Source of the DNA: Microbotryum violaceum
Taxonomy: Eukaryota
Assembly (NCBI GenBank): GCA_001244265.2
Contig: CDLV01000005.1
Coordinates: 2,666,001 to 2,730,000 of the forward strand
Direction: 5' to 3'
Length of the DNA: 64,000 nucleotides
Below are positions 1 to 64,000 of this stretch, in pieces. The translations under genes and the position numbers were made by a program. The notes below the pieces were generated by a model, which was given only the letters and a program-made list of their open reading frames with translations, made no database searches and was not told the DNA's origin. Numbering within the stretch: the stretch's first letter is position 1; every line of letters starts with the position of its first letter.

Positions 1-250
1 ATGGGGTCTGAGCATCATCGGAGGTTCAGAGCGATAGTGTAGATTCGTTTTATTCGGGCGCCTTATGTCACTTCATCCTTTCGCATCTTAGATCTTGATT
101 ACTGTACTTCACCATAGAAAAGAGTGGGTTTCTCCCTTCTGAACTCCAGGCGACGAGACGAGATTTGCAAAAGTCCCCTAAGCGTCCGTCATTGCACACA
201 GCACAACACTACGAGTACTCCATTCTATTTTCTTGTTCACGTCACCCCCT

Positions 251-3200
251 TCAGGCCTCCACACTATGATCCCTCGTCCGCGTCCTTCCCCGACCCACAG
301 GGGTCCTACCCCTCCCTTCCTCCTCCCCCTCCTCCCCCTCCCCCCCCATCGTCGCACCATAAGTTGGCGGTACCTCCCCGGAAGGCATCTCCTCCCCCGC
401 CACTAATCGAGCAAACAATGCATTCGTCTGTTCCAATTCGCTTGCTGGAATCGAAGGATGAGGTGATTCAGATCGATGAGGATACGGCGACGCAGCGGCT
501 GCTACAGCAGCAGCCGCGACGATCGCGGCGGTCCGGACGCGAGATCGGGATCGATCTGTCCTTGTTGTCGATGGCGATCGTCGACCGTTCGAGGAAATAG
601 GTCCTCCAATCGTCGAAGGGGGTGAATGCACCTCACAAGGTTGGATCGTACCCCCCACCACGGGCCCTCCGTTCTGGCCCCTCGTCCCTCCACCCGAGGC
701 AGCTGAATAAGCAGGAAGAGCGTTCTGTGCGCATTGACACGCCAAGATGTGGATGGGCGATTCGATAATTACGTCCCAGAGTTTCCGATTCCCTTTCGAA
801 TCGAGGTAGTCGTCGTCGCCGCGTTCGACGCGGAGCATGACTTTGATGATGTGGCTTGTCGCGATGCTGGATTGATCGTGGTGGGTCGAGAAGGCGATCT
901 TGGAGGCGCAGGTAGGGAGTTGGAGATAGGACTCGATGTGCCAGGGTCCGAGTGGGTCTAACAAGGCAGGGGTCGTGTCGTCCGAGGTGTCGGGGTTGAT
1001 GAAAAAGTCCGCCAAAGGGTGATCGGTAATAGCCTTTGGGTCGTCGGACAAGATCGGCAAGAGAGGCTCCTTCGGATCCTTGTGCTCGATCCGCAGGAGG
1101 GGGAACTTTTTCGGTGTTTCGTGTCGAGTCAATTTGCGGCCTGTTTGGCAGGAGCAGCAAGCTTGGTCAGCACATCACTTCAGCGACAAGTAGAACAGAC
1201 CCGCACCCACCCGATGCAAAGTAGTCGGTTTTTTGCTCCAATACGGCGGTGATGCGATACACCTTGATCTTCGCCATTGGGTCGAGCCTAATCGAAACGG
1301 GGATCTGACTCCCAATCGCAAAGCTCTGCGAAACCCCACCAATATATGGATCAGCCTTGCTCCAGTGCATCGACGACCCAAACTCCTGAAGAAAGGGTCT
1401 TACCTTCCCACTGAGTGCGACGTTATACTTCATTTGCGTCTCCCAAAACCTCTCCACAACAATGCTCTCATTCTCCTCCATATCATCCTGACTCGGAGCT
1501 GAAACGAGCACAATCTCCGTCGAAGTTGTCAAATTCGACGTCAACGCACCTGCTCGATGAACGGTCGCTTTGAGCACATAGGTGACATGGCCGAAACTAG
1601 CCGAGATCGTAGGGGGTAACCTAACGGGGATCGCGATCGAAATGGGGTAGGTATAAGTCCCTGCGCGGAACTCTTTCCATCCTGTAGCTTGGACCTCGTC
1701 ATCGCTGTTGTCATTATCCCCTTCGACGCCGCCATCGCCCTCATGGAAGCCTCCTCCTCCTCCGGCGGTGAGAGCTGCGCGAAGGATTTTTAACGCCGTC
1801 TTTCGACCTCGACTTTGATCCCGCGTGATGATCCCCGTCGCGGGTTGGCTTGAATCGGAACTTGTTTCACGTCTTGACGATGACAAGGACTGTCCACGCA
1901 CGCCCATTTCATTGCGGACATTGCTGGAATCTTGAACCCTCGAGGTACTCTTCCCTCGTAGAGCCTCGCCGATCCCAGCGAGACTGAACCTTCCCCCACG
2001 GGATGAAGACCTTGGTGGCGCACCTCCCTTCGACGAAGATCGCGGTGCGCCTCCTACAGAGAGGTTCCGGAAGGCCGAAGCGATGCCCGAAGGTGGTGGA
2101 GGTAATGACGAGTGAGTAAGCGTGTTCGATGTCGCTGCCGAAGCACCCGAGATGGTCCTTCGAATCGAGTTGCCCGACACACTCCCACTTCGGGTCCGAC
2201 TCCGCGCAGCCCCAGCGATCGTAGGTTGGGATTGACGTGTACTGGCTCGTGATTGGAACGTCGGACCGACCGAACCTGATCGAGCGGTCCCTCCCGAATC
2301 GGACCTTTCCGACGGAACACCAGGTAAGGTGATCTCGGACGCCAAAGCCGCCTCATCCTCGCTTTGCCCACCGGATCGAGTCGTCGGTCGGCCGCGCTCA
2401 CCAATCGAGTGGACCAATCCCAACACGGGGGCACTGCTCCATCCATCTGGTCCATGGATCGTATCGACTTCCGAAGCGGAAGAAACATCGCACGAGCTCG
2501 CAGAGTGTGAGCTCGTCATCCCCGTGTCGTATAGGTGTGGGGAATGGCTTTGCTGTGCCGCGAGGATGGACTCTTGGGACAAGGCTGAAGAGGACGTGCT
2601 GGCGCGATCCAAAGAGGGTCGCACGTCTGGGGTATCGTTGGTATGTAATGTCATCCCCAAAGAGCTGCGTGAGGGTGGCGGCGATCGATCTGGTCTTCGA
2701 CTACTTCCGAGAAGCCGTCGTGAATCGTGTGTGGGGGAATCTCGACCGAGCGACCGAGTGGGCCGAAGAGCAGGCGAGTTGGGTAGCGAAGGGACGAGTT
2801 CATAAGCCGGTGCTTGTTCACCCGGCAAGATGGGAGGTATGTCGTGGCGATCTCGCGATTCGAGTTCTTCGGAGGATGCGATGCGGGACAGCGTCGACAC
2901 GGGTATGCCGACGGTCGTCTCTTCTTCGAGGTTGCCTAGCCCCGCCATAGCTGCCGAATCGGCATGGTTCGATCCGGTCGATCCATCGCGAGTCCCATAC
3001 GGTCTTCCCTGACTGAGATCCCTCGAAGGACGAACACTCGCAGCCCTTCTCGAACTTCTGTCGTGACCGGCTTCGAAGAACCTCGTGTCGGATCCGTAAT
3101 CGCCTGTACCTGGGCCGATCGAGGCGGCGCGTCGTTCCATCGAGGTCTCGTTGGCCGAGAAGAAGGTCGAGGTGATGTTGATCAAAATGGATTCTTCCAT

Positions 3201-4036
3201 AATGTCCATCTTTCGAGGGCCAATTCCTGTGTCGAAACAACAGGGTGCGAAATGTTTGAGCCGGTCAGCTCGGTGAGTTCTACGGCGGATCTGTCTCTTG
3301 GCGCGCGCGAGCAATCGGAGCACGATAAAGGACGCGATAAAGCGGGGTTACTTGCTGGCGCCGAAGCGAGCGAGTGCACGAGTGGGGGCTGGCGGCGGGC
3401 GAGCAGACCTGCATTCAGGAGGCAGAAAAGGAAGGCACACTCACCTTCGGGCCAGTCCGTCCTCGCCAACCCTCTAAGTCTGACCGAGATCTCTCGTATC
3501 CTCGTCGCCTTGGCGAGATGCAACACCAACAGTCCCCTGAGCATCGCCGGAGCCGGTTCATCGTCGTGCTCTGCAGCTGCTGCCTCGCCTTCTTGACCAT
3601 TGACAGCTACTCTCAGCGGTGGTCGGGACGTCGAAGCTACCCTTGCCTGCGCTAGAGCTCTGGATAGGCTGGCTTCCCTCGCAACGGAAGGACTACGTGT
3701 CCTCGTCGAACTTCTGCCCCTCGCATTGGGGGCGATGAAATCCGGATCGCCATTCCTCGGTCCGCCCGTCCTTCCCCTCGTCGAACTTGGACCAGGACCA
3801 GGGACAGCCCCCAATTCATGAGAAGGGGAGGCCGCCCTCGATGGCGTCCTCGATGGAGAAGGTGATGCTTGAGCCGAGATCGGGGTTTGTCGAAGCGCGC
3901 GTCGACGTCTGGCTCGAGCTCGTTCGAGTTCGGGACCACCAACGAGTAACACGTACGGTTCGGCGAGGCGGATCGAGACGCCTGTTGAGCGGGATGAGGG
4001 GTGAGAGGTTGTTGTCGAGGCGGATGGGGGCGGCAT
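251..4036 (-). CDS. Alpha-arrestin / arrestin-related trafficking adaptor (multi-exon)
   Basis: Arrestin-N pieces (MLRGLLVLHLAKATRIREISVRLRG..TDWPEG; WKEFRAGTYTYPISIAIP..LPPTI...FGHVTYVLKATVHRAG) and Arrestin-C (WHIESYLQLP...HIIKVMLRVERGDD...IIESPIHIL); PY-like motifs PPTY and LPAY; GT-AG introns join ORFs 3182-4036, 1167-3323 and 251-1132. Confidence 0.85.
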
Positions 4037-4377
4037 CGCCTCTCTCCCTGTGCGGGTGTCTGCGTCGATCGCGACTCGCGAGTTGACAGATCAAGCCGAA
4101 AGAGAGCTGTCACGAGCCGGAGTTGACTGTGCGCGGGCTAAGCGGGCTAAGCGGAGCAGGAGCAAGCAAGCGGAGACGAACGGCGACGATCGGAAATAGC
4201 GCATGACGGACATTGCGGTCAAAGGTCCCGAGGTTTCGTCGAAGTAACCTGGTCATTCTTCAAGTATCATACACTTTCTTGTTTCTACACAAACCTCAGA
4301 GATACGGACTGGCTCTCCCAAATACCCTCCCGCGTCGGTCCCGTCCCAGCTCGGTCCGGCACCGGATTACCGACGGC

Positions 4378-5426
4378 TTACAGGCACAACCGATAACTGA
4401 CGTACCTCCCCGCGGTTTCGGAAGGTCGTGTGATCTTGACGACTTGACCCCTTCGGAGACCGTAGTAACGGCTGACCGGGTCCGAGAGTTGGATGCGAGG
4501 TAGTTGCGTGTCTTTTAATCGGCTGGTGTCGTTGGAAAAGTCGGCGCGGAGCGATGATCAGCCGGTCGGAATAAAAAGGGCCACAACCCGAAGTTTCCCG
4601 AATAGACTGACTACTTTAACAACAATTCCTTCTTCTCTTCGGTTGATAGCACCTCGTGTTTAGGCACGAGGGTGTGGTGGGTGATGTTGACGAGCAGTTC
4701 GGATTCTTGGAAAGCCTCGATCGTGAACTGTGATACCATCGCCGATATGACCTGCAAGTAGCGAAATCACCCAAGAATCATCAGACTCGCTTTCAGATAC
4801 ATTCTCGGTATCGTCGCTGGTTTCGCACCTTGTTGGCGGAAGGGGTCATATTAGTCTTGTAAATGATGATGCCCTTCCCGATCGCCTGCTCCTCCAGAAT
4901 GCCGATGAACCTGTCAACGCCCCCAACCATGAAGGAATCAGCCTGGATTCTCTAGCTTTGCATCAACACATCCCATCTTCTCTGCAACAACTGACTTTCG
5001 CATCGTCTTTATCCCTACGCTCGGCTCGTCGGCGTAAAAGACGTAGATCTTGATCGACGGATCCGAAGCCAGCGCAGCGGTAAAGTTGAGCTTCGCTTTG
5101 CTGCAGCGTTTTTCATTAAATGATAGTCCAGTATCGAGGTCAGACGCATGCTACTGCTGATCACTGAGCTGAGGAGCGGGGGTAGAGTGGATCACTGACT
5201 CGACGGCGGCGCCGTATTGCCCCTTGAACTGGTTCAACGACATGGTGATTTCCTCGTCACCAATCTCAAAGCCCTAGTCGCATTGCACAGAACAACGATC
5301 AGCATGAGGTACGTAAGCTAACACCATAGAGAGGATGGGACAGCTCACCCGGTCGCGAACGAGCTCGTGGATCGTCCGCGATACGCGATACAACCGTGCC
5401 GTCTCCCGCTCGTGTTCATCCGACAT
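4378..5426 (-). CDS. RPB5: RNA polymerases I/II/III shared subunit RPABC1 (multi-exon)
   Basis: Manual translation: [30 protein letters not shown]... ending [41 protein letters not shown]; not in the ORF track because exons are short. Confidence 0.95.
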
Positions 5427-7761
5427 GATTGGTACGAAAAGTTGGTGTAGATGAACGGGTACAGAAGAGAGAAGGCACGCTCAGGTGTAGTCTGTTTGTG
5501 TCGTAAGCACGTGATGAAGCAAGGCGAGTATGGGTTGGCTTGGTGTGAGGTCGCTGTAGTCTTTTCAACGTGTAGCCTGGTATCTCGAATGCGAGTGCCG
5601 GTGGATCGACGAGTCGCTACGTTGACGTCGGGGGTAGGACAGGCGGTATTGTATGGGATTTGTGGTCGTTTCAAGCGTAGAAGCGTGCTTCGAGGTTGGA
5701 GCAACGCCCACACGCGCTGCGAAACCGCTACTATCTGCAGCCGCTCGGACCCTTTCGGACCTGGTGCGGAGTACGAACACCGAACTCTTTCGCAGCATTC
5801 GTATCTCACAGGAATCAACGATACACTCCATCATTGGAGCGCTAAGACTCAGGTTTCTATCAGCGAAACATGTGTGCCCGTGGTACCGGAAGCTTGTCTC
5901 AGATTGTCGGACAGCCGATGAGATTCCGAGCTTCCTTCAAAATCGGAGCAAATGCATGCAACTAGTATTTTCTGCGGTCCACGAAGTGCCGAAGGTTAGG
6001 CTCGGGTTCTTAATGCTACGCCTGGTAATTTTCCGCTGGAATAGCAGCGAGAACCTCCCGACCGGTATCAGGCTCATCACACTGAAGTCACGAAGAGACA
6101 TGCCGAAATTGATGGGAAGCCAGGAGGCACGTCGATCCTCGGCACCTTTGCAGTGGGAGAACACTTCGGGGATAGGTGCGAAGCGAAGAGCCATCCCTTG
6201 ACATCGAACTGTTTCCTGAGATTTGCTCGATCCCGATGCCATTCAGATTCACGCTAACCCTTGAAGGAGATCCCCTCTAACCCGTGTGAAAAGGCTCCTC
6301 CTTAAACTCAAGGTCTTTTGGATTCTTTGTGGTCGTCAGCAGCGTCGGCGCAGTCAGGCTTCACAGGACAGCTCCGGGCCTTGGCGGAGAAGGGCCTAGA
6401 CCCTGCTGTGAGCTTGTAGAACCGAGACTCGCCGATGTTGTCGAGATCCGCCACGATGAGGGTCAAGAAACACTGCAGAAGCGAGGTCACCATTCGCTTT
6501 ACGTACGTCGTGCAAGCGAGACAAATTTCTGAAAAAGCCCGGCAATGCAACTAATCGGGGCTCGACCGAGATTAGGTCTTAGGTCAATTACTGGGAATAG
6601 GGGCTTCGGTGACGAGGCTTTAGTGTCAAAAAGCCCGATCACCGTTGACGGCTCGCGATCTGTGTGAAATCGGCTAAAGCCGTCCAATATTGTTTCCGCG
6701 TGACCGCCTCCCTTTCGATGAGTTTAGCTGTGGTGATCTTGGGGCTCATAATCCACAGAGCCCTACCTGCTTTCGATCCGTAGATTCGATCGAGGGAGCT
6801 CTCGACTCTCGACGCGGGTTCTGTCCCGCTGAGTAGCTGGCACACCTACTACCTACCGCTCGACTTTTCCCATTCAACTTCATTCAGTTCAGATAGGACT
6901 CAGATGGCCGCTTTCTCGTGTACTGTTGATGACTATGGCTGATCTTGTTGAGTCGTGGCGAGTTGTTTGTGCGTACTACGACGTCTTTGGCAAGTGACCG
7001 GCGGATAAGCTTTTTCGGCAGGTGCTCGGCATTCCAGTCGTTGGCGATCGGGTTAACCAGAACCTGTCACAGCAACCTGGCATGGAGTCCTATTATTTTC
7101 CTACTAATTATATCATCTAATCTCTAGGCTCTGGCTGCGTCATGAAGGCGTACGCCATGCATCAACCTCGAGCTCAGATGAAGATGCCAAAAAACCCTGC
7201 AGCTCGGACGGCCACTAACCCCTGGCTAAGTTGGTAAAACTTGTGGTTCGATAGCTCTCTCCAAATATTATGACAAACAGAACAGTATCTGTAACGACAT
7301 ATCTTTGCACTTGCCTATTTTCGACCAAACCACCGGAGGCGAGGTTGGCGCGGTGTGATAAATTTGGCGTCAAAAAGCGACACCTGTTCGGTTCGCGCTC
7401 GACTTCAAGTGTTACGTTCCGTCATCACTCGACACCCCCTCGACGCCTTGAATATTTGAAGGACCCCTAACTCAAGGTTCCGCGTGTCTCTCGTACAGTG
7501 TCGATCACTTTCGGAGAGGGGTTCTCAGTGCCGGCTGCTCGTGAACGTGTCCCAAAAGGAGTTCTCTGTTGGGTCAACGCCGTCCGTCTGGTCTCGTTGT
7601 CTCTGGCCCCCGCTCGCGGCCGTCACCGCGTCACCAGCGTCGCTCGTGGGTCGTCGAACCCAGACCAGACCGGTCTCTCCTACGTGACCAAGGACGAACG
7701 AGGCTCACACCGCCACACACCACATTAGGACGAGCGATCGCAAGCTACGAAATCCACCAAC

Positions 7762-9775
7762 ATGGCAGGTAAGTTCCCCTTTCGTTGTAACATGTTGTGG
7801 GCCCTTACTTGCGTGTGTTGCTAGCCGTGCGAAACCGAGTCGTGCACACACACAAGGCGCTGCTGCAACGCACGGCGTCCGGCGCACCCGGGGGCGATCG
7901 CATCGCCTCGCATTCGCCTCTCATCACACCATCCTGACCGGCGTGGACCATCGTCTGGGTCTAGGATGTCCTGCGCCAGTTTGCTGTGGTATGGCAATAT
8001 CTACAATACGCTCGTTCGTCTCGCATTGGAGTATCCCGTGGTGCAGCTGTTCGCGTCTCTCCGCTTGATCGCGGCACTGCTAGTCCGATACGGAGGGTGC
8101 AGCGGGCGGCCCTTCATCCTCATGCCTTGGCGTACCCTCGCTGCAGCGACAAGTGAGATGGTTGGATCGGCTAGAGGCTCGCACAGCGCAGAAGAAAGAG
8201 TCGAAATTACACCTAGTACAGGCTGCTGACTGATGCTGTTGGCTGACCGTGTACCACTCTTTTTCCATGACTTGCGTTCGTTGCCCGAATGACCAACGAA
8301 TTCTCTTCCTTGATCGTCTTAATCCCTAAACAGGCCGAATCACAACAGCGTCCGCAGTTGCGAGCGTCACCTCGGCATTGCTTCCAGACTCGACCTTCAC
8401 TGCGCCTGCTGCACAAGTCGTCCCATCGACGCCGCCGGGGACCTCCAGGACCAAAACCGATGCTGGTGGAACCAACTTTCCGACTGCGGCTGTCGTCGTC
8501 GTCGTCATCCTGTGTGCCTTGGTGGGAATATTGGTTGCTTACAAAATTTACGCCTGGTGGTACAGGAGGAAGCATCGTTACGTCGTCCCCTTGCCCGACG
8601 TTCGACCTTCTGCCGCACCGATGAGCTCGCTCGAACCGGGCGGAGCACTTGGCGGAGGAGTACCGCGAGCGAGTAGTACATATGGATTGATGCCTGGAGC
8701 GGCGTCGTTGGGCCGGGTACGAGAGTCGAGTTGGGCGACCGAGGATGGGCTTAGTGAGGCATGGACGCCTTCGTCAGGGATGAACAACAGTCCGGGGCGC
8801 ACAAGTCCGGGGACCCCGACGAGCATGCAGCCTCATTCAGCTCTGACGAGCCGACCACCGAGTCCCTTCGGCATGCCCTCGCCCGATGGAACCGTGTTAC
8901 CGAGCTCCGCCAGCCGCGCCAGCTTCTCCTCGGCGTCGGGTACGCGCCGGCATCTGATGTTTGGCGCCAACTCGGTCGTCAATGCGCCTCACCAGGTGCG
9001 AACGCAGCCTTCCTCGTCTCGGCTATCGGGCGCACCGCATGCCCTTCATTCGAGGATCGACATCGTCCCTCCCACGCCACTTGCTCCCCATCCAGGATCG
9101 GTCATCGCTATGGACAAGGCGACGCTCGATTTCGCACCTTCTTCCGGCATCGGCGATGGCTCTTGCGGCGAAACCGAGTCGGAAACGCTCATCGATGTCA
9201 ACCGATTCACCCTGGACCTCCCCGTGCCTACACCGACGTACGACTCGCGGTTCTCGACATACCAACAGGGGACGTCATCGAGGGCGCACAGCAGCGTTTC
9301 GGCCCGGTCGTCCTACACCGAGCCTCGATCGGTGGCGCCCGTACCTCATCATCGAACACGTTCTTCCCTGGGCTCCGGTCCCTCTACCGTCAGTCCATTC
9401 CAGGATCCGCGGTTTATCGATAGCAGCACCTCGTCCTCAGAGAACGCTTCCCCCAACTCGTCCTCGACCGGACTCTCAACGCGTGGTGTACCTTCGTCAA
9501 ACGCAAGGGCACCTGCACCGCTCTCCATGTCGGCCGCCGCAGCTTCACCTTTCCCACTTTCGTCAGGCCCCTCGTCGCCGCTTGATAAGCTACAACAACG
9601 CATTGGGCAACAAGCGAGACGAAGTGGCACGGACGTCGAGATCAGTTCAGCGAGTGCTAGTGGAAGTGGTAGCTCAGGAGGACGGAGTGGGAGTGTCGCC
9701 GAGGTCGAGGGATATCAAGCACCGCGGGAACGACTGGAAGAAGTCATGAATGGTCGGGCCGTGCCTCGAGGTTGA
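7762..9775 (+). CDS. Hypothetical single-pass membrane protein with Ser/Pro-rich cytoplasmic tail
   Basis: ATGGCAG|gtaagt (7769) ... taaacag| (8333) splices in frame into ORF 8378-9775; TM segment AAVVVVVILCALVGILVAY followed by basic KIYAWWYRRKHR. Confidence 0.7.
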
Positions 9776-10434
9776 TCGCCTCACTCTTCGTCGTTATTCG
9801 GGATCTCGTCCACTGTCTCTCCTCACGTTTTTGGACACTGCATAGAACCATATTGTCTCGGGCCTTGCTTGTTTCGATGTTTCTTCTCCTACAGTATCAG
9901 GTGTTGACTCATGACGCCACTCCTTTGATCTGTATTCCATCTTGTGCCTTGGCCTGAGACCCTCTGTTTATTCCCACATCATCCGTGCGGCGTGCTGCCC
10001 TCTGCATATTTTGCTTATACATAATATTCTGCTTCTGCTTCGAACCTTACGATCTCCCGCTGTAGCTCCCCACTTTTTTCTGATAGACACTGTTTTACTC
10101 CTCAATCAACTTTTCCGTTCGCAATCTAGAACGACTCGGCTTTAGCCTCGGTTTGAGCCGCCTGCTTTTACTCGGACGAGTAGGAGAAGGAGCAGCTCAC
10201 GGTGGCTGGAGGAACAGTACTGCTGACTTCCACCACGTAGCACGTCGGCGCTGTGTCGAGGCGCTAGTCGTTCACCGGCCCAGTGGTGGGGGATCGATGG
10301 TAGAAGTACGCGGCAACGAAGAAGAAGTAAGGAGAGCAGAAGGAAGGCGACAGAGAGGTGAGAGGCCAGCGGCGCTGACGCCGGGAGCACATCAAGCGAG
10401 TCGAGTCAAGCGAGCTCTCCAGTTCTTTTGATCG

Positions 10435-11060
10435 GTGTCGATGACACCAGCTCGCGCCGCCGCCGCTCGGCGTCGCAAAAACTTTCGTCTCGCCCGCAAC
10501 GATCTTGTAAGCTGTAATAAATCTCCCCTCTGTTCTATGCTGCACAACACTGAAGACGTAATCGCTCAACTTTCCCTTCTCAGCCCCTCATCAAGGGACT
10601 CAAGTCAAGATTGGTTTGTGCAGCGCCGTTCCGACGACGTGATCGCTGCGCAAACCAAAATTCCGGCGTGCAAGTTCGTCAACCCTCTGAACATGGCGAC
10701 GATCAAGGCTGAGCAGAGGTAGATTAGGAGCTTACCTTGGGGATTCCCTCGAGACGCACATACTGCCATTGCTGATGGTCAAGCCGGCCGAGGAGGAGGA
10801 GCTGCCGCGGGTGGTGGAGCCGGTTTAAGGGCAGGGGCAGGAGGTGGAGCTGGTGGTGAAAGTGGAGCAGCTGCTGGAGCGGCAGCGAACGGGGTCGCGA
10901 TTGCTCCACGGAAATTCAACATCACGGGAGGGAGGTCAGAACGGAGGTCGTCAAGGCGGACGAGGTGGACGAGGTAGCTCGCGCGATCCACTCGTCGAGC
11001 TCGAACCGGTCGTGGCCGTGGGCGAGATGTGGCGCTATGATCCTGTGAACTCTGAGTGTA
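10435..11060 (+). pseudogene. Possible degenerate Gly/Ala-rich ORF remnant (perhaps TE-derived)
   Basis: Frame of ORF 10435-10722 continues past the TAG into GQAGRGGGAAAGGGAG..., then a shifted frame gives GGQNGGRQGGRGGRG; no recognisable domain. Confidence 0.25.
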
Positions 11061-11429
11061 CGCGGGCTAGTCACCCATGTTTCCTTCATTTGTGTTTAGC
11101 TTTCCATAGTATCTTTCGGTGGGTTTTAATATTTCGAATCAACAAGCTGGTCTTGATTCGGTCAACCGGACGTACCTGTAAAGTCCAAAAAGATCGTCGT
11201 GCTGACATTTTCCGTTCCGTTTCGCGCCGATCAGCTTGTGAATCACCCATTGTCTCCTCTCGCGAGAATAGCGCGCGCGCTTGGGGGGTCTCCTTTCCTA
11301 GTCTGCGTCGTACGTTGAGACACCCTCTCCAAACGATCCACACGGGTCAATGATGAACTCCCTCGCTCTCCAGCCGAATCGTTGCTGTCCCCACTTGACG
11401 ATCACGAGAACGAGTTGGACCTGGACAGG

Positions 11430-13331
11430 ATGGACTCGACCGAGGCGCCATCGATTAGTCGAGTCGTGAGTCACCCGCTGCCCGCTGCTGTCACCGAGCC
11501 AGGATCGTCCCCTCTCGGCTGTCACTCACTCGGTCGCACCCGCACTCGACGAGTCACTGACGCGTGCGGCAAGCTTCGAATGGTCGCACAGTATGCCGAT
11601 GCCAATACCGAACGGGGTGCGACCTGGTATGACTATGATCAGTTGGCGATTTCGTGGTCAGTATATCACTTCAACCCCAAGCACACACCCAGAACGCAGT
11701 CCAAGTCCAACTCGGAGCGAGGGCAAGCAAGAACGAAGGGTGATGGGGCGGAGCTCGACAAGTACTAATGACTGGATGTGGATTCCTACAGGGGTAACCA
11801 AGAGCAGTACGAGATCGTTAATCGATTAGGGTTTGTTGGCCTGCCAATCGCCGTGCGCACCGAGACGACCTATTGACCCGCCTGCTGTTTCCCCGACGAA
11901 CACAGTCGAGGAAAATACTCCGAGGTGTTTGGTGGCGTCGACGTTTGTCATGGGTATCGAAAGATCTGTATCAAGGTCTTGAAGCCGATCAAGAAGAAAA
12001 AGGTCAAGCGGGAACTCAAGATCCTCATGGTCAGTGTTCAGGGCCCGTGACTGGCTCGAATCTCCCTCTAAAAGCTCGCCTCGCTCAGAATCTCCGAGGT
12101 GGTCCAAACTGCATCGAACTGCTCGACGTCGTCCGTGATGCGCGCAGCAATACCCCAGCCTTGATCACCGAATTCGTCAACAACATGGACTCGAAATTGC
12201 TTTACCCGACCTTCAGCGACTATGACGTGCGGTACTACATCTACGAGTTGCTCAAGGCGTTGGATTACTGTCATTCCCACGGAATCATCCACAGGTCTGT
12301 GCTAGGTGGGAAATGAGAATCTGCGACAGAGTAGGTGGTGACCGCCCTTGTCTGGCCGAACAGGGACGTGAAGCCGCTCAACATTCTCATAGATCATCAG
12401 CAGAAGAAACTGAGGCTTGTGGATTTTGGATTGGCCGAGTTTTACATCAAAGGTGAGCGCGAACGCCTCCTGCCGTGCTTTATCCGCGCCGATGGGTGCT
12501 CACCGTCCCCCGTCAATGTATGGCAGGCGTCGAGCTGAATGTTCGGGTAGCGTAAGTCCCAATCGCATTCATTCTGAAATGGAGCGAAAAAGAGTGTGCG
12601 AGAGCTCACCGACACAAATCATTACGCAGCTCTCGGTACTACAAAGGTCCGGAACTGCTTGTCGAATTTGGTTACTACGATTACTCACTTGATATGTGGT
12701 CCGTCGGCTGCACGTTCGGGTCCATGGTGAGTCATTGAAGCGACAACACGTCGACTGGGCTACAAGTTGAACGGTGTTATGCATAACTGGGGTCCCAGAT
12801 CTTCCGCCGAGACCCCTTGTTCCATGGCCACGACAATAACGATCAGTTATGCAAAATCACCCGGGTGCTCGGTACGACTGACTTTTGGGCCTATCTCGAT
12901 GTAAGCTTGTCAGCGATAGTTGATTCGTCCGGGGAATTCGTACAAGGGGCGTATACTAATTGTTGGTTTTTCGAGGGTTGACCAGAAATACCAAATCGAG
13001 ATTGATGCCAATCTCGACGCCTTGATCGGCACCCACTCGCGCAAACCTTGGCTCAAGTACCTCACCAGTGGTACGTTTGCTCAGAACTGCTATGAGAACG
13101 AAACTCCCGAAACTCTTCCCAACACACGTAGGACCTCTGGAACTGATTCCCTTTCAAATAGAAAACCAACGCTTCATTTCGAACGAAGCCATCGACCTCC
13201 TCGACAAGTTGGTGCGCTACGATCATCAGGAAAGGTTGACGGCCAAGGAGGCGATGCAACACCCTTACTTTGCTGCGGTGGCGCAGGCGGATCAAGAGCG
13301 ACAACAGAAGGAACAGGGGAAACAGGGGTAG
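11430..13331 (+). CDS. Casein kinase II catalytic (alpha) subunit-like kinase, divergent
   Basis: Spliced: [55 protein letters not shown]...[26 protein letters not shown]...HRDVKPLN...[15 protein letters not shown]...[23 protein letters not shown]2-specific basic cluster and N-terminal segment present. Confidence 0.92.
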
Positions 13332-14104
13332 TGAGAATACGGGGCGGGGAAGACTGTTCAGAGCGATTCGGACGGTTGAAATGAAGTCTCTGACCAAGAT
13401 GATACCTGGAATGGCCGTCGCTGCGCTCCTTTCCCGTTTCGCAAATGACTTTTGACACCTTTACGATTTCTGCGTCAGCTACTTGTGTCGACCTTTGGGC
13501 CGGCACACTATTGATGCAGCATGTACACCACGACTACGACATCAGAGAGATTATAGGAGCTTTGGTCCGACTGTTCAAGTTCGCGGAGACTGGTGCGAGC
13601 GATGACCCTACAAAGCTAAGAAGCTGTGAGTGTGGCGGGAAGGGGGTGGGAGTGTTGGAAAGGGATGCGCGAGCAGTGACGGCTATAGGCTCGTCTGTGG
13701 AGTTTTGGGTAGTTTTAGCCGGTTTGGCCAGGGAGTCGGCGACTGCGTCGACGGCGGTGCCGAGTCCGACTGATTGGTTCCTCACGAATCATTGACTCTG
13801 CTACCGACCATTGACTGAAAGTAGTGTTCTCGCACCCTCGACCAAAGATCGCCTCGCACCGAAATTTGCCCATTATATTGTGCCCGGACTCCCGGTTTTT
13901 GAAGAATCAAAATGCGTGCAATCACTGAGGACATGGAACTGATAAAAATAAAACAGACATGCCGACTAGCCTGTCTACCCGGCTTGATGAGATGGATCCC
14001 CGAAGGCGTCTGGAGAAGCCCCAAAGTTGAGACTAGAGGACACAACACAACGCTCGAGCCACACTGAATTGCAGGACGTATGCTTTGGTCTTCCAGCTTT
14101 ATCC

Positions 14105-15727
14105 TCATATCCCCTTCCTCTCCAGCACATGTTTCAACCTCGCCAACGCAATCGGCAACGCCTCCTCCGTTCTAACGGTCCTACTCCCCTGCCCCTCAAT
14201 GACATTGATCCAATGATCGAACAGATCCCCGGCTTCCTCGGCGCCGAGGTTTATGCGTGGGTCGGAGGCGATGACGAGTTCGAGTCCGGATAGAGGACCG
14301 AAAGTGAGGATCATGTGTCTAAAATTTCGTCAATAGGGAGAGAGTGTGTTTCGATTAGTGTGTGTGTTCTGCAAAGCGATAAAATGATGCTCGAACGCAC
14401 TGGAACTCCGGGATCTCGTCCAACACATCCTGGACACTGACACCCCTTTCACTAGTCCCGATGGAGAGGTCGTAGCCTCCTTCCGAGGCGTAAGGGCCCG
14501 GGGAGAATACGTGGGCGAGAGAAGGTGCGACTCGGACTGAGTATCCCCAGTAGAGACCTTGTTCAAGCGTTGGGGTGGAAGGGGAGATCAGATCAGCTTT
14601 GAAATGAGGAGCTCAGGAATGTCAGTGCTTTTGATCTGGATTTGAAGAAAGAGCAAGATGGACGGACCATACGATTGCTCGTCCTTGGGCATCCGTACCG
14701 TCACCCGACTGTTCAATTCAGGAATGACATCCAACTTGGTCGCATCGACATAAACCGGATCCCATAACCCAACATCGACTAACAAGGCGGACGCATCGAA
14801 GCCGTTTCTTCGTTTGTGGTTCGACGAAGAACCTTGCGTCGAAGAAGGTGCTTGGACGATGACGCCTTCTCGGTAAGGTGATTTGTCATCGCGCCTGAGA
14901 TGGTGGGGGAGGTCGAGAGGAGGGAGGAGACCTGCGATGCGTAAGGAAGGGTGGAGGGGGAAGAGCGCTCGTCGGAGGTATCTAAGGAAGCCGAACCAGG
15001 GCGTTAGCATTCAGACCCGACGAGAGGATGAATTTCCGAATAGGACGCACTGAGGTGTCTCGAGATACTCCAATATCCTCGCCAAGAACGTCGCCGGATC
15101 ATCCTCCCCCTCCTGTTGTGCCCCCCCACCCGAAGTCGAGTTTTCGGCCCCTTCCGTCGGATCCCTATATTTCCCTCTCGGTTTGTAGCTAGCATTTTGG
15201 GACCCCGAAGCCATGGGATTCGTATTCGTTGTTGTGGAGGGCAAATTATCGTTGTAGACGACGATCTCGGTGACGCAAAAGATGGCACACGTCCTTGCGA
15301 TCTGTCGAACGAGAAGAACTCTCTCTCAGTCAGTTTTTTTCGCCCGACGCGAGGTGTCCCACACCACGATGCGAAGTACTGACCTGCCCGACCAGCCAAG
15401 CCCTCAACTCCATAGTTTGAGCATTCAGTACGATGCTACTCGGCAATGCGATTGAAGTGGTCCAAGTGCGACTCTTCCCCTCGTGACCTTGCGCTCTGGC
15501 GGAAGGCTTCTCGGGGTGGTGCATCGCGATGAACGATGAGGCACCTGCTGATGTGGCGGAGGTGACATGTGAAGACGATTGAGAGGGTTGATGAGAATGG
15601 TTGCGCCTGGCCTGGGAGCGGAATATGGAAGATGGTCGGTCAGTGGAGTGAGTCGAGCGGAGGCAGAGTGGGGGGGAGATGGAACGCTCACTTTCTTTCC
15701 TGGTCGATTAGAGGCTGATGACGACAT
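14105..15727 (-). CDS. SPOUT1/C9orf114-like (DUF171) RNA methyltransferase
   Basis: TTSIALPSSIVLNAQTMELRAWLVGQ|IARTCAIFCVTEIVVY; FLARILEYLETPQ|YLRRALFPLHPSLRIAGLLPPLDLPHH..YREG; FDHWINVIEGQGSRTVRTEEAL. Confidence 0.9.
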
Positions 15728-15968
15728 GTTTTGGGGTAACTGGCAGCTACGGGATGAGGCGTACTCCTCTACGTTGCGGCACAACTACAGTGGGTGCTCG
15801 GAATCACGAGGGAAAGCCAAAGATGGTCGAACAGGATCGAGCCAAGTGCTGCCAAAGGATAAATGATCGGAGCTTATGCGAAGCAAGGCGAGCGCTCCAC
15901 ATGCCTTTCCTGACCGTTCTCGCGCATCATCTTGGCCCTCTAACGCCTTCCGTCGACCGCGAAACAAC

Positions 15969-16578
15969 ATGGCATCACGCTCCAGCTCTGCTTCGTCCCC
16001 AACGTCACCCACCGCATCCTCCTCCTCCTCCTCCAGGACATTCGCTTCGCTCGTCGAGGAGGAGCGACCGCTTCAAGCTGCATCGGTGGCGATGGAAGGT
16101 GGCATGCCGAGTTGCATCAAGCTGTTCGATCATTACCTCAGTTGCTACTGTGAGCTTCCGTAAACCATACTTCGGGTCATTGTCCCCGTGCTCGTGCTTG
16201 AAACCCTCTTCCTTTCGTTGTGCAGCTATCAATTCCCAAACTCGATCCCTCTACCGCCACGGAACGGTCAAGGATTGTTCCCCCCAGTTCAAAGAGTTCA
16301 AATTCTGTCTATCCTTGAAGGCACAAACTACCGAGGAAAGGGATGCGATTTGGGTGCAGCGGAGGAGTGAAATGTGGGCCCGGAGGAGGATGGAGAAGAA
16401 CTCGGAGGACGTGTGGGAGGCTAGAAAGTCAGTTCGGTTCACACACGCGGTGTTGCAACTTTTTTCCACTGGGACCCAATTTAGTGGTTACTGATTTATT
16501 CCTTGTTTGTGATTCAGAAATGTCTACGACGATTCCTCGGTTGACAAAGTCAAGGAATGGCTTGGCAACGCTCGGTGA
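15969..16578 (+). CDS. EMI1: Early meiotic induction protein 1-like (DUF3128), 3 exons
   Basis: PSCIKLFDHYLSCY|SINSQTRSLYRHGTVKDCSPQFKEFKFCLSLK...NSEDVWEARK|NVYDDSSVDKVKEWLGNAR*; twin CX9C and SEDVW signature. Confidence 0.8.
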
Positions 16579-17545
16579 CAAATCCCGGATGAAAGAAACG
16601 CTCAACGGCGAATAGCAATAGAAGTTGAAGTTAGTAGGACCTGCTTGTAGAACTCACACATATTGTCACCATCACCATCCTCACTCCGCTATTCTTTCAA
16701 GGTCCCCTGAGCGACTCGCACCAAAATCGAGCTTGATCTTTTCGTGGCGTAACTGCTGCACTTTCGTGGCCACGCCTGGCAATTGTGCCGAGCTACCCGA
16801 GGCCCGCATCGGCGGACTCGCTTCCCTCCTTCGGGCCCTTCTCGTCCAACACTTCTTACCGCTTACTCAACTTTTTTGGAGACATTTTGCCGCCGTTCGG
16901 CTCGCTCCGCAGGACCGAACTTGTACCGATCCTTCCACCTGGTGCCATTCGCAACGCCACTGAGGAAGAAGTAACAACTCGCCGCCGTACGCTCCCGTAC
17001 CACATGCCAAATGCTCAGGAGAGACGGAACACGCAATGCGCCGTTCATCCATTTGTCAGTGTCACGAGAATCACGGCGTGGTCGGAGTGATACCTTTTTG
17101 AGGTGGTTATGTAGCGCGTTAAGTTGTAAGGGGTTGCAGAGGCTTAGGGATGGGTCGACGAACCGACTTGATCCTCTTCCTGAGCTGGCGATTCCCGGAC
17201 GTTTTCTCCAGCATCCGTCGTTCGGGCTGCAAGAAGAAGAGGAAGTGACAATGCGCCAGCATCTCTCTCGACTCGAAGCCCCGACATATCTTGAACACTG
17301 CAGGCCCGACCACGTGTTCCCTGTTCCGAACTTGTGTGAGCGAGCTGGAAGAAAGAACTCGGTTTGGTCGTGACGACAAAGGCTTTGGTTTGAAGTAGAA
17401 ATCACCCCTAGGGGATCGTGAAGTGTATTTCGAATCTTCTTTCGATTTTCATCCTCGTCTACCTCAAGCCTTGAAAGTCACATCTTTGCGAGATCACCTC
17501 GTTCGGTACCGTCCGAACCGTCTCAGACCTATCTGCCCCGAATAT

Positions 17546-19610
17546 TCACTTGTTGTTGGTCGGTACATAAGGCGTGATGAGCATGTTGCTGAACCTGAGG
17601 GTAGATGAGGAGGAAAAAAATTAAGGATGAGTTTCTTGAACGGCGAGCAGAGTGCCCTTTTTATACAAGACATACTGCTTGAGCGAATCGGTCCCTCGTA
17701 CTTCCTCGGACAAGAGGGGCATCTTGACGATGTGGAAGTCCTGCAGGGTCAATAAAACCAAAACGCCCCATCGTCAGCTTTGAAACTTTTGTAATCTGAA
17801 GTCGCAGAGAGTCCAACGTACCTCGCCATAAAGCTCGTACGCTTCCTTGAGGTACTTTTGCTGCTGCTTCCACCGGATGTTGCAGTGCTTGCACGTCGAG
17901 CCTGTACGCCCTCACTCGTGGTCAACTCGCCTGGGAACGCTGTACACCAATCAGCGCAACGTACCGGCATCGGGCCACAGCAGTTGGTTCACGACGATGG
18001 CGTGGACATCGATTTGATAGGTCGTCAGTTCCTAGACAGGTCACGAGGAAAGGATGAAAGATCAGTTGCTTTCTTTGCCGGTGCTTCCATTTGAGATGAC
18101 CTACCTGGATCAATCGCTCAGTCTCGTATAGCGACAAGAACTCGGAGACTGTGGCAAGACACCATAGAGACTACCCTGTCAGCGTCCAATCGTCCAATAC
18201 CAATCCTGTTCTGTGCTCGAAGGCACCCCGCCTTCGAACTCAACTCATGACGGGGACAAAGGTTGTCAGATCGGGGTTCTTGAACTGCTGGTTGACCTCG
18301 GTAACGACGAGGCGCATCGACTCGAGCTTCTCAAACATCTCGCCCGTGTTGACACCTGCGCCCATCATCGACGAGACCTACAAGAGATGCGGGGTCTGGT
18401 CAGCCGGATACTGTTTCGTTTTCTAACACCCTAAACCCTCCCCCACCTCAGCGCCCACATCCTACATTCTCGCCGCTCGTCTTTCACTCCTTTCACGATC
18501 TCAGAATGATCAACGAACCTGGTTGAGCATGGGCCCGAATCGACCCGAAAGCGTCGACAGCTTGGCCAAGGCTTTCTCCAAGACGGAAGGGAACGACAAG
18601 AAGCGCAAGGTGTGACCGGTCGGGGCCGTGTCGAAGACGATGACGGAGAACTCCATCGATTTGACGTGCCTATCGTGAGACTGGGGATCAGTATCTGAGG
18701 AGAATGAGGTTCGCGGTGTCAGGGGGCCAGCAAGCTCTTACTTCATCACTTCGGCGAAACCCATGGCCTCGTCGATACCGGGGATAGCGAAGGCCAGATC
18801 CTGCATCATGCCTTGCATACCGCTCGAATCCGTTTCGCCTGTGGACCCCAACAGATTCCACTTCAGCTCAGCTTCTCTCCGATGACACATCCAAGCCTAA
18901 TGCAATGTACTGACCTGCCTCGACCATGTCCTGCATCGAAGCGGAGGGGTCGATCTCCATAGCGCTGAGGTTCGTGAAGCCATTGACACGAGTCGCCTCC
19001 TTGCCAAATTTCTGGGAGAAGGCATCCGACAAGTTGTGGGCGGGGTCGGTCGAGCTGTTGTGAAGGGACATGCACGAGGGTGAGCACGTAAGGGAGGAAG
19101 AGGGGGGCTGGTGCAGCGTACATGAGGAGCACTGATTCTCGGTGCTGGGCGAGTTGTATTGCCAACGAGCACGAAGTTGTCGTCTTTCCGACACCACCTG
19201 CGCATGTGGTGAAGCCGATTCCCGGTCAGTTCGTCGTGGTGCAAGCGGCGACGTGTGCGCTCGAGCTGCTCCGGCTTTCTCCACGCACCTTTACCACCCA
19301 CAAAGATCCACCTGGCCACGTCAAGAACAGATCGATCGAGGTCAGCAAAGGTCTGTGCGGCCAATGCAGTCCCGACAGGCCACGCCAGCAGCTCCGGTTG
19401 GCTCTGCCGGCGGCGCTGATCAACTCGGTCACACCCCCACTGACTTGAGTGATTCTGTTCGAGGAGGAACGAGTCAGCAGACAGCATTTACTTTGAACAG
19501 CAGGTTCAATCTGAATACTACTGACCCTGGTCGATGATGTTTTGCAAGTTGGCTGGCAAAGCGTCGCCCTCGGGTTCGGCGCAGATGTAGGTCATTTGGG
19601 ACGACGACAT
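17546..19610 (-). CDS. GET3: ATPase GET3/ASNA1 (tail-anchored protein targeting), about 12 exons
   Basis: Spliced: [109 protein letters not shown]. Confidence 0.95.
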
Positions 19611-20269
19611 GTCTAGGTTACTGTGGGAGGAGTGAAGAATGTGATGAGCTTCAAGTTGCACGTTGGCGTTGCTGTCTGACGTGAGGCTGACCTGTGCAAC
19701 CCAGAGCAAGGGATACGGTCAGAGCAAGCGCAAAAAGCAAGCGCGCCTCCGTGTGGGGCTGCTGCTCAGCGCTCAGCTAATGAATTCGAAATGAGCCGGT
19801 GCAGTGGGTGGTGCGACTTTCAGGCGAGTCAGTGTGAACCCAGCCCAAGTCAATTTGCACAAAATAAAATCATGTCGAATAATATTCACCCGCGACGACT
19901 AAAGTGTGCAACCACTTATGATGCGGAAAAGACTATTACGGCCGCCGCCAAGCTCCAAGCTCCAAGGGCCTAGTATTAGCCGAACCTAGTTAAAGCTTAA
20001 TCAGTAGAGCGCTCGACCCGAGCTTAAATTCGCGAGTCGAGACCGAGCTGTCACAACCTCTGCCATACTGCTGCTACCACACGCCTCCAAGCCACGACCG
20101 CGACCCACAACGGCACCCGCAATCACTGCAGCCAGAGCCCCCACTGTCTCACCCTCCATACCCAGACCGCAACAGGTTCAGGAGCATCGGTCCCGGCCAG
20201 TCCCCTCCCCAGGCCGAGCCGAGCCCCCACGTCACCGCCTTCTATCGATTACGGGGCAAGCCATCAGCG

Positions 20270-21562
20270 ATGCGCCTCTGCGTAGCCTCAACCGCACTCG
20301 CTGCAGTGGTCGCAACATCCTTCCTCCCTTCAACCTGCGCACAGTCAACCACCAACATCACTTTCTCGAACCTGAACACTCCCTACAACCCGAGCGCGAT
20401 CAACCTCGATACGGGAGCGAATCTGACGACCACGCTCAAGGCCGTATGGACCCGCAACCAGTCTCAGGGGGTGTTCAATGTGCGTGAAACACATTCCCTA
20501 CGCAAATCATTGCTTTTGGTTCACCTCTCCGCGCTTTGCTTTCAACAGGACGGGCTCAAGTTGCTCGCGGGCGAGGTGTCGGGCGCCACGCTCTATGTCA
20601 GTCACCAGTACCTCCTCTCGCCCCCACTGATCTTCTCCCATTCGCCACATCCTCGAACTGCATTGCGCTGACCACAACCACATATCTCAACACAGGGCGC
20701 GCTCTTGCGTCTCGATGCAAGCTCCTACATTGATATAAATTCGACCTCCGAGATCCCCTTTGTCGCGCTCGTGTCGTGCGATCAACCCGAGACGACCACG
20801 GCATCGACAGACTCTTCCACCTTGAACCCCAACGCGAGCATGTCCATCTTTGACGCTGCAGCAAATCTTGGGGCCCAAGCCGTCATTCTCTACTCGAGCG
20901 AGAGCCAGGTTCGTGCAACAAAAGTGGATGTAGTATCAGGTATCCTTCGATCGTCAAGCTGACTTCTTTGAAAGACCAACCATAACACAGTCTTGCATTC
21001 TCAACGTGACGAACAACTCGACTCTAGCACTGCCGGTCTACTCTCTTCCTTCACAAGCCTCGACAAACATGTTGTTGCAGCAATACAAGTGAGCTTCACC
21101 GATCCAGAACACGATAGGAGCCCTCGCATGCAGCGAACGAGCAGTAGTTGACACCCCTCCCCTCCTTTTCCCAACAGCTACATCGCCGATACCTACCAAA
21201 CCTTCAACTCGACCGCCCTAGCCGAATTGACAGGGCCCTCCTCCCCCCTCGTATCGTCGAACTCGTCCCAGCCTGTCCAATTCCTCGTGGCCGTCATCAC
21301 CTCGAACCAAACTTTCGAGAACACCTCCCCCATCGTCGCAACGATAGGAAGTGTAGTACCTGCCGCTTCACCGACGACGACGACGACGAAGGGGCCCGCG
21401 TCCACGACGGGTACGACCCCTACGACGACGACGAAAGGTGCGGATGGGACTTCTTCAACACCTAGTTCGACGCCGAAGTCTAGTGCGGGCAAGGTTGAGC
21501 TTGGGGGGATCGTATTGTCTATTCTAGGCGGTCTTACGCTTTTGGCGCAGTCTATGATGTAA
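20270..21562 (+). CDS. Secreted PA (protease-associated)-domain-like protein with Thr-rich stalk and GPI-like hydrophobic C-terminus
   Basis: Signal peptide MRLCVASTALAAVVATSFLPSTCA; IPFVALVSCD..IFDAAANLGAQAVILYSSESQ|SCILN; T-rich PTTTTTKG repeats; SSAGKVELGGIVLSILGGLTLLAQSMM*. Confidence 0.75.
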
Positions 21563-21599
21563 TTTGCACGAAACCTTGCAGGTCCCTCGATTTCATTTC

Positions 21600-22152
21600 C
21601 GCTTGGCGACTTACTTCTGTGAGGGACCTCACCTTCTCTCCTTGGGTCCTTGGCATCGCTCCATCGAGGTATACCACTCGCGTCTCCGATCAACGTCCAC
21701 GCCCACAATCGGGTCCCAATCTTGCGTGATATGCCTCACGAACGCGCACCCGAGTAGTACCGCAAATTTTTCGATGGCTGCTGTTTTGCCCGTCGTCTTT
21801 GGGTTGCTCTTTCTCCGGCCCTTATTACACATCGCCTTTCCGGACTTTGTGCGCATCTTCTTCTTACATTCGATCTGAAAGCTTTTTCGTCGCGGCGGAT
21901 TCTGGTCAGAAACCTTTAGAACCGATCAACGAAAAGGAAGCTCGAGGATCTTCAGAGGGTCGTCTCGTACCTCTGTAACACGACCCAGGGGGGCTTTCAG
22001 AGTGATGTGGTCGTTACAGGCCCACTGCAAGGTCAATGAGTACTGTGCACTAATTAGTGTGCCTAACTTGAATCTGCTCCGACTTTTTCAGAAGGTCTCT
22101 AAGCGTTAATGTAGTTATGCTGTTATTGGAATCTATGAAATTCAGAAAATAG
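21600..22152 (+). mobile_element. Degenerate 5'-truncated non-LTR retrotransposon (LINE) 3' end, copy 2
   Basis: Translates SCVICLTNAH..RIFFLHSI*KLFRR, homologous to SCVMCLSEA..RVLFFHSIWKLCRR at 46.6-46.8 kb; 3' UTR (ggtcaatgag...ctccgacttt...ttatgctgtta) aligns by eye to 46957-47080. Confidence 0.75.
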
Positions 22153-25100
22153 GTGCTTCTGACGTGGACATCACCTCCCGGTGGCAGTGGGTGAGTAAAA
22201 TTCTCGTGATTGCACTCGCACTCGGGCTTCTCCCACGAACTTAGGTATATACAAGCATCAAAACCCTCCATCTTTTTCGAAAGGCGAGGAGTGCCTATGA
22301 CCCGGAGATTCATCTAGTTGTGAAAGGCCCGAGGTACCTAAGTTTCTGGCTTTGAGGGGGGGGGGGGTTGGGTTTGGTTGGGTTGGACACAAAAGGCGTC
22401 GGATCGGACTCAAGTCAATTTCGACGGGCCAAGTCACATGATGTGACGTCGAACAGGGAAGGCAAAATCATTTTGTAAAGAAGCTTCACGGCTACAGTAA
22501 AGTAACGTAGGTAGGTCCAATCCATTCAAACAGATTTACCTTGAAAGCTTGAAGTCGTTTTTATGTTTGATGCGATAAGAACATGCCACTCGGACTCTTC
22601 GGCACATGTACAAGCGTTTGGCAGTTCCTGAGCGTCCGGGGAGGAATGCGGTGAATTGCGCAGTGGCAACTCGGCACCATACCGGGCCGCCGGGCGACGA
22701 GGGGATTAAAGCGGCTTTTTTAAAAGTCGAAAATGCTAACTGATGCTGATCGGACTTTTGTGGCGCCACGTATCATACCTCCCATATACAGTTCAACTCT
22801 GTCCAATGAATAGCAACGATTCGCGAGGGACTTGTCATTTTGCAAGGGGTGCTTTCGGACATCGCTTCTTGGCGAGAGGATTTGTTCAATTTGGAGAAGC
22901 ACCAAAGCGGGTCTCAAAATGGCTTTCGAGGTGGGTGGTAATAGGCGACGGTTTGGCATTACGATCTCTTGCCACGGCAGGATGGAGAAAATGCTGAATT
23001 GAGTGACATCTACAGGGGAAAGAAGAAAGGGGTAACGGATTGAGAAGTTGGGGCACTGCACGAATTTCGCTGGTGCGAGGCAAGGCAGGAAACAAATTCA
23101 TTGTACTACCGTAGCAGCAAGGAGCGAAGAGGTAATTTTGGGGGCACAGCACGGAAGGAGGCACATCTTTCGGAGGATGGGGGTAGGGAGATCCCCGACG
23201 ACAGCGATGGGTTACCTGGCGGTTCGGTCGTGTGTTGCGCCGCGCGGTCGGCGAAGCGCTGGTTTGGTATTCGGGGTCCGATGACTTCATCTGGCGGTAC
23301 GAGACGAGCTCGCTACACACCGCCCTGGTCGAGTCGCCTGCACGTCTGGTGAGTCGCGTGAGTTGGCCGTCCAGAGGAATTTGCCGGGTGCCTGACTTCG
23401 AGCGTGGGGTAACTTTCACTCGGAAGCCGCGGCCCAGGCCGGAGACTATATACGAACCAGGTTCGATCGCTCTCTCTGGCCTCTCTGTCTCTGAAAGCTC
23501 TTCCACGCGCGTCGGCCCTCGGGTGCATGGCAAAACCTTCGTTAGCGCGCTCTCTCCGCAACGCAGCGGCGGCGACTCGATGAAATCCATGGACCAAAAG
23601 TTCGCAACGTCCGAATCCATTTAGGGCCATTAGCACTAGCGTCGATCCGTGGTGCAACACCCCTAGCACTGTCGGATTCCACTTCACTTCATTAAAGGAA
23701 GCGGCTTGGCATGCGTAGCTTGTCAGGGGGTTCTGCTGCTCAGAGCTCGAGGACCTTTTTTTCCTGCCCCTCCGTAGTTTTTTTGCTTCTTCCCCTGGGA
23801 ATCGACCTTGAGCTACCAGGGCTACTAGGATTTGCTCAATCTCCTGTGCCTGCTACATTTGAGTTTGAAGCCGGATCTGAGACAAGGAATTCGCAACGCG
23901 GACTGCGCAGAGCCGAAATGAGCAGTGCGCGGGGGTTGGGTGTTGGGCCCTTTTGAAACTCAAAACGACATCGCAGTTGGTAGCAGCCGAGCTGATTTGC
24001 TGGGGAAGCCGAAGGATCCATCGGGGTCCGTTGGCGAAAGGATCTTCAGAGCACCAGGCGCGCGCGCGCGCGCAATGACTCAGATCAACGTCCTGCCTTC
24101 CTAAACGAGCATCTGCGTAAATGATGTCCGCTTCTCTCGAAAGCCAAGGCTCAGATACATCTTGCAAGGTACGTTCACTTTACGATCTCGGTACATTAGG
24201 CATGAAGACACAGCTAATACCCCTTCTCAACACGGCTACTGCACCATTTCCCCGATCCTCCGCCCCCAGCTTCTGGGCACATGGATCCGGGTTGGTTCTG
24301 TGCAAAACGTTAATGAGTTTCACGTGGGGGGTCCACAATAATGCCAGGCACCACGCGTAGAGAGTTCTTCGGACGCCCGACCATAGAAGGTGATCGATGA
24401 CGAGGAGTCGGTGACGATCTCTTCCTTCCCGAGAACCTCTCTGGCACTTTTGGTTCGGTCGGATTGGCTCGGTCGGGAGGTACTCTCTCTTGCTCAATTA
24501 TGAAAGTTGTTTTGCACTTCAGAATTTGGCAAGCCTGCAAATACCAAGCGACATGTCGTGCTTGCATTAAACGAAAGCGCCGCGCCGCCGGTTGTCGCCC
24601 TGGAAATAACCGAGGGTCTCGTCTGTCTAATTGCTTGAATTGCTTGGACCTCTTGCCCCATCACTTTGGGCGTATGAGACAAAGATCACTCTCGGAACCA
24701 AGAGACCTGCAAAATGTAATAACAGTAAGGCAATAGGGATGTGTTAGATTATATGTAAGGTGCCTAACGGCGAATGTCAAGCACGATCCGGAACTCCGAG
24801 GAGGCCGAGAGCAGCGGAGATGACTCTTTTTGGGCGAGTGCCAGCGACGCATTTCACTGCTATTCTTTACAAGTGCAAAGGAGAGGTAGGGTCCTGGTAC
24901 GAACAGGTAGATGGGTACCTTCTCTGTTCGAATAAGCAAAAATGGGAAATGTCCGAGAGGAAGATTCAGAGCACTCGCAACCCCATGCAGAGGCCGATGT
25001 CGATCATTTGGCGGGGTGCCTTGATGAATTCTGACCCTGCGCGCAGAGGACGTGGGGTGATCAAACGGCTGATCATGGACACCCCCAGGACTGCGTCTGC

Positions 25101-26175
25101 GGCGCGGCGCCGCCCAGGGCAGGCCTGCCAGCACGGAGCAAGCTGCCCCGGCCAAGTTCCCAATAGAGTTCTGGTCGGATGCCCTGATCAGGGAAGTTTG
25201 TACCCACAGCACCGACCCGCGCATCATCATTATCCGACGGGGTTAATCCAGAATCTCCGCTCTGCTGCGAGGAACTGGCTTCTCCTCAATTGAACCCTCA
25301 ACTCAAAATCGCTTGTCTCACCCGCTCTCATCCTTCCGTTCGAACCTACCTTTTCGACGTCGACATCATCGGCATCCCATTGCGCACTCAAGCTCTTTGA
25401 TCGCTCTTTCCCTCCCGTGATCTCCGCAGTGGCCGTTACATCGGAACCCTTCGTGTCCTTTCTCCTTCCACCAACCACTGCATCGACGTACTCCACCCAC
25501 AGCACGGGAGGTCGCCAGCGGAATCCGACATCCACGTGACTCCCGCAAAGCCTCGAGTTTGGGACTTCGCCGATCCTATTTCAGGGGCAAGAAGCTCCTT
25601 TTGATCGAGTCCGCGCCCAATTGATCGCCCCGAGCGCGATCGCACGCCCCCCACGTCGTTCGTGCGCACCCCCATCGCCCGTCGCTCACCGGTCACCTTC
25701 GCGCCCCCGTCTCTCTCGCGCGTGCGCAGCCCCCACGCGCCTCGTCCGAATCGCGACCTCTGCATATCTCTACCCGAGTCCGACGTTGGCCGCGTGCCGA
25801 CTTCCTTCCTAGCTTCACGGACAGTTGCGATCTCAGGTTGATCCCGACTGCTACAAGACCATCACCGTCAACGAAGTTCGTCTCCTTATCGCACACACAC
25901 CACCGTAGGTCGGTACAGACCATCTCGAACGAACCGACTCGGACCGACAACCTCCCTGAGACGGAGCGCCAGTTCATTCGCAGCGCCAGAGCCGGGCCTT
26001 CCTCTCTCTCGGCAATCACTCGACGCGCACTTCTCCCTCGAACTCTCGTCATTTCTGATCGCGGAAAGGACCATTCTCGACGGAGAGCCTCGACCATACC
26101 ACCGGGCACGTTACCTGATTCCTTCGAGCTCCCTTTTCAATTTCATCGACCCACCCTGTACTTCCAATCATCATC

Positions 26176-27604
26176 ATGATCGATCCTCAACTTTTGGATC
26201 GGCATCGCCAGCTGCCGTCGCCGACATCCTCGGCTCTTTATGTCTCGGGTTCGGAGTCTCGGGGCGAGCTCGATCAACCGTCCGCCGACGCCCCGTCCGC
26301 GGCATACGCTCGACTCGATGGTCCCTTGCCCATGTCCGATGCGGCAAGATCCTACACCCAGGAACGACAGAGGTACCACGATATGCAACAACAGCAACAA
26401 CAACAGCACCAGCAGCTGCAATCGACGTCGACCCGCCAGCCTTCCTCCGGCGCCGCGCACCGCTCCGACGCCACGCCGGTCACTGCTGGTTCGAGCTCGG
26501 CGAACAGACGATCGGCGCAAGAGTCGGTGTCGGCGTCATCGGCTTCGAGCTCAAACTCTCCCAGCAGTCGAGCCTCGGGGACGGGTTACTCTGCTCCTAT
26601 ACATCGAGTCTATGTGCTCAACTGTGCAACATGCGATCTCTTCCTTTCTGATCGAGGCATGAGGGTTAGTCCTAAGATCTTGGCCTTGGGTGGGAACGGC
26701 GCGGTGGCCCCTGACTCTTCAAAGCCGCCGTGTATCCTTGGCGCCTTCTGCGCAACAAATCTCGAAAAACTGATCAAGTCTTCTTCTACTTGCCTCAGGC
26801 CGTTCTTCTCCTCAAACCAAATATTGTCCTGTTCTCGACCGACGCGAGCCCCCTCAATGCTAGTCCCGTATGGCCGCTAGGGACAGACGACCCGACTGCG
26901 GAGCGAACTTGCGATTGTTTGGTGAGTTCGCGGCTTTGACCGCAGCGGAACGAGCTTCTCGAAGAACGTACTAAATTTGAGATATCGTGCACAGACCTCT
27001 TCGCTCGCGTGCCATGGTTGCGGAAGCACGATCGGTTACCATATCGTACAGCCGTGTGCACGGTGCTCGGTACGTCCGCGAGCAGGCTGTGAAAGCCATC
27101 GTTGGGTTCTTAAGCTGAGCTGTGTTGGCGTCCCACTGGCGATTTTCCTCACAGGCTTCCGTGGCCAAGCACCAACGGTCCGCGAATCACCATCGCTACG
27201 TCTTTCACCACAACGAAGTCAGTGCGTGTGAACGGCGCTACTTTGCGAGCGAGCCGGGCGTCGTGAACCTTGGCGTCCCTGCATCGCGCGTCGGTTCGCC
27301 CGCCCCTTCACGAGGGAGCTCCCCCGCTCCTCCTTTGCCGATGGCAACCGAAGTCAACAAGGATGCACCGGCCAACAACACCCGATTTGCGCCGTCAAGT
27401 CCACCACAAGGTGGTCTTTCTCCAGCCCATGCTTTGTCATCTCGATCAGCGTCGGTTCAACCTGTCGATCGACACGGGAGGAATATGGGCCTCCGTCCCG
27501 GCGACGTCGTTTACTGGCACAACCTCGTCTCGGGAGGCGAAAAGGCCGAGGCGATCGATCCCGCAACTCGACCTTTTGTCGCGAAAGAGATCGCTGGCAG
27601 GTAG
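26176..27604 (+). CDS. FAM72-family zinc-binding protein (4 exons)
   Basis: VYVLNCATCDLFLSDRGMR|AVLLLKPNIVLFSTD...RTCDCL|TSSLACHGCGSTIGYHIVQPCARCS|..SANHHRYVFHHNEV; poly-Q N-terminus. Confidence 0.85.
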
Positions 27605-28022
27605 AGAGTTGAGAGGGAACTTTTCCACGCGACCACGACACTATACCATCGTCCTTCGTCGCTCAATTGTTTCTTCGTGCCGTCTTTTTCGCACTCGCAC
27701 TCGCAATCCGCATTCAGACTGCATCGCATTGTTCTCCAACGTTCTTGTGCTTCCTGCGCAGCACATCTCATCACCTTTGTGATCGACATTCTCTTGTTGT
27801 TCTCTCATTGCACATCTTCGAGGCCGCTGGTACTCTTCATTCATTCTTTCGTTCCATTCTTCCTGCTTGCGTCACCTTGGCTTCATAAGGAACTTCTCCC
27901 TCCTTGGTTTTCAACCCTTGCTGTTCTATTTATCGTTTCCCGCTTTGTTTACCATTACTGCAACCCTTGTTACCCTCTCATTTCTCCCCAAACTCCAGAG
28001 GTTTCATATTTGAAACGGCCAG

Positions 28023-31000
28023 ATGGAGAGGTCCAAGCTCAAAAGCAAGCTCAAGCCACACGCTCGCGCCTCTCTCACTAGCGGCCGTCTGGCCTCCTCT
28101 CTTGGCCAGCCTACACACACTCGGACCTCAAAAACGATCCACCGACCGACGACGGGGCCTCCTCGCGACTTTGTTTCGGGGTTCTACGCCACCGCGTTGA
28201 CGGTGCCAAAGAAAGATATGGAGATGCGAGGTCGATGGCTGCCCGCTCAACAAGTCTCGTTCGGATGTGTGACGTCGTCGTTTGAGCCCCTTGCGAGCGC
28301 TGAGGGGAAGGGGGAAGCTGGTGGGAGCCTCGTCGCTGACGGTGCCAGTGGGAGAACGAACGGCGTGGCAGTCGCACCTCATGAGCAGGTCTCGGAGGAG
28401 GCACAGGGGAGAGGGAGAGGAGAACGGGGTGTGCTCAATCCACATCAGGTCAGTACGGAGATGGGTGTGCTGTGGGGCCGTGCAGTGGAGCGATGAGCTG
28501 GCAAGCGGCGAGCGTAGATTGTTGATTGCACTCCCCCCGCGAGCCTGGGGGAGGTGGGGGCAAGCCGGGGGGCCCGGCGTGTCGCGGAACGAACGCCGCG
28601 ATGGAGGTGTGCTGAGGGGAGATTAAGGGGTGAAATGGGCGAAGAAGTACATGGATTAAGATTCGAGGCACTATGTGGAGGTGTGATGTTGGATCGAGCG
28701 GCGTGCCACGCGTGGTATCCGTCGCAGCATCCTGGGGGACGACCCTGACAGCTCATCATTCAGCCGCTTCCAAATCGCGCGCTCCGTTGCCTCAATATTT
28801 CTAGGCATCTCAGCAGCGTGTACTGGAACTAACATATCATCCGTTTGTTCTGGTACAGGTTGCACTAGAAGTAGGCGACGAGGTGTACGTCTTTGAGGTC
28901 TTCAAGCCGGACGACGCCGACGATCCGGTGTGGTATCGAGGCTACGCCGTGTCGACTTCGCCTCGGCCGAGGTTGCCGACGAGCATATCACTCGACCAAC
29001 AGGCCTTTCCTTCGATGACAGCCGCTTCACCTGGGTTGAGCCTCACTGAAGAGCCTCAAGGTGCGTTTGGGCTCTGGGCCGAGCGCCGACCGCTCCCCTG
29101 AGCTAGAGCTCACGTGATCTTGCCGGCGCTGAGCGACGTTTCTTGCGCAACAGTCTCGGTCGGCATCTTCCCAGCGTCGCATGTACAGATCCGGGATTCG
29201 ATCGACAGTAGTGAACACTCAGAACCGACACAACGAATAGCAGCTGATGCAGCCTCCGCCTCCGCTAACGGGGAAGGAGCACCTCGACCACCGACCCATC
29301 GTGATCTAATGGCAGGGCGTATGGAGCCCTTGCAGGAAGAGAATGAGGATGAAGCGAGCGACGAGGTCGGCACCTTCGTAACGTCGACAAGAGAGCAGTC
29401 GAGGCAGAAGAACCGAGCGTCCGTCATTTCCATCTCTTCGTTCGTCGGATCGCTCGCGACCGAATTGCAGACCTCGTTCAAGCAGTCTCGTTCGCTGCAA
29501 TCCCCGGACGGGTTCCTCGGGAGGATGTTCGATCCTCGGCCTGCTCCGCCACTACCGAACCTCAAGTGCGGCGACGAAACCGCGAGTGGATTCGAAGAAC
29601 CGCTGATTGACGAGATCGCGTGTGCGTTGAGAGAGTGGGCGTCCCTGCTGTACACCCATCTCTACCGACGCGACTACGCCCTCTTCGACTCCGTCAAACA
29701 ACACATCGAGGTGCTACACAGTGGGAGGAAGCAGCTTTTGGCCCAAGGTCTGAGTCGAGCCGAGACGGACAAGTTGAGGAGGGAACTCGTATCTCGGCTC
29801 GTGCAGGGGAATGTCGAGCAAGGGCTTGACGTCATTGTGCGACATCCTCAATACGGCGGGTTCGTTGACGTAGGTGTGGAAGGCGATGTTGAAAGGAAGG
29901 CTTGGGTCTCGGTCGTCAAAATGTGTAAGGACGGGTTTGGCCCCCGACGTCGCGTGCTGCGCTCGCTAACCTATGCTTTGACATCCGTAGACGCAATGCA
30001 GGTTGCGCTGGCTTATTCTGGGGCCGACCCAAAATCATCGACGGCATCGGTCCTACCTCCTACCGCTCCGGCGCTATCCGATGAACCCTCCTCCTCACCC
30101 ATCACTTCCAATACCAGTCGATTTGCCGAGCCCAACTTGTTCCAGATGACGCCAGACAAAACCCAGGCCGCGGCACCGGCTGTTCCGCCGAAACCCCTGG
30201 CCAAGTTTCACCACGTCTTTGTCGACGTGCGTTCGTTCAACGCATCGCCTTGCCTACCGGGTGAACTCGTAGAGCTCTACTTTGCCCTCTTCAACAAGAC
30301 CGACTCGAGGTACATCACCGAGGAGTGGTGCGTCGTCTTGAACCACCTCGGGCAACACGTCAACGATGCCGAGTCGAAGCAAGGTCGCATGCGCACGCTC
30401 TTTCTCGATCTATCCCAGAGTGATGTGCAAGATCAACTCTTCCTGGTTTGTCGCATCGTCAAGAATGCCTCGAACAAGAACACCCATGGGAGCCCCGAGC
30501 TGGGCTCGACATTGACCTTGGGAGGATCATTGAGGAGGCCCTCCTTCTTTCCGACCCCTGGCTCACCTCAATTGACCACGACTGACGATGCTTCGACAAT
30601 TCCTGGCTTCTCAATGTCGGCGACCGACCTCAGCCTCGCTGAGCATGGCGGGATGCTGCTGAGTGATGCGAGCGGTCGTCAGACCTCGCGCAGGCCGTTC
30701 GGGTGCGCCGTACTCGAGATCAGTCAGTTCGCCAAAGCGAGCGAGACTTCGGTCGAACACTCGATGCCAATCTTCGTTCCCATTCACGAATCGAATTTCT
30801 CTCTACTCCACGAGGACATCATCGCGAGTCGAATTAAAGAGATCGAGCGTAGCCCATGCGCTGAGTCGCTTTCGGTCAACGTGCGGATCCTGTATGGAGA
30901 AGCCAACGCGTTGCGCAAGAGTATGCCGCAACTCCTCGATGGAGTGCCATTGACGAATCGGTTGGGCTTCCCTGACGTCGTCTTCCCCGGGGATCAGCGC

Positions 31001-34000
31001 AACGAGATCTACCTCAAGATCTGGAACGGGACCTTCTCAAGCGTCAGTGGGATGACGGGGACGACGAGGGGTTTGGCTCAATTGACGGCAGTCGCTGGAG
31101 GAGGGGCGAAGAATATCGAGGTTACGGCTGAAGTCAGGACAAGGGATGGTCGAGCGGTCGAAAGGGCCATCTCGCGCGGGGCCGGGGAACCGAATGTGAC
31201 ACAGTTCCAGTCCATCACGTACAAGTCCAACAACTCGCCTAGTAAGTGCATATGGTCGACGACACTGTGAGCAGACGCTGTGAGCTGACGCATACGCTAC
31301 TTTTCTCGCTGCAGCTTGGGCCGAATTGCTCAAGCTCGAGATCCCGGTCGAGCTGATGGAGAGCTGTCACGTCTTCTTCACCGTTCGATCGCGTGGGTCG
31401 AAAGAACGTGGCCCACCCGGGGCACCACCAACCGAGCGACCATTCGCATTTGGCTACATGCCCCTCTTGCTCAACAATTCCGCATTCCAATCCGATGGAT
31501 CTCATGTGCTGATGATGTACAAGTATGACGTCAACGCTGCGATCCCCTCCGTCTACCTTAAGGCGCCGTCACTGCGCACGGCGGACAGCAAGGAGGCGCT
31601 GGAGGCGTTGCCGGCTTACACAAACAAGACGCTGGTCCTTTTGAAGGACACCTTGACGGTGCGATCGTTCCTCGTCTCGACGACCTATACGCAGAACGAA
31701 ACACTGCTCAAGCTGCTGCGGTGGGAAACGGAGCTCATGCAGGACAGCGAGGCGCTCAAGGACACGCTCACCAAGCTACGCTTCTGCAGCGAAGTCGAGG
31801 TGTGCAAGTTCCTAAGACCCATGTTTGACGCCTTGTTCGGGATCCTTGCAAGGCATCCTACCGGCGACGTCGACGATCTCGTCTTTCACGCGCTCGTCAC
31901 GATCCTGGGCTTCGTCTCGGATCGACGATTCCACAATTTCCGACCCGTCTTGAATGTCTACATCGACCAGCACTTTTCCAACTCGAGCGCTTCCTCGCAT
32001 ATCATTAGTTCCCTACACAAGCTGCTACGTGACCCCTCTAGTCCCGAGGCGGGCACGACATTGCGTGCGAGCATCAAAGTGTGGCATTACCTGTTCAAGT
32101 TCGTCGTCACCTCTCGCGAGATCCAACGCGCCAAGGACGTCGGCTCCGGCGTCACGTCCGATCACCTCGAAATGACATTCAAGCGTGACTTGTCGGCCCT
32201 GTTGACCCAAATCAATTTCCTCATGCGTATGTCAACGCCTTCGTCCATCATTGGGACGCAGACGTTGGCGGTGCAACATTTCGCGAGCATCCTTCCCGAT
32301 TTGGCCAAATGTTTTGATCCACAAGAACTTGCCGACCTCGCGATCTCGTTCTGCGATTCCGTCACTCCTAAAGGCAAGATTGCGATCTGGAAGATTCTTC
32401 TGCAGAGTCAACTCGTCAACGGGGTGCTCTTTACGCCTTCCGTCGGTCGAGCTGCGCTGGTACCGAACCTCGTCCGCTGGCTCAAGTCGGCGCTGGGCAA
32501 ATTCGACGAACATGCCATGTGCTCGCCCAAAGACACGGAGGCGATGCGTGACAATGCTCGAGTCGCATGGGTCGAAGGAATACGGCTCGCGAATGGTGTC
32601 GTCGCGGCCATGCTCGACTCGATTCACACCGCACTGGTCAGCCACGAGGTTCAAGCAAGTCGGGGCCAGCTCGCACAAGAGCAGGACAACATCGAGTACT
32701 TATTGGCGCTGGTCCCCAAGTTGCTCGAGTCGTACCGCGAGCTCGAGAATATCGCGAACCTCGAATCGATCGCTCGACAGCGGTCGACGGCTTCCGTCAT
32801 TGCCGCGGTCCCGACTGTCTTCCCCTCGAGCTACCCGTTCTCGCTCATCGCGCTCCCGCCTAACCACTTGCATCGCGAGAAGGCGAGACAGCGCGCCAGA
32901 GCGCGGTCGCATGTACCTGATGCGCAGTCGGAGGAGGATGAAGGCACGCCTGTGTCACTTCAGGGTGGTGTTGGAGAAGTCGCCTGCGTCTTTATTGCCA
33001 TCTTGCATCTTGCCCCCTGCAAGATCTTCACCAACTGGCTCGAGTCGATCTCCGAAGTCGAAAGCAAGGACAAGTTCGGCCAAATGCTCGCGCAAATCTT
33101 TCGCGTCTCAAAGTCGATCCTCTCCGACGATGGGGCCTCCGCGGCCTTCCCTTCGGAATGGCTCAGTATCTCGATCCTCGCGCATCAGGTGATCGTCAAG
33201 ATCCTCGATCCGATCGCCGACATTCTCGAACGCGATTTCGTCCCTGCCTCATCGGCATCGTATACATTCAACACGTCGCTCTGGCGGGACTTCTTCAGCA
33301 TGCTGCTGCGACTGTTGGGGAGCCCGCAATTGCTCATCGAAGACTTTTCGCCTCAAAAACGAAGAGCTGTATGGAGACTCGCTGGGGATCTCCGAGGCGA
33401 AGGGGCCAAAGTGCTCGGCCGACTGTGGAACGCGATCGGCGGGCCTGAGCAGCGATCGAGGGTAAGAACCGGCGGCTATCAAGTCCAATTCGTTCCAGGT
33501 CTTGTCGGGGACGTCCTAACGCTATGCCTTTCGCACCACGACGAGCTGCGCAAAACGGCCGTCCAAGTCCTGTTCTCCATGATCGTGAGCGAATACTCCC
33601 TCAATGACAACTTTAGGGCCATCGAAGCCGAAGTGATCGATCGTCTCGACAAGCTCTTCATGTCCCAAACGAAGAACCACGAGATCTCGCGCGCCTTCTT
33701 CGTCAGTCAACTCAAGACCTTGTTCGACGAGGCCAAGATCGAGACCAAATTGAGGGAACAGGTCGAGACGTTCATCGCTTCGGTTAATTCGTTCTTGGAT
33801 TTGTTGTTGGCTGTGAGGAATTTGCCGGACGGGGAAGAGTATCAAGAGGATCGGATTATTAGTACGCTCAAATTGATGTCGTTCATTCGAGGGATTGGGA
33901 GGAGTGAGATATTCGTGCGCTACGTCAATCGACTTGTTTCCTGTGAGTGGGAATTGTTTCCGGTGAATCTCGAATGTCCCATAACTGACCTGACCTATCC

Positions 34001-36162
34001 CCATAGATCACATTGCCCTCGGGAACGAAACGGAAGCGGGTCTGACGTTGATGCTTCACGCCGACCTGCACACTTGGGATCTCAAGACCTACGTCGACGC
34101 ACTTCCGGATCTCGGCTTCCCCCGACAGACTGCGTTCGCACGGAAAGAGTGCGTGCAGATTACGTCTTTTTGCGACAAAAAGACTCCTCAATTGACTGCC
34201 CCCCCCCCCCCCCCCTCTTCACAGATCGCTCTACATGCGTATCCTCGAACACATGACCAAAGGCAAAGCATGGGAGACGGCTCTCGCTTTGTGCAAGGAA
34301 TTGCAGCAGCAGTACGAGACGCAGAATTTCAACTACGCGCGTCTATCGGAGCTATTAATTCTCCAGTCCGAGCTGTACGCGAGCATCATCAAGGGCGATC
34401 GTCAATTCGGGTATGTAGTGAACCGAGACCGAGATCACCAGGAAATCAGGGACTGATTGGCTGAATCTTTGACTGCATACAGCGACTTTTTCCGCGTGGC
34501 GTTCTACGGCAATCGGTTCCCCTCTTCCGTTTCGGGCAAGCAATTCATTTATCGGGCGGCGCCGAACGAGAGATTGGAAACGTTCACGGAGAGAATGCTT
34601 AACAAGCATCCGAACGCGACTTTGCTCAAATCGTCAATGATCCCACCTGACGACGTACAATACTCCGACGGTCAACTGCTTCAAATCACCGCTGTTACGC
34701 CCGAACCGGATGCGACGACACCCATGTTGACCAATCCCGATGTACCACCCTCGATCAAGGCCTACTACCAGCAGAACGAGACGCACATGTTCAGCTTCTC
34801 ACGTCCTTTCATACGAGAAGGAGGAGATAAAGCTAGCGCGGAGAGCGAATTCATGAACGAATGGGTTGAGAAGACAGTCTTGATCTGCGAGGATTCGTTC
34901 CCTACCGTTTTGAGGCGGTCCGAAGTTGTCGAGATTCGCATTATCGAGATCTCCCCGATCGAGATGGCGATTGCCGACGTCGAATCGCAACGCCAAGGAT
35001 TGAACGAGTTGCAACAACAGTATACAACCTTGGGCCTTCAAGATGCGTCGTACGGGTCGGCTTCGCTAGAGAGGATCAACACGCAGCCCTTGTCACTGGC
35101 TTTGAACGCGGCCGTCGATCCGCCACCCCAACAAGGGGTGCCGATGTATCGTCGCGCCTTCTTTGGGGTGGAGTATGCCGTGATGAATCCGGGCAAGACG
35201 TCGTTGATCCAAAAGTTGCAAGAGGAGATCGATCAGCTCGTGAGTCCGGACAGAGTATTTAAGAGTGCTCGAGTCTCAGTCCTGACCGAGTATCGTTTGG
35301 CTTTGATCAGGTGCTCGTGATAGGTAGATGCCTCAAACTGCACGCCGTTCTATGTTCCCCGGACATGGGTCCCTTCCACGCGACTTTGGAGGATTTGTAC
35401 GCCAAGACGTTCGCGAACGAATTGAGTCGGCTTCCCGAAGAGACGTTCGACGCGACTGAATTCGCCATCTTGGAGTCCGACGGCGCTGCTCCCAACCCCA
35501 TGAGCTCTCCACGATTCCCTACGAGGGCCAATGGCGGATCATCGTCCCGCATCATGGGAGGTTCGAACACGCAGCCCGTGCTGCGAACGCAAGGGAGTGT
35601 CTTGGTTTCAACTGGGAAGGAGCCGACGATCGCTCGAGCAGACGCTGCTACGCCGACGAGTACGCTGGGAGGGTCGTCGAGATCCAACAGCGTCAGTACG
35701 TTGACGCCTTTGAAAGGAAGGGAATCGACGTCAACGACGGTCGCTGTGGGCGTGCATGGATCGCCTTCCTACGCCGTGTATTCCATGACGAGTGGGCCAT
35801 CCTCCCTGCAGAGAACAGAATCGATGCTTTCGATCGCTACGACGGCGACGACGACGACGACGACTCACCGAGGACCGAACGCCAGTACAACGACGTTGGA
35901 TTCCCTTCAAGCACGACGCCCTTCTTCACCCGCTACGTTCTCGATCAGTTCGAATTCGACGGCAACGAAGAGAAAACCTTCTTTGGCGGGGGATGGGTTG
36001 TCCAAGCAGAGGTTGGCGAATTTGGCGGCCCCTTTCAATGGCAAGAATAGCGGTGGGTTAAGGAGCAAGGATACTGGAGGAAGGAATAGCGTGTTTGGAA
36101 ACTTGTGGAAGAAGAAGGGGTCGACGCTGCCGACGGGGCAGGAGTTCTCGGATCAGTTCTGA
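28023..36162 (+). CDS. DOCK-family Rac/Cdc42 guanine-nucleotide exchange factor (SH3-like, DOCK_N, C2/DHR-1, DHR-2); 5' exons uncertain
   Basis: LEVGDEVYVFE..WYRGY; VSVGIFPASHV; LKCGDETASGFEEPLIDEIACALREW; RRPFGCAVL; RLGFPDVVFPGDQRNEIYLKIW; FFRVAFYG; FTERMLNKHPNA; WVEKTVLICEDSFPTVLRRSEV. Confidence 0.93.
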
Positions 36163-36494
36163 GTGCGGGTCGAGGGTTCGTCTCCTCTATATACATATCA
36201 ACTCCTTTTATTTTCCATATTAGTTTTGTTTGGTGCCCTCGTGTTTGTCTGTACAGCTTCTTCATCTTCTTGATATACCAAAATGAATATTTGTGGGACC
36301 GAACTGGGATGAATTACTGATTAGTAATCGACGCGGGGATTTAATGAGAGCATATAATATCGACGGCCGGCTTGGGGTTGCTTCGCGCCCGAGTTGGGCT
36401 CGCCGCTGCGATCGGGCTTTCGCTTGCTCAGCTGCTCAGCCGCTCAGCTCTCGCGCACACGACAGACGGCACACACCCACCTACACCGCACCCC

Positions 36495-37272
36495 ATGGTC
36501 AGTTGAACACGGTCCAGCTTTGACAATTTCTTGGCTGACTCTGCTGTCCCCGCAACGTGCAGTCCGCGCCGCGTATCCTGGCCCAAGTAGTCGTGTTGGG
36601 TTCGCAGATTCTCGGCAAGGCGTTCGTCGAAGCATGGCGACAAGCCGCACGAAGTACGTCTCTCTGGCACACACCACTCTGACCACCTCCCCCTATCCCA
36701 ATTCATCTCAACCGTTTCCTTTCCCCCCGTAGACGCGCAGGGAACAGGTCGAGCCGGTTCGTCGTCGATGAACGGAGGGGGTAAAGGCTCTTCCGCGCTC
36801 GACGGTTTGACGAGGACCCATCGCATGAGTTTGGACGAAGCGACCGATATCCTGAACCTCAAGAGGAATGCCGATTTGGCGAGCGAGACCGAGTTGCAAA
36901 AGATGCTCAAGGTCAGTCGGTCGCGATCGGTCCGGAACGGCGCACGGGAGAGGGGGATGTCGCCATCATGAGCTGGTTTCCGTCGAATGGCACAACTTGA
37001 GAGAATCAACACTTAAATCTTCGTTCTATCCCCCTACCCAACAGAACTTTGACCACCTCTTTAAAGCCAATATGCCGACTACGGCCGAGGGCAAACCCCA
37101 TTCGTCGCACTACCTCCAATCCAAGATCGTACGAGCCAAAGAGCGGATAGAGGCTGAAGTAGGAGTCAAGAAGGGTGATGGGGGCGCTACAACGGCCGAG
37201 ACAGCAGCTGCGACGGCGGCAGAAGGGACACCGGGGAGCTCGACGACGGGGCGTACACCACCGCCGAGTTAA
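36495..37272 (+). CDS. PAM16: Mitochondrial import motor subunit Pam16/Tim16
   Basis: ATG|SAPRILAQVVVLGSQILGKAFVEAWRQAAR|..MSLDEATDILNL..|NFDHLFKAN..SHYLQSKIVRAKERIEAE. Confidence 0.92.
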
Positions 37273-37557
37273 AGCCGATGGAGCACAGCATTTTCGTGTG
37301 GAAGAAGAAAGGACGGAGGCGTGGCGTTTGTCGTCGTTGACTGTAGTTCTAAATGATCCTGTACCGATCCCCACCCTCCTCTCCATCCCCCACTCTGGCA
37401 ATTCTAAAACTAATCTTCGCAACCCGTCTCGGGAGGTTTCCTCGGTTCATGCTCTCGTCGTACCTAACTTGCACTGCCCAATGACGTTTTGGGTCAAAAA
37501 CCTTTGTAATGCATCAACTCGATGCAACCCGTTAGAACGATCACCTCGATCGCGCAA

Positions 37558-38683
37558 CTACAACTTGTCAACCTTCCACAAATCATCGCCCAAATACGTC
37601 ACATTCTCTACGCCCATGTTCTTATTGATGGATCTGATATCATCCGTCGACATGGCCGTCAAGCCGATGGCCAGTGCTTCTTCTTTTCCATAGGCGTGCA
37701 CTGCGACGGGGTGGCCGACGGGTATGTTGGCTTCCGAGGGAGGGAGAAACGCTGTCGGGGAGGTGAGGCCGGGGCTGGAGGGGAGGGGAGAGGGATGAGG
37801 GAGGAAAGAGTTGGTGGGTGTGAGTATACGCCGGGGTTTTTAACTGCGAATACTTTGTAGAGAACGTACCACATGATGTTGGCACCGGAGAGAACGAATT
37901 TGATCGCTCCTCGGTCGACGCCGACTTTGGGGAGCATCTCGGGATCTACAGTAACCGGTCCCGAGAGTGAGTACAGGATTGGAGTTAATGGTGAGCAGGT
38001 AACGGACATTTGTGCAAGACCTTCAAGGTCGGGTAATACGGCCCGTCAAAGTGTTGGAAGAAGAGCGGTTCGCCGTTCAGCGCGAGGATCGAGATGTGTT
38101 CACGGCTGTAGAGCGGTTAATGAGTTCAAATGTTGGGCTATGGACATGAATTTGGCGGTGAGCTGCACTGACCACTTGACGAGTGTGATCTGGCTCTTCT
38201 TGGGCCAGAGCACGTCCAGGACGGTGAGCACGTCCCCACCGTCCTGCTGCGTGCCCGTCGCCCCCTCCTCCGCTGCGGGCTGTTCATCTTCCTGTACGGC
38301 CTTGCCTCCCCTGCCTCCCTTGCCACCCTTCCCTTTGCCACCCCCACTTGCACTCGCCTGCGCCTCCGCCGCTTTCCTCTTGTCCTTCGCGGCGCCCTTG
38401 TTCCTGCCCTTTGTACTGCTCAGCAACTGTTCCTCCACTTCCGAATCATCGTCCGAGTCCAAGCTCGTCGATGCGGAGGGTGCTAAGGCGGGTAAGGAGA
38501 GGTAAGTGATTTGGGAGAGTAGTTTGGCGCGGTGTTGGCGTTGGATCGAGGATTTGATCGCTGTCGAGGAGGCGACGTCTTCTTTGGGGTGAAATCTGGG
38601 GCAGGGGAAGAAGGGGAGAGCGTGCTTAGGAGGAACCGTGTAAAGGTTCATGAAAGAATAAAAGGAACCTACTTTTTGAACAT
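37558..38683 (-). CDS. TMA20: Translation machinery-associated protein 20 (MCT-1; pre-PUA + PUA)
   Basis: [60 protein letters not shown]|..[35 protein letters not shown]. Confidence 0.93.
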
Positions 38684-39089
38684 GGTCGGGGTGAATGGGG
38701 GGAAAGGGAGAGCAAGCTGGCCGGCCAGCGGGGAGGTCGCGCGCTCCCTTCGGCTTCCCCTCCGCTCGCAGTCACGTGCGAATCGCCGCAGAAGGCCCAT
38801 CCCCGGCCAGCACTCCCTTCAAAGTGGACTGCCTTGAACCCCACCGGCGACGTATCGCGCATGATCGAACCACGTACTGCCGAGTTGGAGGATAGAGCGA
38901 TTACCTTTGAAGGACACGCAGTTGCGTTGGACGCAGTAGCCGATGAGCGCTTTGTCGGAGGTGACGGGTTTTCCGCTCACCTCCGAGCGCGCATGGGAGT
39001 TGACAAAGAGATCGAGAGACGTTTGGGTGCAGGGACGGCGGCGAAGTTAGACCAGTCTCATTTCATTATACAGAAAGGTGCTCACAGGA

Positions 39090-49554: not shown

Positions 49555-52001
49555 ATGCCCATCTCCCATCGCGGGCATCTCACGCGACCTGCGCCGCGTG
49601 GATTTTCTGCTCGCTCCCTTCCCTCGCCCGCACCCCTTCCGAACATCAACTTTGGGGCAGGTGCTAGCATGTTTCAACGCCGCAAGTCGTTCCAATCTGG
49701 GCCCTCGGCTTCCTCCTCGGCGCCCACGGGATCGACAAGCTCAGGAGCGAGCACTGTCCCAGGACCGCCCAAGAAGTTGGTTCAAGTGCTCACGACGCGC
49801 AAGACGGTGCTCGTGCCTTCGACACTCACCTCGACGAACCGACCCACCGTCAAGGCTGTGAATGGTAGTCCGTCTTCATCCAAAGTAGGCGTCAAGACGG
49901 CGGGTTCGTCGCTCAAGCACAGGGCCTCGAACGGTGCCTCAACTGTGGCCACGACGACGACATCGAGCAGCAGCAACAGCAGCAGCAGCAAAGCCAAGAA
50001 CTACAACTCGTCAGCCGGACCATCCTCATCGAGCGACAAGTCAGCAAGAGCAACCACGTCTGCTTCCAGCTCCAAGAAGCTCAACGGTGGCAGTGCGCAA
50101 TCGGCATCTCCAATCAAAAGGAGGGCCGGCGTCGAGGCCGTCGTTTCGGCCGAGGCAAACAAGCGCATCAAATCCGCATCCACTTCCCCGGCCCGATCTC
50201 AGGCCGCAAACAGAACCAAAACGAGGGCTACATCCTCAGCTCTCGCTCGGTCCTCCTCGGACGTCGATTCGTCCTCTTCTGCCGCGTCACTCAGCGAGGA
50301 GGAGGACGATTCGGACTCGTCAGATTTGGGGACGCCCAGAAATCGACGCCAGTCGACCCCGGTCGTAGAGCGAGACGTATATGATGGATCGGAAACGCCA
50401 ACAGAGGCGGATAAAGAGGGCACCTCGAAGAGGATCGATGCGTCCAAATTAATTATGCTTAGTCGGAGCGCTTACAGAGATTGTACGTTCTCCCTCGACC
50501 TTTGAAGAGCCTCGCTCACTTGGCTCACCTTCTCTTATCATTGAACGGCATGACAGATTTTATCGATCCTATTGATCCAGAAAAGTCGAATGTACAATGG
50601 TCGGGGAACGATATACCCACAATCGATTTAGAATACCCGGGAAACGGTAGCGAAAAGTCGGTCAGAGTTGCGCGCGCTACAACTAAGCAACAATAACACA
50701 GGAACTTACAAGACCGGATTATCTTCTGCACAGATTTTATCTGCTGGCACCCAAAAATGACAACGAATACGATCCCATCGAGGACGTCATGTCCGTCATT
50801 CGGACCGTCTTGGACGTGTTCCTAACGCCGCCCCAATCCCTCGGCCTTTTCGGCTACACCCCCGGTCTCAATTCGTTCTCAGCTTTCCTTTCGGCGCCTC
50901 CTTCTCGCTCAGTGACACCCGGAACACCCACCGATACGGGCACACCGTCTGCTGCTACATTTCCCACCTCGACCTTACCTCCCTTAATGCGACAGCTTGA
51001 GAAAGCCAAAGCGAAACGGGATGGGCCCGCGTTCATTGCCGCGATCGAGCGCTACAACGCCGGGATCAAGGAGTTGAAGGCTAATTCAATCATGAAACAA
51101 AATATTCAGGGATTGAAGGGTCTCAAGGAGAAGACCTGGACTAAGATCGCGGCGCAATCGTATGATCGAGCTGTCGGGCCTGGGTTGGACGAATTGAGCA
51201 AGTACGAGGCCTTCTCCGATAACGTTTACGGCGAGCTGTTGCCTAAATTTATGAGCGAAATGTAGGTCGGATGCGCATGCCTGCGGCTGTACTCTGAACT
51301 GATTGGTGATTCTATGATTGTGCAGCTTTCAAAAGACCAAACTCGGCCCCGGATCCGTCTTTGTCGACCTCGGTTCCGGCGTTGGCAACTGCGTTGTCCA
51401 AGCCGCTCTCGCAACTGGCTGCGAATCTTGGGGCTTCGAGAACATGGCACATGCGTCATCGCTCGCTCGGGCTCAAGTGGTCGAAGCTGAAACGAGGCAC
51501 AAGTTGTGGGGCGTTAGCGCGGGCAAGATGGAAGTTATCGAGGCCGATTTCTGTGAACATCCCTTGGTAGGCCAGGTTCTCAAAAGGGCTGACGTGATCC
51601 TCGTCAATAACGAAGTGTGAGCTTTACATCACGAAAATCTTTCTGCTTGGGCGTGCTGTTCCAGACTGACACGCTCGGCCCACTTGTACAGATTCTCCTC
51701 ACTCTTGAACCAGCGCCTCTCCCTTCTCTTCCTCGACCTAGCCTCCGGCACCCGCATCATATCTCTCAAAGCCTTCGCCCACTCATTCAATCTCTCAGCC
51801 CACAACCGACATTCCCCTCTAGCGATTCTTGACCAAGGACAACCTTTGACGTACGGGCGACAGAGCGTGAGTTGGAAAGAGGAAGGAGGCAAATACTTTA
51901 TTGGGCGAATCGATCGGGAGAAAGTGGCTAGGTTTGACGAGAAGGAGCGGAGGAGGAGGGAGAAGAGGGAGAAGGCGGAGACATTGAGGCACTCATCTTA
52001 G
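49555..52001 (+). CDS. DOT1: Histone H3K79 methyltransferase (start may be 49669)
   Basis: LEYPG..E|FYLLAPKNDNEYDPIED; YDRAVGP..LSKYEAFSDNVYGELLP; VFVDLGSGVGNCVVQAALATGCESWGFE; ADVILVNN; FLDL..GTRIISLK; SVSW. Confidence 0.95.
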
Positions 52002-52444
52002 CAATTGTCTTTTCTTCTTGTGAAAAAAAGGAGGGTGGAAAGAGGATAGGAGGAGAACGTGGTCTGAGGTCTTACAATTGACGGCATTCTTTAGTGCTCG
52101 GTGCCGTCGGAAAGAGGGAGCTTAGACGTGGATTGCTCTTCAACAGCCTACGCGCTTACGGTCGGCTAGCGATGCAATCAAAGCCCAGAGTTCTTGATGA
52201 ATCAACATTCTCGAGTGGACAGTGCTGTACTGAGAGCTTGCAATGCATAAACGGTGAAGGGGGTATGGGAACAGAAAGAAGACCAGACTTCTGGAGGTGG
52301 CACCAGTCGTAAGAGGGACCGGTCAAGAAAAGGGAAGCAAATGCCACGCTCATCATCACCCCACGCTGCTTCGAGTGAGCGGCTAATCCGAATGATACTA
52401 GAGACCAGTGTCCAAGAGTCTAAGGCGGTGTTGTGCCCAGCTTC

Positions 52445-55400
52445 TTACGCTACCCCGAAGAAGCGTGGCGAGTTCTCTACGAGCAACTCGATCATCTTGG
52501 CCTTGGCGCCCATGTCAGACCATTCCCTTTCGACGACTCGAGAACGCATGACCGTCGGCCCAAAGACGACGCCCAGATTGACAGGTGTCATCTTGTTCTC
52601 GGCGCTGCGCGAGTGCACCCGATGCAAGTGTTGGATCAGGCACCTCGCGGTCTTGTAGTGGACTTCGGGCATCTTGGCCAACGTCGCTTCAATCTTGGTC
52701 AATCGATCCTCGGGCGAGGGAATCTCGGTGCACGAGACGAATTCTTCGTGCAAGTCAAAGGTGAAGAGCGGGTCGGGCAAGCATCGGAAGTAGTTCTTGA
52801 GGCAGGAGGTGATGGCGGCCGGGTCGTTGAACTGGTTCCCGTCCTCGAGGTTGAAGTCTTGACCACTCTCGAACAATTGCGTAATGCGCTTCGTTTGCCC
52901 CATTCCACCCGACTTGCGGTAGATGCCTTCTTGGTACATACCAAAAACTTCGACGGCTGCGATGCATTTCGAGACGACCAAAGGAACCTCGCGATTCTCG
53001 GATCGTGCTTGCGCGGTCTAGATGAGGAAAACGGACACAAGAGTCCAGTCAGCTTCATGTTAGGTCAATTCGGTCCATCAAATAACTTACAAGATGATTG
53101 CCAAACATCCCCGAAAACTGCGACAGAAGCGTCATCGTGTCATCCGAAGCGAGAGCGGTGGAACCGTGTGAGCACGGCGTTAACAGGTAGGGGATGCACT
53201 TGGTGTGTGAGTAGCAACCACATCCAGTACATCGTACTTCGTTCAGCCCCCACATCTTGTCGCCACAGTATTCGCATCGGATGGGCCGCAGGATACTCGT
53301 CGGCTGGAATGCGTGTGAGCGAATGCCATGATCGATCGAGACCGAAGCCGAACGAGAATTTTGCGGTGATCGACTCGACCCAGCGGCGGCAGCGCCCGAG
53401 CCCATGTTGAGACCCATGACCGATCCCTTGCGATCGTGCGGGTCGCTGCTACCGGCTTGGAGTTGAGGACTACTGATCGATGCGGTCGTGACGGCTTTGG
53501 CCTTGCCCCATTTGAATTTCTTGACTATTGGGGCTTCCAAGCGCGCAACCGACTCGAGATCGCCAATGCTCGGAGACATGGATGGTCGAGGCAGGGCCAT
53601 CTTGCCCATGCTCGAGATACTGGCTGATGCATGGTGACCACTGGGGCCAGGGCTGGGGGACACGCGCAGCTTGCTCATCTGATCTCGGAGCGATTCGAGG
53701 AGCTTCGAGGCCTCGACTGTCTGCCCTTCGAGAGAAACGTGGCGAGCCTGCAGAGTCGCCGACTCGTCGATGAGGAACGATCGAGCGTCCTGCAGTGCGT
53801 CGACTTCCCGCGTCAACGCATCGCGCTGCTCGACCAAGGCCGTGATCTCAGCACGGTGTCGATCCTTGACCTCTTCCAATCGCTCGTTGAGGGCTTCGAC
53901 GATCCGATCGTTGGCAGTCTTCGTAGGAGATTCGGTTCCCTTCAACTCAGCCGCCTGGGCCGTTGAAAGCTCGACCTCGGCTCGCAAGGTCGAAAGTTGT
54001 CGTTCCGTAGCCACCACAGAGGACCGTAATTCCTGCGTCTGACTGCGCAAGCTCTCCCGCGTCTTCTGGTCTTGATCGACGTCGGCCAGCCGACGTGCCT
54101 GCTCGACAAACCTGGTTCGAAGTTCCTCGAGGCGGGATTCGACCTCGCGTCGAGTAGCGACCTCGCGATCGTATTCTTCGCGCGCCATGCTAAACCCTTC
54201 GAAAGCCGTTTTCGACGCTCTCTGCGATCCAAAAACATAATGCGGGTTCATCAGGTCTTGCCGCCTCAACACTGGTGACGGACTGCACTCACTCTGAATG
54301 CATCATACCGCGACTGCCATTCCTGCATCTCTTTTTTGGTCTCTTCCAATTCATTCAGAAGCATCTCGACGAGCTCGACATCGAGCGACGCGCCGCCAGT
54401 CTTGCCCTCCATCCCATCTCTCGACAACCGGATCGATTCCCTCACTTTGCGCGCGACGCTTCGCCCACCCGCGGTCGCGACGTCGCGAGAACTGTCAAAT
54501 TCGGCCCCTGCTAGATCAGGACTGAGGTGCTCGATCGCGTCCGAGGCTGTCGAGGCTTCCGAAGGTCCACGTCGTTGTGAATGCGTCTTCCCCTCGTCCA
54601 GCGATTTCCGTGGAGGTGTGGGACCATGACTCAACGAGTTCGATGCTGAATGATTGCGAGGCGAGGCGACGTGGTTGAGGAAGAGGAGGGTATCGGGGTC
54701 GTAGAAGGACATCGAGTTATGCAGGTCGGGTAAATAAGTCGAGCTCGGTGGATGCGCTGCGGCTGGAGGCTCATGCTGTGGAGCCGAGTATGGCAGCGCC
54801 TCTGTCGGATCTTCATTAACGTTATTCTCCTTGGCGGGAGATCGATCATCGTCCTCAACGGGCTCTTCCTCGTTCCCAATACGTTCGTACGCGACGTCCA
54901 AGTCATCGGTCGCGACCGGTGCAGCATCATCAATCGAGGGTCGCTGGGCGAAGCCATAGAACCCAGAGCGTCGGTTCATCTGCTTCTGCTCGGCGTTGAT
55001 GGGCTGCAGGGTGCTCGACTCAGATTCGCGTCGCACCATGTACGCCGAAAAGGTTGGACTGGCGCCACCGGCATCATCGCTGGCCCCGACCGAGATCGCA
55101 GGGGACCGTTCTTGTGGCGGAATGGGGAGAGATGGCCGTGGAGGACGGTCTTTTGTGTCTGAGCTCAAGCGACCTCCCAGGGACGAGATGGCCGTTGTCG
55201 TGGCGGACGTTGGCAAAGGTGTATGCTGGGGCCTCCAATGCAGCGTTTGTGGTGACGAGTTGGGGCGCGACGTATCGTGGGAGTGGTATTGCTGTGTCGA
55301 AAATTCCTTGTCCTTGGGCGAAGGGGAGGTGTCGTAGCTACCTTGTTCGTAATCACCGCTTTTTCGAAGGGCAAAGTTCGACGACGAAGATGCCGACTTG

Positions 55401-56733
55401 GCATGCCCTCCTGAGCCAGAGCCGGAGGAGGTAGGGACCTGACTACCATTGATGGCTGCAATCGCCACCGCATGGGCGCGCTCACTGCGATCTTTGTCGC
55501 GTTCGGCTTTAGTCCGCCCAGCTTCCTTCTCCTTCTTCCTCCCCGCTCGGGCGGCCTTTTTGGCTTCTGTCTTTTTCCGCCCTTGCGCGATGCGCTCGTT
55601 GTGACAGGCCATACACCAGATGCCCAGTTGAGTCTTTGCATAGGTCAGTCCCTCGATGCGTTCGGCGCAATGACAGCATCGAAAGCATTCGGTGTGATAG
55701 CTATGTTCACCTGGGTATGATGAGGGAGGAAATTGGCCGATTAAAGGGAAGACACTGAATGCTAGTAAACAGCTTTGCAATTGCGTACCTGTGACGACCG
55801 CCGAGTTGTCAATCGACTTGTGACAGGTGCTACAGATGTAGGAGCAGTTTTGGCATACGGGCAGGCCGTCCGAGAGCAAGAGGAGGTTCGTGTCGTGTTC
55901 GACAAGGTTGTTGCATTTTGCGCATCGGCTGGATGAGCAGCCGTTTGAATAGACTCGTTAGCATAGCGTTGCTTGGAAGATGCGGCGGAAGAGTGGGGTG
56001 GGACTCACAAGCTGCGCGTGTGGGGAACGAGCGGGGGAGGCAGGGAGCGAGGAGCGCACTGCGGGTCAGCAAAGGCTATCACAGAGGCGTGCGCAGCCAA
56101 GCCGAGACTCACCAGTCGACGCTGCACGTTGGAGAAGGGTGTCCATAGTGGGGTCAGCGGATCCGCAACGTCAAGGGAGCCCAGATACAAAGGCTGCAGC
56201 CCCTGTCGGGAGGAGGCAACGTCCGACGACGACGCGCGTTGAGGACTGACTGGTAGAGATATTTGCCACAGGTCACGACGGTGGAGTCGAGCGTTTGTTC
56301 GAGACCCAACTTGCAAGCTATGATCATGATGGAAACCGTTACGGGTCAGATCGGATAAGCGATCGGCCACGAGAACGTGCATGATTGTGTCGCGAGGGAG
56401 CCGGTGGCTGCTGCTGACACCCGCGCGACCCGGGTGTATGCGATGCCTGCAAGTCGACTTACAGTTGCAACTCGTCTGACGGTCTGGAAGGAATGGACTG
56501 GTTGGTGAAGATGGGGTCCTGTCCGGGGCGAACGAGGTGTCGTACGACATGGACGACGTCGACGCGCCACCACCTCCGCCTCCACCGGCAGCACCACCAC
56601 TCGGCTCGTGCGACATCGACGAAGCACTCGCTCCACGATGGTGACCACCACCGAGTACAGGCGTCGATGTCTGGCTCGGCAGAGAAGGTGGAACCGGCAA
56701 CGGTCTCGAGTAGGCCGCTGCGGAGGTCGTCAT
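52445..56733 (-). CDS. Rho GTPase-activating protein with 2 N-terminal LIM domains, coiled coil, C1 domain and RhoGAP (Rga-like)
   Basis: LIM CNSCK..HVDCFRCAKC..CQNC; second LIM YHTECFRCCHC..WCMACH; C1 HAFQ..RCEYCGDKMWG..CTGC..HTKC; GAP EGIYRKSG, LKNYFRCLPDPL, NKMTPVNLGVVFGPT. Confidence 0.93.
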
Positions 56734-59700
56734 CGCGTCTGTTGCGGGGTGATCGTTGAGTCGTCGACCGCGATCAGTTCGGCACGTCGGGCTCAAGGGA
56801 GAGACGTGGCGTGCCGCACCCCGACACCAGCCGACGATGCGCAGGCGTGCGCGCGATATGAGCTGAGTCCGTACGACGGCGGTACGGCTACTAATCGATG
56901 CTGGCTCCGGCACACCGCGGGCCGAACTTCAGAAATTCGAAATGTTCCTCCAAATGCTCAATCGTGGTTGGGTCGTTCCGATTGCAAGCCAAGAAGATGA
57001 AAACAGGGATGCGTCTCAGAAAGCTCCGAGTCTGCAAAAGGAAAAATGGGACGATCGCCGAAGCCGTCAACCAGGCGTAGACAAGGAATATAAGTTCTAC
57101 AATCAAGCCTGGAAAGAGAAGAACGCAACAACAGGGCATAGATGAGCTTTGTGACTGTTGCCATAGAATTTAATTTCTGGTTCAAGCGAATTCCTTTTTT
57201 AAAACTCACCTCCGCGACTGAACTCCTTGGCTCGTCAAGTAGACGAAGGCGAAGCATTTTCGTGACCCGGACTTTGACTGGGGTTACTCTGCCCGCCACA
57301 GCAGAGCTTCCTGCGTTTCTTGCAATTGCTTCGCGCCGCACTGATTGGCATCGGCAACGGCGATCGCAGGTACCCGTCTCACATCAGCGCGACCCGACAC
57401 CGAGCATAGATTTACCGGGCCAGTCATGCCGCAAAAGGCATGGGCTCCGAGTCTCGCCACACCAAGGACGAAGAGAATGGCAAGGTTTCACGTAGCAACA
57501 GGGAACCGTTGCATTGGTCGACATGGAACCCAGGAAGGAAAGAGGATGGTTTCGACTCGAAATCGCAATTATATTATTAACCGAGCCGCGCTTGCCAAGT
57601 CGGTGCGGTCCCGCATTTGACTCCTCTATTCGACTAATACAGTCACCACCAAGACCCTCGGAACTCTCAGCGGTCTCTTCAACAGCTCGAAATTGAACGG
57701 TTTATTTCAAAGTCAAAGGAAAGAAGCCGCTAGCTCCAAAAATTTCCCCGACGGTTCACGCTCGACCGATCGAGAGGGAGAGGGGCCCCTCGGGTCGAGA
57801 CGATCCTACTTGCGCTCAATTGTTCGTTGTTCGGGTTGAACTGTTGCCACAAGGTAGCGCAATCGTACTGGAGTCGGCGTAAGAAAATCCGAATCGTATA
57901 GCTGTTAAATATGTAGAGATATCTGGCCAGCCTTCCACGCAGTTGAACGTTAGTCTGCGCAATGACGAAAGGCAGGACGAGTTCTTAATATTAGAACCTA
58001 AAGCCGAGGCACGAGATACGTTTAGTACGAGAGCCGAGGATGATAGTAAAGACAGTTGGAGAAAGAAGAGAAGCGCAGAGTAGGAGCGCGCGAGGCAAGC
58101 AATAGCCGCGCGAGGCGACTAATATCAACAACTAGTAACTAATCATGATCGGTAATAGAAGTGGGATGAAACAGCAATATACACTCTGACACTTAATTCT
58201 TTTGGCCGAGCTCAACCCTCGGACTCACATACCTTTAATCCCGCGTATAGTGTGCGGCCACTCTATCCCTACCCCCGTGTAATTACCATGTGGTATCGAA
58301 CCCCTCGATAGTGAACGGTCGCGCGCTGCTCCATTCGACCCGCCGTGATCATCAAAAGGAGACTGACCTGACGAGTCTATGGCATTCGGCGCGCACATGC
58401 CTGAGACAAAAGCGGGGAGTATGATTGCCAGCACGGACCACAGCTTCACGAATAATCTATGATCCAATGAAAGTGCAATGTAGAATTTGGGATTTGTATC
58501 TGACACGATGTCTAGGAAGCCAAGGGAACCCGTCGGGGATGCCTTTGAACCCTTTTGGGCGTGCTCCAAGTCGAGCGAGATCACCGAACGTCTCTTGGCT
58601 GCAGTGGGACCCGCAATCGGCTCCTCTTCTCTGATGAGTATTACTCAACGGACACATACCGTAGCCTCGCCATAAACGCTATTTGAAGAACAACTCTGTG
58701 TGGCTGCTGCAAGATACCACAGCGCCGACGGAACGTGAGCTGCAGTGAGTCATCGCTGTTTTGGGCACCAGCTTGAGTTTCCACTCACCCATCTCTTTCG
58801 GCTTGTAAAGTCCCGAGACAAGATGTATACAGCTACTCGCCGGTGACACCTCTGTCAATACATCGGGGCTTCTAACCGATCGTTTATTCCGAGCTGTCCC
58901 GATCAACATCCTGGAAGGTTGGAACACATACTCCCTGAGCTGCAGTGGTCGATGCGATCGGCTCGTATTCTCATGGCCACGGTCGATGGAAGGGCCAGAA
59001 CGAGAGGCCGCATCATCGAATGAAGAGGGTAAGAGGAAGTGATGATTGAGAGCGAGGGAGGTCGGACCGCATCTCCCTCAGGCCGTTGTTGAGCCAACGC
59101 GTACATACACGTGGCGAAATAAAATTCCTCTTGGCTGAACAAGCTACCCAAGCGCATTGGAGGACCCAGCGAAAGCAATGGGTTTCCCGACGCGAGTTTG
59201 ATTGGAATTACAAACACCGAACAAGGCGGACGATGCGGTCAATCACGGGATTCAGGAGCTGTGGGGACTCGGGCCAACTTGAGGGCACGTGCCGTCTCCG
59301 CGAACGGTTTTTAGGAGACTCGATCCCGCGGCTCGGCCTCGTCATCCCCACACGGCTGATCCACGTGGGTTGAGTATCTTGATCTTAGATCTACGGCCTC
59401 CGCCCCGGCGCATCAAAGGACTACAGTCACGCGGTGCGATCATCTGAGAGCACATGCGCCCGTGGCGCGGGAACGATCACGAGTCAAGAATCGATAAATC
59501 CGATCCAACACTGCGTTCGGTATCACTGTATTGCACGAGTGCACACGAAAGAGGAAAGGGTCTAGAAACTTTGAAGAGCTAAAAACGCATAAACGGGGGG
59601 GCATGACCGAGGGATAGATATACAACAAAAAGGCGGATCGAGTGTCGTGGGTTCGAAAAACGAAGATACAAACAGCTGCTGCGATGAACGAGGAGGAACG

Positions 59701-59814
59701 AAGATGAACGAGGGGGCGGGACATCACGAAGCAGAGCGATCAGCAACACCGGCAACATCAAGAAAGGTAGCTCGTTGTTCCTGCGTTCGCTTTGTAGCTT
59801 CTGGCAACGGCAAT

Positions 59815-61884
59815 TTACTGTTGCTGCGGATATGCCTTTGCAACCGCATTCGCATCCGCCGCCATCGCCGATCGTAGTGCCTCCCTCGCCTTCTCTTGGC
59901 ATGTCGCCTTAAGCTTCATTTCCGCGCACAAACCGTCGACGTCGAACTCATACTTGGCCCCTGGTGTGATGAAAGGGCATTCTGATGTGGTTGGTCCCTC
60001 TGACAGTGATGTCTCCGCCGTCGGTAAGCTTGCCGACACGACCGGACTCGGGCTCTTGACGAATGCGGCCAAGAGGTCATCGGGGGTCGACGTTGTGCCT
60101 GGCGCCCCGGGCGCGGGGGAAAGGCCAGTCGAAAGACCCGAGGTGTTGAACAAGGCATCGAATTCGGTAAGTGATGTCAGATCCGTCGTGCCGAACGAAT
60201 CACGGTACGCCGTGAACAGATCAGTCGTTGACATGCCGGGAAGCGACGACATGCGCGTCGATGCTCCGGATGCTGAAGACGAGCCTGCAAGCGTCGAGGC
60301 GGGCGACGCACCCGACGACAGCGAGCCGAGGAAGATCTGCTCGTCCAAAGAAAGCTGTCGATTTGTGGCATCGTACGTCGGGGGCGAGAAGCCGAGCGGC
60401 GAGGCGGACGACGAACCAGACGGATGTTGGGGGTACGAGCTCTGCTGCGGCAAGGCGAACGCGGACGGGCTCGTGTTGAAGACAGGAGCCGAGGTTGGCA
60501 AGTTCGACGTAAGGAAGCCGTTCGCGTCGAAAGGGTTCGAGGTCTCTGACAGAGGTACACTTGAGGTCGACGCTGGGCTCGCGAAGGCCGATGTCCTCGT
60601 GAGGTCGTCTTGGTCGGTTGGGGGCGTAGGCGGCTTGAACTGGGGGGCGCTCGACATGGTCGCCGAGTTCGAGACGTCCTTTGCGTAGCTGAAAGAAAAG
60701 GCCGTCTCGTAGACCTTGAGGCGCTCATTCTCGTCCTGTAGCCTCTCCATGAGCTGCTTCAAGGCAGCGTTTTCGGCCGCTTTCGCGGACGATTCTTGCT
60801 CGAGGCTCAACACGCGATCTTCGAGATCTTTCAGGTGCTGTCCAACGAGCACGCCCAAGGGTCAGCACTTGTCCGATTGGACCCCTTGGTTGCGCTTGTC
60901 TCTCACCTTCTCCTTGCGCTCGCGGAACGCCCTCTGGGCCTTCCTGTTCTGATCCTTGCGCTTGTCGGTGGTCTTGTGCCCCTTGCCGCCCTTGCCGTCG
61001 TCTGCGTACGACATTGCCCATTAACAACACTGTCAGAAAAGAATGCACGGCTCAACTGACAGCAAGTCGCAGCAGACTGACCATCACTGTCGTTTTCGAT
61101 GTCCTCGTCGTCGGGGTGGGTGTGGTGCGACTCCTCTGCGCCACGGTTCGAAATAGTGCCCGAGCCTGTGGTCGAGGCACGACGATCCTTGAGGGCTGCG
61201 GTCGAGCTCTTGCTATCGGAGGCCTTGCGCTTCTCGTGCTGAGCCAGGGCCGTGGCGCGCGTCGGACTCATCTTGACGGGGGCCGCTGAGGCCTTGCTGG
61301 TCTCGAAGGAGGGAGCGCCCGTCGAGGATTGGCGCGACGAGGGCGCCGCATCCGATTCGGGCGAAGCCGACTCTGAGGCTTCGGGTGAGGAGAGCACGCC
61401 TAGGTTTTGGCCCGAGTAAGGCAAGTTGGGATTGAGCGAGAGCAATTTGGCGATGTCTTTGGTTTGATCAAAGCACAGGGAGCACAGGTCAGCACCGTAC
61501 AACAAAGAGAACTAGCCCACATGTGCGCTCATCGCTTTCACTCTTTGCCCCCCCTCCTGGGAAAGAAGCATCGCCGCCCCCGGCCCCCGCCTGCACGCTC
61601 CTGAATCCGCGGCGCGCGGAACTCGGGCATCGCCCTCTGCGCGCCAGCTGACCGGGCGCGGCGCAGTCGCGGCAGGCCGGGGTCGACGTGCACGAGGCCG
61701 TACGCGCTCGCACACGCACAGGCACGCCGAGTCAGGGCCCGGGAAAGAGGAAGGATGCGCTAGAGAAGAGGCATCGAAAGCGAAGCGCGACAGTGGAGGG
61801 TCGCGACGCACAGTTGTCCTGGTCATCGCCGAGGGGAAGGTTGCCCGCAGTGAGATTGAGGTTGGACCAATCGATCGTAGACAT
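59815..61884 (-). CDS. YAP1: Yap1/Pap1-like AP-1 bZIP transcription factor
   Basis: MSTIDWSNL..DN|YIAKLL..; KRKDQNRKAQRAFRERKEK|HLKDLEDRV (Yap-type basic region); C-terminal FDVDGLCAEMKLKATC. Confidence 0.85.
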
Positions 61885-62214
61885 GATTCTTCACGGATCG
61901 GTGCTGGAGGCGTCGCGGCGTCGCGGCGACGAGGACGAGCGGGTGTGGTGGGCTGTGGGTGGGCTGTGGTCGGCAGCGAGGCGTGCTTATGAAGCAAGTG
62001 GTCCCAGCGACGGCTCAGCGGTCGAGGCGGTACGCAGAGGGTGGGAGATGACAAGTGGGTTCGGCTCGGACGGTGGGTCTTTGAATACTGTCACCAATTG
62101 GTCGTGCTGGTGTTGTACTGGGTAGTACCGTCGATGCAGGGGATGCGGGTCCGGAGGATGCAAGAGGGCAACTAGCAGCTGATGTGCTCGCTCCACGCTG
62201 GACTCGCCTCCGTC

Positions 62215-62252
62215 AGCCTGAGCGAGCCTGAGCGAGCCTGAGCGAGCCCGAG
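62215..62252. repeat. 10-bp tandem repeat (AGCCTGAGCG, about 3.7 copies) in the YAP1/SNF2 divergent promoter region
   Basis: agcctgagcgagcctgagcgagcctgagcgagcccgag. Confidence 0.8.
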
Positions 62253-62821
62253 TGCCTCTGAGCTCCGTCCACGCCTTTACCAGGCTCGAGTTCGAACTCG
62301 GGGGCCAAGTATTTTCGTACCGCGCCTTCTTCGCCAGCAGCTATTCAGAAAACTACATTTGCTAGGGTGAGCGAAAGTGCGGCTCTTTATCATTGCCCAC
62401 ATATCCATCGGCCTCGCCGCTATCCTGAGGAGCAAGTGCGGATCTCCGCCAGCAACGGCGCCGCGGATTTCACACGAGCTCCGTGACGCATTGCTACGCA
62501 CAACGCGCTCGTCGGGCCGGGTGTATTGATCAGACAACGAAGAACATCATTTTAAAGGTGTCCTGAAATTTTCTTGCGCAACGATGCGCCGGACATCCCA
62601 CTTTTCGCTGACCAATAATACGCGCCGCGCCCTTTTCCCAGTTCAAAAGGGCTCGAGCGGCGAGCTGCCTGACGCCCTGACTCGGCTGGAGACGCCGCGC
62701 GTTGTCTCTCGCGGTAGGCACGGTTGGACCTCCTCCCGTCCCCCTTCCCGCGTACGACCGACCGGGTAGGAGTGCTGCAGCCTCGTCGGGCCCGATTTGT
62801 GAAGGACGGTCGTAGAACGCG

Positions 62822-64000: not shown

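What the first reader, a model, noticed from the sequence alone, without database searches (positions are those of the whole stretch)
55920..56470. LIM domain assembled through consecutive 9-nt and 3-nt microexons
Seen on the minus strand: exon 56317-56251 ends ...CTC TAC CA|gtcagt. Then tgcag|CGTCGACTG|gtgagt (56121-56113), cgcag|CTT|gtgagt (56011-56009) and tccag|C CGA TGC. Joined they give Y-H-V-D-C-F-R-C-A-K-C, the conserved LIM HxxCFxC motif. Both microexons are multiples of 3, so skipping keeps the frame but removes a Zn ligand or the core Phe. Inference: a possible splice switch for RhoGAP localisation; automated annotation would probably miss both.
Basis: seen in the sequence. Interest (0 to 1): 0.7.

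Follow-up and report, generated by a model that had tools for sequence, protein, structure and literature searches.

The report
Conserved tandem microexons in fungal RhoGAP
A fungal cell-polarity gene really does build one zinc-finger domain from two tiny exons of 9 and 3 bases, which relatives share and public gene models often get wrong, but they look like fixed parts of the gene rather than a switch.

Summary
Spliced contigs in 3 of 4 public runs laid here join exon 2 to exon 5 with exactly the 12 predicted letters. Only one canonical parse fits: 9 nt + 3 nt. The fourth run was unspliced. The gene is an Rga3-like LIM-LIM-C1-RhoGAP of a Microbotryum-type fungus (1203 aa).

The 3-nt exon recurs in 7 of 8 distinct metagenome orthologs. 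The 9-nt exon is separate in 4 of 7 and fused to exon 2 in the other 3, so it looks younger (DNA only). Annotation does fail here: 15 of 20 Microbotryomycete public models are broken at this motif.

The 'splice switch' has no support. No skip joint was listed, though contigs cannot exclude minor forms; every skip breaks LIM1; coding-exon skipping is rare in another basidiomycete. Best reading: constitutive microexons, with the flanking introns removed one after another. One lead: the branch point before the 3-nt exon lies unusually far upstream in 7 of 8 loci; a genome-wide motif test did not generalise this. Microexons are common in basidiomycetes, and the scan noted ultra-short exons in another fungus (e1-7522304). 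A real, modest new instance.

The parts
56463..56733 (-). Coding exon 1 (271 nt, from the ATG; ends within the first Cys pair of LIM1)
   Evidence: Contigs cover 56463-56783/56789; same start Met as public model P0001; the start codon itself is inferred
56251..56317 (-). Exon 2 (67 nt), ends two bases into the His113 codon
   Evidence: Joints 56317/56463 and 55928/56251 in X10, X11, X2
56122..56250 (-). Intron 2 (129 nt, GT..AG, branch motif 32 nt from the end); present in only some relatives; retention gives a stop at codon 145
   Evidence: unspliced contig 56123-56280 at depth 3.4 vs 162 in X10 only
56113..56121 (-). 9-nt microexon: last base of His113, Val114, Asp115, first two bases of Cys116
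   Evidence: Letters between the joint; unique parse; separate exon in 4 of 7 distinct orthologs
56012..56112 (-). Intron 3 (101 nt). Branch-type CTGAC at 56069-56065, its A 54 nt from the acceptor; a CAG ending at 56059 is passed over; 72% pyrimidine between
   Evidence: the branch point is inferred from motif only
56009..56011 (-). 3-nt microexon: last base of Cys116 and first two bases of Phe117
   Evidence: table 5c; present in 7 of 8 distinct orthologs
55929..56008 (-). Intron 4 (80 nt, GTGAGT..CAG, branch motif 29 nt from the end)
55789..55928 (-). Exon 5 (140 nt): second half of LIM1 and start of LIM2
   Evidence: pieces
54293..55710 (-). Exon 6: rest of LIM2 and low-complexity middle region
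   Evidence: Pfam LIM hit
53091..54221 (-). Exon 7: coiled-coil-like region (by eye) and C1 domain
   Evidence: Pfam C1_1 1.5e-06
52445..53017 (-). Exon 8: RhoGAP domain with Arg1047 in the arginine-finger motif, and stop
   Evidence: Pfam RhoGAP 1.1e-44

Best explanation
Two constitutively included coding microexons in the single Rga3/Rga4-type Cdc42-family GAP gene. They are by-products of three phase-2 introns packed into the His-x-x-Cys-Phe codons of LIM1. Shown: the main mRNA includes both, giving a canonical LIM1 (C89, C92, H113, C116, C119, C122, C142, C145). Inferred: the short flanking introns are recognised across the intron and removed one after another, so a 3-nt exon is never defined on its own. 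The distal branch point and pyrimidine-rich spacer of intron 3 may make room for the U2 and downstream U1 particles. Inferred history: the 3-nt exon is the older one; the intron in the His codon, which cuts off the 9-nt exon, was gained once in the lineage holding Microbotryum and the red yeasts, or lost elsewhere. The protein's job (turning off Cdc42 at polarity sites, with LIM and C1 domains for targeting) is inferred from yeast homologs.
For: Inclusion is the only spliced form listed in 3 of 3 spliced runs, including a 90-95%-alike relative. Unique parse. Exon positions recur in orthologs. HxxCF is intact in 53 of 69 public homologs, including 10 of 10 rusts and 38 of 38 rows P0032-P0069. 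All three skip forms lose the LIM1 pattern, and retaining any one flanking intron gives an early stop. Natural stand-ins: R. toruloides model P0014 (intact) has 2 Pfam LIM stretches at 47.9 bits; P0006 (lacks xxCF) has 1 at 32.2. Intron 3 branch distance: median 38.5 nt (n=8) vs 22 nt (26 other introns), and longer than intron 4 in 7 of 8 loci. Microexons occur in about 9% of Coprinopsis gene models, with 27 exons of 3 nt (PMC12230235, passages). Consecutive intron removal and a delayed upstream intron are described for plant microexons (PMC8831610, section 7).
Against: Contigs drop rare variants and the runs' conditions are unknown, so 'constitutive' is shown only as 'dominant in three runs'. 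13 of 69 public models have exactly the skip-3 (5) or skip-both (8) sequence; I read these as gene-finder errors but do not hold their DNA or RNA. P0013, which lacks only Phe, still scores 2 LIM stretches at 44.6 bits, so a skip-3 form is not obviously dead by profile score. The branch-distance pattern fails in L020, rests on related, non-independent loci and on motif-inferred branch points, and did not appear genome-wide (45 near/60 far for 1-6-nt exon patterns vs 50/64 for 20-25 nt, Fisher p=0.89). The clade holding all 9+3 loci has support 93/91, below the tool's star, and the window row is a long branch.
Confidence: 0.82

Rival explanations
1. Regulated splice switch: in some stage one or both microexons are skipped, giving an in-frame GAP with a broken LIM1 and changed localisation.
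For: Both exons are symmetric phase 2-2 and each starts with a pyrimidine, so all skip forms stay in frame. LIM domains matter for localisation of S. cerevisiae Rga1 (PMC5739294, passages) and S. pombe Rga3 (PMC6279383, passages). A fungal microexon switch is published for Trichoderma Xlr2 (PMC11121469, abstract and outline only). 13 of 69 public models carry skip-like sequences, and R. toruloides has both an intact and a skip-both cluster.
Against: No skip joint in 3 of 3 spliced runs. The flanking donors match the common GTGAGT type. [quoted passage not shown] The two public models I could map to the window (P0001, P0027) are plain mis-annotations. Coding-region skipping was 1% of events in Schizophyllum's transcript-level count, although the same paper's junction-level count lists 1,527 coding skip events.
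Confidence: 0.09
2. Regulation by retention or delay of an upstream intron: the microexon cluster slows splicing, and retained-intron transcripts are degraded, tuning GAP level.
For: In X10 the only intron with extra depth is intron 2 (contig 56123-56280, depth 3.4 vs 162; the other four intron-holding bins match exon-only depth). Retention gives an early stop. Upstream introns of plant microexons are often detained. Intron retention is the commonest event in Schizophyllum.
Against: Seen in 1 of 3 spliced runs at about 2% and under depth 5; it could be pre-mRNA or DNA.
Confidence: 0.07
3. The public gene model is right: larger exons 56202-56113 and 56058-56009 and a donor near 56276 are used, and there are no microexons.
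For: Public model P0001 reads these stretches as protein; the AGs exist.
Against: Contigs of three runs show only 12 letters in the gap and cover exon 2 to 56251. The model destroys LIM1 (1 Pfam stretch), and no other homolog of the 69 has that insert.
Confidence: 0.02

Closest known systems
S. pombe Rga3 / Rga4 and S. cerevisiae Rga1 / Rga2 Cdc42 GAPs (PMC6279383, PMC5739294; passages read)
   Same: Two N-terminal LIM domains, C1 domain, C-terminal RhoGAP; the paper states basidiomycete members keep the C1 domain, as here.
   Different: No microexons are mentioned in the passages read; GAP activity, target GTPase and localisation are untested for this protein.
Coding microexons of Coprinopsis cinerea (PMC12230235; passages read)
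   Same: Internal exons of 15 nt or less in about 9% of gene models, 89 models with an exon of 3 nt or less; missed exons break gene models.
   Different: Agaricomycete; the passages give no conservation across species, no tandem case in a LIM domain and no branch-point spacing.
Conserved, mis-annotated plant microexons (PMC8831610; passages and section 7 read), and the potato invertase 9-nt mini-exon
   Same: Conserved position inside a domain, mostly included, often missed, flanking introns removed consecutively. For invertase I saw only the titles of Simpson et al. 2000 and 2002 in a reference list; the distal branch point there is recalled.
   Different: Plant introns use U-rich or G-rich enhancers; here the spacer is C/T-rich and the introns are 65-130 nt.
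Trichoderma virens Xlr2 microexon switch (PMC11121469; abstract and outline only)
   Same: A fungal microexon affecting a zinc-binding domain.
   Different: There the inclusion is glucose-dependent and both isoforms were seen; here only the inclusion form was seen.

Membership tests
Rga3/Rga4/Rga1-type RhoGAP | Two N-terminal LIM domains | tested here: met
   LIM consensus pattern (recalled) matches at aa 89-145 and 149-199 of the spliced product; Pfam LIM hit on LIM2
Rga3/Rga4/Rga1-type RhoGAP | C-terminal RhoGAP domain with arginine finger | tested here: met
   PF00620 at 1.1e-44; Arg1047 in the G-x-Y-R motif (motif recalled)
Rga3/Rga4/Rga1-type RhoGAP | C1 domain before the GAP (Rga3 and basidiomycete type) | tested here: met
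   PF00130 at 1.5e-06, 28.4 bits vs cut-off 26.5
Rga3/Rga4/Rga1-type RhoGAP | Orthology to yeast Rga1/Rga3 by tree or reciprocal search | not tested
   No ascomycete sequence was fetched; assignment rests on architecture and PMC6279383
Rga3/Rga4/Rga1-type RhoGAP | GAP activity on Cdc42; LIM-dependent localisation | not testable with these tools
   Needs bench work
Coding microexon (15 nt or less) | Internal exon present in spliced RNA with canonical splice sites on both sides | tested here: met
Coding microexon (15 nt or less) | Conserved position in relatives | tested here: met
   3-nt in 7 of 8, 9-nt in 4 of 7 distinct loci, from DNA only; same 12 letters in RNA-type contig of relative X2
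Regulated (switch-like) microexon | Skip isoform exists at a measurable level | tested here: inconclusive
   None listed in 3 of 3 spliced runs, but contigs drop minor variants
Regulated (switch-like) microexon | Inclusion changes with condition or stage | not testable with these tools
   No raw reads or condition labels were available

The most novel reading that the evidence does not exclude
The conserved 3-nt exon, with its displaced branch point, is a tunable element. In a stage not sampled here (mating or infection filament) it is skipped, alone or with the 9-nt exon, giving an in-frame Cdc42 GAP whose first LIM finger is broken and which relocalises. This would be a class-wide one-codon splice switch for fungal polarity, and some of the 13 skip-like public models would be real isoforms.
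Probability: 0.09. Interest if true: 0.7.

Novelty: new member of a known kind. Interest (0 to 1): 0.33.

Why it matters
Practical: the first LIM domain of this polarity regulator is wrong in 15 of 20 Microbotryomycete public models examined, including the near-identical Microbotryum model, so domain-loss claims or constructs built on them would be wrong. Mechanistic: an RNA-supported 3-nt exon conserved across a fungal class, with a counterpart in the tractable yeast Rhodotorula, is a ready test case for how a spliceosome handles a one-codon exon and whether branch-point spacing matters. It is not a surprise that basidiomycetes have such exons.

Tried and rejected
Run search: no RNA holder was listed on record and all 11 runs were contigs, so skip frequency could not be counted; 4 of 11 were laid. 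X1 was unspliced and uninformative. Bare motif count for the 3-nt exon in the own genome: 55 matches vs 195 for the reversed control, so the motif alone is no evidence. Genome-wide test of 'distal branch point before tiny exons': no difference (p=0.89); these counts are mostly background and include repeats. Own-genome LIM search gave 8 matches; I did not examine the other LIM genes for microexons. PDB sequence search with P0014 gave 67 matches, led by chimaerin C1-RhoGAP chains, with only weak LIM hits; no fold was run. Literature searches with no hits: 'microexon + LIM domain + RhoGAP', 'Microbotryum + micro-exon', 'microexon + branch point + misannotation + constitutive'. 'microexon + Rhodotorula' gave 2 papers on other genes (listing only). 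The invertase paper PMC1369924 is not held. No supplements were read; the Coprinopsis microexon list could show whether its ortholog has these exons. No DNA of rusts, Mixia or Agaricomycotina was available, so the age of the 3-nt exon beyond Microbotryomycetes is open. L014 was dropped (does not cover the site); duplicates L012, L016 and L018 were counted once; 2 introns without a branch motif were dropped from the distance test.

Full report
1. Observation. On the minus strand the exons 56317-56251, 56121-56113 (9 nt), 56011-56009 (3 nt) and 55928 onward are bounded by GT donors and CAG/TAG acceptors, with branch-type motifs in every intron. Of 11 listed runs I laid 4. X10, X11 and X2 each gave one contig of about 3.9 kb spliced at all introns of the gene. 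In each, 55928 is joined to 56251 with the same 12 letters between, the reverse complement of the two microexons. X2 is a 90-95%-alike relative. X1 gave short unspliced pieces. In 2000 shuffles of the gap, the 3-nt pattern arose 22 times and the 9-nt pattern once.

2. The gene. Eight coding exons give an open 1203-aa product. It has two LIM patterns at aa 89-145 and 149-199, a C1 domain and a RhoGAP domain. This is the architecture of S. pombe Rga3, which PMC6279383 says basidiomycete members share (passages). The top homolog, P0001 (Microbotryum lychnidis-dioicae MVLG_00288), is identical at 1194 of 1203 aligned residues, so the window is that species or very close. The microexons supply the last base of His113, then Val, Asp, Cys116 and two bases of Phe117. 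His113 and Cys116 are zinc-ligand positions of the LIM consensus, and the aromatic after them is a core position (both recalled). All three flanking introns are phase 2.

3. Annotation. Of 69 public homologs, 53 have HxxCF intact, 5 lack only the Phe, 8 lack xxCF, none lacks only xxC, and 3 are garbled. The 16 defective models are 15 of the 20 Microbotryomycete rows plus Mixia. All 10 rust rows and all 38 rows P0032-P0069 are intact. Class was checked for three taxa; the rest is from names and my knowledge. P0001 uses the two microexon donors with wrong upstream acceptors and translates intron DNA, and P0027 is garbled too. For the other 14 I hold no DNA, so 'annotation error' is an inference.

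4. Conservation in DNA. The metagenome scan confirmed 12 loci out of 130 candidates. One does not cover the site and three are duplicates, leaving 8 distinct loci. The 3-nt exon (CTT or TTT between AG and GT) is present in 7 of 8 (shuffle rates 26-94 per 2000). L019 reads straight through the Phe codon, but its contig starts there. The 9-nt exon is separate in 4 of 7 (L010, L011, L015, L017; shuffle rates 0-1 per 2000) and fused to exon 2 in L009, L013 and L020. In a 29-row tree of the LIM region (window, 7 loci, 21 of the 69 proteins), all five 9+3 rows and all three xxCF-lacking models included fall in one 15-row clade (93/91, not starred). The 3-only loci lie outside it, unresolved among Pseudohyphozyma, Meredithblackwellia and Mixia. 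This fits one later intron gain in the His codon, or loss elsewhere; the window row is a long branch and I ran no clade test. The Mixia model reads on after the Cys codon and rejoins just before Arg, which hints at the same 3-nt exon (inference).

5. Mechanism. Most likely (0.82) both exons are constitutive and the 65-130-nt introns are removed one after another. No skip joint was listed. All three skip forms lose the LIM1 pattern, and single-intron retention gives stops at codons 145, 117 and 118. The loci are related, the branch points come from motifs, and a genome-wide pattern test showed nothing, so this is a lead only. It resembles the potato invertase mini-exon signals (recalled; only titles seen). 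In X10 alone, intron 2 has an unspliced contig at about 2% depth, in line with delayed upstream introns in plants (PMC8831610).

6. The switch. It is plausible in principle: LIM loss mislocalises Rga1 (PMC5739294) and reduces cortical Rga3, and a Trichoderma microexon switch is published. But nothing here shows a skip form, and coding skips were 1% of events in Schizophyllum's transcript-level count. Contigs cannot show minor isoforms, P0013 lacking Phe still scores two LIM stretches, and 13 public models match skip forms, so I leave it at 0.09.

7. Novelty. I found no paper on this gene's microexons (open-access library only). Verdict: new member of a known kind, well supported, interest 0.33.

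Noticed in passing
window 57300-56976 (-), run X2 record 15: A spliced contig of the relative joins 57210 to 57016 with 23 other letters between, upstream of the gene: possibly an alternative 5' UTR with its own small exon. Not seen in X10 or X11.
   Followed up: no
window 56123-56280: Unspliced contig over intron 2 at depth 3.4 in X10, the only intron of the gene with extra depth in that run.
   Followed up: partly
window 56733-55600 (LIM region): The window's LIM region sits on a long branch (0.67; best identity 73%) while relatives are nearly invariant; it has an extra Cys107 where relatives have Phe.
   Followed up: no
L019:1-340: Ortholog with a different intron set: no intron in the LIM1 Phe codon, but apparent extra introns in the Leu run of LIM1 and in LIM2; lineage unknown.
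   Followed up: partly
window 49528-52001 (+): Neighbouring ORFs with a methyltransferase-like motif resembling Dot1 (name recalled, not searched).
   Followed up: no
window 59815-61289 (-): ORFs resembling a Yap1/Pap1-type bZIP factor with a C-terminal Cys-rich end (name recalled, not searched).
   Followed up: no
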